DNA from: a virus | DNA length: 56,962 bases | Reading direction: 5' to 3' (one strand) | IMG/VR virus record: IMGVR_UViG_3300045988_070064 | Coordinates: 1-56,962 of that record | In this document: positions 1-56,962 of the stretch, in pieces | Position numbering within the stretch: the stretch's first letter is position 1 | Layout: each line of letters starts with the position of its first letter | Made by a program: the position numbers and the translations under genes | Notes under the pieces: model-generated | The model's input: the letters and a program-made list of their open reading frames with translations, nothing else | Database searches by the model: none | What the model was told of the DNA's origin: nothing

Positions 1-55
1 AGGTATAATATTATGGCAGAATACACAGCAATAGCATTACAGAGTGTCGCACAAG
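1..55. repeat. Terminal overlap copy 1 (circular-assembly signature)
   Basis: nt 1-55 are identical to 56908-56962; identity ends exactly at the contig end. Confidence 0.95.
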
Positions 56-435
56 GCGAAGACGTAGCATTTACAGAGACGGCGACAAATGGTTCAAACT
101 GTATCGTACACAGAAACGGATCTGGCATTGTCAAACTCCGTGGAATTACAAACCAGTGCAGAGCAAGATTCCTTGCTAATTTTTCTGGAAACATTCAGAT
201 TCCTACCGGTGGAACAGTTGAAGCAATTTCCATTGCTTTGGCAGTTGATGGGGAGCCTTTGCAGGCTACGAAGATGATTGTTACTCCTGCGGCGGTTGAA
301 AATTTCTGGAATGTTTCGGCGCAGGTTTATATCGACGTACCAAAAGGTTGTTGCAGCACTGTAGCGGTACAGAACACTTCCGGACAGACAATTGAAGTTC
401 AGAATAGCAATCTTACAGTTGTTAGAGTTGCGTAG
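13..435 (+). CDS. BclA C-terminal-domain-like (C1q/TNF-like jelly-roll) protein
   Basis: GGAGG RBS 7 nt upstream (also seen at 56906-56910 before the repeated ATG); 140-aa beta-rich protein whose layout resembles exosporium BclA C-terminal domains (from memory). Confidence 0.45.
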   Translation: MAEYTAIALQSVAQGEDVAFTETATNGSNCIVHRNGSGIVKLRGITNQCRARFLANFSGNIQIPTGGTVEAISIALAVDGEPLQATKMIVTPAAVENFWNVSAQVYIDVPKGCCSTVAVQNTSGQTIEVQNSNLTVVRVA

Positions 436-447
436 GAGGTGGACGAT

Positions 448-1092
448 ATGGATATCAAAAGAATGCACTGCATGATTGAAAAAATTTCAAAATGTGCTGA
501 TGAGCAGTTGGAGCATGGTGTTGAAATGGCTGATACAGAGGAAATGGGAAAAGTCATAGACATGATGAAAGACTTATCAGAAGCCATGTACTACAGAACG
601 TTGACAAAAGCAATGGATGAATCAGATCCAGAAGAAGTTTTGGAAATGTTCGAACGTTATGGAGACGGCGGCAGAAGATACTACGACCATTATCGCTATG
701 CAAATGGCAGATTTGCCCCGAAAGGTTCCGGCACATATCAAAGAGGATATGACGAACCGCCATATTACCACATGACACCGGAAAAGTACCATGAAATGGA
801 AAAAATGCGTGACATGGACAGAGATAAGCATGGCAGAATGTACTACACGGAACCGTCTGGTAATATACACATGAACGAAAGCAATTACGACCGAACAAAA
901 CGCAATTACACAGAAACAAAAGAATTGCATAAGTCAAATACTCCGGAAGACAAAGAGCATAACATGAAATCTCTGGAAACATACATGACAGAACTTGCAA
1001 GAGATGTTTCCGGGATGGTAAATAATATGTCACAAGAGGAAAAAGCACTCACAAAGACAAAACTTACGGCTCTTGTAAATAAGATTCAGTAA
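448..1092 (+). CDS. Hypothetical protein (acidic, Tyr/His/Met-rich)
   Basis: ATG at 448 lies 8 nt after AGGAGG (434-439); the track start GTG 439 overlaps the RBS. Confidence 0.75.
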   Translation: MDIKRMHCMIEKISKCADEQLEHGVEMADTEEMGKVIDMMKDLSEAMYYRTLTKAMDESDPEEVLEMFERYGDGGRRYYDHYRYANGRFAPKGSGTYQRGYDEPPYYHMTPEKYHEMEKMRDMDRDKHGRMYYTEPSGNIHMNESNYDRTKRNYTETKELHKSNTPEDKEHNMKSLETYMTELARDVSGMVNNMSQEEKALTKTKLTALVNKIQ

Positions 1093-1141
1093 ACTATCGG
1101 CTGGGGATAGAAATGTCTCCAGCCTTTTTAGGAGGGATATT

Positions 1142-1459
1142 ATGTTTATTATAAACGGCATTTTATGGAATTTGATTTTTGTAAATTCAAACGATGAAAG
1201 ATTGATTCGCTCTGACGGCTTATATTCGCTTGCAGTGACCGATTGGAATGAAAAGAGTATATTTGTATCAAAAAATCCTAAAGGATCTTATTTGCGTAAA
1301 ATAATCGCTCACGAACTATGCCACGCATTCTGCTTTTCATTTGGTGTACATATGCCAATGGAGCAGGAAGAGTATTTGGCTGACTGGATCAGTATTTATG
1401 GCACAGATTTGATTTATCTGCTTGATGATATCATGGTTAGTATGAAGAAAGGGGAATGA
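1142..1459 (+). CDS. Small HExxH zinc-metallopeptidase-like protein
   Basis: AHELCH motif in a 105-aa protein; GGAGGG RBS at 1130-1135. Confidence 0.55.
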   Translation: MFIINGILWNLIFVNSNDERLIRSDGLYSLAVTDWNEKSIFVSKNPKGSYLRKIIAHELCHAFCFSFGVHMPMEQEEYLADWISIYGTDLIYLLDDIMVSMKKGE

Positions 1460-1596
1460 CTTTGAAAGAATTAAATTTTATTTTGGAATACATAAAAAGG
1501 ACGAATCCAGAGATTACAGAGGAAAAATTACAGAAAATTCTCAAAAATTCAAATAAGTATCTTGTCTCTGCGCTTGCAATAATTTCTAAAAAGTGA
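1456..1596 (+). CDS. Small ORF (46 aa), translationally coupled
   Basis: ATGA start/stop overlap with the upstream gene; below the track cutoff; MTLKELNFILEYIKRTNPEITEEKLQKILK... Confidence 0.45.
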   Translation: MTLKELNFILEYIKRTNPEITEEKLQKILKNSNKYLVSALAIISKK

Positions 1597-1633
1597 TAAA
1601 ATTTTACAAAATATTTAGAAAAGGGATGATTCT

Positions 1634-1945
1634 ATGGAATTGAAAAAGGGCAGAAACAAAATTACAATCAAAGAATACCAAGAAATCAGGTATATCTTTG
1701 ATATTGGAGAGGAAAACGTAAACCATAAAGAAACGTTAAACATACTTGACAAAATGCTAAACGGAAAAAAAATCGAGGAAAAACTAGTGGTTTCCAAGTT
1801 TCGAGACAAATATTGTGTCTTCAGCGGAAACAAAACATTTATAGCCATAAACGACCTTTTGGACTATGGCTTAAAACGCATACCAATTTTTGATAAAGAA
1901 AAAATTTTTGGCTATGAAATTACCATTATGGTTGAATATAATTGA
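1634..1945 (+). CDS. Hypothetical protein
   Basis: 103-aa ORF; AAAGGGATGA RBS-like purine run upstream. Confidence 0.6.
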   Translation: MELKKGRNKITIKEYQEIRYIFDIGEENVNHKETLNILDKMLNGKKIEEKLVVSKFRDKYCVFSGNKTFIAINDLLDYGLKRIPIFDKEKIFGYEITIMVEYN

Positions 1946-1952
1946 TTTCTGG

Positions 1953-1981
1953 TTGACAAAATTATGAAAATATGGTAAAAT
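1953..1981 (+). promoter_or_regulatory. Sigma-A-type promoter
   Basis: TTGACA (1953-1958), 17-nt spacer ending TGG, TAAAAT (1976-1981). Confidence 0.6.
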
Positions 1982-2013
1982 TGTGTAAAAATTTTATATG
2001 GGAGGATTTCATT

Positions 2014-2823
2014 ATGGCAATGATTAAATGTCCAGAATGCAAAAACAAAATAAGTAGTACGGCAAGAGAATGTCCTAAATGTGGTTGTGTAATATCTGAA
2101 AATGAAAAAAGAGATCTTATTGAAAAGACAAATAAAAGCAAAAAGAAAAAGAAAATAGTGTTTTTTACTATATTTTTTGTTTTTTTGTTGTCTTTTGTCT
2201 TTGGCGGTTTATTTTTACATCAAAACAAAATTAAACAGGAACAAGAAAAAATTAAACAAGAACAAGTAAAAAAAGATTTAGAAGAAAAACAAAAACAAGA
2301 AAAATTGGAAAATCATAAAAAATACCTCATAACAACGATGGACTTTTTGCTTGGTTCTCAAGATTTTATAAATTTGCTTGCACAAAAAGGTTACATTATA
2401 AGTAAAACGTGGAATAATGCGATATGGGAAACAAAAGACAAGTCAACAAACAAATATACAATGAAAAATGGAAAATTTGTAGATTTTAATACCGCAGTAG
2501 ATAAATGCGTAAAAACGGAATTTTCAAAGAAAAAGTTTGTTAAAAAAGCAAATGAATTTTTGGATTATTACGAAAAAATAAAAACTTTTTCTTTACAAAG
2601 TGAATATGTTGAAAAATATGGTGAATATGATTCTTGGGTGCGCGAACTATCCGAAAGTATAAACACATACTATACATTTTTGCTATCGCCAGCCGGTAAT
2701 TATTCCGAATTTTCCGACAATGAAAATGCGTATTTCTTAGAAATAAAGAATATTTCAAATAAACTTCCAGATGGATGGAAAGACATAGTAACTGAATATT
2801 CTGAATATAAAAGAAATAAATAA
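2014..2823 (+). CDS. Zinc-ribbon, single-pass membrane, coiled-coil protein
   Basis: ATG 2014 after GGGAGGA; CPECKN...CPKCGC ribbon, poly-Lys, hydrophobic FFTIFFVFLLSFVFGGLFL, then a KQEQEK repeat. Confidence 0.7.
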   Translation: MAMIKCPECKNKISSTARECPKCGCVISENEKRDLIEKTNKSKKKKKIVFFTIFFVFLLSFVFGGLFLHQNKIKQEQEKIKQEQVKKDLEEKQKQEKLENHKKYLITTMDFLLGSQDFINLLAQKGYIISKTWNNAIWETKDKSTNKYTMKNGKFVDFNTAVDKCVKTEFSKKKFVKKANEFLDYYEKIKTFSLQSEYVEKYGEYDSWVRELSESINTYYTFLLSPAGNYSEFSDNENAYFLEIKNISNKLPDGWKDIVTEYSEYKRNK

Positions 2824-2853
2824 GTTTTATAAACAATTTAACCAATTTGCTTT

Positions 2854-2880
2854 GGCAGCCTTATCTGGCTGCCTTTTTTA
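2854..2880 (+). terminator. Rho-independent terminator
   Basis: GGCAGCC/GGCTGCC stem followed by TTTTTT. Confidence 0.75.
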
Positions 2881-2899
2881 ATTTTTTTTCAAAAAGTGC

Positions 2900-2953
2900 T
2901 TGACTTTGTACTGACAAAATGATATATTGAAAATGTACAAAATGTCAGTACAA
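2900..2953 (+). promoter_or_regulatory. Promoter with dyad operator upstream of the CopG-like gene
   Basis: TTGACT (2900-2905), 17 nt, TATATT (2923-2928); perfect 11-bp inverted repeat TTGTACTGACA (2906-2916) / TGTCAGTACAA (2943-2953). Confidence 0.6.
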
Positions 2954-2972
2954 TTTGAAAGGAGTTGATAAA

Positions 2973-3149
2973 ATGGCACCTTTGAAAGGGCAAAAAATTA
3001 AAGACAATCCAAAAGACACACGCATACAGATAAGGTTGGATAAAGAAAGTCTTGACAAATTAGATTGTCTGGTTACTGAACAAAATTCCGATAGATCAAA
3101 GGTAATTCGACGAGGAATAGAAATTCAGTATGAAGAGAGAAACAAATAA
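2973..3149 (+). CDS. Ribbon-helix-helix (CopG/MetJ-type) DNA-binding protein
   Basis: ATG 2973 after GAAAGGAG; RIQIRLDKESLDKLDCLV...RSKVIRRGI fits a beta-strand plus two helices. Confidence 0.65.
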   Translation: MAPLKGQKIKDNPKDTRIQIRLDKESLDKLDCLVTEQNSDRSKVIRRGIEIQYEERNK

Positions 3150-3277
3150 AAAGAGCAATCGCCATACGTGGAAAGTAGACACGATTACTCTTAACACCAA
3201 TCCGAAAGGAATTGATAATTCTATTCTATCAGTTTCTTTCGGAATGTCAAGAAGTTTTTAGAAAGGAATGATAGTGT

Positions 3278-3487
3278 ATGACAAAGAAAGACAGAATGGA
3301 ACTGGAAACACTTAGAAACGGCAGAAAGAATCAGTTGAGAGGGATTATATCTCAATTGTCATCTGAAACAGAGAATGAAAGCATTTTGCGTGCCATTGCT
3401 ATTACTTTGGCTACAACGCAGGACAAAGCATTGAAAGATGAAAGAGATGTTTATTCTATTATTGAGAAAGGCGGTGTAGCATTATGA
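3278..3487 (+). CDS. Hypothetical protein
   Basis: 69-aa ORF; stop overlaps the next start (ATGA). Confidence 0.6.
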   Translation: MTKKDRMELETLRNGRKNQLRGIISQLSSETENESILRAIAITLATTQDKALKDERDVYSIIEKGGVAL

Positions 3488-4233
3488 ATGGAATGGTTAC
3501 TATAGAATCTACAGAAATGCAGATAAAAGAATATAACGGGCAACGTGTAGTTACGTTCAAGGATATTGATAGGGTACACCAAAAGAAAAGCGATACCGCA
3601 AAGAAGGCTTTCCAAAAACATAAAAAGTATTTTGAACTTGGCACTGACTACTATGAGATAACAAGAAAAGAGTTAGGGGAACGATATTCCCCTAACGAAA
3701 AAATCATTGGAAATCCAAACATGAGTACATACTTGTTTACTGAAAGCGGGTATTTAATGCTTGTAAAAGTATTCACAGATGATTTGGCTTGGAAAGTACA
3801 AAGGCAGTTGGTAAATTCTTATTTCCACGGAAAAGAAGATAAGAACCCATTGGCGCAGATTCCGGACATACACAGTTACGCAAAGCCAGTTTTTCATACA
3901 AGCAGTACAAAAGTGCCGAGGAATGCTAGTTGGTACGAAAGAAACCGACGCAGGATGAATTACTTGGCACAACGTAGCCAAAGGCAAACAAAAGATGTTT
4001 ACCATCACATACTGAAACGGCTCGGAGAAGAATTTGACTTGGATGCCGCTAAAGAAATATATACAAGAGAAAACGGCTATCCACCAAAGTATGCAATGGA
4101 TGTCGTTAGTTACTTCCCAGAACTTGCTGAACTCGCAGAAATTCATCTTGGCATCATGGAAAAGACAACGGAGAAGTCGATAAGAGACGCAAGGAGAGCA
4201 AGAGAATCAAGGGAAGAAATGGAAAACCAGTAA
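3484..4233 (+). CDS. ORF6N-domain (antirepressor-like) protein
   Basis: IKEYNGQRVVTFKDIDRVH...KKYFELGTDYYEI matches my memory of ORF6N N-terminal domains. Confidence 0.6.
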   Translation: MNGMVTIESTEMQIKEYNGQRVVTFKDIDRVHQKKSDTAKKAFQKHKKYFELGTDYYEITRKELGERYSPNEKIIGNPNMSTYLFTESGYLMLVKVFTDDLAWKVQRQLVNSYFHGKEDKNPLAQIPDIHSYAKPVFHTSSTKVPRNASWYERNRRRMNYLAQRSQRQTKDVYHHILKRLGEEFDLDAAKEIYTRENGYPPKYAMDVVSYFPELAELAEIHLGIMEKTTEKSIRDARRARESREEMENQ

Positions 4234-4240
4234 AATTTAA

Positions 4241-4270
4241 GGCAGGATCCTAAAATGGATTCTGCCTTTT
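4241..4270. terminator. Terminator hairpin between convergent units
   Basis: 10-bp stem GGCAGGATCC/GGATTCTGCC (one G-T pair), then TTTT. Confidence 0.7.
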
Positions 4271-4298
4271 CCAATTTTTCGAATACGAATTTCGTACG

Positions 4299-4380
4299 CG
4301 CAAAAAAATTTTGCAAAGAAAAAATAACCCCCCTAGGGTATAAACAATCTGAAATTTCAGAACGAGAAAAATTCACAATT
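4299..4380. repeat. Imperfect direct repeat, copy A
   Basis: Core ATTTTGCAAAGAAAAAATAACCCCCCTAGGGTA (4308-4340) matches 5265-5297 at 28/33 positions; second shared core ...TTCACAATT. Confidence 0.8.
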
Positions 4381-4431
4381 CCGATATCTCGATTTTTTAG
4401 TCAGTTTTTCAGAAAATCTAAAAAGTGAAAT

Positions 4432-4878
4432 TCAATCGTCCAATTCCGGCATGATCTGGCGCGCGCGAACTTCTATCATGTGCCGCGTCTCCAAGTCCAG
4501 CGACTGGAACGTCGGGACCATCCCAAAAGATAGCACTATAACAAGCGCGGCAAATGCGTTTGCGTCTATCTCCAGCCTTTGCCGATTATATGCGGTTATT
4601 CCGATTTCTTCGGCGGTTTTATAGCCGCCAAGCCAGTATTTTTCATTGGTTATATACTGCCAAAGGTGGCGAAGTTCATGCGCTACGGCAAAATAATAGT
4701 CTTGCTCTGTCTCCATCCGGTCGCATAAATACAATGTTGGCACGTTCTTTTTAATCTCCAACACTGCCATCCTTGTATTATTTTCGAATACGCGAAAATC
4801 GTCCGAAATGTTCGGGACTGGAATTTCCAGAACATCGCAAACCTCGCCTATAAACTCTTTTAAGTCGTCATTTATCAT
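4432..4878 (-). CDS. ImmA/IrrE-like HExxH metallopeptidase
   Basis: AHELRHLWQ plus downstream EIDANAFAA, typical of ImmA/IrrE; ATG at 4878 preferred over the TTG at 4923. Confidence 0.6.
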   Translation of the reverse strand: MINDDLKEFIGEVCDVLEIPVPNISDDFRVFENNTRMAVLEIKKNVPTLYLCDRMETEQDYYFAVAHELRHLWQYITNEKYWLGGYKTAEEIGITAYNRQRLEIDANAFAALVIVLSFGMVPTFQSLDLETRHMIEVRARQIMPELDD

Positions 4879-4950
4879 TTTATACCTACTTTCGGCACTT
4901 ATAGGCACGATCAGCGATGCCAAACGTGCCTATAATACTTATTTATTATT

Positions 4951-5235
4951 TTATTTAAACGGACTATGAGCGCTTCTATTGGCACCCTCAATCATTCTTT
5001 TTGCTTCCATTTTGGCAAATTCATTATCTAATAATTTGGCACAAAAATCAAAGTTGCCAATATTATAGATTTTATGGATCTGTTCTCCTGCTCTCACAAA
5101 AGTTGCGATCCCTTGAATCGCTTCCGACTTTACGCCTTTTTCTGATATAGATACAACGTTTTCAATATCAAAACTTACCCAAATTCCGTTGACTGTTACA
5201 CCGTTAATATGCATATTCTGCGCTTCTGTTCTCAT
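4951..5235 (-). CDS. Hypothetical protein (partner of the ImmA-like gene)
   Basis: ATG 5235 lies 9 nt after AAAGG; ATG 5244 is an alternative start. Confidence 0.6.
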   Translation of the reverse strand: MRTEAQNMHINGVTVNGIWVSFDIENVVSISEKGVKSEAIQGIATFVRAGEQIHKIYNIGNFDFCAKLLDNEFAKMEAKRMIEGANRSAHSPFK

Positions 5236-5258
5236 AAATATCATCCTTTCTTTACTCG

Positions 5259-5338
5259 CTGCAAATTTTGCAACGAAATTTTAACCCCCCTGGGGTAGTT
5301 TTCTTTCCTGATTTCAAACCGAAAAAAGTTCACAATTT
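5259..5338. repeat. Imperfect direct repeat, copy B
   Basis: ATTTTGCAACGAAATTTTAACCCCCCTGGGGTA (5265-5297) and ...GTTCACAATTT; see copy A. Confidence 0.8.
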
Positions 5339-5477
5339 CAAAAATTGCGTTTTCTTGTTCGGTTTTTTTAATTGCTACCAGAAGAAACCCAACCGGCAAA
5401 GATTGAGCCGATCGACTGGAGCCTTTCGGGGCATGGTTCTTCATGCCCTAAGTATACCACATTTGGCATACTTTTAC

Positions 5478-5511
5478 AAGCCAAAAGGGCGGATTTGCCG
5501 CCATTTGGCTT
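5478..5511 (-). terminator. Long hairpin at the 3' end of the minus-strand gene
   Basis: AAGCCAAA/TTTGGCTT plus GGCGG/CCGCC helices; no clear U-run on the minus strand. Confidence 0.35.
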
Positions 5512-5950
5512 ATTTTCTGACTTTGGAAATTTCATTTGCAATTATTCCTTGTTCAATGAAATTTCGCAAAACGCCCTCGCCCAGATGCTCGATATAGTAT
5601 TGCGTCAATGTCTGCGTGTCAAAAGATTCTAGCGCGCTTCCGATCTCGGCGTATATATGTGGTCCTTTGTCTCGGTTCTTAATAGCGGCATCAATTGGAT
5701 TTTTTGGCTCTTCTTCCTCTACCTCTTTGACTGCTACAAGTCTATCTACTCGCATTGTCCGGGTGTACTCGGTTCCCGTCTCATCTGAGACAATGAGACA
5801 TTTAACACTCTTTCCGCTCTTGGTAGGCTCAACTTTTTTTATTGTTTCGGTAAAACCGAAATTCCAAACAGTCACCATTCCCGGCTTGAGATCTCCCGCC
5901 GGTATCGCTTTTTGTGGGGAGTGGATCCCCTGCAATTTTATATTTGCCAT
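5510..5950 (-). CDS. Hypothetical protein
   Basis: 146-aa ORF; no motif recognised. Confidence 0.65.
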   Translation of the reverse strand: MANIKLQGIHSPQKAIPAGDLKPGMVTVWNFGFTETIKKVEPTKSGKSVKCLIVSDETGTEYTRTMRVDRLVAVKEVEEEEPKNPIDAAIKNRDKGPHIYAEIGSALESFDTQTLTQYYIEHLGEGVLRNFIEQGIIANEISKVRK

Positions 5951-6030
5951 AATAATCGCCTTTCTAGCCTATCTCATCAGCACCGGGAGGCTATCCCGCG
6001 GCGGACGCTCCGGAGAGCGTTTCGAAATTA

Positions 6031-6231
6031 TTATTTGACCGGATAAATCCGCTCTTCGTTGAATTTTGCTTCAACAAAGAATCTTTGTTGATTTTCCAGC
6101 GGCATACATTTCACAATGAAATCCTCCGCGTCTTGCGGATATGCAAAATCCGCTACAATGACGCTATGCGCCTTTATTCTGTGTGTCAAGTCCTCGGCTA
6201 CGTCGTAGCCTACACTATAATTTTTCTCCAT
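6031..6231 (-). CDS. Hypothetical protein
   Basis: 66-aa ORF; its GGAGG RBS overlaps the stop of the upstream small ORF. Confidence 0.6.
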   Translation of the reverse strand: MEKNYSVGYDVAEDLTHRIKAHSVIVADFAYPQDAEDFIVKCMPLENQQRFFVEAKFNEERIYPVK

Positions 6232-6243
6232 AATAATTACCTC

Positions 6244-6360
6244 CTATTTTTCAACCGGAACAACGACGATCCCGGAGTTATTCATTTTTTTAACTTCTGC
6301 TGCGGTCAATTCCTCGGTTCCGATCTGGAAGCCGCCAATATAAATTTTATATGTTTTCAT
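6244..6360 (-). CDS. Small ORF (38 aa)
   Basis: GGAAAGGAG RBS, then ATG at 6360; MKTYKIYIGGFQIGTEELTAAEVKKMNNSGIVVVPVEK; below the track cutoff. Confidence 0.5.
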   Translation of the reverse strand: MKTYKIYIGGFQIGTEELTAAEVKKMNNSGIVVVPVEK

Positions 6361-6392
6361 TTTCAAGATCTCCTTTCCTTTGATCTATAACC

Positions 6393-6423
6393 ATTGTACA
6401 CTAATTTTAGTGAATTGTCAATA
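6393..6423 (-). promoter_or_regulatory. Leftward promoter with intrinsic dyad operator
   Basis: On the minus strand: TTGACA, 17 nt containing CACTAA..TTAGTG, then TACAAT; 6397-6423 is the exact reverse complement of 6781-6807. Confidence 0.7.
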
Positions 6424-6451
6424 GAAAAACACTATTTTTCGTGAAAAAATA

Positions 6452-6480
6452 TTGACTTTTTTTTTACGTTGCTTTATAAT
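6452..6480 (+). promoter_or_regulatory. Promoter of the XRE-type gene
   Basis: TTGACT (6452-6457), 17 nt, TATAAT (6475-6480). Confidence 0.65.
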
Positions 6481-6508
6481 AAGAAAAAAAATAAAAGGAG
6501 GCGCAAAA

Positions 6509-6763
6509 ATGCTAGAATATAAAATTGATGTAATTAAGGAACTCGCAAATATTGGGATCAATTCCAACGTGGCGCGCACGTCCGGAATATTTGGACAATC
6601 GACAATGGCTAAATTTAAGAAGGGCGATACTTCTATCACTCTTGATAATTTGAATCGGCTTTGTTGCGTTCTGGAAATGCAGCCGCGCGACGTTTTAAAG
6701 TTCGTCGAAACAGATCAAGACAGAGCCGAGATCATTTCCAAAATACCAAATAAAAAAGTTTGA
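6509..6763 (+). CDS. XRE/Cro-type helix-turn-helix regulator
   Basis: ATG 6509 after AAAGGAGG; ...NVARTSGIFGQSTMAKFKKGD..ITLDNLNRLCCVLEMQPRDVL is a typical HTH_XRE layout. Confidence 0.7.
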   Translation: MLEYKIDVIKELANIGINSNVARTSGIFGQSTMAKFKKGDTSITLDNLNRLCCVLEMQPRDVLKFVETDQDRAEIISKIPNKKV

Positions 6764-6780
6764 TTTTTTTTAAATTTAGG

Positions 6781-6811
6781 TATTGACAATTCACTAAAAT
6801 TAGTGTATGCT
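6781..6811 (+). promoter_or_regulatory. Rightward promoter, mirror copy of 6393-6423
   Basis: TTGACA (6783-6788), 17 nt with CACTAA-AA-TTAGTG dyad (6792-6805), TATGCT (6806-6811). Confidence 0.7.
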
Positions 6812-6867
6812 GAATATATCAAATAAAGAAAGGCGTGCCGCAGAGATCGGCGCGGATGGTGGTAATT

Positions 6868-7200
6868 ATGAAATCATTTAAAATTTATGCAGAACTTGGA
6901 AGCAATCCAGATACAGAACATTTTAAAGAGTTCATGAAATCGGTTGAGAACCGAATCAATAACGATTCGGAAATTATCGCGAGAGCAAAAGCCGGAAATG
7001 CGGAGTTTGCTAAAAAAATAAGCGAAATTTTAGCAAATGAAGAAAATTCGGAATTCATCGGCGGCATGATTGCGGAATTGCAGAAAAAACATCCAAGATA
7101 TTCTTATATCAAAGGATTAGAATTTGACGGGCGGGAGTATGAAGCAGAAATTGACGAATTAGAGCGCAAGTTCTATTTGCATGATGTCGGCAAAAAATAA
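6868..7200 (+). CDS. Hypothetical protein
   Basis: ATG 6868 after GGTGG; 110 aa. Confidence 0.6.
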   Translation: MKSFKIYAELGSNPDTEHFKEFMKSVENRINNDSEIIARAKAGNAEFAKKISEILANEENSEFIGGMIAELQKKHPRYSYIKGLEFDGREYEAEIDELERKFYLHDVGKK

Positions 7201-7227
7201 TTTTTGGATTCCAAAACAGATAAAAAG

Positions 7228-7251
7228 GACCGTTTCGGCGGTCTTTTTTTA
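7228..7251 (+). terminator. Rho-independent terminator
   Basis: GACCG/CGGTC stem followed by TTTTTTT. Confidence 0.7.
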
Positions 7252-7293
7252 TTGCCTAAAATTGGAAAAATTAAATGGGGCAAATTCAGCAAC

Positions 7294-7461
7294 TTAACAA
7301 ACAGAATTACAATCATTTAACGAGCAGAATTACAAACAGAAAAGCACCGCCAAAGTACCGACTTTTAGCGGTTTCCAGACAATGGGAAATTGCAATTTAA
7401 CAAACAGAAATGCAATCAAATCACAAACAGAAATGCAATCAGATTACAAACAGAACGAAAG
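7294..7461. repeat. Iteron array (5 copies of the ACAAACAGAA core)
   Basis: Cores at 7297, 7332, 7400, 7423, 7446; the last three are 23 bp apart and carry ACAAACAGAAATGCAATCA twice. Confidence 0.85.
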
Positions 7462-7536
7462 AAAATGAGAAAAAGAAAAGAAAGAAGCAAAGAAAAGAAT
7501 AAAGAGCAAAAGAAAGATATAAAAAGAAGTGAAGAA
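7452..7536 (+). repeat. Polypurine (A/G) tract
   Basis: About 85 nt of almost pure A/G on the + strand with only a handful of pyrimidines. Confidence 0.8.
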
Positions 7537-7539
7537 TAT

Positions 7540-7582
7540 ATATTATATAATAACCTTGAAAAGCTCGGTTATTATATAATAT
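7540..7582. repeat. Perfect 16-bp AT-rich inverted repeat
   Basis: ATATTATATAATAACC (7540-7555) / GGTTATTATATAATAT (7567-7582), 11-nt spacer; followed by GTCGGG-caaa-CCCGAC hairpin. Confidence 0.85.
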
Positions 7583-7650
7583 TTGTCGGGCAAACCCGAC
7601 CGCGGCAGACCGCACCCAAATAAATTTTTTTAAAAAAATAAAATTTTTCA

Positions 7651-7681
7651 TTGACAAATGAGCAAAAAAGGGGTCTATTAA
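7651..7681 (+). promoter_or_regulatory. Possible promoter of the packaging operon
   Basis: TTGACA (7651-7656), but only weak -10 candidates (TATTAA at 19-nt spacing). Confidence 0.3.
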
Positions 7682-7807
7682 AAGTATAGGACAACACAAG
7701 CCGACCAGATCAGACCAAAGCGGACGAGGTTGGATAAGATAGATCAGATCAGACAGAGCCGGGCAGAATCAACGGACTGTGCTGGAATCATTCAGGAGGT
7801 GGCTAAT

Positions 7808-8515
7808 ATGGCAGAAAATGGAAATACCGAAAAAATCGAATTAGAACAGATTGAGGCGGAGCAGATGCCGGAAGTCTACGACAGCCAGATAGCCGCCTGC
7901 ATAGATGAATATTGTAGGCTGAAAAAACCACCCATAAAAGACATGAGCAAAGAGCCACAGAATATTTGGAATGGTGCCTTGATGTATACAAACAGATGTT
8001 TGTTTAAGGATAGGGATATTTTAAGAGACAAGCGAAATATTGAAATCCCCGGAGCAGTTCAGAAATCCAACTGCAATAGATATGATATATCAAAGCTTGA
8101 GAAGGTGCTGGAATCTTACGCCTATTTATGTGTCATGAATGACAAAGAGATATCAAGGGCAGGCTTTTCATTCCTTACAGGAATTTCGAGTGATGTGATT
8201 AACGCGTGGGCGACGAATAAGCCGGGAAGATTAAGCGATGCCCCTTATCGCCTCACGCAAAAAATAGACGCTTTACGTGAAGAATCATTAAGCGCCAAAC
8301 TGTCAACGGCAGGAAACAAAGCCATGGGGATTTTGGCAATTCTCAACCACCAATTCCGCTGGAATCTGCCAGGAGTATCACGAGAGAATGCCCAGCGCGC
8401 TTCATTGGGTGCAGCTGATTTACCAAAACTTGGAGAATCTGCACCGGTTCAAGTGTTGGAATCGGCAGAAAAACAAGATATAGTGGCAGAGGAAGAAATG
8501 ACCACTACATATTGA
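7808..8515 (+). CDS. terS: Terminase small-subunit-like protein
   Basis: ATG 7808 after AGGAGGTGG; ...ISRAGFSFLTGISSDVINAW (HTH-like) and GNKAMGILAILNHQFRWNLPGVSRE resemble Firmicute-phage TerS (from memory). Confidence 0.5.
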   Translation: MAENGNTEKIELEQIEAEQMPEVYDSQIAACIDEYCRLKKPPIKDMSKEPQNIWNGALMYTNRCLFKDRDILRDKRNIEIPGAVQKSNCNRYDISKLEKVLESYAYLCVMNDKEISRAGFSFLTGISSDVINAWATNKPGRLSDAPYRLTQKIDALREESLSAKLSTAGNKAMGILAILNHQFRWNLPGVSRENAQRASLGAADLPKLGESAPVQVLESAEKQDIVAEEEMTTTY

Positions 8516-8720
8516 CTTACTCTATTTGACAAACTATGGTTTGTCCAAGAGAGCGAAAGAAAGCAAGCAAAACCCGAACAGATGAGCGGATCCGGCAGAG
8601 ATTTGAGCAGATCCGCACCGAATGGACTGGAAGATGGGGAGGGGGTCTATATACGAACGTACGTTCGCCCTATTAAGTCCCCCAAATATCCCCAAAAACA
8701 AAAAACGGAGGTTGAGCCGA

Positions 8721-8930
8721 ATGAGAATAGTTTCACAAAGCCAAGATATATCTATCCCGTTAGACATAGCCGTGTTGAGACGAGATGGAATGACAATAAA
8801 TGCCGAGTTAGAAAACGGTAAAAATTATTTGTTAGGCGCGTATGAATCAGAAGAATCCGCGCAGGAAGAATTTAATCGAGTGAGCTCACTTATAAGTGCT
8901 GGACACTTGAACATAATACTAGGTAGTTAG
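8721..8930 (+). CDS. Small conserved phage protein (paralog of 38777-39067)
   Basis: ATG 8721 after ACGGAGG; MRIVSQSQDISIPLD...GAYESEESAQEEF parallels MRLISQDGTFDVPYD...ASYSSEEKAIKVM. Confidence 0.6.
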   Translation: MRIVSQSQDISIPLDIAVLRRDGMTINAELENGKNYLLGAYESEESAQEEFNRVSSLISAGHLNIILGS

Positions 8931-8963
8931 AATTTTTTGATATAACTTGTCCTTTTTCTTTAC

Positions 8964-8994
8964 ACCGTGCAGGTCGGTCAAATGTCTGTACGGT
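8964..8994 (+). ncRNA. Hairpin H1 with CGGTCAAATGT loop
   Basis: 9-bp stem ACCGTGCAG/CTGTACGGT; 13-nt loop containing CGGTCAAATGT (8975-8985). Confidence 0.6.
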
Positions 8995-9107
8995 TTACGG
9001 GGCTTAGCCGAGTTCCAAACTGTGGAAATCAAACACCGAGATCAGCGGTGCCGTGACAGTCGGTATTGGGTTGAAATACCTTTTTCATAATACCTCATAT
9101 TTGATTT

Positions 9108-9135
9108 CTGCTGTGGCGGTCAAATGTCATGGCAG
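9108..9135 (+). ncRNA. Hairpin H2 with CGGTCAAATGT loop
   Basis: 8-bp stem CTGCTGTG/CATGGCAG (a different sequence from H1); 12-nt loop containing the same CGGTCAAATGT (9117-9127). Confidence 0.6.
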
Positions 9136-9307
9136 AATTTAGGCAGGTTTAATAGTTCCTCCCTATTGATGATGTGAAAATCAAGTTTTGCTTTCCAGAG
9201 CAGAGCCGTTATAGCCGGTGGTTTTTAGAGTTTCTCATTACATGGGGAAACACTCCTTTCTATGATGTGTGTGCGTGCCTTTTGTCATTTTCATCACGCA
9301 CACAAAA

Positions 9308-9393
9308 CGGATTGCCGCATACTTGGCTGGATGCATTTGGGGAGAGATGTGTCTGATCTCGTGGGGTAAAAGGTTCGAATCCTTGCAATCCGA
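9308..9393 (+). ncRNA. tRNA-like element 1 (non-canonical, 86 nt)
   Basis: 8-bp acceptor helix CGGATTGC/GCAATCCG, D-like arm GCAT/ATGC, 5-bp GAGAT/ATCTC arm with loop GTGTCTG, T arm AAGG-TTCGAAT-CCTT; 9 extra nt between the D and anticodon-type arms. Confidence 0.45.
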
Positions 9394-9539
9394 TTATCGC
9401 CTAAGCCGAGTAAACGACACGGCGATATACTTTGGTAGTGGTGACAAGGTGTCAGTCTACTAAAAAAATCAAATAAGGGCAAGCCAAGGAATTATTCAGA
9501 TTAAACAATCTTTTCATCGTTCATGACTTGGCTTGTGTT

Positions 9540-9676
9540 GGATGATGCAAGGGGCAGGCAGCGTATTTTTATTCTTTACCGAGATGTCAAGGATCCTGAT
9601 ATATTAGGCGAGAATGAATTTATGTGATCGTTGCGCGCAAAAGGTCAGCCGTGCGGTTCAAGTCCGCACTCATCCA
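9540..9676 (+). ncRNA. tRNA-like element 2 (T arm plus distant acceptor-like pairing)
   Basis: Perfect T arm TGCGG-TTCAAGT-CCGCA (9652-9668); 3' CTCATCC pairs 6/7 with GGATGAT at 9540; about 104 nt intervene. Confidence 0.3.
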
Positions 9677-9861
9677 AAAACATTGCCGTTGGCCGGCAGT
9701 ATGAATGACATTGCTTTTAGCAAGCATTTTGAAATTTTGAGCGTCAGAAAAGACGATAAAATCAAACGGTGCCAAATGGCACCTATGACCGTATCTAAAC
9801 GACACACTACTGTAGTTGGGCTTTATCTACTGTAGTGAAAAGCCCTGGATGCGGTCATTAT

Positions 9862-9921
9862 GCAAGTGTATATGCCATGAGGGGCAATATTAAATTATGG
9901 GTTCGAATCCCATCACTTGCT
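9862..9921 (+). ncRNA. tRNA-like element 3 (60 nt, lacks D arm)
   Basis: 7-bp acceptor GCAAGTG/CACTTGC, perfect T arm ATGGG-TTCGAAT-CCCAT, and a single bulged hairpin in between. Confidence 0.45.
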
Positions 9922-10051
9922 TTGTTGCCTTATACTATCAGGGCAACAGAACCCCATTCATTATATTTGCATGGTCGTTGCTGGAATCCGGCAAGGTAAG
10001 AAATCGGCAGATTCGCCATGCAGATTCCGCAAATTAAAGGAGTGAAGAAAA

Positions 10052-10231
10052 ATGGCAAAAGGCGTACACAAGATTGACAAGGAAAAATTTTATTATGCGT
10101 ACAATCAATGGGCGGAATGTAAGATGAGCCTAACAAAAGCGGCAAAGTACGTCGGAGTTAGCCCGCCAACAATCAGTAAATATTTTTGGAAACTTATAAA
10201 TGGAGAAGAGTTTCCGGATAATTTGTTTTAA
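10052..10231 (+). CDS. Small HTH DNA-binding protein (59 aa)
   Basis: AAAGGAG RBS; ...SLTKAAKYVGVSPPTISKYF is HTH-like; just below the track cutoff. Confidence 0.55.
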   Translation: MAKGVHKIDKEKFYYAYNQWAECKMSLTKAAKYVGVSPPTISKYFWKLINGEEFPDNLF

Positions 10232-10270
10232 GGGGAAAGTGCAGGAAAGATTTTGAGAGGTTTATGAGAA

Positions 10271-10420
10271 ATGATTATGAGAAGAATGATTGATTTTGTA
10301 AAATCTTGGATTTATTATCCCAAAATGATTAAATACCTAAAAGACAGATGCGGAATAGATTATTATTGTTCAAGATTAAGATATTCTTGGTGGCATTGCC
10401 ATGCAGGAAAATTAAAATAA
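10271..10420 (+). CDS. Possible small Cys/Trp-rich ORF (49 aa)
   Basis: Open frame with several candidate ATGs; weak RBS (GAGAGG). Confidence 0.3.
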   Translation: MIMRRMIDFVKSWIYYPKMIKYLKDRCGIDYYCSRLRYSWWHCHAGKLK

Positions 10421-10452
10421 TTTGCTGATTATCAGCGGAAAGGAATCATATT

Positions 10453-10836
10453 ATGAAAAAATTATTTGTGAGCGTGCCTATGAAAGGCAGAACAGAAGAG
10501 GAAATCAAAGCAAGTATACAGAAAATGAAAAAAATTGCTGAAATCTACGAGGGCGAAGAACTGGAACTAATTGACAGTTACATCGAGGACAATCCACCGG
10601 AGAACAATAATCAGGCAATTTGGTATCTTGGTGAAAGCCTGAAAAAGTTGTCAGAAGCAGATGTGTTTATTGGAATCAATGAGAGTTACCAATGGAGCGG
10701 ACGCCAGATTGAAAGAGAAACAGTCTTGGCATATGGAATCAAAAATTATGCAGTCCCGGCGAATTATGTAATTGAAAAATACGATGAACTCTTTGATAAA
10801 TTACATCCGGTTTGTTGCAATGAAGCATCAAATTAA
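10453..10836 (+). CDS. Hypothetical protein (nucleoside 2-deoxyribosyltransferase-like / DUF4406-like fold suspected)
   Basis: MKKLFVSVPMKGRT..., ...ADVFIG...W.G.QIE...A..YGI pattern; weak recollection only. Confidence 0.3.
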   Translation: MKKLFVSVPMKGRTEEEIKASIQKMKKIAEIYEGEELELIDSYIEDNPPENNNQAIWYLGESLKKLSEADVFIGINESYQWSGRQIERETVLAYGIKNYAVPANYVIEKYDELFDKLHPVCCNEASN

Positions 10837-10852
10837 CAAGGAGGTTATAGTT

Positions 10853-11257
10853 ATGTTTACAATAGCACAATGGGTAGTTTTAGTGTTTTTACTTTTGATT
10901 GGGCTTGGTATAAGTCTTGCGTTTTTTGTAGATAAAGACACTAGAATTGCTGGCTTGGTAATTGTTTTTAGTACAGTTGTTGTTACTGTTTTGCTTGCGA
11001 TTTTTTTACACTGGTACAACACATCAACCGCAAGCGGAATCAGAGGCATGAAAGATTTCCGATCAAACCTTTCAAATGGTATTGAGCGAGAAATTACGAT
11101 TACCACGGAAGATGGTAGAGAAGTTTTTCACTATCAAGGGAAAATTGATGTAGAAAGCGATCATACCGATAATTACATCAAGTTTGAAAGTGAAGACGGA
11201 AAAAGGTACATAATTTACTATGGTATACAAGATACTGTAAAAATTATTGAAAAATGA
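10853..11257 (+). CDS. Two-TM membrane protein
   Basis: ATG 10853 after AAGGAGG; two hydrophobic helices, then a soluble domain. Confidence 0.65.
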   Translation: MFTIAQWVVLVFLLLIGLGISLAFFVDKDTRIAGLVIVFSTVVVTVLLAIFLHWYNTSTASGIRGMKDFRSNLSNGIEREITITTEDGREVFHYQGKIDVESDHTDNYIKFESEDGKRYIIYYGIQDTVKIIEK

Positions 11258-11314
11258 AAATAAAAAATTAACCGACTGAAAATAGATTCAGCCGCTAACC
11301 TAAAAAAATTATAG

Positions 11315-11342
11315 GCGGAAGTAAACACACTTCCGCTTTCTG
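11315..11342 (+). terminator. Probable terminator
   Basis: GCGGAAG/CTTCCGC stem, then TTTCTGT. Confidence 0.5.
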
Positions 11343-11357
11343 TGGAGGTGCATCTTT

Positions 11358-14138
11358 ATGTCAGCCGAATTGCGGCAAAGAATCCAAGAATATGAAAATT
11401 ACATAAAGCAAAATGGCATTGACGAAGATGCTATTGAAGCATACGTGCAGGCTTGTCAAGTAGCCATAGAGAGAGAAAAAGATATCAAGTATGGATTGAT
11501 ACTCACTAGTCGAGCAAAAGAGATTATAGAGCAATTTATCAAGGATTCCACCGGGGGAAATTCATGGGACCTGGAAAAATATTGCTTTGAAAACGATGTT
11601 TCCTACGAAATCTTAGATAAATTGTATGAGGTTTTGCTTTTGGAAGCCAGAAACAAGGTTGTTGATAGTTTTTTTAGGTACATTGAGAAGAAAAGATTGC
11701 CGAAAGAGCGGTTTTATATGCCGCGGAGAAAGCAATTTATAAAAATTGGTCTTATAGATGCTTTGCAAGGGATGATAGATGACAAATACGACATTTTGTG
11801 CATATCTCTTCCACCGGGGACTGGAAAAGCGCAGCCAATGTATTCAAAAGTGCTTACACCGGACGGATTTGTGAAAATGGGAGATATAAAAGTTGGTTCA
11901 AAAGTTGTCGCTGGAAATGGGAACGTTGCCAATGTCGTTGGAGTTTATCCGCAAGGAAAACGAGATATATATGAAATGACACTTGATGATGGTTCAAAAT
12001 GCCGTTGCTCTGACGAACATTTATGGACCGTCCAAAACAGAGAAGATCGTATCTATGAATCTAAAACAGGAGTTCATAGACAAAGAACAATTACATTGTC
12101 TGATTTGATGAAAAAATTGACCGTAGAAAGCGGAAAACGGTCTAATTATTCAATCGACTATGTAAAACCGATTGATTTTCCACAAAAAGAGTTGTTATTG
12201 CACCCATATGTAATGGGAGCATTACTTGGTGATGGTGGATTGTCTGGTGGTTCGGTTCGATTTTCTACATCAGATATGGAAATTGTTGACAGGATGAACC
12301 GCTATCTTCCAAACGGATATAGACTCAAACATGTGTCGAACTATGATTACGCAGTTGTTGGACATGAGGGGAACAATACAAAAAATGGAAGCCTTGTTTC
12401 TATTGCATTGAAAAAATACGGATTGTTTGGCAAAAAAAGCGAAGATAAGTTTATACCAAATGATTATCAGCATGCTTCAAATGAACAAAGATTATGGTTA
12501 TTGCGAGGTTTGCTAGATACAGATGGAAGTTGCGAAAAAACAAGTATTGAGTATACTACGTGTTCTGAAGAACTGGCGCAAAATGTCAAAGACTTGGTGC
12601 ATTCGCTAGGAGGATATGTGCATGAAACAGTTAGGAATTCCGGATATAAAAAAGACGGAAAATTCATTGAATGCAAACCGTCTCATAGGCTAACGATACA
12701 GTTTTTCAAAGAAAACGAATCTGTATTTGCACTATCAAGACATAAAGAAAAATACAATCCACAAAGAAAAAATGTAAAGCGATTTATAAAGTCAGTTGAG
12801 TATATCGGTAGAGAAGAATGTCAGTGCATTATGATTGATGATCCGTGCCACTTGTATATTACGGATGATTATATCATTACGCACAACACGACGATCGAAA
12901 AGTTTTTCCATTCTGCCGTTATAGGCTGGTATTCGAACGGATATAACCTTTTTTATTCACATAGTGGCGACATTACCAGAATGTACTATGATGGCGTATA
13001 TGACATCGTAACGAACGCAGACGAGTACACATGGAACGAGATATTTCCAAGGCTCAAAGTAACAAGCACAAATGCAAAGTTGGAAACGTTTAATGTAGGA
13101 AAGTATAAGCCATTCCAGTCTGTTCAATGTACGTCCGTTGGAAGTAAGAATGCCGGAAAAGTGCGTGCGAATAAATTTTTGCTTGTAGATGACATGATCG
13201 GTGGTATTGAAGAAGCATTAAATCCACTTTACCTTGATAAATTGTGGGGAAAATATGCTGTAGATGCAAGACAGAGAAAGATTCCGGACGAGGATGGAAA
13301 CCCATGTAAAGAGATACATATTGCTACGAGGTGGAGTGTCCGCGATGTCATTGGACGCATTATACAGGCCTATGAGGGCAACAAAAGAGTAAAAGTAATA
13401 TCAGTACCAGACATTGATCCAGTAACTGGAGAAAGCAATTTTGACTTTGAGTTTGGGGGATATACTGTAAAAGATTTTGAAGATATACAGTTACTTATGG
13501 ACGAAATCTCTTATCGTTGTCTGTACAAGCAGGATCCAATAGAGCGAGAGGGCTTACTGTTTCCAGAAGATAAGATTCGACGTTATCTTAATCTGCCACA
13601 CGGAGAACCAGAGATAATTACCAGTCAATGCGACACAAAGGGGAAAGGAACAGACTATTTTGTACTTCCAGTATTGCAGAAATATGGAGAAGATTACTAT
13701 TGCGTCGATTGTGTGTGTGATAATACGGCGGATTATGAGATGCAGTATGAAAATTCCGCTAATGTGCTGGTGAATAATCAAGTGCAGGAATGCGAGTTTG
13801 AGAGAAATGCTGGTGGAGACCGCGTTGGTATGGAAGTAAATAAACGTGTCGAAAGCAAAGGATGGATATGCAATATTACAGACACACCGACAGAGACAAA
13901 CAAAGAAGCAAGAATTTTCCAGTGTTCTAACTGGATTTTACAGCACGTAATATTCAAGGATCCATCATTGTATAAGCCTAACGAACCATATGGAGTGATG
14001 ATGTCTTTGTTAAAACAGTATTCTGTTTCCGGAAAAAAGCAGTTAGATGATGTTCCAGATGTGTTTTCTAACTTTGCGTTAAGGGTAACTGGTGGAAACA
14101 AGACAAGAAAAGCAGTTATTATTGCAAGTCCGATATAG
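11358..14138 (+). CDS. terL: Terminase large subunit, intein-containing precursor
   Basis: 926 aa. Walker A LPPGTGK is interrupted; removing residues 158-510 restores GTGKTT. LLVDDM Walker B-like motif. Lies upstream of the portal gene. Confidence 0.85.
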   Translation: MSAELRQRIQEYENYIKQNGIDEDAIEAYVQACQVAIEREKDIKYGLILTSRAKEIIEQFIKDSTGGNSWDLEKYCFENDVSYEILDKLYEVLLLEARNKVVDSFFRYIEKKRLPKERFYMPRRKQFIKIGLIDALQGMIDDKYDILCISLPPGTGKAQPMYSKVLTPDGFVKMGDIKVGSKVVAGNGNVANVVGVYPQGKRDIYEMTLDDGSKCRCSDEHLWTVQNREDRIYESKTGVHRQRTITLSDLMKKLTVESGKRSNYSIDYVKPIDFPQKELLLHPYVMGALLGDGGLSGGSVRFSTSDMEIVDRMNRYLPNGYRLKHVSNYDYAVVGHEGNNTKNGSLVSIALKKYGLFGKKSEDKFIPNDYQHASNEQRLWLLRGLLDTDGSCEKTSIEYTTCSEELAQNVKDLVHSLGGYVHETVRNSGYKKDGKFIECKPSHRLTIQFFKENESVFALSRHKEKYNPQRKNVKRFIKSVEYIGREECQCIMIDDPCHLYITDDYIITHNTTIEKFFHSAVIGWYSNGYNLFYSHSGDITRMYYDGVYDIVTNADEYTWNEIFPRLKVTSTNAKLETFNVGKYKPFQSVQCTSVGSKNAGKVRANKFLLVDDMIGGIEEALNPLYLDKLWGKYAVDARQRKIPDEDGNPCKEIHIATRWSVRDVIGRIIQAYEGNKRVKVISVPDIDPVTGESNFDFEFGGYTVKDFEDIQLLMDEISYRCLYKQDPIEREGLLFPEDKIRRYLNLPHGEPEIITSQCDTKGKGTDYFVLPVLQKYGEDYYCVDCVCDNTADYEMQYENSANVLVNNQVQECEFERNAGGDRVGMEVNKRVESKGWICNITDTPTETNKEARIFQCSNWILQHVIFKDPSLYKPNEPYGVMMSLLKQYSVSGKKQLDDVPDVFSNFALRVTGGNKTRKAVIIASPI
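11829..12887 (+). mobile_element. Intein (353 aa) with double-motif LAGLIDADG homing endonuclease
   Basis: Starts Ala-158 right after GTGK, ends ...IITHN|T. Block A-like SKVLTPDGFVKMGDIKVG, block B SDEHLW. LAGLIDADG motifs VMGALLGDGG and LLRGLLDTDGS. Confidence 0.8.
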
Positions 14139-14148
14139 GAGGGATGTT

Positions 14149-14571
14149 ATGACAACAAAAGAATATTTGAATCAAATAAACCGATTGAATCGGATGATAA
14201 ATAACAAATTGGCAGAAATAGCACAGTTAAGGGAATTGTCTCGTAGCATTTCTTCTGTGTCAACCGAAGAACGAGTAAAAAGCACACCAAACTTTGATCG
14301 TATTGGAAACACATATGCAAAAATTGATGAAATGGAAAAAAATCTTGATAAGATAATTGATGATTTTACTGAAAAAAAACAAAAAATCATTAGTCAAATT
14401 GATAGTATGGAAAACGAAAACGTTTATAATGTGCTTTTTTCTCATTACATCGAAAAGAAATCGTTTGAAAAGATTTCTGTGGAAATGGATTATTCATACA
14501 GACAAACGATTCGGCTTCATGGAAAAGCATTGCGTCAATTTGAAGAAAAATTCGGTGATGAATATTTGTAA
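14149..14571 (+). CDS. Sigma-70 region-4-like HTH regulator (RinA/ArpU/DUF1492-type)
   Basis: ATG 14149 after GGAGGG; coiled N-terminus, C-terminal ...FEKISVEMDYSYRQTIRLHGKALRQF is HTH-like. Confidence 0.4.
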   Translation: MTTKEYLNQINRLNRMINNKLAEIAQLRELSRSISSVSTEERVKSTPNFDRIGNTYAKIDEMEKNLDKIIDDFTEKKQKIISQIDSMENENVYNVLFSHYIEKKSFEKISVEMDYSYRQTIRLHGKALRQFEEKFGDEYL

Positions 14572-14690
14572 AAAAATAAAAGATGTCATGGAATGTCACA
14601 TATGAGTTATGATATTATTATACTAGGAAATAAAGAAAGTTTTTGGCATCGCGTATTGCGGTGTCTTTTTTATTGCAAGGGGAAAGGCAT

Positions 14691-14876
14691 ATGGTTACAG
14701 TATATTGTCCGCAGTGCGGAAGAAAAGTAGGAAGCCATAACGGAATCACAAAAATGAATTTGGCTTTTAATTGTAAAAAGTGCAAGAAGAGAATTTTATA
14801 TGACCCGGTAACGGCAAAAGTAACAGTAACGAAAATGCTTGAACGAACGACTTCAAGCGGAATGAGATTTGTTTAG
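14691..14876 (+). CDS. Com-like zinc-ribbon protein
   Basis: ATG 14691 after GGGGAAAGG; CPQCGRK...NCKKCKKR four-Cys ribbon; C-terminal TSSGMRF. Confidence 0.5.
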   Translation: MVTVYCPQCGRKVGSHNGITKMNLAFNCKKCKKRILYDPVTAKVTVTKMLERTTSSGMRFV

Positions 14877-14887
14877 GTGGTGTGACA

Positions 14888-16462
14888 GTGAATACAGGAA
14901 GAATTGTAATTTATACAGACGCGGAAGAAATTACAAGCGACAATATAATATCAATTTTGCGTAATGCCATTATAGAGCATGACGTAAATTCAGCAAGAAT
15001 ACAATATCTTCTTGACTATGATGCTGGAATACAGCCTTTGCAAAGAGTAAAGCAAACAAGAACGGATATTGATTGCCAGTGCGTTGATAATGTTGCAAAT
15101 GAGGTTACGGAGTTCAACCTTGGATTCAAGTGGGGAAATCCAATATCTCTTGTTCAGAATGGAAACGGAGAAGATGAAAATTTAACAAGTGCTATTGCTT
15201 CTCTTAATAAATGCTATGAATCGCAAAATTCACGACAAAAGCAACAGGAGTTGGCAAGATACGTTGAAATCTGCGGTGTTGGATATGTATACATTGACAT
15301 AAACACGGAATGGCAAGATGGGGAAAGTTACTTTACATATGACGTATTGGACCCAAGAACGACTTTTGTTGTTCGATCGCTTTACTATAAAGACAAAAGA
15401 GTTATTCTTGCCGGAACATACCGAAAAGAAAAAAACTCAAATACAAGGTATTATACTTGCTTTAGCAAGGATTTTAGATATGAGATAACAGATGGATTGA
15501 AAATCACAAATGGAGAGGCAAAAGAAAAAAACAAGTGGGGCTTTTTAAACCGAAGTGGAGAAGAAAACCCATTACACAAAATACCGATTATTGAGTATAT
15601 ACGATCTTATGATCGCATGGGATGTTTTGAAAGGCAAATTTCGGAAATGGACAATCTGAATCTGCTTATTTCAGACTTCACAAATGATGTAGAGCAAAAC
15701 ACGCAGGCAATATGGCATGGAAATGATGTTGATTTTCCAAAAGAAATAATAAAAAACGAAGATGGAAGTGTAACAGAGGTTGATAAAAAGCCAAGCACCA
15801 ATGAATGGGTTTTGACATATACATCAAAAGACGGAAGACAGCCTTATATCAATCCTCTTGCCGTAGATTATGATTATTCTGGAATGCTTAATAATATGCA
15901 GGCAAGACGACAATTGATACTTCAAAAGTGTAATGTTCCGCAGAGAAATGACAATTCCGGTGGAAGTACAGGAGTTGCAATGAGTGATGCTACTGGATGG
16001 AGCCAAGCAGAAACAGCCGCGGCAAAACAGCAGTTGATTACAGACGGAAGTAAAATGGATGAAGTGAAAGTAGTTCTTTCTGCGATACGCGAATCTGAAA
16101 ACGTATCACAGGATGATCCGTTGCTGAAATTGAAAGCAACAGATGTCCAGCCAAACATAAAGAGGCAGAAAACTTACGAAATGTCAACCAAGGTAAACGC
16201 GATGGCAACGCTGTTAAGTCATGGATTCAGCCTTAAAGATACGGTAGACGCGATACCGTTCTTTGATGATCCAAACGATGTTATTGCCAGAAGTGAGAAA
16301 ATGGTTGAAGCATACCAAAACAGTATCATAAATAAAGATACGAGCAATCAAGCAGAAGGCGGCGATGGAGAACAAGCACCTAACAAGGACCGAATAATGC
16401 AAGATTTGTCCGACCAGACAGAAAACAGTCCAGTCATAGATAAAAGTAGAACAGATAAGTAA
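14888..16462 (+). CDS. Portal protein (SPP1 gp6-like)
   Basis: About 524 aa directly after terL; GTG 14888 lies 7 nt after AGGTGG (GTG 14882 is an alternative); acidic C-terminus. Confidence 0.8.
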   Translation: MNTGRIVIYTDAEEITSDNIISILRNAIIEHDVNSARIQYLLDYDAGIQPLQRVKQTRTDIDCQCVDNVANEVTEFNLGFKWGNPISLVQNGNGEDENLTSAIASLNKCYESQNSRQKQQELARYVEICGVGYVYIDINTEWQDGESYFTYDVLDPRTTFVVRSLYYKDKRVILAGTYRKEKNSNTRYYTCFSKDFRYEITDGLKITNGEAKEKNKWGFLNRSGEENPLHKIPIIEYIRSYDRMGCFERQISEMDNLNLLISDFTNDVEQNTQAIWHGNDVDFPKEIIKNEDGSVTEVDKKPSTNEWVLTYTSKDGRQPYINPLAVDYDYSGMLNNMQARRQLILQKCNVPQRNDNSGGSTGVAMSDATGWSQAETAAAKQQLITDGSKMDEVKVVLSAIRESENVSQDDPLLKLKATDVQPNIKRQKTYEMSTKVNAMATLLSHGFSLKDTVDAIPFFDDPNDVIARSEKMVEAYQNSIINKDTSNQAEGGDGEQAPNKDRIMQDLSDQTENSPVIDKSRTDK

Positions 16463-16468
16463 AACGTA

Positions 16469-16497
16469 GTCACTAGAAATTTCTGGTGGCTTTTTTA
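16469..16497 (+). terminator. Rho-independent terminator
   Basis: 9-bp stem with two G-T pairs, AATT loop, then TTTTTT. Confidence 0.6.
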
Positions 16498-16577
16498 TAT
16501 GCGCTAGAGAAAGCGCGTTATAAATCTCGCAGAAGTTAGAGAAAAACTATAAAAAGCAGAAAGAAGAGGTAATAGAC

Positions 16578-17165
16578 ATGGCAGAAACAATGAATCAAAC
16601 AACAGAAAATCCAGAAGTAGAAAATCCAACGGTAGAAGATCAGAAAAATATTGATACACCTACAGTTGAAGAACTTATGGCGCAGTTAGCCAGCGAGAGA
16701 GCGGAAAAAGAAAAGTATAAGAATGCTTCAAATAAGGCAAGTTCAGAAGCGGCGACTTACAAGAAACAGTTGCGATCAAAACAGACCGCGGAAGAGCAGG
16801 AAGCAGAAGCAAAAGCAGAAGCGGAGAGAGTGCAGAAAGAAAAATTTGAAAGCATGAGCAAAGAGCTCAATCACATTAAAGCAGTAAATGCTTATCAGAA
16901 AACAATAAGCGATGAAAATGCGATTGATACGTTGATTGATGCAATTGCAGATGCCGACCACAACGTCATTTCAAATGTCATTGAAAATGAAGTTCAAAGA
17001 CGCATGAAAGAAGCAAAAGCGGAATGGTTAAAATCAAGACCGCCTATCAATTCTGGTGGTGGAGATAGTTCTGTTACGCAGGAGCAATTTAACAAAATGG
17101 ATTACTACCATAGAGTAGAGTTCAAAAATAAAAATCCGGAACTTTATGAAAAGTTCACAAAATAA
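16578..17165 (+). CDS. Capsid scaffolding protein
   Basis: 195 aa, Glu/Lys/Ala-rich coiled coil, located between portal and capsid genes. Confidence 0.7.
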   Translation: MAETMNQTTENPEVENPTVEDQKNIDTPTVEELMAQLASERAEKEKYKNASNKASSEAATYKKQLRSKQTAEEQEAEAKAEAERVQKEKFESMSKELNHIKAVNAYQKTISDENAIDTLIDAIADADHNVISNVIENEVQRRMKEAKAEWLKSRPPINSGGGDSSVTQEQFNKMDYYHRVEFKNKNPELYEKFTK

Positions 17166-17181
17166 TTGGAGGTAATAAGAT

Positions 17182-18201
17182 ATGCCACAGACAAAATTAG
17201 CAAACTTAGTAGATCCGGAAGTTATGGCAGATATGGTGTCTGCAAAACTTCCAAAAAAGATTAAATTTTCCCCTATCGCAAGAATTGACACAACTCTTGT
17301 TGGTAGACCGGGAAGTACAATTATTGTACCAAAATACGCATACATCGGAGATGCGGAAGACGTTGCCGAGGGCGTTGCAATGGGAACTACCGTACTTACA
17401 ACGTCCACAACGGAAGCAAAGGTTAAAAAGGCTGGTAAAGCAGTAGAATTGACAGACGAATCTGTTTTGTCTGGATATGGAGATCCTATGGGTACTACCA
17501 TCGACCAGATTTCAAAATCTATCGCGGCTAAAGTAGATAACGATTGTTATGATGCACTTTGCGGTGCTTCTCTTGTTTACAACGGAATGTCAGCAAGCAT
17601 TAGTTATTCTTCGGTTGTGGCGGCAAACAGTAAGTTTGACGATGAGAGTGATCAGTCGCTTACAAAGATTATGTTTATCAATCCGGCGCAGGAAGCAACA
17701 CTTTTGAATGATGCAGACTTCAAGAGTAATGACAAGTACCCGTTGAACGTTATTATGAACGGAACAATTGGATCTATTGCTGGAGCGCAGGTTGTTAAAT
17801 CCAAAAAGGTAAAACTTATTAAGTACACAAAGAACGCAAGTGGAACAATTGAGATCTCTGCCGATACCGTTGAGGAAGACAGTACACATATTCATCTTTC
17901 CACTGCACTTGCACATACCCTCAAAGAAGATTTAAAGATTGGAGACAAAGTAAATGCGGTTGACGCAGAATACTATGCGTGTCCTATCGTTATCGTGTCT
18001 GCCGAAGACCCGAACGAGGATCCGGGCTCAGATGGTGTTTCCGAGGAAGAGAGTGCACTTACGATTTACATGAAGAGAAGCGTTGAAATCGAATCCGATA
18101 GAGACATCCTTGCAAAAACAACGGTTATTTCTGGAGACGAACATTATACTGCCGTTCTTAGCAACGATTCTAAAGTCGTTTTGGCTAAGTTCAAGGCGTA
18201 A
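17182..18201 (+). CDS. Major capsid protein (HK97 fold, N4-gp56-like family)
   Basis: 339 aa after the scaffold gene; strong GGAGG RBS; MPQTKLANLVDPEV... N-terminus typical of this family (from memory). Confidence 0.75.
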   Translation: MPQTKLANLVDPEVMADMVSAKLPKKIKFSPIARIDTTLVGRPGSTIIVPKYAYIGDAEDVAEGVAMGTTVLTTSTTEAKVKKAGKAVELTDESVLSGYGDPMGTTIDQISKSIAAKVDNDCYDALCGASLVYNGMSASISYSSVVAANSKFDDESDQSLTKIMFINPAQEATLLNDADFKSNDKYPLNVIMNGTIGSIAGAQVVKSKKVKLIKYTKNASGTIEISADTVEEDSTHIHLSTALAHTLKEDLKIGDKVNAVDAEYYACPIVIVSAEDPNEDPGSDGVSEEESALTIYMKRSVEIESDRDILAKTTVISGDEHYTAVLSNDSKVVLAKFKA

Positions 18202-18221
18202 GAAAAGGCGGTGTATTGTTT

Positions 18222-18494
18222 ATGCTATTGAGACGACATAAGATCAATGCCGCAAGGCAGAGTGAAAATGTAACGGCTGATAGTGTTAGACAGGACATGG
18301 TATATGGTAATGAATTAGATTATGAGCCGGAGAGCGATAAGTTTTCCGGCTCTTCTAAATACACCAAAACCATGATTAACAGAATGTCTACATCTGATTT
18401 ACAGTCGCTTGCAAAAGAGCAGGAAATTGAAAATGCAGATGAAATCAGCGGTTCGGAATTGAAAAAGATGCTTATTGAAAAATTTGATTTGTAA
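18222..18494 (+). CDS. Small protein with Rho-N/HeH-like C-terminal motif
   Basis: ...MSTSDLQSLAKEQEIENADEISGSELKKMLIEKF; follows the capsid gene. Confidence 0.4.
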   Translation: MLLRRHKINAARQSENVTADSVRQDMVYGNELDYEPESDKFSGSSKYTKTMINRMSTSDLQSLAKEQEIENADEISGSELKKMLIEKFDL

Positions 18495-18506
18495 GAGGTG
18501 GATTCT

Positions 18507-18872
18507 ATGGAAGAATACAGTATTTTGGAACAAGTCAAAATCAGATTAGAACAATTTCATATTGAGAATGAGAATGGCGAGGACAAAGTAGTATTCGACC
18601 ACAAAGAAGAGAATCCGCTTTTGAACCAATTAATTAAACAAGCAAGAGAGGATGTTATTGGCGAAAGAAATTACCCAGATGATTACGAAGAAGAACAAAT
18701 TGCTAACGATCTTAAAAAATTCGATGGAGTTATTGTAAATCTCGTTGTATACGATCATTCGCAGGCAGGAGAAGGTTTCATGGAATCTTATACAGAGAAT
18801 GGAGTAAGCAGGAACTGGAAAGACCGAAACGAATTGCTTGTTGGTGTACATCCTATCGCCAAAATCATATAG
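18507..18872 (+). CDS. Head-tail connector (gp6-like) protein
   Basis: ATG 18507 after AGAGGTGG; size and position are typical. Confidence 0.5.
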   Translation: MEEYSILEQVKIRLEQFHIENENGEDKVVFDHKEENPLLNQLIKQAREDVIGERNYPDDYEEEQIANDLKKFDGVIVNLVVYDHSQAGEGFMESYTENGVSRNWKDRNELLVGVHPIAKII

Positions 18873-18952
18873 AAGAATGTGCGTTACCATTTGGTAGCAG
18901 GCGGCATACAGAAAGTGGTGGAGGGCAGTATGTCAAAACAAGGAGATATGGA

Positions 18953-19258
18953 ATGAAAGAATTTTTGTTACAAACTTACACAGTTGTGTTGCCTATTTTG
19001 TTAGGGTATATTGTTTGGCTCCTAAAGCAGCAGAAAAAAGACAGGGATGCAAATAGCAAAGGTACAATGCTTCTTTTGCGTGTGCAACTCATAGAATACC
19101 ACGATAAGTACATGAAATTGGGAGAAATTCCAAGTTATGCGTATGAAAATTTCGTAGAAATGTACAACGCATATCATGCACTTGGAGGAAATGGAATGGC
19201 AACAAAAATGTACGAAGAGATAAAAGAAATAAGACTAAAAAATGGAGGTAAAGACTAA
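18953..19258 (+). CDS. Single-TM membrane protein
   Basis: N-terminal hydrophobic helix TVVLPILLGYIVWLL followed by a charged region; stop overlaps the holin start (TAATG). Confidence 0.55.
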   Translation: MKEFLLQTYTVVLPILLGYIVWLLKQQKKDRDANSKGTMLLLRVQLIEYHDKYMKLGEIPSYAYENFVEMYNAYHALGGNGMATKMYEEIKEIRLKNGGKD

Positions 19259-19527
19259 TGGATTTTACACAAGTTGGAACTTGCATAGCAATCATAGTCA
19301 TTTGCTATCTGATTGGAATTGGTGCAAAACTTATTCCTGGCATCAAAGATGATTACATTCCGGTTATTGTCGGTGTTTTCGGTGGAATCCTTGGAGTGGT
19401 AGGATTGTATGTCATCCCGGACTTTCCGGCAAACGATATTCTGAATGCCATTTCGGTAGGAATTGTTTCTGGATTGGCTAGTACCGGAGTAAACCAGATT
19501 TATAAAAAGGCAAAGCCAAATGCTTAA
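19258..19527 (+). CDS. Holin-like protein (Hol44 / Phage_holin_5-like)
   Basis: 89 aa; 2-3 TM segments; C-terminal ...STGVNQIYKKAKP resembles Hol44-type holins (from memory). Confidence 0.55.
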   Translation: MDFTQVGTCIAIIVICYLIGIGAKLIPGIKDDYIPVIVGVFGGILGVVGLYVIPDFPANDILNAISVGIVSGLASTGVNQIYKKAKPNA

Positions 19528-19942
19528 AATTAATAAGCAGGAAATGACATACTCTTGCCTTGAATCAAACGTAAAAATCTACCAAAAAGATAAAGAGGGA
19601 AACATCATTTACTATGATGTGGACGGCGAAAAAATTCCGATGATTGAAAAGGAAATTGATGGTTTTGCAAAACCAAAAACCTTTTATGCAAGCATCAATA
19701 ATAAACTGTCCGAAGTCCTTATGAAAGAGTTTGGTGTAGATGATTCCACTAATTATGCACAGATTGTAACGGATAAAGGGTATCTTCCAATCAAGGCAGG
19801 CGATTTGATTTGGAAACGTTCGGAAGTTAAATATGATTCAGATGGTTTCCCAGATCCAAAATCTGCGGATTATACCGTAAAAGGTGTAGCAGATGAGGGA
19901 TTGACAGTTGATTTATTTCTTTTGCAAAGAAATGTAAAGTAG
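19520..19942 (+). CDS. Head-tail joining protein (putative)
   Basis: Call rests on position only. Confidence 0.35.
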   Translation: MLKINKQEMTYSCLESNVKIYQKDKEGNIIYYDVDGEKIPMIEKEIDGFAKPKTFYASINNKLSEVLMKEFGVDDSTNYAQIVTDKGYLPIKAGDLIWKRSEVKYDSDGFPDPKSADYTVKGVADEGLTVDLFLLQRNVK

Positions 19943-19950
19943 GTGGTTCT

Positions 19951-20487
19951 GTGGCAAAAAAGAAAATCAAAATGAACTTGTTTTCACAAAATTCAATACA
20001 AGATACAATAAACCACTTGCAAAATTACAAAAACGATTTGCAGGCAAAATGTGATGCTTTTGTGGCACGTTGTGCGTCCGTAGGAGAGGAAGTAGCATTA
20101 CAAGCGATAAATGAATCCCCCATAGGAAATTCAATCACATTTAAGGCAAATACAACGTCAGAGAACATGGGGTGTAAGGCGATTCTATTTGCGACTGGAG
20201 AAGTAAAAAAAGTAGAGGGAAGAGAACCGTTTCATACGGTGCTTGCGGTTGAGTTTGGTGCCGGTATTCATTACAACAAGATTCCGAATCCAAAAGCAAA
20301 TGATTTCGGTTTTGGTGTTGGAACATATCCCGGACAGATACACGCATTTGAAGATGGCTGGTATTATCTTGGAGAAGATAATAAATGGCACTATACACAT
20401 GGTGTCAAGGCAACGATGCCAATGTATAAAGCAAGTGCGGAGATCATAGCAAAATATAAAAAAATAGCAAAAGAGGTGTTCAGATAA
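19951..20487 (+). CDS. HK97 gp10-like tail-completion protein (putative)
   Basis: GTG start after AGGTGG; call rests on position and size. Confidence 0.35.
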   Translation: MAKKKIKMNLFSQNSIQDTINHLQNYKNDLQAKCDAFVARCASVGEEVALQAINESPIGNSITFKANTTSENMGCKAILFATGEVKKVEGREPFHTVLAVEFGAGIHYNKIPNPKANDFGFGVGTYPGQIHAFEDGWYYLGEDNKWHYTHGVKATMPMYKASAEIIAKYKKIAKEVFR

Positions 20488-20904
20488 ATGGCAGAAGTTG
20501 ATAATACATGGGCTTACCTTTTAGGTAAGAAAATATATTCAACAGTATCTTACAAGGCAGAAAAGATACTTAAAGACGACTATCCGGACATTCGAATAAC
20601 AGACAATGGAAAGGCGAATAGCAAGCCAAAATTTCCTACAGTCTACATACATGAATTGCCCGGACAGGAGATCGGGCAGACACTTGACGGACAAGACATA
20701 AATGGTGTTTTGGAAACGATTCAAGTTGATGTAACGACAAATACGGATCCATCTGACGCAAGAAAAGTCATGTCCGTAGTCGCTGATATATTCAAAAAGA
20801 TGCGGTTTAAAGTAAAACCAATGCCGGAGTTAGATTTTGGCGAAGAAGTTTACAGAAGCACCGCAAGATTTCAACGAGTAGTTGGAGCAAACGACACATT
20901 ATAA
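20488..20904 (+). CDS. Tail terminator-like protein (putative)
   Basis: Immediately upstream of the tail tube gene. Confidence 0.35.
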   Translation: MAEVDNTWAYLLGKKIYSTVSYKAEKILKDDYPDIRITDNGKANSKPKFPTVYIHELPGQEIGQTLDGQDINGVLETIQVDVTTNTDPSDARKVMSVVADIFKKMRFKVKPMPELDFGEEVYRSTARFQRVVGANDTL

Positions 20905-20912
20905 AGAAAAAT

Positions 20913-20934
20913 GAGCCGAAAGGCTCTTTTTTTA
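20913..20934 (+). terminator. Rho-independent terminator / attenuator
   Basis: GAGCC-gaaa-GGCTC, then TTTTTTT. Confidence 0.7.
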
Positions 20935-20956
20935 TTAAATTAAGGAGGTAATAACA

Positions 20957-21430
20957 ATGGCAGTAGCAGGATTAAGTACACTCGGCATTACTTTTGGTTA
21001 TGGTGTTGAAACGACCGCCGGAACAAAGCCGACATCGTTTAAAGAATTATCCAGAATTAACGAAATTGGCGGTATCAATGTTGAAGCAGAACAGATTGAT
21101 GCATCCGCATTAAAAGACGCAATCACTCGTTATATTCAGGGTAGAGCAGATACAGGAGGCTCATTCCCAGTAACAGTAAACCTTACAGACGACACACAGG
21201 CTGAATGGGAAGAGGTATTTACAACCGCAGCTGGATTGACTGGTGGAAAAAGAATGTGGTTTGAGACCATTATTCCGGGCCTTACAAAAGCATTTTTTGT
21301 AGTTGCACAGTTGCCACCGGCATTTCCGCAGTCAGAAATGGGGCAGAACGGTCTTTTGACCTCGGAGTTCAATCTTGTAATTGAAGAGTACAAAGGACTT
21401 GATGCAAAGGTTGAATTTTCGGGGGAATAA
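20957..21430 (+). CDS. Major tail (tube) protein
   Basis: AAGGAGG RBS; 157 aa; MAVAGLSTLGITFGYGVETTAGTKPTSF... typical of siphovirus tube proteins; precedes the chaperone pair. Confidence 0.7.
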   Translation: MAVAGLSTLGITFGYGVETTAGTKPTSFKELSRINEIGGINVEAEQIDASALKDAITRYIQGRADTGGSFPVTVNLTDDTQAEWEEVFTTAAGLTGGKRMWFETIIPGLTKAFFVVAQLPPAFPQSEMGQNGLLTSEFNLVIEEYKGLDAKVEFSGE

Positions 21431-21599
21431 ATAGCCAGTCCGAAAATAACGAGAGCAAGGCTGTCGTGACTGGCTTGTACGATGAAGATACAGCCGAGCC
21501 AGAACTTGAAGAAACATTGATTTAGCAAAGAAAGGGCGGTCTTAGGACTGCCCCTTTCCCATTAAAAAGATGGGAAGAAAGGGAAAGGTTGAAAACGAT

Positions 21600-22082
21600 A
21601 TGAAAAAAATTAAAATTGCAGGAAAAGAATACATATTAGAATTTACATTTGAAGCAGCAGAGATTGAGGAATGCGTAAAACGTATGTTCATGTTGGCATC
21701 TGGTGGACATATCTTGGCACGTGCTGAAACAGCAAAAACAGAATTGGAGTTGTATATGGAAAGCACATCCGACATGGTAGGAGACGTTCCAAAGACTTGT
21801 GTGGTTGCTTTTCATGCTGGATTGCAGGAGCATCACTCGACGGATGCAAAAGAATCGAAAGAACTTATGAAAGCATACATGAAAGAAAATAAATTGAACT
21901 ATGCCGCATTGTTTGAGGAAATCAAAGAATGTATGGAGGAAGACGATTTTTTCGGTTTGAGTGGAATAACGAAGATGCTGGAAGACATGGAAACGAACAT
22001 CGAAGCGGAAGAACAGAAGCAGAACAAGAAAGAAGTAAAAACTCCGCAGGATCACAAAAAGAAACAGACTTCCACAAAATAA
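21600..22082 (+). CDS. Tail assembly chaperone (G-like)
   Basis: Lies between the tube and tape-measure genes; the overlapping -1 frame is open from 21929. Confidence 0.7.
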   Translation: MKKIKIAGKEYILEFTFEAAEIEECVKRMFMLASGGHILARAETAKTELELYMESTSDMVGDVPKTCVVAFHAGLQEHHSTDAKESKELMKAYMKENKLNYAALFEEIKECMEEDDFFGLSGITKMLEDMETNIEAEEQKQNKKEVKTPQDHKKKQTSTK

Positions 22083-22471
22083 TATGGGAAGAATATTTTC
22101 CACAAGCATTTGCCATTGGAATCCATATAGATGAATTTCTGCATTTGACACCGAAAAAATTAAAATATTGTCTTGAAGGTCATCGCTTAAAGAAAAAAAT
22201 AGACGATGAGAGTATGTGGAATTGGTTTGGAAATTATGCAATATCTGCATTTATTGTTGCGATAGATATTGCTTTTAATGGCAAGAAATCAAAAGCAGAG
22301 TACATAGATTTACCGCTTTTGGCTACGGAAGAAGAAAGAGAAGCGAAGAGAGAACGAGCTCTCCAGAAACAACGAGACGAGTTTTTGCAGATGCTTCTTG
22401 GAATGCAGAAAAATTTTGAAAACGAGCAAAAGTTAAAAAAGATGAAGCAGAAAGAGGGCGACAAGGATTAA
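21929..22471 (+). CDS. -1 frame extension of the chaperone (GT-like product)
   Basis: Frame is -1 relative to 21600-22082 and has no RBS of its own; the plausible protein sequence begins after the G stop (..IIWEEYFPQAF...). Confidence 0.6.
   Translation: MYGGRRFFRFEWNNEDAGRHGNEHRSGRTEAEQERSKNSAGSQKETDFHKIIWEEYFPQAFAIGIHIDEFLHLTPKKLKYCLEGHRLKKKIDDESMWNWFGNYAISAFIVAIDIAFNGKKSKAEYIDLPLLATEEEREAKRERALQKQRDEFLQMLLGMQKNFENEQKLKKMKQKEGDKD
21947..21953 (+). promoter_or_regulatory. Candidate slippery heptamer T_TTT_TTC
   Basis: In the X_XXY_YYZ register of the zero frame (GAT TTT TTC). Confidence 0.4.
22055..22061 (+). promoter_or_regulatory. Candidate slippery site C_AAA_AAG
   Basis: AAA AAG lies 7 codons before the G stop; A-site slip is perfect, P-site pairs 2/3. 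Confidence 0.4.
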
Positions 22472-22494
22472 AAGTCCGGTCGCCCTCTTTTTTA
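22454..22494 (+). terminator. Hairpin plus T-run at the end of the chaperone gene
   Basis: GAGGGCGAC/GTCGCCCTC 9-bp stem, then TTTTTT. Confidence 0.55.
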
Positions 22495-22522
22495 TTATAT
22501 AAGGAAAGTTGGTGGTGTACGG

Positions 22523-25500
22523 ATGGCTGTAGTAGATAGTTTGGAAGTTGAAATTCAAGCAAAAGCCAAACAAGCCAATAAAGAGATTGACGTTCTATGC
22601 TCAAAACTAGGTAATTTATCTAAACAGTTAGCAAGTGTCGATTCAAAAGGATTGACAAAATTCTCGAGCGGTTTAAATATGCTTTCTGCTGGAATGAAAG
22701 GCATGAGAGACACGAAGATGCCAGATTTCACTAAAACTGTAAAGGGTTTGCAGAAATTTGAAACTCTTGACGGTCAGAAATTGGCGGCGGTGTCGAATGC
22801 TTTAAGTCCAATGGCGAACGGACTTAAAACCCTTGGAAGTGTCAATTTTAATAACAAAAATGTAAATAGCATGGTAAGTGCGGTGGCAAGGCTTACATCA
22901 TCAATTCAAGGCGGTGTAAACACGCAAGGAATTATAAGTCTTGGAAATGGAATCGCCCAAATGATGACTACATTGTCTTCCGCTGGAGAAGTTGCACCAA
23001 AAACGGCTAGTTTTGTAAATGCAATCAGCAGATTGGCAAATGCCGGTTCAAAGACGAGTGCATCGGCAAGTGGACTTCCGCTTCTTAGCAAAGAACTTAG
23101 CAGTTTTATGGTGTCGATGTCAAGGGCACCGGTTGTAAGTAAAGAAACATCTGAATTGACAAATGCTATTGCTAGATTGGCTAGTGCTGGAACAAGAACG
23201 AAGCAGACGGCTGATAATCTGGATTACCTTGCTAAAAAGGTAAAAGATTTTATGGTTTCGATGCAGAATGCACCGCAAGTATCGCAAGGTACAACGCAGT
23301 TGCTTACGGCAATTGGAAATATTGCCAGCGCCGGAAGTAGAGCCGGGAGTGCATTGAATAGCATATCTTTTAGCGGTGGGAATACCACTAATGTTTTGTC
23401 GAGGCTCGGTAATGGCTTCAAAAGTGTAGTCACGAGAATGCTAGGATTCAACAAGGAATCCAAAAACATAGCATCAAGCATTGGAATGTTTTATGCTAAA
23501 TTCTTCATGGTAATTCGAGGTGTTAAGGCACTTGGCGGTGCAATCGGCTCAATGCAGGACTACATCGAGGAATTTAACTATTTTTCGGTTGCATTGGATA
23601 AAGTTGGAAAAGATAGTGCGAGCCAGTTTAAAAAAGCCGGTTATGATTCCGCAGAAGCATATGCAGATAGTTTTCGTACGAGGTTTGCTAAATTACAAAC
23701 TCAAATGACCGGGTTCAACGTTGATTACGACACCGGAGAAGCGACAAGCAATATGCAACATAATCTTGGTTTAGATTTGACCGAGGTAATGAATTACAAT
23801 GCGGCAATTTCGCAGATTACAAACTCTGCCGGAATGCTTGGAGAAACTTCTATTGCCACGTCAAAGGCATTGAGTATGTTGTCAGCGGATTGGTCGTCAT
23901 TGTCTAATAAAGACTTGTCAGACGTAATGGATAACTTCCAAAGTGGATTGATTGGACAATCAAGGGCATTATACCAGTATGGAATCGACACCACAAAAGC
24001 AGGCTTGGCGCAAACGGCATTAGCGCATGGAATTAGCGCAAGTGTTTCAAGCATGAGCCAGCAAGAAAAAATGCAATTACGTGTTTTAACTATGTTGGAA
24101 CAATCAAAAGTTGCATACGCGGACTTATCTAGAACAATCAATCAACCCGCAAACCAGGTAAGAATGTTGCAGGCCGGATTGAAAAATTTGAGTAGAACCA
24201 TAGGTCAAATATTTTTGCCGGTAGTTCAAAAATTATATCCATATCTGAATGCCGTAGTTATGGTTTTGCAGGATTTTGCACAATGGGTTGCTAAGTTGAC
24301 CGGAGCAAAATTATATGACGATACATCAATGGCTACACCAGATTATAGCGATGCGGTTGACGGATTGGATGATTATGGCGATGCCGCTGATAAAGCAAGC
24401 AAAAAGCAGAAAAAACTTAATGATAACTTACAGGGATTTGATATCGTCAATAAATTGCAGGCAAATAACAAAGACGATGGCTCATCTTCCGGAAAGAAAA
24501 ACGGTCGTGGTGCTGGAATTGATTTATCGGAAGATATCAATAAGGCAGTTAAAGGATATGAAAGCATATGGGATAAAGCCTTTAAGAGTAACAAAAATAA
24601 AGCGGTTGAGTTAGCGGCTAAATTGAAAAAAGCCATTTTAGGCGGTTGGAAAAAAGGCGGAGATTATACCAGCCTTGGAAAATCCGTTGGTTCATGGCTG
24701 ACAAGCGGGCTTGACAGTATACCGTGGGGTAAAATTCAGACGACAACAAATAAACTTGCTAAATCCCTTGCTACGTTCCTTAATGGCATGGTACAAGGCA
24801 TTAACTGGGAAACCGTGGGTAAAACTTTAGCCAATGGATTTAATACGGCTATGGGGGCATTATACACGTTCAGAACTACATTTGACTGGCTTGGTCTTGG
24901 CGTATCTGTAGCGACTGGAATCAATTCAGCACTTCAAAATGCAGACATGACACTTGCCGGAAAAACTCTTGGTGCTAAAGTCCGTGGAATGATTCAATTT
25001 GCTTTTGGCTTGGTTACAAATTTTGATTTTAGTGGTCTTGGACAAAAAATAGCAGATGGAATCAACGGATTTTTTGAGGAAATGGGAGAGGTAAGAAAGA
25101 ATACTGGTTTAACTGGATGGCAGGAACTTGGTAAAACGTTGTCCGATAGTTTAAAAGGTATTCTTGCATCAATCAATAAGGCACTTTCCGGTGTGAATTG
25201 GGAGAAAGTTGGTAAATCTATCGGTCAATTCCTTGGAAGTATAGACTGGGTTGGAATTTGGTCTTCCGTTGGAAAAACAATCGGAAATGCGTTTAATAGC
25301 ATTATGACGATTGCAATTTCTGCATTGAAAGAAGATCCAGCCGGTGTGATTGGCGCATTAAGTAGCGTTTTTGGTGTGATTTTTGCGGCAAAAACAATAA
25401 AAGGATTGTTTGGTAAAACTGGTTTCTTTGCAGGTTTAAAGCAAGCAGCGACAGAAAAGATGGGAGAAGTTGCTTTAACTATGGCAAAAAGCCTTAAAAC

Positions 25501-27253
25501 TAAAATCGCTACTTCGTTTGCCGCAAGCAAAATTGGAACATTTATTTTGTCTAAAATCACATTTGCCAAAACTGCGATTGTTTCGCTTGGAGCAAAAATA
25601 AGTGGAGCAATTACAAGTGGATTAAGCGGATTGAGTGCCACAGGAATAGCCGCGGCGGCGGCACCGGTATTGTTGGCAGTTGGAGCAGCCATCGGCGCAG
25701 GCTTAATGATTGGAGACAGAATCAGCGAAGCGATAGATGCCTACAATTACACCGGAGATTACGAAATCAAAGTACCGGCAAAGTTAGATATAAACGCACA
25801 AAAAGCAAACGAGGATTTACAAAAGACAAAAGAGTATACAGATGAAATAAATAAAGATATAAAGGAAATCAATAATTCTGGCAATTTGGAAAACGGGAAA
25901 AACATAAAGGAATTAGCCAATAGATACTATGAGTTAAGCCAAAAGACAAACCCTACCGCATCTGATATTGCAGTAATGAAAGAATACTCAAAACAGTTAT
26001 CCGATGAAATTCCTGGGTTATCAAAGAATATTGATAAGCAGACAGGGGCATTCAAAGGTAACAAAGATGAGTTGAACGGTCTGATTTCCAATCTTGACAG
26101 AGCTGCTAAAGCGCAGGCGGCATACAATTCTTCTGTGGAACTTTACGAGAAAAAGCAGGAAACTGGAAATAAACTTTCCGAAGCACAGGCAAAACTTGCA
26201 AAATATACAAAAGAACTTGCGGCGGCACAGGAAATTGCAAACAACGTTAAAAAACGTTCTGGAGTAAATAGCGCAGAATATCAAGCACAAGTCAAAATAC
26301 TTGGAAGATATGCTACAAAAGTAAATGCGGCAAGAGCGGAAGTAAATACTTTGGAAAAAGCAGAGTCCGATATTAACGCACAGATTAGTAAAAACAATAA
26401 TGTCATGGATAATGCCAAAGTAAAGACTAGCGATTACCAAAAGGCATCAGATAGTTTAAAGAAAACTATGAAAAACCTTGGTGTCGAAACGCAATCTTCA
26501 AAAAATGCGTTAAAAACACTTCAAGACAAACTTGACAATGGCGAGATAACATGGAAAGCATATAAAGACGTTGTTGACGGAAATTATAAATCCGTTGACG
26601 AACTTAATGCCGCAATTGGAAAACTTACATCAAAAGAAGTTTCTGTTACCGCTAAAACAAGCGGAACGGATTCTATAGATAAAGTTAAAAATGTAATTGA
26701 TAAACTACAAAGCAAGTCTGTAAATGTTAGTACAAATGTTAATACATCAAACTTACAAAAAAGAATTAAAGATGCAGTTTCCAAAGTAAAGTTATCGCCA
26801 ATTAAGGCACCAATACAGTTTGGAATTACGAAAGAGCAAAAAAAGATACTGGATAATCTTAGCCCTAAAAATATGGGAAAACCATACGAAAGGGCATTAA
26901 AAACAAGCGGACTATCCAAACTTTCGGATTTTGCATCAAAACTTCCAACGTACAGTACAGGTGGATTCCCGGAAGATGGACTTTTCATGGCAAACCATGG
27001 AGAACTTGTCGGAAAATTCAATAACGGCAAAACCGCGGTTGCTAATAACGACCAGATTACTACTGGATTTGCACAAGCAATTACAAACACGCTTGCACCG
27101 GCTATCTATGCGGCGGTATCGCAGGCAGTATCAGAAAATCAAAGCCAGCAGACAGGAGATGTATATCTGGACGGAACAAAACTCACGACAACAATCATGG
27201 GAAAAGCCGAACAGATTACACGAAGCCGAGGTTCCGGATGGAAGTTGGCATAA
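22523..27253 (+). CDS. Tape measure protein
   Basis: 1576 aa; Ala/Gly/Ser/Lys-rich coiled coils plus hydrophobic segments; follows the chaperone pair. Confidence 0.9.
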   Translation: MAVVDSLEVEIQAKAKQANKEIDVLCSKLGNLSKQLASVDSKGLTKFSSGLNMLSAGMKGMRDTKMPDFTKTVKGLQKFETLDGQKLAAVSNALSPMANGLKTLGSVNFNNKNVNSMVSAVARLTSSIQGGVNTQGIISLGNGIAQMMTTLSSAGEVAPKTASFVNAISRLANAGSKTSASASGLPLLSKELSSFMVSMSRAPVVSKETSELTNAIARLASAGTRTKQTADNLDYLAKKVKDFMVSMQNAPQVSQGTTQLLTAIGNIASAGSRAGSALNSISFSGGNTTNVLSRLGNGFKSVVTRMLGFNKESKNIASSIGMFYAKFFMVIRGVKALGGAIGSMQDYIEEFNYFSVALDKVGKDSASQFKKAGYDSAEAYADSFRTRFAKLQTQMTGFNVDYDTGEATSNMQHNLGLDLTEVMNYNAAISQITNSAGMLGETSIATSKALSMLSADWSSLSNKDLSDVMDNFQSGLIGQSRALYQYGIDTTKAGLAQTALAHGISASVSSMSQQEKMQLRVLTMLEQSKVAYADLSRTINQPANQVRMLQAGLKNLSRTIGQIFLPVVQKLYPYLNAVVMVLQDFAQWVAKLTGAKLYDDTSMATPDYSDAVDGLDDYGDAADKASKKQKKLNDNLQGFDIVNKLQANNKDDGSSSGKKNGRGAGIDLSEDINKAVKGYESIWDKAFKSNKNKAVELAAKLKKAILGGWKKGGDYTSLGKSVGSWLTSGLDSIPWGKIQTTTNKLAKSLATFLNGMVQGINWETVGKTLANGFNTAMGALYTFRTTFDWLGLGVSVATGINSALQNADMTLAGKTLGAKVRGMIQFAFGLVTNFDFSGLGQKIADGINGFFEEMGEVRKNTGLTGWQELGKTLSDSLKGILASINKALSGVNWEKVGKSIGQFLGSIDWVGIWSSVGKTIGNAFNSIMTIAISALKEDPAGVIGALSSVFGVIFAAKTIKGLFGKTGFFAGLKQAATEKMGEVALTMAKSLKTKIATSFAASKIGTFILSKITFAKTAIVSLGAKISGAITSGLSGLSATGIAAAAAPVLLAVGAAIGAGLMIGDRISEAIDAYNYTGDYEIKVPAKLDINAQKANEDLQKTKEYTDEINKDIKEINNSGNLENGKNIKELANRYYELSQKTNPTASDIAVMKEYSKQLSDEIPGLSKNIDKQTGAFKGNKDELNGLISNLDRAAKAQAAYNSSVELYEKKQETGNKLSEAQAKLAKYTKELAAAQEIANNVKKRSGVNSAEYQAQVKILGRYATKVNAARAEVNTLEKAESDINAQISKNNNVMDNAKVKTSDYQKASDSLKKTMKNLGVETQSSKNALKTLQDKLDNGEITWKAYKDVVDGNYKSVDELNAAIGKLTSKEVSVTAKTSGTDSIDKVKNVIDKLQSKSVNVSTNVNTSNLQKRIKDAVSKVKLSPIKAPIQFGITKEQKKILDNLSPKNMGKPYERALKTSGLSKLSDFASKLPTYSTGGFPEDGLFMANHGELVGKFNNGKTAVANNDQITTGFAQAITNTLAPAIYAAVSQAVSENQSQQTGDVYLDGTKLTTTIMGKAEQITRSRGSGWKLA

Positions 27254-27259
27254 ACAATG

Positions 27260-27291
27260 GCACCTATCTTATTTGGTAGGTGCTATTTTAT
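27260..27291 (+). terminator. Hairpin after the tape measure gene
   Basis: GCACCTA/TAGGTGC stem, then TATTTTATT. Confidence 0.45.
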
Positions 27292-27311
27292 TGCAAAAAG
27301 GGGGAAAAGAC

Positions 27312-27686
27312 ATGGCATATAGAGTTCCGGAGATTGACGGACAGAAAATTGCTTGTCCATCCGCTAGCGGTGTGGATATTAAAAGAAATCAAGTACAGAG
27401 TTCAAACTTTCGCCGAACATCTACGGCGAAAGCACAAGGAACGGTTGTGGATAACAAGGTCAGCATAAAAATGTCGTTTCCACCAAATATCACAGTAGCG
27501 GAATTAAAATTGATTAAGAGCAAAACGTGCGACAAAACAGCATTCCACAAACTGGGATTTACTAATGAGTTTGGGGAATGGGAAACGATAACAGTTTATT
27601 TCAACAATTATTCTTTGCAACAATACGGATTTATCAACGGAAAAATGTTGAATCAGTCAATATCATTTGAGGCGGTGGAACAATGA
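27312..27686 (+). CDS. Small tail component (distal-tail-like)
   Basis: ATG 27312 after GGGGGAAAAG; the track ORF from 26931 is an out-of-frame run inside the tape measure gene. Confidence 0.4.
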   Translation: MAYRVPEIDGQKIACPSASGVDIKRNQVQSSNFRRTSTAKAQGTVVDNKVSIKMSFPPNITVAELKLIKSKTCDKTAFHKLGFTNEFGEWETITVYFNNYSLQQYGFINGKMLNQSISFEAVEQ

Positions 27687-30600
27687 CAAGTATACCTATG
27701 ACTACGGAGTATGTGGACGTTAAAGTAAAAATTGGAGAGATTGAATATACCAACGAGGAATTACAGATTGATTCTATCAAAATTTCTAATGGATGCTACG
27801 ATGGAAGTGTTTTTGGCATTGGAAACGTGTATATAAAGAACGCAAGTATAACCATGAATTACTTAGATGGAATTTCTAAAGGAATAAATATCGAGATATT
27901 TTTCCAGTATCAAGGTGCATGGATTAGTTTCGGTCAATTCGTCGTAACAGAAACTCCAGTTATGAGTGGCGATAAACTTTCTGTTTCTTTGGAAAGTACA
28001 CTTGCACAGTATGCCAATACAGAAATCGTTTTTTCAGAGGCAAAACCTAATTATAATTTTGATACAATCATTAAAAAAATAGAGGAAATAACCGGAAAAG
28101 TTGTTGTCTTTAAAAGCGAATTGGATTCGATAGGAACTGAAAAATCAGAATTTTTGTCAAAATCAGCAAATTTTATTAAAGATGCAAAAACCCTTATGGA
28201 TCCTGCGTCTGGATGTAAAACCGGAGTATCTGTAAAAACTGCTTTGGCAGGAATTGCAATATTGTTTGGTGGAAATGTATACGAAGATACAAACAATAAA
28301 ATCGTTATCAAGCAAAAAACGTATTCTTTAAATTCGGATCGTTATATTTTGCCAGATTATCTTGACGGAAATTACAAATACTCAAAAGAAGTATATGCTA
28401 TTAAAACTATTTCATTGTTGTTTAATAAATATGTCCTTGGCATTTACTACAGAAAAGAGACAGACCCACCTGGTGATGATATATGGACACAAAATTATCT
28501 GGATGAAGACAAGGTATCAAATACATTGCTTGCTTCACAGTCGTCAATGACTGGTAAAACACCGTATAATTACACAGTTACTTGCGATTGGATTGGTTGG
28601 ACAAGTGATGGTTTTGGATATAATTTGAACGAAAAACCGGGCGGCCGTGCTTCTGCTTGTCTTAGGCAAGGCGATTTGATGTATCATACGTGCGATATGA
28701 CGTTTGTTGGGATTGATTTTGGATGGAATATTGCACCGGGAAATATTGTAAAAGTAAAGGTGCCGGAGTTAGAGAATCCAATAGATGTTTTATGTGGGGA
28801 GATTTCATACGAGTGGGATGGTGGATTTACTACAAGCATATCGTGCAATTGCAACATAGAATCCAACGGAAGTTATTCTACAGAGGTTTCAACGCAGGCA
28901 TCTGCGGCGGCGGCACAAGAGGGTAGACAAACAAGTCTTGAATTGAATTATGCAAATATTACTTTGAGTAATATTGAGGATAGCACGATTAGAGGTAGCA
29001 TATTCAAGGATGGTACAATTGATGGATCGAAAATAAAAGATTCAACAATTACCGGATCTCTTATTGCTGATTCGACAATAAAAGGGTCTAATATAGAAGA
29101 GGGAACAATTACCGGTTCAAAAATAAAGGCGGCAACAATTACCGGTGCCCTTATTGTAGATGGAACTATCCGAGGAAACCACATAATGGAATCCAGTATT
29201 GATGGTAGCAAGATTGAGGATAGTGCGATAACGGAAAGTAAAATTTCCAACTCGTCAATCACAAACTCAAAAATCAAGGATGGAGAGATTGAAAACTCCA
29301 AGATTAAGGATGCTACATTGACCGGGGCTAAAATCAAAGATGCAACGATTGGATTTGAAAAGGTTGATAGTTCTTTTATCAAAGATTTGACGGCTGATAA
29401 AGCATATATCGAAAATCTTAAAGCATCAATTGCTGATATCGGATATTTGACCGCGGATGAAGCAAGTATCAAGTATGCCACAATTACTTCTTTGGAAGCA
29501 GTAGATGGAAAGATTGACAATTTGGAAACAATTGCAATAACAACAAATAACCTTAGTGCCCAAGTAGCAGATTTAGGTTATTTGAACGCCGATACCGCAG
29601 ATTTAAAGTATGCCAATATTGAACTTTCCAATATTGATGTGGCAAATGTCGGTACATTTTTTGCTAACGTTGGGCTGATTGACAGGGCAACAATCGTAGA
29701 TGGACACGTTACTGGTTTTTTAGATAGTGTTGAAGTCAATGCTAACAAAATCACGGCAGGAACGTTGGTCGCTGACAGAATACTTCTTAAAGGTTCAGAA
29801 AAGGGAGTATTATATGCTTTAAACAATCTTGGAGAACTGACAAGCACAACGGTAGATACTCTTGATGGTTACATACTTACAGACCGTACTATCAATGCAG
29901 ACAAGATTGTGGCATCGTCGATTACTACTAATGAGTTGGACGTGGATAGTATTTTTGCGGATAGTGCAGTTGTCGAACGGATTTTTGCCCAAGATATCAC
30001 GGCGACAGGAATAATAAGAGGTGCAACGTTGGTAGGTGCTTCGGTGTCGGCGGATAGAGGTACAATTGGCGGATTTGGTATTTTTGATGATTGCCTTACT
30101 GGTTTTTATGATGAAGACGGCTACCAATACAAAGTTGACTTGAATACAGCCAAGTCAATTACAGGGAAAAATGGTGGAGTAATTGCCATTGAGGCAGGAA
30201 AGTACAAAATATCATCTCCGTATAATACTGAACATGAGTGGTATGTAACATATGACGGTTATATGTACGCGGAGATTGGAGAAATTGCTGGATTTACATT
30301 AAAAGACCAAAGGTTGATATCAAATTCAGAATATACTCCGGAAAATGCCTCTGCAACATATTACAACAAAGCAGAAATAAACTCCAAATTTAATCAAGAA
30401 GAAGATTTCTTGTCGTTGACTTGTACAGTCAATAACACTGAAATAAACAAAGCCTTTTTTGGATTTGACGGTGTACGTCTTGAAAGTTTAAACCATGGAA
30501 ATGATTACTATGATAAATTTATGTTGTTGTCAACAAGAAGCCTTGCTTTTGGAGTAAATTCTGGAACACCATATAATGGAAGTAGCGTAGCATTCGAGAT

Positions 30601-31294
30601 TGATTCGGGGTATTCCAAGATTACTTCAAGCGGAGAGTTTACGATAGAACCATCATGCACAATAAACGTTCCAACGACAGTAAAGTCACTTACCATAAAA
30701 AACAACGGTTCAAAAGGTAAAACGGTCATATCAAATGGTTTAATCGGATTAGACGATGCACAAGGTGGCACCGTGAGATATTTCCTTGATAACACTTATG
30801 GAAACTTACGGATATGGGACACGGCTGTGGGAGAAAGGCTTCTTATCTCTCCTGCCTCGATTAACTTTAAACCGAATGGAAAGACGATATTTTCTGTTAA
30901 TAAAGACAATGCTTCTGAAAATGGATATGAAATAATCGGTTGCGAAGTGACAACAAGTGGAAATTTTACTTGTAAAAAATACCGAGACGGAAGACTTGTT
31001 ATTGAGTATCGAAGTAAAATGGGGAATGTAACTTCACTTACAGATATAAGCAACAAAGAAGGGGTGTATTACAAATCTAGAGACGGTAGAACTTTCCCAT
31101 TAGCATTTGTAGATACACCGATGGTTATTACTGGAATCGGCGTTCCTGACACGTCAGCACCATTTGTAAATGTCAGTTTTGATGGCGTCAGCAAAACTGG
31201 ATATAGCAGATGTATTTTTTGGGCTACGCATTCTGGTGCAACACTTCCCGTAAATTCAGTAACCAGCGCAATTTTTATAGGGCGTTGGTTTTGA
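27683..31294 (+). CDS. Tail fibre / tail-associated receptor-binding protein with beta-helix repeats
   Basis: 1203 aa; residues ~420-560 are iterated (D/E)(S/G)TI(T/K)GSKI-type units; then YLTADEASIKYATI / YLNADTADLKYANI repeats. Confidence 0.7.
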   Translation: MTSIPMTTEYVDVKVKIGEIEYTNEELQIDSIKISNGCYDGSVFGIGNVYIKNASITMNYLDGISKGINIEIFFQYQGAWISFGQFVVTETPVMSGDKLSVSLESTLAQYANTEIVFSEAKPNYNFDTIIKKIEEITGKVVVFKSELDSIGTEKSEFLSKSANFIKDAKTLMDPASGCKTGVSVKTALAGIAILFGGNVYEDTNNKIVIKQKTYSLNSDRYILPDYLDGNYKYSKEVYAIKTISLLFNKYVLGIYYRKETDPPGDDIWTQNYLDEDKVSNTLLASQSSMTGKTPYNYTVTCDWIGWTSDGFGYNLNEKPGGRASACLRQGDLMYHTCDMTFVGIDFGWNIAPGNIVKVKVPELENPIDVLCGEISYEWDGGFTTSISCNCNIESNGSYSTEVSTQASAAAAQEGRQTSLELNYANITLSNIEDSTIRGSIFKDGTIDGSKIKDSTITGSLIADSTIKGSNIEEGTITGSKIKAATITGALIVDGTIRGNHIMESSIDGSKIEDSAITESKISNSSITNSKIKDGEIENSKIKDATLTGAKIKDATIGFEKVDSSFIKDLTADKAYIENLKASIADIGYLTADEASIKYATITSLEAVDGKIDNLETIAITTNNLSAQVADLGYLNADTADLKYANIELSNIDVANVGTFFANVGLIDRATIVDGHVTGFLDSVEVNANKITAGTLVADRILLKGSEKGVLYALNNLGELTSTTVDTLDGYILTDRTINADKIVASSITTNELDVDSIFADSAVVERIFAQDITATGIIRGATLVGASVSADRGTIGGFGIFDDCLTGFYDEDGYQYKVDLNTAKSITGKNGGVIAIEAGKYKISSPYNTEHEWYVTYDGYMYAEIGEIAGFTLKDQRLISNSEYTPENASATYYNKAEINSKFNQEEDFLSLTCTVNNTEINKAFFGFDGVRLESLNHGNDYYDKFMLLSTRSLAFGVNSGTPYNGSSVAFEIDSGYSKITSSGEFTIEPSCTINVPTTVKSLTIKNNGSKGKTVISNGLIGLDDAQGGTVRYFLDNTYGNLRIWDTAVGERLLISPASINFKPNGKTIFSVNKDNASENGYEIIGCEVTTSGNFTCKKYRDGRLVIEYRSKMGNVTSLTDISNKEGVYYKSRDGRTFPLAFVDTPMVITGIGVPDTSAPFVNVSFDGVSKTGYSRCIFWATHSGATLPVNSVTSAIFIGRWF

Positions 31295-31326
31295 GATAAA
31301 TTATAAAATCTTAGGAGGTTAGAAAA

Positions 31327-31512
31327 ATGGAAAACAAAGAAATTACAATGGCAGATTACATCGTTGATAAGTTGGCAAACGAGGTCAAGGAACTGAAAGT
31401 TCGACTTGCTCAAACCGAATTTACGGCGATGGCTTACAAGGAAAAGTACGAAGCATTGCTGAAAGAACAGGAACAGGAGGTAGAAGAAGATGAAAAAACT
31501 GTTAGCGAATAA
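31327..31512 (+). CDS. Small coiled-coil protein
   Basis: 61 aa; no TM segment; AGGAGG RBS. Confidence 0.55.
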   Translation: MENKEITMADYIVDKLANEVKELKVRLAQTEFTAMAYKEKYEALLKEQEQEVEEDEKTVSE

Positions 31513-32005
31513 GTCTTGTATGCACGGAAAGAGAGACAGAAAAAGTATTTTCTTTATTGTTATTCATTATACTGGAAACAATGGAGATACGGCATTGGAC
31601 AATGCTAAATTTTTCCAAAAAGAGCAGACAGGAGCAAGAAATGGCGTTGGCGCACATTTCTTTGTTGGGAAAAAAGGTAAAGCGGTAAAATCAATTCCAA
31701 TGAATCAGATTGCATGGAGTGTTGGTGGATTTTACAGCAAAGACAAAGGAGCAGGGAAGTATTACAAGGAATGTACAAATGCAAACTCTGTTTCAATAGA
31801 ATTGTGCGATGCAACAAAAGGTTATACCGCGGAACAGGCAAAAGCAGTTAAAAAGTTGATTAAGTACATCAAAAGATACTGTCCAAACGCCAAAACCGTT
31901 ATCAGACATTGGGATGTAAACGGTAAGGATTGCCCTCATCCTATGATTGGAAAAGATAACAAAATGTGGAAACAATTCAAAAAAGACATTGGTGTCGAAA
32001 ATTGA
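31490..32005 (+). CDS. N-acetylmuramoyl-L-alanine amidase endolysin (Amidase_2/PGRP type)
   Basis: IVIHYTGN..., GAHFFV, ...SIELCD..., ...RHWDVNGKDCPHP motifs; the 171 aa leave no room for a wall-binding domain. Confidence 0.8.
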   Translation: MKKLLANKSCMHGKRDRKSIFFIVIHYTGNNGDTALDNAKFFQKEQTGARNGVGAHFFVGKKGKAVKSIPMNQIAWSVGGFYSKDKGAGKYYKECTNANSVSIELCDATKGYTAEQAKAVKKLIKYIKRYCPNAKTVIRHWDVNGKDCPHPMIGKDNKMWKQFKKDIGVEN

Positions 32006-32058
32006 CCGAACTTGCGATGAAAAAAGATTGTTTTCTTGTGCCAAAAGGTGTAAGATAA

Positions 32059-32126
32059 AATTGTCTCAAACGAGACAATTCAAGTTCTGGCGAGGGGTAA
32101 GAGTTCATTGTGTAACTCTGCCCCTC
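32059..32126 (+). terminator. Two tandem hairpins after the lysis genes
   Basis: AATTGTCTC/GAGACAATT (32059-32080) and GAGGGG..AGAGTT/AACTCT..CCCCTC (32092-32126); no strong U-runs. Confidence 0.4.
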
Positions 32127-32169
32127 ACTTTAAAACTAAGGGGAAACAATCAATCTTGCAAATTTATGA

Positions 32170-32198
32170 TTGACAATTACGAACAAATGTTCTATAAT
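32170..32198 (+). promoter_or_regulatory. Consensus sigma-A promoter
   Basis: TTGACA (32170-32175), exactly 17 nt, TATAAT (32193-32198). Confidence 0.75.
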
Positions 32199-32221
32199 TG
32201 TCTTATCGTAAGGAGGGCAAC

Positions 32222-32344
32222 ATGGGAAATGAAAACGAAAATGAGCAGTTTTACAAAAACAAAATTATCGAAATGATTAAAAAGATGGAAAACATATATT
32301 TTCTTAGGGCGATATATGTTTTTATAGAAAATTTAACAGAGTAG
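32222..32344 (+). CDS. Small ORF (40 aa), moron-like
   Basis: AGGAGGG RBS; MGNENENEQFYKNKIIEMIKKMENIYFLRAIYVFIENLTE; has its own promoter and terminator. Confidence 0.5.
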   Translation: MGNENENEQFYKNKIIEMIKKMENIYFLRAIYVFIENLTE

Positions 32345-32352
32345 AAGAAAAA

Positions 32353-32390
32353 AGCCAAGGGAATGATTGCTTATCCCTTGGCTCTTTTTT
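32353..32390. terminator. Bidirectional terminator
   Basis: AGCCAAGGGA/TCCCTTGGCT 10-bp stem flanked by an A-run and a T-run; sits between convergent genes. Confidence 0.8.
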
Positions 32391-32751
32391 AATTCTTGGA
32401 AATCGAATCAATCAATGTTTCTAATGTCTTCCATCCATCATCGTCTAATTTGGCTAAAGCATTTACAAGCCGACGTTTGAAATCTCCGTCATCTTCTTTT
32501 ATAACTTCGCCGAACAATTTGGAAATTTCATCGTTTTTGTCAATCTGACAAAACATTTCTCCAGTTCCACTTTTCAGCCATTCTTCGTTGACGTTGTATA
32601 AGGAACATAAGATTTTTTGAGACTGTTCCGACAAGTTTCTGTTTCCGTTCTCTACTAAGGAAATGTAATTTTTCGTCAAACCTAAGCGATCCGCAAACAA
32701 TTCTTGTGACAAATTCAATTCTTTTCGCAGTAACTTTATGCGTTCATTCAT
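32389..32751 (-). CDS. CI-like XRE-family repressor
   Basis: LRKELNLSQELFADRLGLTKNYISLVENGNRNLS is a canonical HTH_XRE; divergent from the antirepressor gene. Confidence 0.8.
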   Translation of the reverse strand: MNERIKLLRKELNLSQELFADRLGLTKNYISLVENGNRNLSEQSQKILCSLYNVNEEWLKSGTGEMFCQIDKNDEISKLFGEVIKEDDGDFKRRLVNALAKLDDDGWKTLETLIDSISKN

Positions 32752-32770
32752 TTTCGATTTCCTCCTTTCA

Positions 32771-32890
32771 ATAGTATAATATCATAGTTGTCACACAAAG
32801 TCAAACTTTTTTTATGAAAAAGGTTGACAAGTAATACTAAGTGTGATAGTATAATCATACAAAGTCAAACAGGAAGGAGGCAAAGTCAAT
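32771..32890. promoter_or_regulatory. Divergent switch region with repeated operators
   Basis: Minus strand: TTGACT (32804-32799), 17 nt, TATTAT (32781-32776). Plus strand: TTGACA (32824-32829), 17 nt, TAGTAT. ACAAAGTCAAAC at 32795 and 32859; CAAAGTCAA at 32881. Confidence 0.7.
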
Positions 32891-33664
32891 ATGAACGAGT
32901 TGACACAAAAGTACATTGATAGTAGAGAAGTTGCTGAAATGGTTGGTAAAGAGCATAATATGCTTTTGCGAGATATTCGAAGATATTCGGAACAATTAGG
33001 AAAGAGCAAGATTGCACAGTCCGATTTTTTCACAGAAAGTACCTATATAAACAGCCAAAATAAGACGCAGCCTTGCTATCTGGTTACAAAGAAAGGTTGC
33101 GAGTTTATCGCACATAAACTGACCGGAAGTAAAGGAACGGAGTTTACTGCAAAGTACATTAACAGATTCCATGAAATGGAAGATGTGATTAAAACACAAC
33201 TTCCAACAGGAAACGACCTTATTGCTCTTGCAGTTATTGAAGCACAGAGAATGCTTGAACAAAAAGACAAGCAGATTAAGGAATTGGAAACAGAAGTCAT
33301 TGAAATGAACAATACCATTTCCGAAATGAAACCAAAAGCAAATTATGTGGATTTGATTTTGAATAGTAAGTCTACAGTTCTGGTAACACAGATTGCACAA
33401 GATTATGGAATGTCTGCTAAGGCATTTAATAAATTGCTGAAAGATCTAAACGTACAACACAAAGTCGGCAGGCAATGGATTTTGTATCAGAAGTACCAAG
33501 GAATGGGATATGTTCATAGCAAAACTATTGATATTACAAGAGCAAATGGAAAGTCAGATGTGGTTATGCAGACAGAGTGGACGCAGAAAGGCAGATTGTT
33601 TCTGTATGAGATTCTGAAAAAGAATAGCATATATCCATTGATTGAAAGAAGTGAGATTGCATAA
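32891..33664 (+). CDS. Rha-family regulator fused to a KilA-C/ANT antirepressor domain
   Basis: [23 protein letters not shown] (Rha-like N-terminus); C-terminal ...[38 protein letters not shown] (KilA-C-like). Confidence 0.7.
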
Positions 33665-33684
33665 CGGAAAGGAAGTGAGAAGAT

Positions 33685-33822
33685 ATGAGCGAAAAAGAAA
33701 AGAAAGTCGTTGAAAAACTGAAAGAAGCAATTCCAAAAATGTCTGATTTTGACAAAGGATATATCCTTGGAAAAGTTGAAAACATGGCAGAGACGGAAAA
33801 GAAGAAAAAGGAAAAGGAGTGA
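33685..33822 (+). CDS. Small ORF (45 aa), Lys/Glu-rich
   Basis: GGAAGTGAG RBS; MSEKEKKVVEKLKEAIPKMSDFDKGYILGKVENMAE... Confidence 0.45.
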   Translation: MSEKEKKVVEKLKEAIPKMSDFDKGYILGKVENMAETEKKKKEKE

Positions 33823-33838
33823 TTCCATCAGAGAGTTA

Positions 33839-34336
33839 ATGTTAGTCGCTATAACGTTTCTGTTTTCCATCTGCATATGGGGATTCCGAGGAATCGAGTT
33901 GGAAAATCCAGAAGTGGCAGAGGAAAAGGTTTTAGTCGGAATCGGTACAATTCAGATTCCAAAAACTGAAACAGTCTCTGCTGAGACGAGAAATGTTGAG
34001 CGAAAAAGGAAAAGGACACACAAGAAAAAGAAAGTTGTTCGGAAAAAGTGGACAACGTACAAAGTTACGGCATATTGTCCTTGTTGCGATTGTTCGGACA
34101 AGTACGGAAGAATGACTTCTACTGGAGTTGTTCCAAGGCAGGGAAGAACGATTGCGGTAGATCCAAAAGTTATACCTTATGGATCGGTAGTCCGCATAAA
34201 AGGACTTGGAGAGTTTATCGCCGAGGATTGCGGTGGGGCGATAAAAGGAAACAGTATAGATCTATACTTTGACGTACATTCCGATACCGAGAAATTCGGT
34301 GTCCAGTACAGAGAAGTATATATGGAAAGGAAGTGA
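33839..34336 (+). CDS. Membrane-anchored 3D-domain (MltA/RlpA-like) cell-wall protein
   Basis: N-terminal TM; ...VTAYCPCCDC...GRTIAVDPKVIPYGSVVRI...AEDCGGAIKGNSIDLYF is the 3D-domain signature. Confidence 0.65.
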   Translation: MLVAITFLFSICIWGFRGIELENPEVAEEKVLVGIGTIQIPKTETVSAETRNVERKRKRTHKKKKVVRKKWTTYKVTAYCPCCDCSDKYGRMTSTGVVPRQGRTIAVDPKVIPYGSVVRIKGLGEFIAEDCGGAIKGNSIDLYFDVHSDTEKFGVQYREVYMERK

Positions 34337-34340
34337 TCTT

Positions 34341-34472
34341 ATGTACATTCCACCTTTTTGGTGTGGTGTATCGGTAACGATTATAGGAATTGTTATCGTA
34401 TCGCTGATAATGTCAATGTTTCAGCATGACGATGATGACGAGCAAGACGAAAGGAGAGAAAACCATGAGTAA
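34341..34472 (+). CDS. Small TM protein (43 aa) with acidic tail
   Basis: ATG 34341 after GGAAAGGAAG; one hydrophobic helix, then DDDDEQDE. Confidence 0.5.
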   Translation: MYIPPFWCGVSVTIIGIVIVSLIMSMFQHDDDDEQDERRENHE

Positions 34473-34605
34473 GGAAAAAGAAATCAAGGCAGAGGGAGCG
34501 ACACCGATTCCTCCAGCATTGATCGAATCGCTTATCAAAATTGGAGCGATCGTTAGAAAGCAGGACGGAAGTCTTGTGTGTGGTAAGCCCGGAACATATC
34601 GTTAG
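34465..34605 (+). CDS. Small ORF (46 aa)
   Basis: AAAGGAGAG RBS; overlaps the upstream stop. Confidence 0.45.
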   Translation: MSKEKEIKAEGATPIPPALIESLIKIGAIVRKQDGSLVCGKPGTYR

Positions 34606-34619
34606 GAAAGGAGAGAAAA

Positions 34620-35231
34620 ATGAAAGGTTTTAAAGGTTTTGATAAAGGACTGGTCTGTAGAGGAAAGCAGTACAAGGAAAATACAGTTTTCGAAGAGGAA
34701 GCAGCTGAAATTTGTAAAAGTGGAATGCACTTTTGCGAAAATCCATTTGATGTCCTTGAGTATTATGATTTAGTTAATACCGATGGAAGTTTTAACGAGT
34801 TTGCAGAAGTGGAGGCTTTGGACAAATGCTTGACAGATGATAATAAAAAATATTGCACTAAAAAACTAAAAATTGGTGCGAAACTATCATTTAGCGGATT
34901 TGTCAATGCCTGTATTGAGTTTGTTTTTGAAAAGACTAAAATTGAACAAACGGATGAAGAAGATGAAACTGTGATTGGCAGTTCCGGAGATTACGCAAAG
35001 GTCACGTCAGAAGGAGAAGATTCAGTAATATGTTGCGCAGGTCACAATTCAATTGTGAGAGCAAAGAAAGGAAGTTGGATTACTCTTTCTGAATGGGAAA
35101 AATCTTTTGAAAAAGATAGATGGATTCCGAAATGCGTAAAAACGAAATTTGTTGACGGAGAAAAAATTAAAGCAGATACATTCTACAGATTGGAGAATGG
35201 GAGATTTGTAGATGTTAAGGAGGATAAGTAA
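34620..35231 (+). CDS. Conserved phage protein (DUF7666-like by recollection)
   Basis: MKGFKGFDKGLVCRGKQY...GMHFCENPFDVLEYY N-terminal signature. Confidence 0.4.
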   Translation: MKGFKGFDKGLVCRGKQYKENTVFEEEAAEICKSGMHFCENPFDVLEYYDLVNTDGSFNEFAEVEALDKCLTDDNKKYCTKKLKIGAKLSFSGFVNACIEFVFEKTKIEQTDEEDETVIGSSGDYAKVTSEGEDSVICCAGHNSIVRAKKGSWITLSEWEKSFEKDRWIPKCVKTKFVDGEKIKADTFYRLENGRFVDVKEDK

Positions 35232-35232
35232 G

Positions 35233-37155
35233 ATGGTAATTAAGTTAAAAAGAATGATTCTTGAAAATTTCATGTACTACATGGCTGTAATGCTTGATTT
35301 TCCGCAGATTGCCAAAATTTTGGCAAAGAACGGAAAGGGAAAGTCGTCAATTGTCAATGCCTTTATGTGGTGCTTGTTTGATTGCGACTACGAATTGAGA
35401 AGCAATCCAAAGGTACGCAGAGAGGTTGACGGAAATCCGGTTGAGGACAAGGACGTTTCCGTGGAACTGGTACTTGACGTGGATGGAAAAGAAGTTACCA
35501 TGCGTAAAGTGCAGAAACGCAAGCATTCCAAAGACGGTACTACTTACAAGGACAATAACGAATACTACATAAACGATGTTCCGAAGACAAAGAAAGAGTT
35601 TGAGGAATATCTTGGTATTGATATGTCTGTTTTGAAAATGTCAACCAATATCAATGGATTTTTAAATCAGAAACCGGCTGATATGCGAGACTTTTTATTT
35701 AAGACGGCAGATTCTACGACTGATTTAGATATTGCCAAGAAAACGGATGGATTGCAGGAACTTTCTTCTCTCTTGGAGAAATACAACACAGAGGAAATCA
35801 AGGCGATGAATCAGAAGAAAGTGAAAGACGTTGACGAATCTCTTCCTATATTAAAGGGGCAGATTGAAGAGAAACAAAGAGATATTGTCAGCAAGCAGGA
35901 AACCGACGTTTCTGATTTAGAATTGCTTAAAAAGGATTTGCAATCAAAATTGGATGCCAATATCAAGGTGCAGACAGACAACGATAAATTGATCACGGAA
36001 TTTGACGATGCGGTCAAGGATGTTATGGATCTGAAATTCGAACTGTCCGGAATGGAGCAGAAAGCCAATTCAGAGATTGCTACCAAGAAGAACAGTTTGG
36101 AGAACAAAAAAGACGAAATTTTGGGGAAAATCGGACGATTTAAGGGCGAGTTATCTAGGTTGAGTAGTGATTTGGCACTCCAAACCAAATTGATCTCGGA
36201 CAATAAGCGGAAGAAAGACGAGCAGGCAACGTTATGGAAGATTGCAAATGAGCGGAAATTTGACGAATCAAGCCTTGTTTGTTCTTATTGCGGTCAAGAA
36301 TACCCGGAAGAGAAAAAAGAGGAAATGCGGGCAGAATTTGAAAGCCACAAAGCGGATGAATTGAAACAGATTGTGGAAAGAGGAAATGCCTTAAAGAAAG
36401 CAATTGACGATTCAAAAATCCTCTTGAAAAACATTGAGGAAAATATTCAAAAGAAAAATGAGGAATCGGAAAAATTGACTACTGAATACGATTCAGTTGA
36501 GAAAGAATTGGAATCTATCAAGCCAATTGATGTGAAGCAGTCGGACAAATACAAAGAGATTGAATCAAAAATTGCTGATCGAGAAGATTCGATGAAGAAG
36601 ATGCAGAATCTCAAAGACATCAAAGCGGAATTAAAAACAGAAGAAGAACGAATCCGTTCTGAATTGGCAGAAGTGGACAGAAAAATTTCCGCTGCCAATA
36701 CGGAATCAGACGAAATCAGGTTGGAAGAATTGAAAAAGTCCAAATTTGATAAAGAACAGGAAAAGGCAGATGCAGAAAAAATCTTGGATTTGCTGAAAGA
36801 ACTGGAGAAAGCCAAAAACGAGGAATTGTCGGAAGAAATCAATTCTAAGTTTGGCATTGTCAATTGGCAGTTGTTCGAAACCGCAAAGAACGGAAATTAT
36901 AAATCCGTTTGCGTTCCGATGATTGACGGCAAGTCTATTTTGACAACGATGTCCAACAAGGGAAACAGAATCCTTGGCAGAGTAGATATCTGTCGTTCGA
37001 TTCAGAAAATCAGCGGTATAAATTGTCCGATTTGGTTGGATGATTTGGAATCATTGGACGAGGAAAATCAGAAGAAAGTCGCTGAAATGGTGGAAAGCCA
37101 GTTGATTATGCTAGCAGTATCAAACAATGCGGAACTGGAAATTAAGGAGGTGTGA
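35233..37155 (+). CDS. SMC/Rad50/SbcC-like AAA ATPase
   Basis: ATG after AAGGAGG; Walker A AKNGKGKSS; about 400 aa of coiled coil with a CxxC hook-like CSYCG; C-terminal IWLDDLESLD Walker B. Confidence 0.7.
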   Translation: MVIKLKRMILENFMYYMAVMLDFPQIAKILAKNGKGKSSIVNAFMWCLFDCDYELRSNPKVRREVDGNPVEDKDVSVELVLDVDGKEVTMRKVQKRKHSKDGTTYKDNNEYYINDVPKTKKEFEEYLGIDMSVLKMSTNINGFLNQKPADMRDFLFKTADSTTDLDIAKKTDGLQELSSLLEKYNTEEIKAMNQKKVKDVDESLPILKGQIEEKQRDIVSKQETDVSDLELLKKDLQSKLDANIKVQTDNDKLITEFDDAVKDVMDLKFELSGMEQKANSEIATKKNSLENKKDEILGKIGRFKGELSRLSSDLALQTKLISDNKRKKDEQATLWKIANERKFDESSLVCSYCGQEYPEEKKEEMRAEFESHKADELKQIVERGNALKKAIDDSKILLKNIEENIQKKNEESEKLTTEYDSVEKELESIKPIDVKQSDKYKEIESKIADREDSMKKMQNLKDIKAELKTEEERIRSELAEVDRKISAANTESDEIRLEELKKSKFDKEQEKADAEKILDLLKELEKAKNEELSEEINSKFGIVNWQLFETAKNGNYKSVCVPMIDGKSILTTMSNKGNRILGRVDICRSIQKISGINCPIWLDDLESLDEENQKKVAEMVESQLIMLAVSNNAELEIKEV

Positions 37156-37156
37156 T

Positions 37157-37474
37157 ATGAAACTGTATTTTTACACGGCAAACACAATAAATGGTTATTG
37201 TAACAAATTAGGTGTTGTAGTTACCGTTTCCGAGGCAGAGGAAAAACAGAAAACTTATCAATCTGTTAGTGGTGGATTTCCAAATTGTTTTTCCAGAATA
37301 AGAAAGGATGACATCGGAAAACTTTTGAGGGATAACGTTATCCTTACGGAGCCAAATTTTGAATATGCCAAGAAAATTTTCGTTAATGCGGCAGAGGCAA
37401 AAGTAAATGGTGCTAGAGAGCATCTTAAAAGAGCAGAACGTGAATTAGAAATTTTAAGAGAAAGCGAGGAATGA
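37157..37474 (+). CDS. Hypothetical protein
   Basis: ATG after AAGGAGG. Confidence 0.6.
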   Translation: MKLYFYTANTINGYCNKLGVVVTVSEAEEKQKTYQSVSGGFPNCFSRIRKDDIGKLLRDNVILTEPNFEYAKKIFVNAAEAKVNGAREHLKRAERELEILRESEE

Positions 37475-38055
37475 TTATGGGATTTAAGGTTGGAGATATT
37501 GTAGAGGTTATTGATAATGGATATTCGTTTACAAATAATGAGTATTTCTTTATCGAAAATAAAATTGCTTTAAAAACTGCAACTCGATATACTTATGGCT
37601 CTCTTCCCCCCAATGGATTAACTGGAAGAATTGTCGCAATTGGAGACCTTGAGTTTTATGATTACAAAGGAATAGTAATTCAAGATGACACCAATCGGGA
37701 GATGTGCTGCTTGGTCGGAGAACCTGGCTTAAAATTTCTTAAAAAAAATGAATTTAAGCCACATCTTGAATGTACGAAGGTTTTTAAAGTCAATTATGGA
37801 ACTATTGGAAAAAAAACAAACCTTGTCGATTGCTACGGAAGACCGTTAAAGGTCGGAGATACTGCTATCATTCGTGCTAAAGATGGAAGCGCATCTCCAG
37901 AGGTTCCGATTGTTGACGACCAGCTTGGTTGTTGTTTCCCTATAGGGTATTCACCTTTTGTAGATAAGGAAATGCTTATAAGGATAAGAGATTGCGATGA
38001 GATTCCAGATGGAGAAAAGGTTGGAATTATTGAATATGTAAAGGAAGAGAGGTAG
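37471..38055 (+). CDS. Hypothetical protein
   Basis: 194-aa ORF (ATG 37477 also possible). Confidence 0.6.
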   Translation: MIMGFKVGDIVEVIDNGYSFTNNEYFFIENKIALKTATRYTYGSLPPNGLTGRIVAIGDLEFYDYKGIVIQDDTNREMCCLVGEPGLKFLKKNEFKPHLECTKVFKVNYGTIGKKTNLVDCYGRPLKVGDTAIIRAKDGSASPEVPIVDDQLGCCFPIGYSPFVDKEMLIRIRDCDEIPDGEKVGIIEYVKEER

Positions 38056-38060
38056 AAAAC

Positions 38061-38780
38061 ATGGCAGAGAAGAATGAAGTAGTTGTACAGGAGGAAAAAA
38101 AGGAAGTAGCGGCACATAATAACAAGGTAACGGATTATAGCCTTGGTATTTTTGGAACATCGGATAATTTTGTTATGGCGATGCAGATGGCAAAGGCATT
38201 GTCAGCATCGACTATTGTTCCAGCAATATACCAGAACAATTCGTCAAACTGTTTGATTGCTATTGAGCAGGCACAAAGAATGAAAGTAAGTCCAATGATG
38301 GTAATGCAGAATCTTTATCCAATCCAAGGAAAACCTTGTTGGAGCGCACAGTTTTTGATTGCGCAGGTAAACAATAGCGGAAATTATGATATTGAATTGC
38401 AGTACGATGAAAAGCAGAAAAACGGTAAGCCTTTTTCTTGCCAGTGTTGGACAATGAAAGCAGGAAGAAGAATTGACGGCATGGTAGTTGACATGGATAT
38501 GGCAGATGCCGAGGGATGGACAAAGAAAAACGGTTCAAAGTGGAAAACGATGCCACAGTTGATGTTGAGATATCGAGCCGCATCATTTTTTGCAAGATTG
38601 AACTGTCCGGAACTTACGATGGGACTTTATACCAAAGAAGAAATTATTGACGGAGATTTTAAAGAATATCCGCTGGAAACGATGCAGGAGCAAGTAGAAA
38701 AGGAGATTTCTAACGGTGCTAATTCAGAAGATTTTGAATCGGCAGCAGTTGAACCGGAGTTTATGGAGGACGAAGAATGA
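38061..38780 (+). CDS. recT: RecT-family single-strand annealing protein
   Basis: ...CLIAIEQAQRMKVSPMMVMQNLYPIQGKPCWSAQF...KTMPQLMLRYRAASFFAR resembles RecT. Confidence 0.75.
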   Translation: MAEKNEVVVQEEKKEVAAHNNKVTDYSLGIFGTSDNFVMAMQMAKALSASTIVPAIYQNNSSNCLIAIEQAQRMKVSPMMVMQNLYPIQGKPCWSAQFLIAQVNNSGNYDIELQYDEKQKNGKPFSCQCWTMKAGRRIDGMVVDMDMADAEGWTKKNGSKWKTMPQLMLRYRAASFFARLNCPELTMGLYTKEEIIDGDFKEYPLETMQEQVEKEISNGANSEDFESAAVEPEFMEDEE

Positions 38781-39067
38781 GACTGATAAGCCAAGACGGA
38801 ACATTTGATGTTCCATACGATCAAGTAGTAATTCAGCGGTATAGTGATGGTATTTACTGGCTGAATAAAAACCTTATTGGAGTTGAATCGGGAATTTCCG
38901 AAGACTTTAAAATCGCTTCTTATTCAAGCGAAGAAAAGGCAATTAAGGTCATGGAAATGGTAAGAAAAGCATGGATAAATGAAACCGTAGAATTTGAGGA
39001 TAGAATTTGCCATAGAAATATTATTTTTCAGTTCCCGCAGGATGAAGAAATCGAGGTGCAGGAATGA
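38777..39067 (+). CDS. Small conserved phage protein (paralog of 8721-8930)
   Basis: See 8721-8930. Confidence 0.6.
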   Translation: MRLISQDGTFDVPYDQVVIQRYSDGIYWLNKNLIGVESGISEDFKIASYSSEEKAIKVMEMVRKAWINETVEFEDRICHRNIIFQFPQDEEIEVQE

Positions 39068-39792
39068 TTTTGAAATGCCTTGGTAGCGGCAGTAGCGGGA
39101 ATTGCTATCTGTTGACTGATAGCAATGGCAAAACCCTTATCCTTGATTGTGGTCTTTCAATCCGTGAGATAAAAAAAGGATTAAATTACGATTTGCGGTG
39201 TGTGGCTGGGTGCATTGTTACCCACCACCACAAAGACCATAGCAAGTCGGCAAAAGAACTTGAAGAGATTGGAATTGAGGTTTATAAGCCTTACGAAAAG
39301 TGCTACAAGGCAATGAATTTCAAGAAAGCACCATTTCTTATTTCTACGGTGCCTATGCAAGATAAGGATGGAAAGTTTTGTCACACAAACACGGATGGTA
39401 GCGAGTGTCCGTGTTACGGATTCATTATCAGCCATCCAGAAATGGGTAACTTGCTTTACGTGACCGACACGGAATTTGTCAAGTGGAGATTTAGAAACTT
39501 AAATCATATTTTGGTTTCGTGCAATTACCAAAAGAAGTACCTAAGCAAAGTGGCAGGAAAACGAGAACACGTTTTTCGAGGTCACATGGAACTGGAAACA
39601 GTCAAAGATTTTGTAACCGCAAATAATTCAAGCACATTGCAGAACGTCATACTGTGCCATATGAGCAAAGAATCGGCAGACCCCAAAGAATGTATGCAAG
39701 AGGTTAAATCGGTTCTTAAATCGGCAAATGTGGACGTTGCAGAGCCTAACAAAGAATGGATTTTAAAGAAAGGAGATGAATGTCCGTTTTGA
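39064..39792 (+). CDS. MBL-fold metallo-hydrolase (probable recombination nuclease)
   Basis: LGSGSSGNCYLL...ILDCG...THHHKDH motif. Confidence 0.7.
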   Translation: MILKCLGSGSSGNCYLLTDSNGKTLILDCGLSIREIKKGLNYDLRCVAGCIVTHHHKDHSKSAKELEEIGIEVYKPYEKCYKAMNFKKAPFLISTVPMQDKDGKFCHTNTDGSECPCYGFIISHPEMGNLLYVTDTEFVKWRFRNLNHILVSCNYQKKYLSKVAGKREHVFRGHMELETVKDFVTANNSSTLQNVILCHMSKESADPKECMQEVKSVLKSANVDVAEPNKEWILKKGDECPF

Positions 39793-40016
39793 AAACAGAA
39801 AAAAGAATAAAAAAACTAATTAAGTTTTTGAAAAATGAATTTAAGCACGGAATACAGATGTTTAATTCTCCATCTCTTTCAGGTGATGAAAGAGAGATTA
39901 TTTATAATCAGGATGGCATAGTTGTATTGCACAGTTATTACTATGAATACATAGAAATATATGGAATTTCTACCAAAGAATTTAAAAAGGTTATGAAAAA
40001 ATCCGGCGGATATTAA
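39780..40016 (+). CDS. Hypothetical protein
   Basis: 78-aa ORF. Confidence 0.5.
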   Translation: MSVLKTEKRIKKLIKFLKNEFKHGIQMFNSPSLSGDEREIIYNQDGIVVLHSYYYEYIEIYGISTKEFKKVMKKSGGY

Positions 40017-40050
40017 GACAGAAAATAAATTTTAGGAAAGGAAGATTGAA

Positions 40051-40299
40051 ATGATTAAATTTGATAAGAAAAAAGTGGTAATTAAAGGAAACCAAAATGA
40101 TTTAATGGCACAATGGACTTTCATTGGAAATGCGATTTATAAATCTATGAAAGCGCAAATTGGTGAGGAAACCGCAGAAAAACTAATGAGACGTTGTGCT
40201 GAAAATGTTTTTAAATCTGAAAAACAAATTGCGGAAGAAATATTGGAAATTCTTAAAAGAAAACAGGAAAAAGAAAGCGAGGAATCTGACAATGAATAA
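40051..40299 (+). CDS. Hypothetical protein
   Basis: 82-aa ORF; GGAAAGGAAG RBS. Confidence 0.55.
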   Translation: MIKFDKKKVVIKGNQNDLMAQWTFIGNAIYKSMKAQIGEETAEKLMRRCAENVFKSEKQIAEEILEILKRKQEKESEESDNE

Positions 40300-40726
40300 A
40301 GTAATTTTGCTTGGAAATCTTACAAGAGACCCGGAAATCAGATATTCACAAGGGGAAAAACAGATGGCGGTTGCTAGATTTTCCCTTGCGGTAAACCGTA
40401 GATTCGCCAAAGATGGAGAAACAAATGCTGACTTCTTGAACTGTACCGCATTTGGTAAAACCGCTGAATTTGTCGAGAAGTATTTTCGGCAGGGCAGCAG
40501 AATGTCTCTTGTTGGAAGAATTGAAAACAACAATTATACCAACAAAAACGGAGAAAAGGTTTATTCTTTTCAGATTATGGTAGAAGAAGTTGAATTTGCA
40601 GAAAGAAAATCGGCACAAAGTAACAATCAAACACAAAATCAGAATCAGCCGGCACAGGCAAATGGCGCAGATGATGATTTTATGAATATCCCAGACGGAA
40701 TCGAAGATGGATTGCCGTTTAATTAA
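40292..40726 (+). CDS. ssb: Single-stranded DNA-binding protein
   Basis: MNKVILLGNLTRDPEIRY...; Gln/Asn-rich linker; acidic tail DDDFMNIPDGIEDGLPF. Confidence 0.9.
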   Translation: MNKVILLGNLTRDPEIRYSQGEKQMAVARFSLAVNRRFAKDGETNADFLNCTAFGKTAEFVEKYFRQGSRMSLVGRIENNNYTNKNGEKVYSFQIMVEEVEFAERKSAQSNNQTQNQNQPAQANGADDDFMNIPDGIEDGLPFN

Positions 40727-40747
40727 AAGAAATGGAGGAAAAACAAA

Positions 40748-41377
40748 ATGAGTAAATTGACATTGGAAATGGCTAGAAATCTGGTCGCAAAACTGGAAGC
40801 GGAAGAAAAAGAAAAAAAGGTGCAACTTAAAGAATTGAAACCGGGCGAAACATTTATGATTGGTGAGCATGAATTTATCGTTCTGGAGCAAGTTTTTGAG
40901 GTTAATGGCGGTGATTCTGATGTAACAGGTGTTGTATCTAAGAATTTCATGCTTGAAAACGTAGCATTTGATTCAGATGCAAGAAATTATCGTGCTTCCG
41001 TTCTGAAAGACAAAATAGAAGATGAAATTTTGCCAATCATTGAAAAAGAAGTCGGAGCAGAAAATATTGTCGGAAACTTATGCGACTTGCGTTCTGTTTG
41101 CGGAGAAAACGAGTGTGGAATGTTTATGTCAAAAGTACGTCCGATGACTTTTGACGAGGTTAGAAAATACCATGAATTTATCCCGAATAAGGATTTGGAT
41201 GATTGGTGGTGGACTTGCACGCCTTGGGGTTCAGATAAAAATGGTAATGTTAGAACAATCGCTACGGTTTCGCCGGACGGCCACGTCGGCGCCAGTTATT
41301 GCCGCACCCATACCGGTGTTCGCCCATTCTGTATCTTGAAATCTGACATCTTTGTATCGAAAGGAGAATTACTATGA
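40748..41377 (+). CDS. DUF6273-like protein, paralog 1
   Basis: N-terminal coiled coil; C-terminal DDWWWTCTPW...ATVSPDG...GVRPFCI. Confidence 0.5.
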   Translation: MSKLTLEMARNLVAKLEAEEKEKKVQLKELKPGETFMIGEHEFIVLEQVFEVNGGDSDVTGVVSKNFMLENVAFDSDARNYRASVLKDKIEDEILPIIEKEVGAENIVGNLCDLRSVCGENECGMFMSKVRPMTFDEVRKYHEFIPNKDLDDWWWTCTPWGSDKNGNVRTIATVSPDGHVGASYCRTHTGVRPFCILKSDIFVSKGELL

Positions 41378-41970
41378 ATAAGAATGAATTACAAAGGTTA
41401 GAAGAGTTAGAAAGCAGAGTTGCCATTCTTGAAAAAAAGAATGCTGCAAGAAAAATTCCAAGCGGATTAAAAATCGGAGATACTTTCGAAATTTCTGGAA
41501 CGACATGGAAAATACTTGATATTACAAATGACGGATATAGTTGTTTGGCTGACAGTATCGGAGAGATGGAGTTTGATTCAGAATCAAACAATTGGGTAAA
41601 TAGTGATCTTCGTGATTATCTTGTAACAGAGTTTTTGGATAAATTAAAGGAAGAAATCGGAGAAGATAATATTCTTCAAAGAGAAAGAGATTTGTTATCT
41701 CTCGATGGACAGACGGAATATGGCAAGGCTTATGAAAAAGTTTCTTTGCTGACAGTTGATGAGTACAGAAAATACAGGAGCCTTATACCAAACACAGAGG
41801 ATGACTGGTGGTGGCTTATCACACCATGGAGTACACCTTGTAATGATTACAAAACTTGTGTAGCTACGGTTTCGCCGTCCGGCCTCATCTGCAACTTTAA
41901 TTGCATCAGCGATTTCGGTGTTCGTCCATTCTGTATCTTTTCCTCTTCAATCTTTGAATCCGAGGAATAA
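41374..41970 (+). CDS. DUF6273-like protein, paralog 2
   Basis: Same architecture: DDWWWLITPW...ATVSPSG...GVRPFCI. Confidence 0.5.
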   Translation: MNKNELQRLEELESRVAILEKKNAARKIPSGLKIGDTFEISGTTWKILDITNDGYSCLADSIGEMEFDSESNNWVNSDLRDYLVTEFLDKLKEEIGEDNILQRERDLLSLDGQTEYGKAYEKVSLLTVDEYRKYRSLIPNTEDDWWWLITPWSTPCNDYKTCVATVSPSGLICNFNCISDFGVRPFCIFSSSIFESEE

Positions 41971-42014
41971 GTAATATGGCAGAAAATGGGTGGGAGTAAA
42001 TTTAAAGTTAGGAA

Positions 42015-42626
42015 GTGATAAGTTTGAGCAGATATCAGAACATTGCAAGGGCAAAAGCAATTGAAAATGAAAACAAGAAAAAATTGTTGAAATTGAATCC
42101 AGAACTGAACGATGAAAGCGGAATTTACTTCTTCCTCCGAGAGGATGAAAACGGATTCAGATTTGCCTACATTGGACAGGCGGTAAAGATACTTACGAGA
42201 TTAGCAAGCCATATGACAGGGTATGAGCAACATATTGACCTTAGTTTGCGTAAGCACAAGTTATATGACGAGCAGAAGAACCCTCATGGATGGAGAGTGG
42301 AGTTTCTTAATTTTCCAGAAAGCGAACTTGATGAAAGAGAGAAGCACTTCATCAAACTGTATGCAGATACCGGATATCAATTAAGGAACGTAAGCCTTGG
42401 CGGTCAAGGAGAAAATCGTGCAAGTGGTTCTATCGGAGAAAGAAAAGCACCTAAAGGCTATATGCAGGGCATACAGCAAGGCAAAAAAGTATTGGCAAGG
42501 GAATTATCCCATATCGCAGAAAAGCACCTTAAAATCGAAATTAGAGAGGATAAGGCTGGCAATAAGGTGTCGCAGAAACAGTATCAGAAGTTTATGGAGT
42601 TATTAAAAGTAGGTGATTCAAAATGA
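42015..42626 (+). CDS. GIY-YIG nuclease-domain protein
   Basis: GIYFFLRE...FAYIGQAVKILTRLASH...EREKHFIKLY...LRNVSLGGQG. Confidence 0.6.
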   Translation: MISLSRYQNIARAKAIENENKKKLLKLNPELNDESGIYFFLREDENGFRFAYIGQAVKILTRLASHMTGYEQHIDLSLRKHKLYDEQKNPHGWRVEFLNFPESELDEREKHFIKLYADTGYQLRNVSLGGQGENRASGSIGERKAPKGYMQGIQQGKKVLARELSHIAEKHLKIEIREDKAGNKVSQKQYQKFMELLKVGDSK

Positions 42627-42808
42627 ATTTACTTGAACACTATGTAACAAACATAACTTATGAAGAACCGATTGAAAAGAACGGGGTGTTGTTTTTTAAG
42701 GTTGTATGTGATGTTGATTGTTATGGCAATAAAGAGATTCAGAAAGAAGTTTTGCTTACAGAAAATGATTATGCAGAAGTTAAAAGTAAGGGCTATTATT
42801 TAGCCTAA
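42623..42808 (+). CDS. Hypothetical protein
   Basis: 61-aa ORF; ATGA overlap with the upstream gene. Confidence 0.5.
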   Translation: MNLLEHYVTNITYEEPIEKNGVLFFKVVCDVDCYGNKEIQKEVLLTENDYAEVKSKGYYLA

Positions 42809-42831
42809 AAATCAAAGAAAGGAATGATTTA

Positions 42832-43539
42832 ATGAAATTAAAAGAGTTAAAAGAAAATGTTGTAGTAGATATCAAGTCAGAAAAACAATGCCATGTTCTG
42901 ATGAATTTGCTGGAAAACGCAGGATATCCAACATTTACCCAAAGATTTTCCTATCCTAGTGGCTATTTTTTAAAAGTGGTAGAAATTTATCCGGCAGATA
43001 AAAATTATATTGCATTATATGGTGGCAAGCCACCACAAAATAGTGTTTCATTAGAGGATGTTGTCGAGTTGGAAGCTAGAGATTTCGCAGTTATAGAAAA
43101 TGGTAGAGTAGTTGCTTGCTACACTTATGGCTATGGCGGTTCTAAACTTGGATATATTTACAAACCTGACGTTGGAGAACCTTGGGGTATTTTTTCTGAT
43201 TTCCCATTAAACGCATTTATTGAATATTATGCAGGAAAATATAATTATATTGAACCGGTTAATGATTTGGTTAAGATTGATAATGAAATTATTAATGATA
43301 GCATTGTTTACTACGGAAAAGACGTACAGTCTACAGTTTGTATGGAAGAATGTGCGGAACTTATCCAAGCAATCAGCAAGGAAAAGCGTGGGAAATCAGA
43401 TAAAAACCACCTTGCGGAAGAAATGGCAGACGTTTTGATTTCAATTGAATTATTAAAAGAAATTTACGATGTCTCAAACGAGCAGATAAATGAATGGATA
43501 GATAAAAAGCAGAAAAGAATCCGATCGAGAATGAAATAA
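42832..43539 (+). CDS. Protein with C-terminal MazG-like NTP pyrophosphohydrolase domain
   Basis: ...CMEECAELIQAISK...LAEEMADVLISIELL is the EExxE/D MazG signature. Confidence 0.6.
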   Translation: MKLKELKENVVVDIKSEKQCHVLMNLLENAGYPTFTQRFSYPSGYFLKVVEIYPADKNYIALYGGKPPQNSVSLEDVVELEARDFAVIENGRVVACYTYGYGGSKLGYIYKPDVGEPWGIFSDFPLNAFIEYYAGKYNYIEPVNDLVKIDNEIINDSIVYYGKDVQSTVCMEECAELIQAISKEKRGKSDKNHLAEEMADVLISIELLKEIYDVSNEQINEWIDKKQKRIRSRMK

Positions 43540-43583
43540 CCTACAAATAACAGAACTTGAAGAAAAGGGGGTGCAGCACTCCA

Positions 43584-44348
43584 ATGGGTAATTTCATTAA
43601 GATTGACCGAAAAATGCTGGAATGGGAATGGTGGCAAGATATTAACACATCGAGATTGTTTCTCTTTATGCTTTTATCTGCCTACTGGAAAAATGGAAGA
43701 TATAAAGGTGTTGAGATTCCAAGAGGTTCGTTTCCAGCATCAACCGCTGATTTGGCAAAAGCAACATCACTTACGGAAAATGAAATCAGAACCGCCGTAA
43801 AGCATTTGAAAAGCACAGGCGAGATTACAAACAGAAACCATGGTAAATACACCGTATTTACGGTAGTTAAGTATAATGAGTACCAAGATAATTACAAACA
43901 GAATGCAAACAGAATGCAAACTGTTGACAATCAGATAACGAACACAATATTAAAAGAAGATAAGAATGAGAAGAAAAGAAAGAAAGATAATATTCCGTAT
44001 GCGGAAGTTGTTTCTTACTTGAACGAAAAGGCAGATACCAAGTTTAAATCTGATTCCAGTAGCACGCAGAGATTTATCAAGGCTAGATTTGCAGACGGAT
44101 TTACTCTGGAAGATTTCAAGAAAGTGATAGATGTAATGTGTGAGAAATGGAAATCTAACGAGAAGATGAAACAGTATCTCCGACCACAGACATTGTTTGG
44201 TACCAAGTTTGAAAGTTATTTGAATTTGGCACCAAAGGATAAAGCACATAGAGTAGAAAATTCAAAAGCAGAAATTGCTAGAGAGACTAAAGATGAGGAA
44301 CCGGAAATGTCTGACGAAGAATGGACTGAAATGGAGGCAGGCAAATGA
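43584..44348 (+). CDS. Replisome organizer / DnaD-like replication protein
   Basis: FIKIDRKMLEWEWW...; wHTH-like ...TENEIRTAVKHLKSTGEI; C-terminal ...LRPQTLFGTKFESYLN (conserved phage C-terminus). Confidence 0.7.
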   Translation: MGNFIKIDRKMLEWEWWQDINTSRLFLFMLLSAYWKNGRYKGVEIPRGSFPASTADLAKATSLTENEIRTAVKHLKSTGEITNRNHGKYTVFTVVKYNEYQDNYKQNANRMQTVDNQITNTILKEDKNEKKRKKDNIPYAEVVSYLNEKADTKFKSDSSSTQRFIKARFADGFTLEDFKKVIDVMCEKWKSNEKMKQYLRPQTLFGTKFESYLNLAPKDKAHRVENSKAEIARETKDEEPEMSDEEWTEMEAGK

Positions 44349-46177
44349 GATATGCACCGTATGAATTTAAGCCGAGCGATGCGTATGATTTTGCCCGGCA
44401 CGTAGGAATCCTTTGTAAGGAACGAGGGGATGAATTGTTTTTCAAGACTTGTCCGTATTGCAAACCAAGAGCGACACGTGGAAATGTCAATACATTTTCC
44501 ATCAATCTCAAAACCGGACAACACAAGTGCTTACGTGCAAGTTGTGGTGTTTCTGGAAACATGATAACTCTTGCAAGAGATTTTGACTTTTCTCTTGGAA
44601 CAGAGATTGACGAATACTACGCACCGAAGAAAAAGTACCGAGAACTTCCCCAACCGAAAGAACCGGTAATTCCAAAACCAGAAGCACTACAGTATTTGGA
44701 AAGCCGCGGAATATCGGAAGAAGTTGCAAAGAGGTACGAAATAACGGTGCAGACAAAAAATCCTAACATTTTGGTGTTTCCGTTTTATGATGAAGTCGGA
44801 AAACTTAAATTTGTTAAGTACCGTAAAACGGATTTTGACAAGACCAAGGATGCCAATAAAGAGTGGTGCGAGTCAAAGACAAAACCTATTTTGTTTGGTA
44901 TGAAACAATGCGACACTAGTTTTAAACGACTTGTAATTGTAGAAGGTCAGATGGATTGTTTGGCAGTTGCTACAGCAGGAATAAACAATGTTGTATCTGT
45001 TCCGACAGGCGCCAAAGGATTTACATGGGTTCCTTATTGTTGGAATTGGCTATGTAAGTGGGAAGAAATCATCGTATTTGGCGATTATGAGAAAGGGTCT
45101 ATATCTTTACTGGATGAACTTTCAAAACGTCTTAAAACGAAGATTAAGCACGTCAGAGAGGAAAATTATCTTGACTGTAAAGACGCAAATGAGATTCTTC
45201 TTAAATATGGCAAGGAACAAGTCATAAAATGCGTTGAGAATGCGATACCGATTCCGGTAGAAAACGTGATTGACCTTGCTGACGTAAAAGACGTGGATCC
45301 GTATTCACTTGAAAAGATACCAACAAGAATACAAGAGGTTGACAAACTCTTGTGTGGCGGCTTGATATTTGGATGTGTCAACTTGATAACTGGGAAATCC
45401 GGAAAAGGTAAATCCACTTTGGCAAGTCAGATTTTAGGAAATGCGATTGATTGTGGCTACAACGTGTTTGCTTATTCCGGGGAGTTGCCGAACTTCCTTT
45501 TTAAGTCCGCTATAGATTTCCAATCCGCTGGTCCGCAGAATGTGATTGAAGAAAATCGTGGCGAGTATGTCCGTCGCTACGTTCGTAAATCAGCCAAAGA
45601 AGAGATTGAAGAGTGGTACCGAGGAAAATGTATGTTATACGACAGAACTATGGTAAATGACGAAGATACCGACCTTTTAAAGACTATTGAACAGATGATT
45701 ATAAGTCAGAATGTAAGAGTGATTCTGATAGACAATCTTATGACGATGATTAGTCAGACGAATGTCAAAGGAAGTAAGTTGGATTCACAAAGCAATATAT
45801 CCCATAAATTAGAGGATATGGCTAGGTTCTACAACGTTTGTATTATTTTGGTAGCGCACAAAAGGAAAGATAGTGGTATTGATGATGAAGATATGGATGA
45901 TTCAATCCGTGGAGATTCCGATATTGTCAATTCCGCAGGGGTAATCATTCATTACAACGTCAACAAGGACGAGGTGGACATGGACGAGTTTCCACGAATT
46001 ATTGCAGTTACCAAGAATCGTGTGTTTGGCAGAACGAATTACAACGGATGGAAAGTGAAGTTTGACGAAAAATCAAAAAGGATTTATGGAAACAATGACG
46101 ACCCGGACTATCTTCTTGGATGGAATAAATCAGACGGATTCGTTCAGACGGAATACGAAGAATCGCCATTTACTTAA
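44345..46177 (+). CDS. Bifunctional primase-helicase (Zn finger + TOPRIM + DnaB/RecA-like)
   Basis: CPYCK...CLRASC zinc site, VIVEGQMDCLAV TOPRIM, GKSGKGKST Walker A, VILIDNLM Walker B. Confidence 0.8.
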   Translation: MRYAPYEFKPSDAYDFARHVGILCKERGDELFFKTCPYCKPRATRGNVNTFSINLKTGQHKCLRASCGVSGNMITLARDFDFSLGTEIDEYYAPKKKYRELPQPKEPVIPKPEALQYLESRGISEEVAKRYEITVQTKNPNILVFPFYDEVGKLKFVKYRKTDFDKTKDANKEWCESKTKPILFGMKQCDTSFKRLVIVEGQMDCLAVATAGINNVVSVPTGAKGFTWVPYCWNWLCKWEEIIVFGDYEKGSISLLDELSKRLKTKIKHVREENYLDCKDANEILLKYGKEQVIKCVENAIPIPVENVIDLADVKDVDPYSLEKIPTRIQEVDKLLCGGLIFGCVNLITGKSGKGKSTLASQILGNAIDCGYNVFAYSGELPNFLFKSAIDFQSAGPQNVIEENRGEYVRRYVRKSAKEEIEEWYRGKCMLYDRTMVNDEDTDLLKTIEQMIISQNVRVILIDNLMTMISQTNVKGSKLDSQSNISHKLEDMARFYNVCIILVAHKRKDSGIDDEDMDDSIRGDSDIVNSAGVIIHYNVNKDEVDMDEFPRIIAVTKNRVFGRTNYNGWKVKFDEKSKRIYGNNDDPDYLLGWNKSDGFVQTEYEESPFT

Positions 46178-46195
46178 TCGAAAGGAGTGGACACC

Positions 46196-46414
46196 ATGTC
46201 AAGTGTGAGAGCGTCAGATATTCCGGAAGAACAAAAAATGTGGACGGATGTCTGGAACTGGAGAAAAAAGTATTACAATCCCGAAAACTCCGATGATTAC
46301 TGGAAACAATTTACGGACGACGGAATATTTTTGGGTGAAAAGTACGGAAAATTGTGCCAAGACATCGTAATTGCGGTTCTTGACGAAGTGAAAGGGCGGT
46401 GGAAAAAATGCTGA
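46196..46414 (+). CDS. Hypothetical protein
   Basis: ATG after AAAGGAG. Confidence 0.55.
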   Translation: MSSVRASDIPEEQKMWTDVWNWRKKYYNPENSDDYWKQFTDDGIFLGEKYGKLCQDIVIAVLDEVKGRWKKC

Positions 46415-46947
46415 CAGAGGAACAAAAGAAACTTGTCGAGGAAAACTATAAATTAGTTCCATACGTGATTTTTAGTGTTATGCACTTAGATGACCTTGAA
46501 GAATGGCATGGATATGCTTGTATTGGGCTTTGTAATGCAGCAGTTTTGTGGGACAAAAAGAAAGGACCATTTGCCACTTATGCGGTAAAGGCTATAAAGA
46601 ACTCAATAATCAGTGAAATAAATTATAACAGGAGACAGTCAAGAAAAATTGACGATGAGAATAAATTGTCGCTGGACTATTGCTATTCGGAAGATGGAAG
46701 TGTAGAAGATGAAACACTACAGTCGATTATCCCAGACAAAAAGAACCCTGATTGGGGAGAAATTTTTGGAATGCGAGAATTGATTGAAATGCTGGATAAC
46801 AGAGAGAAGAGATATATCCTACTTCTTATCAAAGGTTATAGTTTTGCTGAAATTGCAAAATCAGAGGGCGTATCACGTCAATGGGTTCATGCTTGTGTAC
46901 AAGGAGCAAGAAAAAAATTAAAGGAATGGGGTGCTGCTTGTGGTTAG
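46408..46947 (+). CDS. Sigma-70-family (ECF-like) RNA polymerase sigma factor
   Basis: Region 2-like ...YACIGLCNAAVLWDKKKGPFATYAVKAIKNSI; region 4 HTH ...GYSFAEIAKSEGVSRQWVHACVQGARKKL. Confidence 0.7.
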   Translation: MLTEEQKKLVEENYKLVPYVIFSVMHLDDLEEWHGYACIGLCNAAVLWDKKKGPFATYAVKAIKNSIISEINYNRRQSRKIDDENKLSLDYCYSEDGSVEDETLQSIIPDKKNPDWGEIFGMRELIEMLDNREKRYILLLIKGYSFAEIAKSEGVSRQWVHACVQGARKKLKEWGAACG

Positions 46948-47146
46948 AGAAGAAAACGAATGCCGAGACTGTGCGGCACCTGCCTATCTTTGTATGGGAG
47001 ACAGTTGCAGATTCCGTCACGTCAAACATTATTACTGCGATGAATGTGGCTTGGATGAAGATACGTTGTACATACTGGACGGCGAAGAACTTTGCATTGA
47101 ATGCGTAAAGAAAAATTTAGAAAAGAAAGGAATTGATTTTGAATGA
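46931..47146 (+). CDS. Cys-rich zinc-binding small protein
   Basis: CRDC...CMGDSC...YCDECG...CIEC. Confidence 0.5.
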   Translation: MLLVVREENECRDCAAPAYLCMGDSCRFRHVKHYYCDECGLDEDTLYILDGEELCIECVKKNLEKKGIDFE

Positions 47147-47313
47147 CTAACGCAGAAAGAATCAGAAACATGACGGATGATGAGTTAGCAGAGTTTTTGG
47201 CATATAACGCATCCTGTGAAGAATGCTATGTGAAAAAGGATGATTCTTGTTGCTATCCAGACGGAACTTGCAAACAAAAACATCTTGAATGGCTTCAATC
47301 AGAGTCAGAATAG
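47143..47313 (+). CDS. Small Cys-rich ORF (56 aa)
   Basis: ATGA coupling; MTNAERIRNMTDDELAEFL...; below the track cutoff. Confidence 0.5.
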   Translation: MTNAERIRNMTDDELAEFLAYNASCEECYVKKDDSCCYPDGTCKQKHLEWLQSESE

Positions 47314-47321
47314 GAGGAAAT

Positions 47322-47513
47322 ATGAGCAACAATTTAGAATTTATGAAAGAGCATAATTGTAAACATCTAAAAAACTGTAAGTTTGCTAGTGTTGTGAAAT
47401 ATCAGTATTCGGATGATAAAAAAGGATGGTATATACAATTTGGAAATGTGCTTCATGGTATAAAATATTGTCCTTATTGTGGTGTGAGATTGGAGGATGA
47501 AAATGAAAGATAG
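47322..47513 (+). CDS. Small zinc-ribbon protein
   Basis: ATG after TAGGAGG; C-terminal CPYCG. Confidence 0.55.
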   Translation: MSNNLEFMKEHNCKHLKNCKFASVVKYQYSDDKKGWYIQFGNVLHGIKYCPYCGVRLEDENER

Positions 47514-47910
47514 ATATTTATTTAAAGCAAAGCGGATTGATAATGGGGAGTGGGTGCAAGGCTACATGTTTGATGATGGATTTGAAAATGGGAAAATATT
47601 TATAGGTGGGCTTGTTATTGAAGAATATAATGGAACTGCTTGCGATGATTGGAGTATTACTGGTATAGATTTCTATGAAGTAAACCCATCTACAATCTGC
47701 CAATGCACAGGCTTGAAAGACAAGAATGGCAAGTTGATTTGGGAAAATGATATTTTAAAATACGAATGGGATAGAACGAGAATTGATTTCATTAAGTATC
47801 AAGCTCCTATTTTCACCTACTCTAAGACAATGCGCTGGAGTTTGCAACAGGATGAAGTTATTGGCAACATTTTTGACAATCCAGAATTATTAGAAAGTGA
47901 GGTAAAGTAG
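47503..47910 (+). CDS. YopX-family protein
   Basis: ...QCTGLKDKNGKLIWENDIL...VIGNIFDNPELLE. Confidence 0.7.
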   Translation: MKDRYLFKAKRIDNGEWVQGYMFDDGFENGKIFIGGLVIEEYNGTACDDWSITGIDFYEVNPSTICQCTGLKDKNGKLIWENDILKYEWDRTRIDFIKYQAPIFTYSKTMRWSLQQDEVIGNIFDNPELLESEVK

Positions 47911-47911
47911 A

Positions 47912-48124
47912 ATGAATGATTTCATGAAAAAAATTTTTGAAGCCTTTGAAAATGAGTATGGCAAAGGCGAGAAATTGCAAGATGGAGAAATGCAGGTATT
48001 TTTGTTGCAGGATTGTACCGTAGTATTATCTCTTAATGACGGCGAATTAGGTGTAAAAGTAACGGCAGATAAGCCTATCAAATGTGATTTTGCATCTGGT
48101 ATGTTTGTGGAAAGCGAGGAATGA
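47912..48124 (+). CDS. Hypothetical protein
   Basis: 70-aa ORF. Confidence 0.5.
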   Translation: MNDFMKKIFEAFENEYGKGEKLQDGEMQVFLLQDCTVVLSLNDGELGVKVTADKPIKCDFASGMFVESEE

Positions 48125-48127
48125 AAA

Positions 48128-48382
48128 ATGACGATTGACGAAGCAATTGAAAAAAATAGAAAATTTTGTTGTATGAATTGTGACAAATTCAGTTGTAAAG
48201 AATGCAAAGAAACACGAAACCAAATATCGGATTTGTTAGAAGAATTGAAAGCGTACAGGGCGAATGAGGGAATATCGGAAAATGTGTATAGACTTGGCTA
48301 CAAATTCGGCTACAACAAGGCTATTGATGATTTTGTGGAGCAGTTGAAACTAAAACATATTGGAAAAGAAAGCGAGGAATGA
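48128..48382 (+). CDS. Hypothetical protein
   Basis: 84-aa ORF. Confidence 0.5.
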   Translation: MTIDEAIEKNRKFCCMNCDKFSCKECKETRNQISDLLEELKAYRANEGISENVYRLGYKFGYNKAIDDFVEQLKLKHIGKESEE

Positions 48383-48984
48383 TGATGACATTGAATGATT
48401 TGAAAGACGGAATGGTTGTTGTTTTGAGAAATGGAGATCCATACATTGTTTTGAGAAATGTTTTTTATTATGGAGATATTCTTGCAGGGTACAAGAATAT
48501 TTTGGAATTTTATAATACACAAATATCTTTAACCCGTTATAATGCGGATATGACATTTAAGAGTAAAAGTATTGATCCCTTTGACATAATGGAAATATAC
48601 GAAAAACCAGAGGATATTTTTCATGCATTTTTTAAGAAAGGTAAACTCATTTGGGAACGTGAAAAACACAAAGAAGTGACAATGCAGGAGCTTGAAGAAA
48701 AATTCGGGTGTAAAGTAAAAATTGTAGGAAACGAAGAGGAACACAACGATGTTTGGATTCCATGTAGTGAAAGACTACCAGAAAATGATAATGATGTTCT
48801 TTGTTGGTACGAATATAGAATAATGCAAGGCACTCATGAGGGAGAAATGAATCAGAAATTCGAAATCGGATATTATAACAAATATTTTAAAAGATGGGGT
48901 GGCGAAGTTTCTTCTGGACGTGATTGCAAAGTTATCGCATGGAGACCATTACCTGAACCATACAAGGAGGATAAGGAAGAATGA
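48379..48984 (+). CDS. Protein with C-terminal DUF551-like domain
   Basis: VWIPCSERLPENDNDVLCWY...VIAWRPLPEPY. Confidence 0.6.
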   Translation: MMMTLNDLKDGMVVVLRNGDPYIVLRNVFYYGDILAGYKNILEFYNTQISLTRYNADMTFKSKSIDPFDIMEIYEKPEDIFHAFFKKGKLIWEREKHKEVTMQELEEKFGCKVKIVGNEEEHNDVWIPCSERLPENDNDVLCWYEYRIMQGTHEGEMNQKFEIGYYNKYFKRWGGEVSSGRDCKVIAWRPLPEPYKEDKEE

Positions 48985-49163
48985 ATGAAAAACTTAAACC
49001 ATGCCCATTCTGTGGAAACGAAGCGGAAATGTTGAACTATTCAGAAAATGAGTGGCTTGTACATTGCCCTTCTTGTAGTGGCATGGTTGAGCGTTGGAGA
49101 GAGACAGATGTAGAAGCAATAGATCAATGGAACAGGAGGGCAAACGATGGGAAGATTGATTGA
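48981..49163 (+). CDS. Lar-family restriction-alleviation-like protein
   Basis: LKPCPFCGNEAE...VHCPSCSG...EAIDQWNRRA. Confidence 0.65.
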   Translation: MNEKLKPCPFCGNEAEMLNYSENEWLVHCPSCSGMVERWRETDVEAIDQWNRRANDGKID

Positions 49164-49398
49164 CGCAGATGAATTAAAATCCAAGATCCAAAAATCAAAT
49201 TGTAACATCGAACATCTTTGGAAAAAGGTTGTATTGGATGTAATTGACAATTGCAAGACAGCCTATGATGTGGATGAGGTTGTGGAACAGTTGGAAATAT
49301 ATAGCAATAAGGATGAAGCGGAACAACTTGGAACAATTCCAGTAGTGGAGCTTGAAGATGTATTTAAAATCGTGAAAGGCGGTGGAATTTATGAATAG
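49147..49398 (+). CDS. Hypothetical protein
   Basis: 83-aa ORF; MGRLIDADELK... is a common phage N-terminus. Confidence 0.55.
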   Translation: MGRLIDADELKSKIQKSNCNIEHLWKKVVLDVIDNCKTAYDVDEVVEQLEIYSNKDEAEQLGTIPVVELEDVFKIVKGGGIYE

Positions 49399-49837
49399 TA
49401 GATTGACAGGAAAAATACGGAATGTTGATGGTAGTGCTAGTTCTATTAAACCTATTGCAGATGATAAAGGATTTCCTAATAAGTTTGGCTCTGATGTTCT
49501 TACAAAATTAGCAGATTACGAAGATTTAGAAGAACAAGGCAGGCTTTTGAAACTGCCTTGCAAGGTGGGAAATACTGTTTGGGTAATTGCAACACCACTT
49601 TCTGTATCTGAGGTTGTTGCTGTTGAGAAAGGCAAAGATTCTGAATACAAAATATATAAGTGCTATGTTGATTCCGTTTTAATACCTGCTAAAGGAGAAA
49701 TAAAAATGTTTAGAATCATATGCGAAAAAACAAACAACATTGTTAGCGGTTTTATTACCGATCTTTCTTTTGGAAAAGGCATATTCTTAACAAAAGGAGA
49801 AGCGGAGGCGAAACTAAAAGAATTGAAAGGAGAATAA
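49391..49837 (+). CDS. Hypothetical protein
   Basis: ATG after GGCGGTGG. Confidence 0.55.
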   Translation: MNSRLTGKIRNVDGSASSIKPIADDKGFPNKFGSDVLTKLADYEDLEEQGRLLKLPCKVGNTVWVIATPLSVSEVVAVEKGKDSEYKIYKCYVDSVLIPAKGEIKMFRIICEKTNNIVSGFITDLSFGKGIFLTKGEAEAKLKELKGE

Positions 49838-49838
49838 A

Positions 49839-50000
49839 ATGTGCGATTTAATTATAATCTTGTGTACATGGCTTATGATTTTAATTTTGAACTTTGAAAT
49901 TAGAAAGGTGAAAAACGAAGTCATTGTTTTGAGAAAAGCAGTTATTCTTTTATTAAGCATTGAGCAAGATAAAATCAGAAGAATGCCTGGAGGTAAGTAA
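49839..50000 (+). CDS. Small TM ORF (53 aa)
   Basis: GAAAGGAG RBS; hydrophobic N-terminus CDLIIILCTWLMILIL; below the track cutoff. Confidence 0.45.
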   Translation: MCDLIIILCTWLMILILNFEIRKVKNEVIVLRKAVILLLSIEQDKIRRMPGGK

Positions 50001-50001
50001 A

Positions 50002-50388
50002 ATGGCGAGGAACAAAAGAGCGGCTATCCGCAGAGAACAAAAAGAGCATGACAAAAACAAATTGTCGATGAATGAAAAGCAATGGTTTATCAAGCAGACC
50101 GAAAGTGGAATCGGCAAAAGTGCTTTTGAAAAACTCATGCAGAGGTACTATAAGTATGGACACGACAGAGGAATGGAGTTGGCGGCAGGGATAATTTTTC
50201 TTGCGTTGCATGAACATTTTGGATTTGGAACAAAGAGGATTCAAACACTTATGAAGTGCATCTCTGACGAATCCATAAAAATGGATGAAGAGCCAACAAA
50301 ATTCAATGTTAATTGGTACATAAATCAATTAGAAGAAGTTTTGAATGTCAAATTTGAGCAGCAGGAAAATGTGAATCCATTAGACTAG
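50002..50388 (+). CDS. Hypothetical protein
   Basis: ATG 50002 after GGAGG. Confidence 0.6.
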   Translation: MARNKRAAIRREQKEHDKNKLSMNEKQWFIKQTESGIGKSAFEKLMQRYYKYGHDRGMELAAGIIFLALHEHFGFGTKRIQTLMKCISDESIKMDEEPTKFNVNWYINQLEEVLNVKFEQQENVNPLD

Positions 50389-50405
50389 GAGGTGGAAAAG
50401 TAAAA

Positions 50406-50642
50406 ATGTATGATTCAATACACAAGCCGTCTAATTACACGAGAGGTCGAAAATACGAGCCGAAAGATGTAATAAGAGATTGGGGGCTGAATTTTAATCT
50501 TGGTTCTGCCGTGAAGTACATTTCACGGGCAGGACGAAAAGATGACATTGTGCAGGATTTAATGAAAGCAGTAGAGTTTATCAACTTTGAGATTTTGGCA
50601 ATAAGAGAAGAGAATGGAGATAAATGGAATGACGATTTCTAA
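50406..50642 (+). CDS. DUF3310-family protein
   Basis: ...YEPKDVIRDWGLNFNLGSAVKYISRAGRKDD..QDLMKA. Confidence 0.6.
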   Translation: MYDSIHKPSNYTRGRKYEPKDVIRDWGLNFNLGSAVKYISRAGRKDDIVQDLMKAVEFINFEILAIREENGDKWNDDF

Positions 50643-51189
50643 TTTACAAGTATACGGTCTTGGAAACAGTATCAGAGTTTCGAAGTTTCCAATGCAAGTA
50701 GATACTAGCAAGTGCGATTATTCGGTTACAGAAAGAACAAAGTCACTTGCTAATGCGGAAAGAGGATCGGGGCATGATAATTTCCTTTGCGGAATTATTG
50801 TTCAATTTGATTTGACTTTTTCCAACAAAGCATGGATTGAAGCAGAGCGGTATCATTGGTTTGAGATTGTGTCAAGTCAATCTACCATGCACAAAATCAA
50901 TAAGATGGATTTTGATTCGTGTTTTAACGAGTACGTGACAGAAAGTACCAAAAAGGAAATGGAACGTCTTAAAAATGAATATGAACAAAATAAGACACCA
51001 GAGAATTATTTGAGACTTCTGTATAATTGTCCATCTGGAATCCTTATAACTGCCGGAATTAGTACAAACTATCAGCAGTTAAAGACAATTTACGCACAGA
51101 GAAAAAATCACAGATTGCCAGAGTGGCGGGCATTTTGTTATTGGATGGAAAAATTGCCACACAGTGAATTTATTACCGGAAAGGAGTAA
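50629..51189 (+). CDS. Divergent ThyX-like (flavin-dependent thymidylate synthase fold) protein
   Basis: ...HDNFLCGIIVQFDLTFSNKAWIEAERYHWFEIVSSQST aligns by eye to the ThyX H..F.F.....SR....RHR..S..QQSQR block, with RHR replaced by RYH; ATG 50614 is an alternative start. Confidence 0.4.
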   Translation: MTISNLQVYGLGNSIRVSKFPMQVDTSKCDYSVTERTKSLANAERGSGHDNFLCGIIVQFDLTFSNKAWIEAERYHWFEIVSSQSTMHKINKMDFDSCFNEYVTESTKKEMERLKNEYEQNKTPENYLRLLYNCPSGILITAGISTNYQQLKTIYAQRKNHRLPEWRAFCYWMEKLPHSEFITGKE

Positions 51190-51341
51190 TGACAGAATCC
51201 TTGGTAGACCAAGGTTGACCGCCTAAAGGTGCAAAAAGGCGAGAATAAAGCAGATTTTAAATTGCGTGAAAACAAATAAGTAGCATTGGAAGCCGTAAAT
51301 CTGCTATCAACGGAACAAGCAATTCTTGTCGAGTGGTTGTC

Positions 51342-52088
51342 ATGAAACACGTTGTATTATTTAGCGGCGGTGCCGCTAGCAGTTATGTAGCATATTTACT
51401 TACGCAGGATGAAAGCATTGATAAAAAGGATATTGTTCTTCTTCATACTCCAACATTAAGCGAGTGTGCAGATTCTGAAAAATTCAGATTGAAAGTTGCA
51501 AGGTATCTGAAATTGCCAATGACTGTATGGGGCAGGGGCGAAGATATTTGGGATTGTATAGACAGAAATAGTGCGATTCCCGGACAGTTTATGCCATTCT
51601 GCACCCAACAGTTAAAGCAACAAATGAAAGAACAATATTACAAATACCTTAAAAGCATTGGGGAAGATTGGATTGAATACGTTGGATATGGTCCGGATGA
51701 GTGGCGACGCGTCCAAAAATCAATCGCTAGAAATGAAAAATTAGGAAGAAAAGTCAAATTTCCATTGTTTGAAAAGCAAATATCGTCGGATGAATGTAAA
51801 AGAATCATTCAAGACGAATGAAAAATTGAGTTACCGAGTGCCTATAAATCATTAAAGCACAACAATTGCATACCATGCTTTAAGGGCGGTAAAGGCTATT
51901 TCTACGATGTTTGGAAAAACTACCCGGAAGAATACCACCGCGCAATGCAGAAAGAAAAAGAAGTCGGCTACACAGTGTTCAAAGACGTTTCTTTGGAAGA
52001 ACTGGAGCAAAAATTTATCAGCGACAAGGAATGGGAAGATGCACAGATGTCTCTTGAAGACTTTATCCCTTGTGAGTGCTGGACATAA
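51342..52088 (+). CDS. PAPS-reductase-like PP-loop protein interrupted by in-frame TGA (51819-51821)
   Basis: VVLFSGGAASS PP-loop. After the TGA the same frame stays open for 88 codons (KIELPSAYKSLKHNNCIPCFKGGKGYFYDVWKNYPEEY...) with no start or RBS of its own. Confidence 0.6.
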
Positions 52089-52101
52089 AGGAGAATGGCT
52101 T

Positions 52102-52308
52102 ATGAAATTTTCAGATTTCACAAAGCCAGAACTTGAAAAAATTATTTTAAATGCAAACTTTACCGATGATGAAGAACGTATATTTAACTTGCTTTCAAGA
52201 GGTTTCAGTGTTTTAGAAGTATCACAAAAATCTGGAATGAGTGAAAGTAGTGTGTATCGAAGAATCAGAATCATAAAAGTAAAAGTTGAGAAAGTGAGGT
52301 TCCTATGA
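52102..52308 (+). CDS. Sigma-70 region-4-like small HTH (Tn916 orf7-like)
   Basis: AAGGAG RBS; ...FNLLSRGFSVLEVSQKSGMSESSVYRRIRIIK. Confidence 0.55.
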   Translation: MKFSDFTKPELEKIILNANFTDDEERIFNLLSRGFSVLEVSQKSGMSESSVYRRIRIIKVKVEKVRFL

Positions 52309-52502
52309 AAGAAAAGGTTGATATCAAAGACAAATTGTTGCTTACAATAACAGAAGCCGCCGAATACACCAATATTGGAGAACACAAGTTGCGTGATATG
52401 GTGGAAGAAAAAGATTGTAACTACATATTGAGAAAAGGTTCTCATACGTTAATTAAACGAGTTCCTTTTGAAAAGTACCTTTTATCAAAAGAAGTTATTT
52501 GA
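52305..52502 (+). CDS. xis: Excisionase-family DNA-binding protein
   Basis: LLTITEAAEYTNIGEHKLRDMV...; immediately upstream of the integrase gene. Confidence 0.7.
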   Translation: MKEKVDIKDKLLLTITEAAEYTNIGEHKLRDMVEEKDCNYILRKGSHTLIKRVPFEKYLLSKEVI

Positions 52503-52582
52503 TAACTTGCGAAAGAACATTGTGTGTGATAATATTGTTAATACGCAATGTTCTTTCTTTTTCAATCGAAAGGAGACTAGTC

Positions 52583-53761
52583 ATGAAAAAAAGAAAGGAC
52601 AACAAAGGAAGAGTATTGCAAGACGGAGAATGCCAAAGGAAAGACGGCACCTATATGTTTCAATACAAAAATTTATCTGGAAACAGAAAATGCTTTTATG
52701 CAAAAACACTAGATGAATTGCGTAAAAAGGAAAAGAGCGTCAGGAAAAACGAAGTGTTTGGAATCATAGATGATAACTCTACATTGAATCAGATTTTTGA
52801 CGGATCTTTTCAAGGCAGGAGAAACATATCGGAAAGTACCAAGAATAACTATTTGAACTTATGGAACTATAGAGTTCGAAATGGAATAGGCGGAATTGAA
52901 GCAAGAAAAGTGACAAGATCTCATGTCATTAAATTTTACAATGAATTGTCTGACAACGGCTTGTCGTATTCTACCATCAAAGCATACAACATTATGCTTT
53001 CCCTTGTATTGGATGAAGCAATGAAAAATGACATAATATTAAAAAATCCATGCAAGGACTGCTTGAAGTTGTATGCAAACAACAAAAAGACAAGAGAAGC
53101 GCTGACTTTGGATCAGCAGATGGCATTTCTTGATTTTATTTTGGACAGTAAGGTTTATTCAAAGCATTATCCTCTACTCTTTCTTATGATTACAACGGCG
53201 GTGCGCTGCGGAGAAGCAATAGGTTTGACCTGGAATGATATCGACTTTAAGAGCAGAGAAATCAATATCGATCATCAATTGCTTTACAAAAAGCATAATG
53301 GCAGGTATCGGTTTTACATCGAAACTCCAAAAACGGAATCCGGAAAAAGAAAAATTCCAATGACGCGGGAGTTATGCAAAGTAATGATGGATTTTAGAGA
53401 GAAGCAATTTTCTTCTGGAATCAGATCTGATACAATAGACGGATATTCCAATTTTGTTTTTATAACTAAAAGAGGAAATCCAATCATGCCATCTGCAATA
53501 AATAATACATTGCTAAATATTGTAAACGCATATAATAAAGATGTAAAAGAAGATGATGTTTTTCTGCCGCACATATCTGCGCACATTTTAAGGCATACCG
53601 GATGTACACGGATGGCTGAAAAAGGAATTGATGTAAAGGTGCTACAAAAGATTATGGGGCATTCAGATATTTCCGTAACAATGAATATTTATACTCATGT
53701 TACATCAGATCGTTTGCATGAAGAGATAAAGAAACTCGAAATTTCGGAGATTGCCAGATGA
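52583..53761 (+). CDS. int: Tyrosine integrase (Tn916-Int-like, N-terminal arm-binding domain)
   Basis: ATG after GAAAGGAG; ...AVRCGEAIGLTWNDID (Arg box), ...HILRHTGCT..., ...GHSDISVTMNIYTHV (His/Tyr box). Confidence 0.9.
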   Translation: MKKRKDNKGRVLQDGECQRKDGTYMFQYKNLSGNRKCFYAKTLDELRKKEKSVRKNEVFGIIDDNSTLNQIFDGSFQGRRNISESTKNNYLNLWNYRVRNGIGGIEARKVTRSHVIKFYNELSDNGLSYSTIKAYNIMLSLVLDEAMKNDIILKNPCKDCLKLYANNKKTREALTLDQQMAFLDFILDSKVYSKHYPLLFLMITTAVRCGEAIGLTWNDIDFKSREINIDHQLLYKKHNGRYRFYIETPKTESGKRKIPMTRELCKVMMDFREKQFSSGIRSDTIDGYSNFVFITKRGNPIMPSAINNTLLNIVNAYNKDVKEDDVFLPHISAHILRHTGCTRMAEKGIDVKVLQKIMGHSDISVTMNIYTHVTSDRLHEEIKKLEISEIAR

Positions 53762-53763
53762 TG

Positions 53764-53787
53764 TATTTACATCAAATTTACATCAAA
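53764..53787 (+). repeat. attP arm-type repeat, copy 1
   Basis: TATTTACATCAAATTTACATCAAA, identical to 53992-54015; internally a tandem TTTACATCAAA. Confidence 0.8.
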
Positions 53788-53824
53788 ACAGTGTAATTTT
53801 AAGTAAATTTATACCACTTTTTAT

Positions 53825-53840
53825 AAAGTTTTTATAAATT
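53825..53840 (+). repeat. Second repeat family, copy 1
   Basis: AAAGTTTTTATAAATT, identical to 53897-53912. Confidence 0.75.
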
Positions 53841-53896
53841 CCGATGTTTTGAATATGTTGAAAGTACGCTTTATGTAAGGCTTTGACGGTTTTTAC

Positions 53897-53912
53897 AAAG
53901 TTTTTATAAATT
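53897..53912 (+). repeat. Second repeat family, copy 2
   Basis: AAAGTTTTTATAAATT. Confidence 0.75.
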
Positions 53913-53913
53913 T

Positions 53914-53942
53914 ATTAGCACTCACCTCTTGACAGTGCTAAT
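53914..53942. repeat. 9-bp inverted repeat (candidate attP core)
   Basis: ATTAGCACT (53914-53922) / AGTGCTAAT (53934-53942), 11-nt spacer. Confidence 0.5.
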
Positions 53943-53991
53943 TTGATTGTGAACCTTAGTGTTTTCGGTACTTTCATAAATTAAATCTCGA

Positions 53992-54015
53992 TATTTACAT
54001 CAAATTTACATCAAA
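53992..54015 (+). repeat. attP arm-type repeat, copy 2
   Basis: TATTTACATCAAATTTACATCAAA. Confidence 0.8.
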
Positions 54016-54074
54016 TTGAAAAAGTTTGAACATTGCGTTTTGACATAAATATGACAGTTTTTGGAAAGTTTGTT

Positions 54075-54096
54075 GACGGTTTTACCGTCTTTTTTT
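54075..54096 (+). terminator. Rho-independent terminator
   Basis: GACGG-tttta-CCGTC, then TTTTTTT. Confidence 0.65.
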
Positions 54097-54128
54097 ATGC
54101 AAAAATATAATTACAAGGAGGGATGCTT

Positions 54129-54302
54129 ATGTTATCCGACAAAACCTTAGAGAAAATTTTTGCACGCGAAGAACTGCAAAGACTTGACATGGCAACGCAG
54201 GCATCGGTTGTGAAAGCAATCGAGGAAATTTTGGAGGAGGAAAAACAAAATGCAGATGAACTACAATCCGTATCAGCAACAGCAACAGCCGATGAATTAT
54301 AA
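54129..54302 (+). CDS. Small ORF (57 aa)
   Basis: AAGGAGGG RBS; overlaps the next gene by 53 nt; below the track cutoff. Confidence 0.4.
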   Translation: MLSDKTLEKIFAREELQRLDMATQASVVKAIEEILEEEKQNADELQSVSATATADEL

Positions 54303-54717
54303 CCCGGTTTTTACCAATTATCCGCAGATGGCACAGAACATTCCGCAGAGAATCCAGCAGGAACCGCAAATAATGGGGAAAATTGTACAAAATGCGGAAA
54401 TGATAACTGCGAATGATGTTCCTTTGAATGGATCAGTAGCATTTTTCCCAAAACAAGATTTATCCGAGATTTATGCTAAAAGTTGGACTGCCGATGGTGT
54501 GATTCGCACAATGACATTTAAACCGATTCAAAATGAAGAGGTTGGCAATTTATCGACTGAAAGCACGGAAAGCCAAATAGGGGCAATTTTGAACGTTACA
54601 GACGGTTTAGAAAAGACCTTGAATGAGATTGTAAGCAAGATTGATAATTTGGAAAAAAATCTGGCTAAGCCGGCCACAAAAACAAGAAGTTCTTCTGCTA
54701 AAAAGGAGGATGAATAA
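54250..54717 (+). CDS. Hypothetical protein with Gln/Asn/Pro-rich N-terminus
   Basis: GGAGGAGG RBS; MQMNYNPYQQQQQPMNYNP... Confidence 0.65.
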   Translation: MQMNYNPYQQQQQPMNYNPVFTNYPQMAQNIPQRIQQEPQIMGKIVQNAEMITANDVPLNGSVAFFPKQDLSEIYAKSWTADGVIRTMTFKPIQNEEVGNLSTESTESQIGAILNVTDGLEKTLNEIVSKIDNLEKNLAKPATKTRSSSAKKEDE

Positions 54718-54920
54718 TGAATCCAAAACAGATTGTTATGAACATTATAAGAAGTAATCCACAAATGCAATCTAATCAAATGTTACAAAACATGATTGGA
54801 TTAGCAGAAAAAGGAGATATAAGCGGCATTGAAAACATTGGTAGAAACGCCGCAAAAGAAAAAGGAATTGACTTTGATAAGGAGTTTTCCAAATTTAAAA
54901 ATCAATTCCCATTTAGATAA
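54717..54920 (+). CDS. Hypothetical protein
   Basis: 67-aa ORF; TAATG coupling. Confidence 0.55.
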   Translation: MNPKQIVMNIIRSNPQMQSNQMLQNMIGLAEKGDISGIENIGRNAAKEKGIDFDKEFSKFKNQFPFR

Positions 54921-55817
54921 TTATTTGGCTTTATATTGGTTTGAACCCGTGTAGCACTTATTGCTCAATGCTCTTTCAAGTGGGAAACCACGATTTATAC
55001 GATTGCGAAGAGTTTGCTCATTTATTCCAATATCATTCGCCCATTGACGCAATGTTTTTGTTTGCCCGTTAAATTCAATGATTCTGTTTGTTGATTTATT
55101 TGATGCTTGAGTTGATATATTTGCCCATCTGCAATTAGACGGTTCGTAATTTCCGTTGTTGTCAATTCTATCAAGAGTAAATCCGTCTGGTCTTCCACCG
55201 ACAGAATCAGACCAAGAAACAAAATTCCAAAAGTTGTGCCATTCAGGGCAAACTTTTATACCGCGCCCACCATAGCGATCATAATGAGAACTGCTTTTGT
55301 TTTCGCAACGTTTAATCATCATACACCATGTGCCATATAAAGGGTTTTTTGTTCTACCATCTCGGTAATTTCCTGAAGATGTAGAATTATTATTGGCAAG
55401 TAGTTTGTTTTTTGATTTTAAACAACCACAACTTTTAATAGAACCGATAAATAATTGATTTGGAAGAACATCAACTATATTACCGCATTCGCATTTGCAT
55501 TTAATATATGTTTTTCCGTCATTTGTCTTGTTGGATATATCAATTATTGTTAGTTTGCCAAAAGTTTGACCTATAGAGTTTTTGATTTTTTGTTCAAGTT
55601 TATAACTTGCGTTTCTGTTTCGGCATTTGCCACATGATTTTTTGTGACCATATAATACTCTTCCGGGAGTTTCGGATATTACATTTCCGCAGTCACAAAG
55701 AAAATCAAATTTGTTTGATAAACAATGAGTTTTTGGTGATTCTCCGATTACTGTAAGTAGACCATACTTTTTCCCAATATAATCGGAAATGTTGTGTTTT
55801 TTGTAAGACGCTTTCAT
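54921..55817 (-). CDS. Free-standing HNH/AP2-type homing-endonuclease-like protein
   Basis: Two Cys-rich repeats (CDCGN...CGKC; CECGN...CGC); ...YGGRGIKVCPEW...LDRIDNNGNYEPSNCRWA; C-terminal HTH-like TLRQWANDIGINEQTLRNRINRG. Confidence 0.6.
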   Translation of the reverse strand: MKASYKKHNISDYIGKKYGLLTVIGESPKTHCLSNKFDFLCDCGNVISETPGRVLYGHKKSCGKCRNRNASYKLEQKIKNSIGQTFGKLTIIDISNKTNDGKTYIKCKCECGNIVDVLPNQLFIGSIKSCGCLKSKNKLLANNNSTSSGNYRDGRTKNPLYGTWCMMIKRCENKSSSHYDRYGGRGIKVCPEWHNFWNFVSWSDSVGGRPDGFTLDRIDNNGNYEPSNCRWANISTQASNKSTNRIIEFNGQTKTLRQWANDIGINEQTLRNRINRGFPLERALSNKCYTGSNQYKAK

Positions 55818-55998
55818 AAAAATAACACCTGTCCTTTCAGTGTAAAATGTCCAAATTATCTTGTACGGAAACTGTTAGGACAAACAGCTTATCGGGAGCT
55901 ACCCTATCCGTACAAATATATTATAGCACATTTTTTTAAATAAAGATAGTAATTCTTGCAAGATTATCTATAAATAATAAATTATGGAGGTAAAAAAT

Positions 55999-56775
55999 AT
56001 GTTTAATTCAACTTCTCCTAGTTTGGCAGATATTGCCGCTGTAACTGGGAATGACAGAAATGATGGCTTTGGAGATAATGGAGCATGGTGGATAATTGTG
56101 TTTGTTCTCTTCTTTGCTTTCGGTGGATGGAATGGTTTTGGCGGCAACGGCGGATCTACCGGTGCTACTGCGGCGGCTTACACAGATTCCGCAATCCAGA
56201 GAGGATTTGACACACAGTCTATCCTTGGAAAACTGGATGGAATCACTAACGGTATTTGCGATGGTATCTATGCTGTAAACAATTCCATGCTTACAGGGTT
56301 CAATGGAATCAACACAAACGTTATGCAGACTGGATTTGGAATCCAGCAGGCAATCAATGCAGACACTGTAGCAAATATGCAGAACACAAACGCATTGCAG
56401 TCACAGTTGGCTAATTGTTGCTGTGAGACACGCGAAGCAATTCAGGGTGTAAATTATAACATGGCACAAAACACTTGTGCTTTGCAAAACACCATGAACA
56501 CCAATACGAGAGATATCATTGACAGTCAGAATGCTGGCACTCGTGCTATCTTAGATTATCTCTGCAACGAAAAGATTTCTTCATTGCAGGCAGAAAACAA
56601 CGATCTCCGCAGAGCAGCATCACAGGATAGACAGTCCGCATTGCTTACTACAGAGATTGCTTCTCAAACGCAGCAGATCATCAACGCAGTACGCCCAACT
56701 CCGGTACCTGCTTATCCGGCATCTAACATTTATGGTTATGCAAATTGCGGATGCAATTCTGGATGTGGCTGCTAA
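55999..56775 (+). CDS. Membrane-anchored, Gly/Asn/Gln-rich protein with Cys-rich tail
   Basis: ATG 55999 lies 8 nt after GGAGG; TM WWIIVFVLFFAFGGW; internal CCC; ends ...YANCGCNSGCGC. Confidence 0.6.
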   Translation: MFNSTSPSLADIAAVTGNDRNDGFGDNGAWWIIVFVLFFAFGGWNGFGGNGGSTGATAAAYTDSAIQRGFDTQSILGKLDGITNGICDGIYAVNNSMLTGFNGINTNVMQTGFGIQQAINADTVANMQNTNALQSQLANCCCETREAIQGVNYNMAQNTCALQNTMNTNTRDIIDSQNAGTRAILDYLCNEKISSLQAENNDLRRAASQDRQSALLTTEIASQTQQIINAVRPTPVPAYPASNIYGYANCGCNSGCGC

Positions 56776-56796
56776 TCACAACAAAATAAGTCTATC

Positions 56797-56829
56797 TTAG
56801 TCCAAGATTAGTCCAAGATTAGTCTAAGA
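56797..56829 (+). repeat. 3 x 11-bp tandem repeat
   Basis: TTAGTCCAAGA x2, then TTAGTCTAAGA. Confidence 0.85.
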
Positions 56830-56867
56830 GGACTATGTCTGCAATAGCAGTTTTATCGAAGTTACTA

Positions 56868-56899
56868 GGGCAGACCAAGTGGTTTGCCCTTATTTTTTA
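56868..56899 (+). terminator. Rho-independent terminator
   Basis: GGGCAGACC/GGTTTGCCC stem (one G-T pair), then TTATTTTTT. Confidence 0.7.
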
Positions 56900-56907
56900 T
56901 GATTTGG

Positions 56908-56962
56908 AGGTATAATATTATGGCAGAATACACAGCAATAGCATTACAGAGTGTCGCACAAG
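56908..56962. repeat. Terminal overlap copy 2
   Basis: Identical to nt 1-55. Confidence 0.95.

What the first reader, a model, noticed from the sequence alone, without database searches (positions are those of the whole stretch)
8931..10051. 1.1-kb helix-dense RNA locus with three tRNA-like modules and no convincing ORFs, wedged between terS and terL
The track shows only 60-73-aa ORFs here, none with an RBS. On the + strand I can hand-fold many perfect or near-perfect helices:
- 8964-8994
- 9062-9080
- 9108-9135
- 9268-9304 (10 bp)
- 9395-9427
- 9480-9535 (9 bp)
- 9684-9698
- 9768-9783 (GGTGCC-aaat-GGCACC)
- 9805-9845
- 9924-9947
- 9983-10028

Three canonical tRNA T-loops occur in the same orientation: GGTTCGAATCC at 9372 and 9900, and GGTTCAAGTCC at 9655. 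Each is closed by a 6-8-bp acceptor-type helix, yet none gives a normal cloverleaf. Short motifs recur: CGGTCAAATGT x2, AGCCGAGT at 9006 and 9404, GCAGATTC at 10007 and 10020.

Established knowledge: the giant ornate RNAs GOLLD and ROOL are carried by phages and prophages of Firmicutes and typically abut or embed tRNAs. Inference: this could be a member of those classes, a new large phage RNA, or an array of tRNA-like decoys or fragments. I cannot verify any consensus from memory.
Basis: partly seen in the sequence, partly recalled or inferred. Interest (0 to 1): 0.85.

Follow-up and report, generated by a model that had tools for sequence, protein, structure and literature searches.

The report
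Phage tRNA-like noncoding RNA cassette
This 1.1-kb gene-free stretch of a gut phage is a real string of small structured RNA modules, including three tRNA look-alikes and two copies of a widespread RNA motif absent from Rfam, sitting where related phages keep their tRNA genes; it is not one giant GOLLD/ROOL-type RNA.

Summary
Window 8931-10051 has no conserved ORF. It carries three same-strand tRNA T-loops (0.21 expected by chance) and many helices, a subset of which is supported by compensatory changes across three phage lineages.

No Rfam family (GOLLD, ROOL, tmRNA, introns) matches at E<=10. ARAGORN calls no tRNA. Only the third module scores as a truncated tRNA (30.9 bits).

The region is modular, not one global fold. 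Whole modules come and go between relatives.

It contains two tandem ~141-nt units. Each unit has a hairpin with the loop CGGUCAAAUGU and a ~45-nt motif, UGUGRAANYCAAR-hairpin-RCCGUNANAGYCGG. That motif matches 94 IMG/VR stretches (<1 expected), has strong covariation, and is absent from Rfam. It lies in or near phage tRNA arrays, often 5-8 nt upstream of a tRNA and upstream of terL.

Related phages carry real tRNAs between terS and terL. One of them (L226) also has the motif and "expanded" tRNA-like genes in the same terS to HTH-gene interval.

Best reading: a tRNA-array-derived noncoding cassette, co-transcribed with the packaging genes and probably cut at the tRNA-like modules by RNase P and RNase Z. 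Its function is unknown.

The parts
8721..8930 (+). Upstream flank: 69-aa ORF (MRIVSQ...). It is conserved next to the locus in all three lineages. No known family matches.
   Evidence: gene calls in relatives
8965..8993 (+). Hairpin A1: 8-bp stem with the conserved 13-nt loop GUCGGUCAAAUGU.
   Evidence: Two pairs change on both sides and one changes to A-U in L023/L147, while the loop is invariant. z = -3.0.
9021..9063 (+). R1 motif copy 1: UGUGGAAAUCAAA-C-[hairpin 9034-9050]-GCCGUGACAGUCGG.
   Evidence: cmsearch with model R1 gives 50.8 bits, E = 6.5e-12.
9108..9135 (+). Hairpin A2: paralogue of A1, with loop CGGUCAAAUGU.
   Evidence: Three pairs change on both sides and four more change on one side, all staying paired. 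z = -6.2. Absent in the one-unit variants L033/L034/L037/L144.
9173..9218 (+). R1 motif copy 2: UGUGAAAAUCAAG-U-[hairpin 9187-9204]-GCCGUUAUAGCCGG.
   Evidence: cmsearch with model R1 gives 54.4 bits, E = 7.2e-13.
9230..9304 (+). Two hairpins: 9230-9251 (7 bp) and 9268-9304 (10 bp).
   Evidence: z = -2.6 and -2.7. By eye, L023/L147 keep a hairpin of different sequence at the second position; in the formal count this helix shows only one-sided changes or unpaired cells.
9308..9393 (+). tRNA-like module 1: 7-bp acceptor stem, D-region CAUACUUGG, V-loop-like GGGGU, and a 4-bp T-stem with loop UUCGAAU. The anticodon domain is replaced by a variable, non-canonical arm.
   Evidence: A 37-nt block, CTCGTGGGGTAARAGGTTCGAATCCTTRCAATCCGAT, is invariant apart from two purine (A/G) positions across lineages that are only about 70% identical overall. 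ARAGORN makes no call.
9396..9535 (+). Three spacer hairpins: 9396-9426, 9435-9460 and 9480-9535. AAAUCAAA precedes the last one.
   Evidence: z = -2.4 to -3.3. Hairpin 9442-9454 has three pairs changed on both sides. The first hairpin is missing in L023/L147.
9538..9677 (+). tRNA-like module 2: an 8-bp closing acceptor-type stem and a 6-bp T-stem with loop UUCAAGU enclose a ~105-nt structured insert.
   Evidence: RNAalifold predicts 42 pairs, 12 of them with compensatory changes. T-stem pair C-G changes to G-U. L147 lacks the inner hairpin.
9678..9741 (+). Hypervariable spacer, including the 9684-9698 hairpin.
   Evidence: Replaced by unrelated sequence in L009/L010/L014/L034 and others.
9742..9783 (+). 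Conserved block: CGUC-AGAAAA-GACG hairpin, then AAAAUCAAAC, then the GGUGCC-AAAU-GGCACC hairpin.
   Evidence: The block is conserved in all three lineages. C-to-U changes in the second hairpin keep G-U pairs on the + strand only. z = -5.1.
9787..9856 (+). 70-nt self-contained hairpin element closed by an 8-bp stem. It behaves as an insertion/deletion unit.
   Evidence: Precisely absent in L009-L013. z = -4.5. No variation is available to test its pairs.
9862..9921 (+). tRNA-like module 3: 7-bp acceptor stem, a single middle arm, and a 5-bp T-stem with loop UUCGAAU. It is 60 nt long and lacks one arm.
   Evidence: Rfam tRNA scores 30.9 bits (gathering score 29), E = 5e-4, only with permissive filters. 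Absent in L076/L101 and in L023/L147.
9923..10017 (+). 3' hairpins: 9923-9948, 9978-9994 and 10006-10017.
   Evidence: z = -4.4 and -1.3. They are invariant in the lineage that has them.
10052..10231 (+). Downstream flank: 59-aa HTH protein. Its RBS AAAGGAG follows the locus directly.
   Evidence: HTH_3 matches weakly. The family is narrow; its main cluster, P0121, was seen on 350 contigs. There is a 49%-identical homologue in L226.

Best explanation
The locus is a protein-free, + strand cassette of small structured RNA modules inside the packaging (late) operon of a ~57-kb temperate phage from human-gut metagenomes. The host is probably a Firmicute.

**It has three kinds of parts**
1. Two tandem ~141-nt units. 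Each has a hairpin with the invariant loop CGGUCAAAUGU, followed by a ~45-nt motif that I call R1: UGUGRAANYCAAR, then a variable hairpin, then RCCGUNANAGYCGG.
2. Three tRNA-like modules. They keep the 12-14-bp acceptor/T-arm minihelix and a canonical T-loop, but their anticodon domain is replaced or missing.
3. About ten plain hairpins, some lying on segments that are inserted or deleted as units.

**Shown**
- The cassette occupies the interval where a more distant relative (L226) has ordinary tRNA genes, one R1 motif and over-long tRNA-like genes.
- Other relatives have ordinary tRNA genes between terS and terL.

**Inferred origin**
The cassette is a derivative of a phage tRNA array in which no decoding tRNA remains.

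**Inferred mechanism**
- It is transcribed with terS...terL, from the promoter-like region upstream of terS.
- The tRNA-like modules are recognised by host RNase P (5' side) and RNase Z or exonucleases (3' side).
- The transcript is therefore cut into several stable small RNAs: the R1-containing 5' piece, the tRNA-shaped pieces with their inserts, and the spacers. The cut also yields the 5' end of the downstream mRNA.

**Function not established**
The most plausible roles are tRNA-shaped decoys or scaffolds that lack a cleavable anticodon loop (tRNA-centred phage-host conflict), or RNA processing and stability signals.
For: **No coding capacity**
- and the gene calls.

**Real RNA structure on the + strand**
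- MFE is -374.7 kcal/mol on the + strand against -314.3 on the - strand.
- 18 pairs change on both sides, against 5.2 in shuffles (0/500). One-sided changes nearly always go to G-U.
- Module 2 has 12 compensatory pairs.

**tRNA-likeness**
- All three T-loop matches in 57 kb fall inside the locus.
- Rfam tRNA scores 30.9 bits on module 3.
- The acceptor/T-arm block of module 1 is invariant apart from two purine positions over 37 nt between lineages only about 70% identical.

**Modularity**
- Unit deletion 9033-9172.
- An A1/A2 hybrid hairpin in L139.
- Loss of 9788-9858 and of 9678-9959.
- Loss of module 3 in L023/L147.

**R1 motif**
- 94 IMG/VR stretches match the pattern, where <1 is expected.
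- 93.9% of cells are paired against 73% in shuffles. The covariation score is 0.589 against 0.181 (0/500), and slid controls stay at or below 0.12.
- The window has two copies, at 50.8 and 54.4 bits.
- In 12 of 59 distinct contexts a tRNA starts 5-8 nt downstream. The 86 motif loci hold 311 tRNAs.
- The motif lies between terS and terL, or shortly upstream of terL, in several phage groups.

**Synteny with tRNA arrays**
- L017, L018 and L020 have tRNA-Pro/Glu/Ile/Gln between terS and terL.
- L226 runs terS, tRNA-Asn, R1, then after 5 nt a 117-nt tRNA-like gene, a second tRNA-like gene, tRNA-Glu/Ser/Gln, the HTH59 homologue and terL.

**Abundance and transcription context**
- The flanking HTH gene, and with it the cassette, was seen on 350 contigs.
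- All neighbouring genes are on the + strand. No + strand terminator-like site with a stem of more than 5 pairs lies between terS and the locus.
Against: - There is no expression, end-mapping or cleavage data.
- RNase P/Z processing is inferred from shape alone.
- Modules 1 and 2 have imperfect D-stems, and ARAGORN and Rfam do not recognise them.
- Covariation depth is small: only three lineages, two of them represented by 1-4 sequences.
- The whole 3' third (9787-10017) does not vary, apart from rare single G-U changes, and is therefore untested.
- The origin from a tRNA array rests on synteny and shared motifs, not on alignable homology between the modules and any particular tRNA.
- No + strand promoter or terminator was established for the locus itself.
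Confidence: 0.6

Rival explanations
1. It is one large, globally folded "ornate" phage RNA of about 0.8-1.1 kb. It would be a new class analogous to GOLLD or ROOL, with embedded tRNA-like domains, possibly forming a multimeric assembly.
For: - Size, helix density and phage context fit.
- Folding z-scores are strongly negative over the whole stretch.
- A core of about 830 nt (8960-9790) is shared by all three lineages.
- From my own knowledge, GOLLD loci often abut tRNAs.
Against: - No GOLLD, ROOL or other large-RNA model matches at E<=10.
- Close relatives delete or duplicate whole modules: 141 nt, 70 nt and 282 nt, plus the inner hairpin of module 2. This would break a global fold.
- All supported pairs are local hairpins or module-closing stems.
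- R1 occurs on its own in dozens of unrelated phages.
Confidence: 0.1
2. It is a decaying tRNA gene cluster. The modules are tRNA pseudogenes and leftover spacers with no present function.
For: - Related phages have real tRNA genes between terS and terL, and L226 has them in the same terS to HTH-gene interval.
- No module is a canonical tRNA.
- Module content varies between relatives.
Against: - The acceptor/T-arm block of module 1 is invariant apart from two purine positions over 37 nt, and the closing stem plus T-arm of module 2 are near-invariant, in lineages that differ at about 30% of positions. Compensatory changes occur in the T-stem and in hairpins.
- The variable part is specifically the anticodon domain.
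- The main cluster of the flanking HTH gene (P0121) was seen on 350 contigs; in all 10 loci fetched from it the gap is 950-1125 nt.
- Similar over-long tRNA-like genes recur in many other phages.
Confidence: 0.12
3. The modules are real tRNA genes interrupted by small introns or inserts. After an unknown cleavage and ligation step, for example with an RtcB-type ligase, they would become decoding tRNAs.
For: - In R1-bearing phages many 113-149-nt genes have perfect acceptor, D and T arms. At least one (L167 8380-8498) has an anticodon stem with a CUUUCAA loop followed by an insert.
- RtcB is present in relative L139 and RLIG1 in L020.
Against: - None of the window's three modules has a recognisable anticodon stem and 7-nt loop flanking its insert.
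- The anticodon region of module 1 differs completely between lineages.
- Module 3 is only 60 nt long.
- The window itself encodes no RNA ligase among the ORFs scanned.
Confidence: 0.07
4. It is a DNA-level signal, such as a pac/cos site, a terminase-binding array or a replication origin, rather than an RNA.
For: - It lies between terS and terL.
- It has repeated short motifs (CGGTCAAATGT x2, AAATCAA x4) and many inverted repeats.
Against: - Stems keep pairing through compensatory changes and through changes to G-U that pair only on the + strand.
- The two strands differ by 60 kcal/mol in folding energy.
- Canonical tRNA T-loops are present.
- The iteron-rich, inverted-repeat-rich region upstream of terS (7200-7807) is a better packaging-site candidate.
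Confidence: 0.04

Closest known systems
Phage tRNA gene arrays
   Same: - Same genomic slot in related phages: between terS and terL, on the sense strand.
- Acceptor/T-arm minihelix with a canonical GGUUCRANUCC T-loop.
- Co-occurrence with the R1 motif.
   Different: - No module has an anticodon arm, and none is called by ARAGORN.
- Only one passes the Rfam tRNA threshold, and it is a 60-nt truncated form.
- The cassette therefore cannot supply decoding tRNAs as it stands.
tRNA-like structures that use only the tRNA "top half": the tmRNA tRNA-like domain, bacterial Y RNA YrlA, mascRNA-type processing signals and the engineered "tRNA scaffold" for RNA expression
   Same: The acceptor and T-arm are retained while the anticodon domain is replaced by other RNA. 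Processing and stabilisation by RNase P and RNase Z would be expected; this part rests on established knowledge of those systems, not on a test here.
   Different: - No tmRNA is called.
- YrlA scores 17 bits against a gathering score of 69, and YrlA is circularly permuted relative to these modules.
- No Ro/Rsr gene turned up among the ORFs scanned.
- Three modules are arranged in tandem with R1 units, which has no described counterpart that I could find.
GOLLD (RF01998) and ROOL (RF03087) large ornate RNAs
   Same: Phage or prophage location, size of the order of 0.6-1 kb, high helix density, and proximity to tRNA-type elements.
   Different: - No covariance-model match, even at E<=10.
- The architecture is modular and tolerant of indels.
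- There is no evidence for a conserved global fold.
Theta (minimal HDV-like) ribozymes next to tRNAs of gut phages (PMC10879173)
   Same: R1 is a small conserved RNA motif of uncultivated, mostly gut phages, and it is tightly associated with tRNA genes.
   Different: - Theta ribozymes abut the 3' end of a tRNA, with the cleavage site within +/-5 nt. R1 sits 5-8 nt upstream of the 5' end of a tRNA.
- The covarying pairs of R1 (R13-Y11' closing a hairpin plus a 9-nt joiner) do not fit the nested double pseudoknot of HDV-like ribozymes.
- No HDV family hit was found.

Membership tests
GOLLD RNA (Rfam RF01998) | Match to the family covariance model (~800-nt conserved multi-pseudoknot fold) | tested here: not met
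   cmscan against all Rfam 15 families finds nothing at gathering score in the window. Nothing appears at E<=10 with permissive filters on 8600-10400 or on L023 6900-8100.
ROOL RNA (Rfam RF03087) | Match to the family covariance model (~580 nt) | tested here: not met
   Same searches as for GOLLD; no hit at E<=10.
tRNA (Rfam RF00005 / ARAGORN) | Score at or above the curated threshold of a tRNA model | tested here: inconclusive
   Module 3 (9862-9921) scores 30.9 bits against a gathering score of 29, but only with permissive filters and not in the default scan. Modules 1 and 2 get no hit. ARAGORN finds 0 genes in the window and in six relatives.
tRNA (Rfam RF00005 / ARAGORN) | Cloverleaf with a 5-bp anticodon stem and 7-nt anticodon loop | tested here: not met
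   Module 1 has a variable irregular arm in that place. Module 2 has a ~105-nt insert. Module 3 has a single arm between the acceptor and T arms.
tRNA (Rfam RF00005 / ARAGORN) | 7-bp acceptor stem stacked on a 5-bp T-stem with a GUUCRANYC T-loop | tested here: met
   Modules 1 and 3 have 7 + 5 pairs (one mismatch in module 1). Module 2 has 8 + 6 pairs.
tmRNA | tRNA-like domain plus tag-peptide reading frame and pseudoknots, as detected by ARAGORN or Rfam | tested here: not met
   ARAGORN tmRNA search finds nothing. No Rfam tmRNA family matches at E<=10.
Bacterial Y RNA (YrlA, RF02553) | Covariance-model match | tested here: not met
   17 bits against a gathering score of 69, E = 3.1, at 9865-9976.
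Bacterial Y RNA (YrlA, RF02553) | Adjacent Ro60/Rsr gene | tested here: inconclusive
   No TROVE/Rsr domain appeared among the 38 window ORFs scanned with Pfam, but not every ORF was scanned. RtcB occurs in relative L139 only.
Group I / group II introns | Covariance-model match | tested here: not met
   No hit at E<=10.
HDV-like / theta ribozyme (tested for the R1 motif) | Nested double-pseudoknot fold with the cleavage site at a tRNA 3' end | tested here: inconclusive
   No Rfam HDV-family hit. The position relative to tRNAs is opposite. The covarying pairs do not fit that fold. The published RNArobo descriptor was not available to run.
R1 motif (defined here; model R1) | UGUGRAANYCAAR + covarying hairpin + RCCGUNANAGYCGG, with the R-Y pair | tested here: met
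   The two window copies score 50.8 and 54.4 bits. These copies, taken from near-identical relatives, were part of the seed alignment, so their scores are not independent.

The most novel reading that the evidence does not exclude
**R1 as a new RNA class**
R1 would be a previously undescribed, widespread class of phage structured RNA: about 27 invariant positions, a covarying hairpin and a pseudoknot-like R-Y pair into a T-loop-like heptaloop. It would act on neighbouring tRNA-type RNAs, for example as a self-cleaving or RNase-guiding 5'-leader element, or as an elbow-binding chaperone.

**The tRNA-like modules as tools**
The window's tRNA-like modules would belong to a likewise undescribed family of natural "tRNA-scaffolded" RNAs. 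Phages would use these as anticodon-less decoys against tRNA-targeting defence nucleases, or as stable carriers of small functional RNAs.

**What this makes of the 1.1-kb cassette**
It would be a tRNA array wholly converted to this use.
Probability: 0.3. Interest if true: 0.85.

Novelty: new variant of a known kind. Interest (0 to 1): 0.6.

Why it matters
Phage tRNA genes are now seen as weapons in tRNA-centred conflicts with host defence nucleases (for example PMC10264068). A cassette that keeps the tRNA body but has lost every anticodon arm, yet stays conserved on hundreds of gut-phage contigs, suggests that phages also exploit tRNA shape without decoding. The shape could serve as a decoy, a processing signal or a scaffold.

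The R1 motif found on the way is a compact, strongly covarying RNA present in dozens of otherwise unrelated uncultivated phages. It lies next to tRNAs and upstream of the large terminase gene, and it is absent from Rfam 15. It is a concrete, testable candidate for a new functional RNA class.

For annotation, the result also shows that such gaps should not be filed as GOLLD/ROOL-like on size and helix density alone.

Tried and rejected
**Database and literature searches that gave nothing for the locus**
- blastn of the locus against 50,697 GenBank phage records found no match.
- blastn of an R1 + tRNA stretch hit only the tRNA part.
- Five literature searches (GOLLD/ROOL/tRNA-like; RAGATH/self-cleaving; tRNA arrays; tRNA scaffold; phage tRNA introns) found no description of the locus or of R1.

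**Pattern scans that were uninformative or wasted**
- The genome-contig scan with GGTCAAATGT...GGTCAAATGT was too loose. It gave 90 hits, and only two (L076, L101) were real relatives. The others were chance matches or unrelated tandem repeats.
- One viral scan was wasted on a mis-specified pattern with one N too many.

**Ideas tested and dropped**
- Hairpin-A loops mimic a CRISPR repeat (RNA anti-CRISPR). The periodic hits turned out to be spacer-less tandem repeats or protein repeats, and similarity did not extend beyond the 11-mer.
- The hairpin-A loop pairs with ACAUUUG in module 1. The pairing is not conserved in L023/L147 (by eye).
- R1 is an ECF-sigma-type promoter (GAAC...CGT). The spacer varies from 16 to 32 nt and forms a covarying hairpin rich in G-U pairs.
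- R1 has a conserved downstream gene partner. The downstream ORFs are diverse.

**Limits of the homologue search**
- The 59-aa flanking protein family is too narrow to reach more distant loci: only 4 clusters.

**My own sliding z-score script**
- It used only 25 shuffles per window and is noisy. I rely instead.
Full report
**1. What the window is**

The 56,962-bp window looks like a complete, circularly permuted genome of a temperate tailed phage.
- It encodes a TerS-like protein. Its true start is ATG 7808, and some homologues carry PF16677.
- It encodes an intein-containing TerL (11358-14138), an SPP1-type portal, a RecT-like protein, a DnaB-type helicase/primase, a sigma-70-like protein and a Tn916-type integrase.
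- Near-identical contigs of 55-58 kb come from human-gut metagenomes.
- Strong AAGGAG ribosome-binding sites, and one relative binned with a Lachnospiraceae MAG, suggest a Firmicute host. This is weak evidence.

**2.

*No coding capacity*
- Between the 69-aa ORF (8721-8930) and the 59-aa HTH ORF (10052-10231) there is no ORF longer than 73 aa.
- The longest stop-to-stop frame is 75 codons, shorter than in shuffled sequence (86 +/- 19). No frame is conserved across lineages.
- Independent gene calls leave the homologous 860-1125-nt gap empty in every relative.

*T-loops*
- The tRNA T-loop consensus GGTTCRANTCC occurs three times in the window, all inside the locus and all on the + strand. Shuffles expect 0.21.

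*Folding*
- The + strand folds to -374.7 kcal/mol and the - strand to -314.3 kcal/mol.
- Fourteen non-R1 segments have z-scores from -1.3 to -6.2, most of them -2.2 or lower.

**3. What it is not**

- Rfam 15 at gathering thresholds finds only a type II hammerhead elsewhere, at 5963-6027 on the - strand.
- With permissive filters and E<=10, the locus gives only three hits: a truncated tRNA match for 9862-9921 (30.9 bits; gathering score 29), and insignificant YrlA (17 bits) and poplar-1 hits.
- The divergent relative L023 gives nothing relevant.
- ARAGORN finds no tRNA or tmRNA in the window or in six relatives.
- GOLLD, ROOL, tmRNA, Y RNA and intron membership all therefore fail a direct test.

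**4. Relatives and covariation**

I collected 29 distinct versions of the locus in three lineages:
- the window group, 88-99% identical;
- L023-type, about 70% identical;
- L147, 74% identical to L023.

On the 29-sequence alignment A9, with 33 helices taken from the window:
- 97.5% of cells pair.
- 18 pairs have changes on both sides, against 5.2 +/- 1.8 in shuffles (0/500) and 4-12 in slid controls.
- One-sided changes are almost all to G-U, which pairs only on the + strand.

Support by region:
- Clear support: hairpins A1 and A2, the hairpins inside the two R1 copies, 9442-9454, the inner hairpin and T-stem of module 2, and 9768-9783.
- RNAalifold on module 2 gives 12 compensatory pairs.
- Untested: the 3' third (9787-10017) exists only in the closely related group and, apart from rare single G-U changes, does not vary.

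**5. Architecture: modular, not global**

Relatives differ by clean gain or loss of modules:
- One of the two 141-nt 5' units is absent in L033/L034/L037/L144.
- L139 carries a hybrid A1/A2 hairpin that still pairs.
- The 70-nt hairpin element 9787-9856 is absent in L009-L013.
- 9678-9959, including module 3, is absent in L076/L101.
- L023/L147 lack the 9396-9426 hairpin and everything after about 9790. They end in a long hairpin plus a T-run just before the HTH gene's ribosome-binding site.
- L147 lacks the inner hairpin of module 2.
- 9678-9741 is replaced by unrelated sequence in several relatives.

All supported pairs are local. This argues against one ornate global fold.

**6. The tRNA-like modules**

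*Module 1 (9308-9393)*
- It has a 7-bp acceptor stem stacked on a T-stem (4 pairs plus a mismatch) with loop UUCGAAU.
- It has a conserved D-region, CAUACUUGG, and a GGGGU stretch like the variable loop of real phage tRNAs found with the same search pattern (L035/L038).
- A 37-nt block covering the V-loop, T-arm and 3' acceptor strand is invariant apart from two purine positions across all three lineages.
- The region where the anticodon arm should be is unalignable between lineages.

*Module 2 (9538-9677)*
- An invariant 8-bp stem and a 6-bp T-stem close a ~105-nt structured insert.

*Module 3 (9862-9921)*
- It is a 60-nt acceptor/one-arm/T-arm form.

So the tRNA "top half" is under selection and the anticodon is not.

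**7. The repeated 5' unit contains a widespread motif (R1)**

*Discovery*
- Aligning the two units of all lineages showed a shared pattern: UGUGRAANYCAAR, a variable hairpin, then RCCGUNANAGYCGG.
- A scan of IMG/VR with that pattern returned 94 stretches, where I estimate <1 by chance. The hits come from many unrelated contigs of 22-166 kb.

*Structure, on 49 distinct copies*
- The hairpin pairs show all four Watson-Crick types plus G-U.
- The R of CAAR covaries with the Y of AGYCGG: G-C 37, A-U 10, G-U 1, other 1.
- Overall, 93.9% of cells are paired against 73% in shuffles. The covariation score is 0.589 against 0.181 (0/500), and slid controls stay at or below 0.12.
- The invariant CCG-UNANAGY-CGG could form a 3-bp stem with a T-loop-like heptaloop whose last two bases make the covarying pairs. 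That reading is my inference.

*Distribution*
- A covariance model (R1) finds exactly two copies in the window (50.8 and 54.4 bits).
- It usually finds one copy per locus elsewhere.
- No Rfam family matches a typical copy at E<=10.
- No GenBank phage record matches it by blastn.

*Context*
- The 86 R1 loci hold 311 tRNA genes.
- In 12 of 59 distinct contexts a tRNA, mostly Lys or Asp, begins 5-8 nt after the motif.
- In several phage groups R1 lies between terS and terL, or a few hundred nt upstream of terL, always in the sense orientation.
- Downstream ORFs, where present, are diverse.

**8. Synteny with tRNA arrays**

- Phages whose TerS is 43-48% identical but which lack the cassette carry tRNA-Pro/Glu/Ile/Gln between terS and terL.
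- L226 (TerL ~55-59% identical over the two aligned segments, HTH59 49% identical) is the clearest bridge. Its order is:
  - terS;
  - a small ORF;
  - tRNA-Asn;
  - R1;
  - after 5 nt, a 117-nt tRNA-like gene with normal acceptor, D and T arms but about 70 extra nt in place of the anticodon arm;
  - a second such gene;
  - tRNA-Glu, tRNA-Ser, an ORF and tRNA-Gln;
  - the HTH59 homologue;
  - terL.
- A simple screen found 42 distinct non-canonical acceptor + T-arm elements in the loci screened. About 35 of them are in R1 loci, many 113-149 nt long, and ARAGORN does not call them.
- The window's cassette thus looks like the same genomic module with all decoding tRNAs gone.

**9. Mechanism (inferred)**

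- All neighbouring genes are on the + strand.
- The promoter-like and iteron-rich region lies upstream of terS (7200-7807).
- No + strand terminator-like site with a stem of more than 5 pairs separates terS from the locus.
- I therefore expect co-transcription with the packaging genes, followed by RNase P and RNase Z cleavage at the three minihelix modules. The substrate rules of those enzymes are established knowledge; cleavage was not tested here.
- This would release R1-containing and tRNA-shaped small RNAs.
- What they do is open. The candidates are anticodon-less decoys for tRNA-targeting defences, tRNA-scaffolded cargo RNAs, or processing and stability signals.
- RtcB in relative L139 and RLIG1 in L020 hint at an RNA-repair theme, but they lie in variable regions.

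**10. Verdict**

- The GOLLD/ROOL reading is rejected.
- The "array of tRNA-like elements" reading is supported and sharpened.
- Main uncertainties: no expression data, shallow phylogenetic depth for the 3' third, and an unknown function for both R1 and the modules.

Noticed in passing
window 5963-6027 (- strand): Type II hammerhead ribozyme: 44.3 bits against a gathering score of 37, with a full-length model match. It lies about 3 kb upstream of the locus, on the opposite strand, among small leftward genes.
   Followed up: no
window 7200-7807: A gene-free region upstream of terS. It has a terminator-like hairpin (7228-7243 plus a T-run), about six ACAAACAGAA-type iterons (7289-7466), an A/G-rich tract, a perfect 16-nt inverted repeat (7540-7555/7567-7582) and a TTGACA promoter-like site at 7651. 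It is probably the late promoter and/or the pac/cos recognition region. A weak R1 look-alike lies on the - strand at 7350-7408 (9.2 bits).
   Followed up: partly
window 11358-14138: The large terminase gene carries a LAGLIDADG-type intein (926 aa). Several close relatives have intein-less 577-582-aa versions.
   Followed up: partly
L153-L238 (IMG/VR loci), e.g. L156 7730-7777 (-), L164 2079-2126 (+), L226 9453-9500 (-): The R1 motif (UGUGRAANYCAAR, covarying hairpin, RCCGUNANAGYCGG) matches 94 viral-contig stretches. It is usually single-copy, lies in or near tRNA arrays and upstream of terL, and often sits 5-8 nt before a tRNA. It is not in Rfam 15 and blastn did not find it in GenBank phages.
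   Followed up: yes
L167 8380-8498, 9946-10091, 10806-10934, 12783-12899 (-); L200 6259-6387; L204 4193-4309; L211 1186-1308; L215 4556-4694; L226 9332-9448 (-); L017 8002-8149: Many phage "expanded" tRNA-like genes of 113-149 nt have normal acceptor, D and T arms but 40-75 extra nt in the anticodon region. ARAGORN misses them. At least one has an anticodon stem with a CUUUCAA loop followed by an insert, which is intron-like. Several inserts carry a hairpin with loop GGCAGNA and a covarying stem (15 hits against about 2.5 in shuffles).
   Followed up: partly
L139 5371-6579; L020 10890-11534: RNA-repair or ligase genes lie in the variable region between the cassette or tRNA cluster and terL of related phages: RtcB in L139 and RLIG1 in L020. 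Neither is present in the window.
   Followed up: no
L156 11505-11661, 13942-14072, 14178-14249 (-); L161 3223-3546: R1-bearing phage contigs also carry RAGATH-4, RAGATH-16 and RAGATH-36 RNAs and a group I intron. These regions are unusually rich in structured RNAs.
   Followed up: no
L065 3343-3593 and L099 ~885-1016 (Clostridiales MAG): A 61-nt tandem repeat (about 4 copies) between two ATP synthase c-subunit gene copies contains CGGTCAAATGTC and GTGTGAAATGAAG. These resemble the hairpin-A loop and the 5' part of R1. It is probably a coincidence of the search pattern.
   Followed up: partly
window 10238-11258 against relatives: The stretch between the HTH59 gene and terL is a hot spot for gene replacement. 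Relatives carry different small ORFs, RtcB, or nothing there.
   Followed up: no

What the first reader, a model, noticed from the sequence alone, without database searches (positions are those of the whole stretch)
11829..12887. Class-3-type (Trp-Cys-Thr) intein with LAGLIDADG endonuclease splitting the terL P-loop
The TerL Walker A motif reads LPPGTGK, then a 353-aa insert, then TTIEKFF. Excision would restore GTGKTT.

The insert begins with Ala, not Cys or Ser. It ends ...IITHN followed by Thr(+1). It carries two LAGLIDADG motifs (GALLGDGG and GLLDTDGS).

Established knowledge: class 3 inteins lack an N-terminal nucleophile and carry a non-contiguous WCT triplet, Trp at block B position 12, Cys at block F position 4 and Thr at block G position 5. 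Here block B is S-D-E-H-L-W, which puts Trp at B12. The block-F strand is EECQCIMIDD, so Cys490 or Cys488 would be F4. Block G is I-T-H-N, which puts Thr at G5. All three hallmarks are visible by eye.
Basis: partly seen in the sequence, partly recalled or inferred. Interest (0 to 1): 0.65.

Follow-up and report, generated by a model that had tools for sequence, protein, structure and literature searches.

The report
Class 3 intein in phage terminase
The large terminase gene of this gut phage is interrupted, exactly inside its ATP-binding loop, by a self-splicing protein element (a class 3 intein with a homing endonuclease); the reading is correct, but this kind of element in this kind of gene is already well known.

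Summary
The terL ORF (11358..14138, 926 aa) carries a 353-aa in-frame insert (11829..12887) between Lys157 and Thr511 of the Walker A motif. At least 112 close intein-less TerL alleles (87-99% identical) read SLPPGTGK|TTIEKFFH, which is the predicted spliced product.

The insert models confidently (pLDDT 95.3) as a HINT domain plus a LAGLIDADG endonuclease. PI-SceI is the best structural match. By sequence it aligns residue for residue with the crystallised class 3 MchDnaB1 intein: His221, Trp223, Cys490 and Thr508 match His65, Trp67, Cys124 and Thr143.

Across 98 homologous inteins, Cys490, Thr508, His509, Asn510 and the block B His are invariant. Trp223 occurs in 91/98, Ala1 in 88/98 and Thr+1 in 90/98. 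Cys488 occurs in only 57/98, so Cys490 is F:4.

Five intein-bearing alleles have nearly uniform inteins (97.3-99.3% nt) in more divergent exteins (91-97%). They share a roughly 30-nt silent flank haplotype that intein-less alleles lack. This indicates recent horizontal spread.

Class 3 LAGLIDADG inteins in phage TerL, and K|T P-loop insertions, are already published. This is a new member of a known kind. Splicing chemistry is inferred, not shown.

The parts
11358..14138 (+). terL precursor ORF (926 aa): N-extein, intein and C-extein in one frame, no internal stop
   Evidence: Pfam Terminase-T7_RNaseH-like scores 29.5 bits against a cut-off of 27 on the C-terminal part. The homologue in Dulem virus 39 is annotated as terminase. 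The portal gene (14882..16462) and major head gene (17182..18201) lie downstream.
11358..11828 (+). N-extein (aa 1-157), ending in the first half of Walker A (SLPPGTGK)
   Evidence: The junction sequence is identical to that of at least 112 intein-less alleles.
11801..11828 (+). 5' flank haplotype linked to intein presence (TGC ATA TCT CTT CCA CCG GGG ACT GGA AAA). All differences from intein-less alleles are silent. It is a putative co-conversion tract and the upstream half of the homing site.
   Evidence: There are 10-13 differences in -30..+24 between intein+ alleles and close (>=90% identical) intein- alleles, against 0-7 among intein+ alleles. For the window versus L002, 12 of 38 gene-wide mismatches fall here.
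11829..12887 (+). Intein, 353 aa (precursor aa 158-510), Ala1 ... Thr-His-Asn
11829..12050 (+). N-terminal splicing (HINT) region, intein aa 1-74, blocks A and B
   Evidence: Delimited by mini-intein relatives that lack the endonuclease. Aligns to gp41-1, MchDnaB1 and Msm DnaBi1 inteins.
12018..12026 (+). Block B His221-Leu222-Trp223 (B:10-B:12). Trp223 is the W of WCT.
   Evidence: His is 98/98 and Trp 91/98 in the family. These residues align to His65/Trp67 of MchDnaB1.
12051..12767 (+). Endonuclease region (intein aa 75-313): linker/DNA-recognition part plus LAGLIDADG core
   Evidence: Absent from the 142-147 aa mini-inteins P0105, P0119 and P0120. Pfam LAGLIDADG_3 and Hom_end hit here. The profile alignment matches PI-SceI 205-386 at E 5.5e-17.
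12204..12242 (+). LAGLIDADG motif 1 (PYVMGALLGDGGL). Putative catalytic Asp292 (intein D135) at 12231..12233.
   Evidence: for coordinates. G130 is invariant and G134/D135/G136 are >=90% conserved. Aligned to the LGLWIGDG motif of PI-SceI.
12489..12533 (+). LAGLIDADG motif 2 (RLWLLRGLLDTDGSC). Putative catalytic Asp389 (intein D232) at 12522..12524.
   Evidence: D230 and D232 are invariant in 61 sequences. Aligned to the LAGLIDSDG motif of PI-SceI.
12768..12887 (+). C-terminal splicing region, intein aa 314-353, blocks F and G
12825..12827 (+). Cys490 (intein Cys333), block F position 4: the predicted initiating nucleophile
   Evidence: Invariant 98/98, whereas Cys488 is 57/98. Aligned to Cys124 of MchDnaB1.
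12879..12887 (+). Block G Thr508-His509-Asn510 (G:5-G:7). Thr508 is the T of WCT. Asn510 cyclises to release the intein.
   Evidence: All three are 98/98. Aligned to T143-H144-N145 of MchDnaB1.
12888..12890 (+). Thr511 (+1, G:8): the C-extein nucleophile and, after splicing, the Walker A Thr of GKT
   Evidence: Position +1 is Thr in 90/98, Ser in 7/98 and Cys in 1/98.
12888..14138 (+). C-extein (aa 511-926): remainder of the ATPase plus the RNaseH-like nuclease domain

Best explanation
The window is a complete temperate tailed-phage genome. Its large terminase gene is interrupted in frame by a 353-aa bifunctional intein, inserted between the Lys and Thr of the Walker A P-loop (GTGK|TT).

The precursor cannot bind ATP properly until the intein removes itself. 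Because the intein begins with Ala, it most likely splices by the class 3 route:
1. Cys490 (block F position 4) attacks the Lys157-Ala158 peptide bond, assisted by His221, Trp223 and Thr508. This gives a thioester-branched intermediate.
2. The N-extein is passed to the side chain of Thr511 (+1).
3. Asn510 cyclises and frees the intein.
4. An O-to-N shift restores the native GKTT P-loop.

The middle of the intein (aa 75-313) is a two-motif LAGLIDADG homing endonuclease. It is presumed to cut intein-less terL alleles at the P-loop-coding DNA during co-infection. Repair then copies the intein plus about 30 nt of flank into the cut allele.

Shown here: the exact boundaries, the fold, the signature residues and their conservation, the patchy distribution, and the population-genetic signs of recent horizontal spread.

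Inferred: the chemistry of splicing and the activity and target of the endonuclease.
For: Boundaries:
- A single 353-aa gap at GK|TT against Dulem virus 39 TerL.
- At least 112 intein-less clusters at 87-99% identity have the junction SLPPGTGK|TTIEKFFH.

Fold:
- AlphaFold2 model with pLDDT 95.3 and pTM 0.92.
- Foldseek finds PI-SceI at E 3e-19 and TMq 0.74-0.77.
- It also finds the class 3 MchDnaB-1 intein (TM 0.80 normalised to target) and Msm DnaBi1.

Class 3 signature:
- Ala1, with His221/Trp223, Cys490 and Thr508 aligned on His65/Trp67, Cys124 and Thr143 of MchDnaB1. PMC7664689 defines these roles.
- Family conservation: C 98/98, T 98/98, HN 98/98, W 91/98, A1 88/98, +1 Thr/Ser 97/98.
- The definition and mechanism of class 3 come from PMC2807308.

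Endonuclease:
- Pfam LAGLIDADG_3 at E 7.8e-11.
- Both acidic motif residues are conserved and aligned to the PI-SceI motifs.

Function and mobility:
- The intein-bearing allele sits in a complete circular genome (55-nt terminal overlap).
- It recurs in five 90%-identity clusters from independent samples, one with 147 member sequences.
- Inteins are 97.3-99.3% identical in nt while their exteins are 91.3-96.6% identical. Those exteins are each about as close to, or closer to, an intein-less allele (win-L002 97.8%, L007-L003 95.8%, L012-L013 95.4%).
- Intein dS is 0.018-0.076 against extein dS 0.10-0.31. Intein dN/dS is about 0.2.
- A shared silent flank haplotype is restricted to intein-bearing alleles.
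Against: - No biochemical evidence exists for splicing or for the role of Cys490.
- Generic intein HMMs miss the splicing domain. Pfam Intein_splicing scores 14.3 bits against a cut-off of 35.8. NCBIfam intein_Nterm scores 15.2 against 24.5.
- PMC7664689 shows that grafting WCT onto gp41-1 is not sufficient for splicing, so the triplet alone does not prove mechanism.
- The dN/dS and dS figures rest on few substitutions (7-27 per intein pair).
- The flank haplotype could reflect ordinary recombination rather than endonuclease-initiated homing.
Confidence: 0.88

Rival explanations
1. It is a genuine, splicing intein, but the chemistry is not class 3. For example, Thr511 could attack the N-terminal junction directly, as in class 2 KlbA-type inteins. 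Cys490 would then play only a structural or activating role.
For: Ala1 is also the hallmark of class 2 inteins (PMC2807308). The WCT triplet alone did not confer class 3 splicing on gp41-1 (PMC7664689).
Against: Class 2 inteins lack WCT, and in the KlbA type the +1 residue that attacks directly is Cys. Here +1 is Thr and WCT is complete. The block F Cys is invariant in 98/98 relatives. The nearest solved relatives with Ala1/WCT (MchDnaB1, Msm DnaBi1) are experimentally class 3.
Confidence: 0.05
2. The intein splices, but its endonuclease is no longer active. The intein is inherited vertically or shuffled by ordinary homologous recombination between co-infecting phages. On this view the shared flank haplotype is simple linkage to a single ancient invasion.
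For: Mini-intein derivatives without the endonuclease exist at the same TerL site (P0105), which shows that endonuclease loss happens in this lineage. HE-region dN/dS (0.13-0.35) is higher than extein dN/dS (0.03-0.11). Phage genomes are highly mosaic.
Against: Both LAGLIDADG motifs and their acidic residues are intact and conserved. HE dN/dS is still well below 1. Intein dS is 3-10 times lower than extein dS. Only about 30 nt of flank travels with the intein. That is the pattern expected from double-strand-break repair with a short co-conversion tract.
Confidence: 0.2
3. It is a decayed, non-splicing insertion, so terL in this genome is a pseudogene or a defective prophage remnant.
For: No direct evidence of splicing. 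Standard intein HMMs fall below threshold.
Against: - The reading frame is open across all 926 codons.
- All catalytic positions are intact and invariant in the family.
- Extein dN/dS between intein-bearing alleles is 0.03-0.11, so there is strong purifying selection on the host gene.
- The allele recurs in several independent metagenomes and in a complete circular genome.
Confidence: 0.03

Closest known systems
Class 3 DnaB inteins: mycobacteriophage Bethlehem DnaB (MP-Be DnaB), Mycobacterium smegmatis DnaBi1 (PDB 6bs8), M. chimaera DnaB1 (PDB 6rix/6riy)
   Same: No N-terminal nucleophile, a WCT triplet at B:12/F:4/G:5, C-terminal His-Asn and Thr/Ser at +1. Insertion is in an ATPase P-loop. 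Sequence matches are significant (single sequence 4e-6, family profile 1e-16 and 1e-15) with the catalytic residues in register. The HINT domain superposes structurally.
   Different: The host protein is TerL, not DnaB. Identity in the splicing domain is only about 26-30%. The solved Msm and Mch inteins are mini-inteins without an endonuclease, whereas this one has a full LAGLIDADG domain. MP-Be DnaB starts with Pro, this one with Ala.
Actinobacteriophage terminase large subunit inteins (Kelley et al. 2016, PMC5050341; bioRxiv 10.1101/2025.01.02.630785)
   Same: These are inteins in the ATPase domain of phage TerL. [quoted passage not shown] Their distribution is sporadic and horizontal transfer is proposed.
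   Different: The host here is a low-GC gut phage (37.7% GC) with a T7-type nuclease-domain terminase, not an actinophage Terminase_1/6. In Kelley et al. the TerL sites named as class 3 in the passages read are c, d and e. The class of the K|T site (a) was not established from the text read. So the combination 'class 3 at K|T of TerL' is documented in general terms by Tori et al. 2010 but was not matched here to a specific characterised example.
gp41-1 naturally split intein (PDB 6qaz; engineered WCT variant 6riz)
   Same: It is the best sequence match in the PDB (9e-12 and 7e-10), with about 37% identity over the N-terminal 72 residues. Block G is THN and block F is similar.
   Different: gp41-1 is class 1 (Cys1, Phe at B:12, Asp at F:4), naturally split, has no endonuclease and resides in a DnaB-like helicase.
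PI-SceI (VMA1 intein) and archaeal VMA / PI-PfuI intein endonucleases
   Same: Same overall two-domain architecture: a HINT splicing domain with an inserted LAGLIDADG endonuclease and a DNA-recognition region. PI-SceI is the best structural match (E 3e-19, TM 0.74-0.77). The endonuclease profile match is 5.5e-17 with both LAGLIDADG motifs aligned.
   Different: PI-SceI is a class 1 intein (Cys1, Cys+1) in a eukaryotic V-ATPase. Sequence identity is only 16-18%.

Membership tests
Intein (HINT-domain protein-splicing element) | In-frame insertion whose precise removal restores a conserved host protein sequence | tested here: met
   There is a 353-aa gap exactly at GK|TT against intein-less TerL. 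At least 112 intein-less clusters carry SLPPGTGK|TTIEKFFH.
Intein (HINT-domain protein-splicing element) | HINT fold with blocks A, B, F and G, C-terminal His-Asn and a nucleophilic +1 residue | tested here: met
   The AF2 model (pLDDT 95.3) matches PI-SceI, MchDnaB-1, gp41-1 and Msm DnaBi1. THN|T is present and conserved 98/98. Note that the Pfam and NCBIfam intein models were below their cut-offs.
Intein (HINT-domain protein-splicing element) | Protein splicing actually occurs | not testable with these tools
   The evidence is indirect only. The essential gene is under purifying selection (extein dN/dS 0.03-0.11), and the allele recurs in a complete genome and in several metagenomes.
Class 3 inteins (Tori et al. 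2010) | No Cys/Ser/Thr at intein position 1 | tested here: met
   Ala158. Position 1 is Ala in 88/98 relatives.
Class 3 inteins (Tori et al. 2010) | WCT triplet: Trp at B:12, Cys at F:4, Thr at G:5 | tested here: met
   Trp223, Cys490 and Thr508 align to Trp67, Cys124 and Thr143 of the class 3 MchDnaB1 intein (roles per PMC7664689). Conservation is 91/98, 98/98 and 98/98.
Class 3 inteins (Tori et al. 2010) | Ser/Thr (rarely Cys) at +1 | tested here: met
   Thr511. The family has Thr 90, Ser 7 and Cys 1 of 98.
Class 3 inteins (Tori et al. 2010) | Obligate block F Cys nucleophile, two branched intermediates, and N-terminal cleavage independent of the +1 residue | not testable with these tools
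   Requires expression and mutagenesis (C490A, T511A, N510A).
LAGLIDADG homing endonuclease (two-motif, intein-borne) | Two LAGLIDADG motifs, each ending in a conserved acidic residue, in an alpha-beta-beta-alpha-beta-beta-alpha core | tested here: met
   Pfam LAGLIDADG_3 scores 42.5 bits against a cut-off of 22.5. GDG (D292) and DTDG (D389) are aligned to the PI-SceI motifs and conserved. The fold matches PI-SceI and I-DmoI.
LAGLIDADG homing endonuclease (two-motif, intein-borne) | Site-specific cleavage of the intein-less allele and homing | tested here: inconclusive
   No enzymology. The population data fit homing: patchy distribution, intein dS well below extein dS, and a flank haplotype about 30 nt long linked to the intein. 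Ordinary recombination is not excluded.
Phage terminase large subunit | N-terminal P-loop ATPase plus C-terminal RNaseH-like nuclease, encoded next to the portal gene | tested here: met
   Pfam Terminase-T7_RNaseH-like scores 28.9-29.5 bits against a cut-off of 27. The Walker A GTGKTT is restored after excision. The homologue is annotated as terminase. Portal and major head genes lie downstream. NCBIfam termin_lrg_T7 is below its cut-off (27.7 against 150).

The most novel reading that the evidence does not exclude
The roughly 10 silent differences confined to the 30 nt upstream of the insertion point may not be a passive co-conversion scar. They could be target-site immunity: intein-less terL alleles in the same gut-phage population would have recoded the P-loop DNA without changing the protein, so as to escape the intein endonuclease. 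That would be a live arms race at an invariant protein motif. More broadly, this 'AQP...THN' class 3 clade sits at GK|T in TerL, PhoH, AAA+, DnaB and other ATPases, and at a second PhoH site. It may be a generalist whose endonuclease reads the DNA that encodes the P-loop. Its closeness to the class 1 gp41-1 intein would argue that class 1 and class 3 interconvert by divergence rather than by convergence.
Probability: 0.2. Interest if true: 0.5.

Novelty: new member of a known kind. Interest (0 to 1): 0.3.

Why it matters
For annotation, this 926-aa 'terminase' should be described as a 573-aa TerL plus a 353-aa class 3 intein. Generic intein HMMs miss the splicing domain, so such genes are easily mis-annotated.

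For biology, it adds a gut-phage (low-GC) example to a phenomenon so far documented mainly in actinophages. The material is unusually clean for study. Near-identical intein-plus and intein-minus terL alleles exist in public metagenomes, the insertion site is known to the nucleotide, a flank haplotype is linked to the intein, and there is a natural mini-intein derivative. Together these would allow direct tests of homing, co-conversion length and class 3 chemistry.

A compact Ala1/Thr+1 class 3 intein with a natural 142-aa mini version could also interest protein engineers. It does not change what is known about inteins.

Tried and rejected
1. All were below their cut-offs:
   - Pfam Intein_splicing: 14.3 bits against 35.8.
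   - Hom_end_hint: 14.3 against 32.1.
   - NCBIfam intein_Nterm: 15.2 against 24.5.
   Confirmation came from PDB sequence searches, a family profile and the structure model.

2. Alternative junctions were considered and rejected. Shifting the boundaries by one residue would give GTG-NTT or similar, which no intein-less allele shows.

3. Cys488 as the F:4 nucleophile was rejected. It is conserved in only 57/98 and is not the residue aligned to Cys124 of MchDnaB1.

4. A second intein of this family elsewhere in the window was searched for and not found. The SbcC-like and primase/helicase P-loops are uninterrupted.

5. blastn against GenBank phages found only one relative, Dulem virus 39. The informative alleles came from metagenome protein clusters.

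6. The supplementary tables of Tori et al. 2010, which list the WCT inteins including the terminase examples, are not held. I therefore could not name a specific published TerL K|T class 3 intein.

7. Coordinates of the structure model are not exposed, so distances in the active site could not be measured.

8. GC content is not a useful foreignness signal here: intein 36.9%, extein 39.1%, window 37.7%.

9. The minus-strand ORFs inside the intein (67-72 aa) have no support and were disregarded.
Full report
**What is in the sequence.** The window contains a 926-codon ORF at 11358..14138 on the + strand.
- The stretch 11829..12887 translates to 353 residues, beginning AQPMYSKV and ending YIITHN.
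- It is preceded by ...CISLPPGTGK and followed by TTIEKFFH.
- Precursor residues 158, 223, 488, 490, 508, 509, 510 and 511 are A, W, C, C, T, H, N and T.

**The boundaries are fixed by natural intein-less alleles.**
- The only GenBank phage with DNA similarity is Dulem virus 39, whose first gene is annotated as terminase. Its 582-aa product is 77% identical to the window protein and aligns with one gap of exactly 353 residues between GK and TT.
- A search with the conceptually spliced 573-aa protein found thousands of relatives.
- Of the best 120 clusters (87-99% identity), 115 are 573-577 aa and lack the insert. At least 112 of these read SLPPGTGK|TTIEKFFH, identical to the predicted ligation product.
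- Five clusters (926 or 930 aa) carry the insert at the same place.

Shifted junctions are therefore excluded. The first residue of the element is Ala and the +1 residue is the Walker A Thr.

**What the insert is.**
- Pfam recognises only the endonuclease confidently: LAGLIDADG_3 at E 7.8e-11, 42.5 bits against a cut-off of 22.5. The generic intein splicing models are below threshold.
- Sequence search against solved structures is clearer: gp41-1 intein 9e-12, M. chimaera DnaB-1 intein 4e-6, M. smegmatis DnaB intein 1 at 1e-3.
- With a profile of 61 homologues these become 8e-23, 1e-16 and 1e-15. The endonuclease domain of PI-SceI appears at 5.5e-17, with GDG and DTDG aligned on its two LAGLIDADG motifs.
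- An AlphaFold2 model built on that alignment is very confident (pLDDT 95.3, pTM 0.92).
- Its best structural matches are PI-SceI (E 3e-19, TM 0.74-0.77) and the archaeal VMA and PI-PfuI intein endonucleases. For the splicing domain alone, the matches are the class 3 MchDnaB-1 intein (TM 0.80 on the target), gp41-1 and Msm DnaBi1.
- Three natural mini-inteins of the same family (142-147 aa; one in a related TerL at the same site) lack intein residues about 75-313. This delimits the splicing domain as residues 1-74 plus 314-353.

**The class 3 assignment.** Tori et al. defined class 3 inteins by two features: no Cys/Ser/Thr at position 1, and a Trp-Cys-Thr triplet at block B position 12, block F position 4 and block G position 5.
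- The block F Cys makes the first attack on the N-terminal junction. Thr or Ser at +1 is usual (PMC2807308).
- The HMMER alignment to MchDnaB1 places His221/Trp223 on His65/Trp67, Cys490 on Cys124 and Thr508-His509-Asn510 on Thr143-His144-Asn145.
- Beyer et al. describe Cys124-His65-Thr143 plus Trp67 as the class 3 catalytic constellation in that crystal structure (PMC7664689).

I extracted 97 full-length homologous inteins from the protein search and aligned them with the window intein:

| Position | Conservation (of 98) |
|---|---|
| Block B His | 98 |
| Trp (B:12) | 91; Asn in the other 7 |
| Cys490 (F:4) | 98 |
| Cys488 | 57 |
| Thr508, His509, Asn510 | 98 each |
| Position 1 | Ala 88, Ser 3, Cys 1; the remaining 6 non-nucleophilic (Glu 2, Pro 2, Leu 1, not listed 1) |
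| +1 | Thr 90, Ser 7, Cys 1 |

The mechanism remains an inference from signature residues. PMC7664689 shows that grafting WCT onto a class 1 intein is not sufficient for splicing.

**How it most likely works.**
1. The precursor has its P-loop split, so it should be inactive as an ATPase.
2. Cys490 attacks the Lys157-Ala158 bond to give a thioester branch.
3. The N-extein is transferred to Thr511.
4. Asn510 cyclises.
5. An O-N shift yields GTGKTT.

Splicing must work in vivo, on three grounds. TerL is essential for packaging. Extein dN/dS between intein-bearing alleles is 0.03-0.11. The allele sits in a complete circular genome (55-nt terminal overlap) and recurs in five clusters from independent samples, including a pig-gut metagenome.

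**Evidence that the element is mobile.** I retrieved DNA for five intein-bearing alleles, five intein-less alleles (four distinct sequences) and Dulem virus 39.
- The inteins are 97.3-99.3% identical in nucleotides.
- Their exteins are only 91.3-96.6% identical and are interleaved with intein-less alleles. The window extein is closest to intein-less L002 (97.8%), L007 to L003 (95.8%) and L012 to L013 (95.4%).
- Synonymous divergence of the intein (0.018-0.076) is 3-10 times lower than that of the flanking exteins (0.10-0.31). Intein dN/dS is about 0.2 and endonuclease-region dN/dS is 0.13-0.35, on small counts.
- All intein-bearing alleles share a silent haplotype in the 28 nt before the insertion and the first codons after it: TGC ATA TCT CTT CCA CCG GGG ACT GGA AAA | ACG ACG, with minor variants. 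Close intein-less alleles (>=90% identical) differ from it at 10-13 positions in -30..+24.
- For the window versus L002, 12 of the 38 mismatches in the whole 1722-nt gene lie in this 55-nt interval.

This is what homing with a short co-conversion tract predicts. Two alternatives remain open. Ordinary recombination could produce the pattern. The intein-less alleles could also have recoded the site to escape cleavage. I cannot separate these without enzymology.

**Context.** The window is a temperate siphovirus-like genome.
- It encodes portal, major head, tape measure, tail fibre-like, SbcC-like, primase/helicase and integrase genes, essentially all on the + strand.
- It carries no tRNAs.
- No second intein of this family is present, although two other P-loop genes in the window have intact GKGK|S sites.

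**Comparison with what is known.** The same intein family (33-56% identity, mostly beginning AQPL and ending THN|T) sits at GK|T/S in PhoH-like, AAA+, DnaB, AAA_24 and other ATPases as well as in TerL. It also occupies a second site (MRGR|T) in PhoH. tblastn finds it in 809 GenBank phage records, including terminase genes of Shewanella phage FishSpeaker and Klebsiella phage N1M2.

The literature already covers this ground:
- The K|T insertion in TerL is a 'classic' P-loop insertion, and class 3 inteins occur in mycobacteriophage TerL (PMC5050341).

This element is therefore a new member of a known kind. What differs from published cases is the host (a low-GC gut phage with a T7-type nuclease-domain terminase) and the availability of a clean natural intein-plus/intein-minus population.

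**Verdict.**
- Observation: confirmed.
- Interpretation: supported, with Cys490 as F:4.
- Novelty: new member of a known kind.
- Interest: 0.3. It is a tidy and potentially useful example, but not surprising to an intein or phage specialist.

Noticed in passing
window 1-55 and 56908-56962: The first 55 bases are repeated exactly at the end of the window. This looks like an assembler overlap of a circular contig, so the window is probably a complete phage genome of about 56.9 kb. Its relative Dulem virus 39 is a 59.75 kb circular record.
   Followed up: partly
window 35212-37155 and 44345-46177: Two other P-loop genes in this genome are not interrupted: an SbcC-like nuclease ATPase (NGKGK|SS) and a primase/DnaB-like helicase (GKSGKGK|ST). 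They have the same GK|S/T site that members of this intein family occupy in other genomes. No second copy of the intein family exists in the window.
   Followed up: partly
proteins P0052, P0062, P0072, P0073, P0081, P0087, P0101: The same intein family also occupies a second, non-P-loop site in PhoH-like proteins (...FMRGR | intein | TF...). Three of these copies begin with Ser instead of Ala while keeping the block F Cys. One other family member (P0104) begins with Cys. These are natural WCT inteins with an N-terminal nucleophile.
   Followed up: no
L010 1498-2961 (protein P0105); also P0119, P0120: A 142-aa mini-intein of the same family, with the endonuclease region deleted, sits at the same GK|TT site of a related TerL. 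That TerL's extein is 64-78% identical to the window's. Similar minis occur in another TerL and in an AAA+ protein. They are natural minimal class 3 splicing domains.
   Followed up: partly
window 11829-12050 and 12768-12887: The best match among solved structures is the class 1, naturally split gp41-1 intein (E 9e-12, about 37% identity over 72 residues). It scores better than the class 3 DnaB inteins. This may bear on the published debate over whether class 3 arose from class 1 by divergence or independently (PMC7664689).
   Followed up: partly
alignment of 98 family inteins, column of window Trp223: Seven of 98 family members have Asn instead of Trp at block B position 12 while keeping the invariant block F Cys and block G Thr. 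This is an 'NCT' variant of the WCT triplet.
   Followed up: no
window 10453-11257 versus L003-L006 1697-2905 and L011/L013 1-431: The gene immediately upstream of terL differs between close relatives. It is an RtcB-like ligase in L003-L006 and an N6/N4 DNA methyltransferase in L011 and L013. In the window there are two small ORFs (127 and 161 aa, the second apparently membrane-associated). The terL 5' boundary is a mosaic junction.
   Followed up: no
window 52499-53761; protein P0175: A tyrosine-integrase-like gene indicates a temperate lifestyle. One near-identical intein-less TerL (P0175) is recorded on a contig of 1.48 Mb, consistent with a prophage in a bacterial chromosome. The host was not identified.
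   Followed up: no
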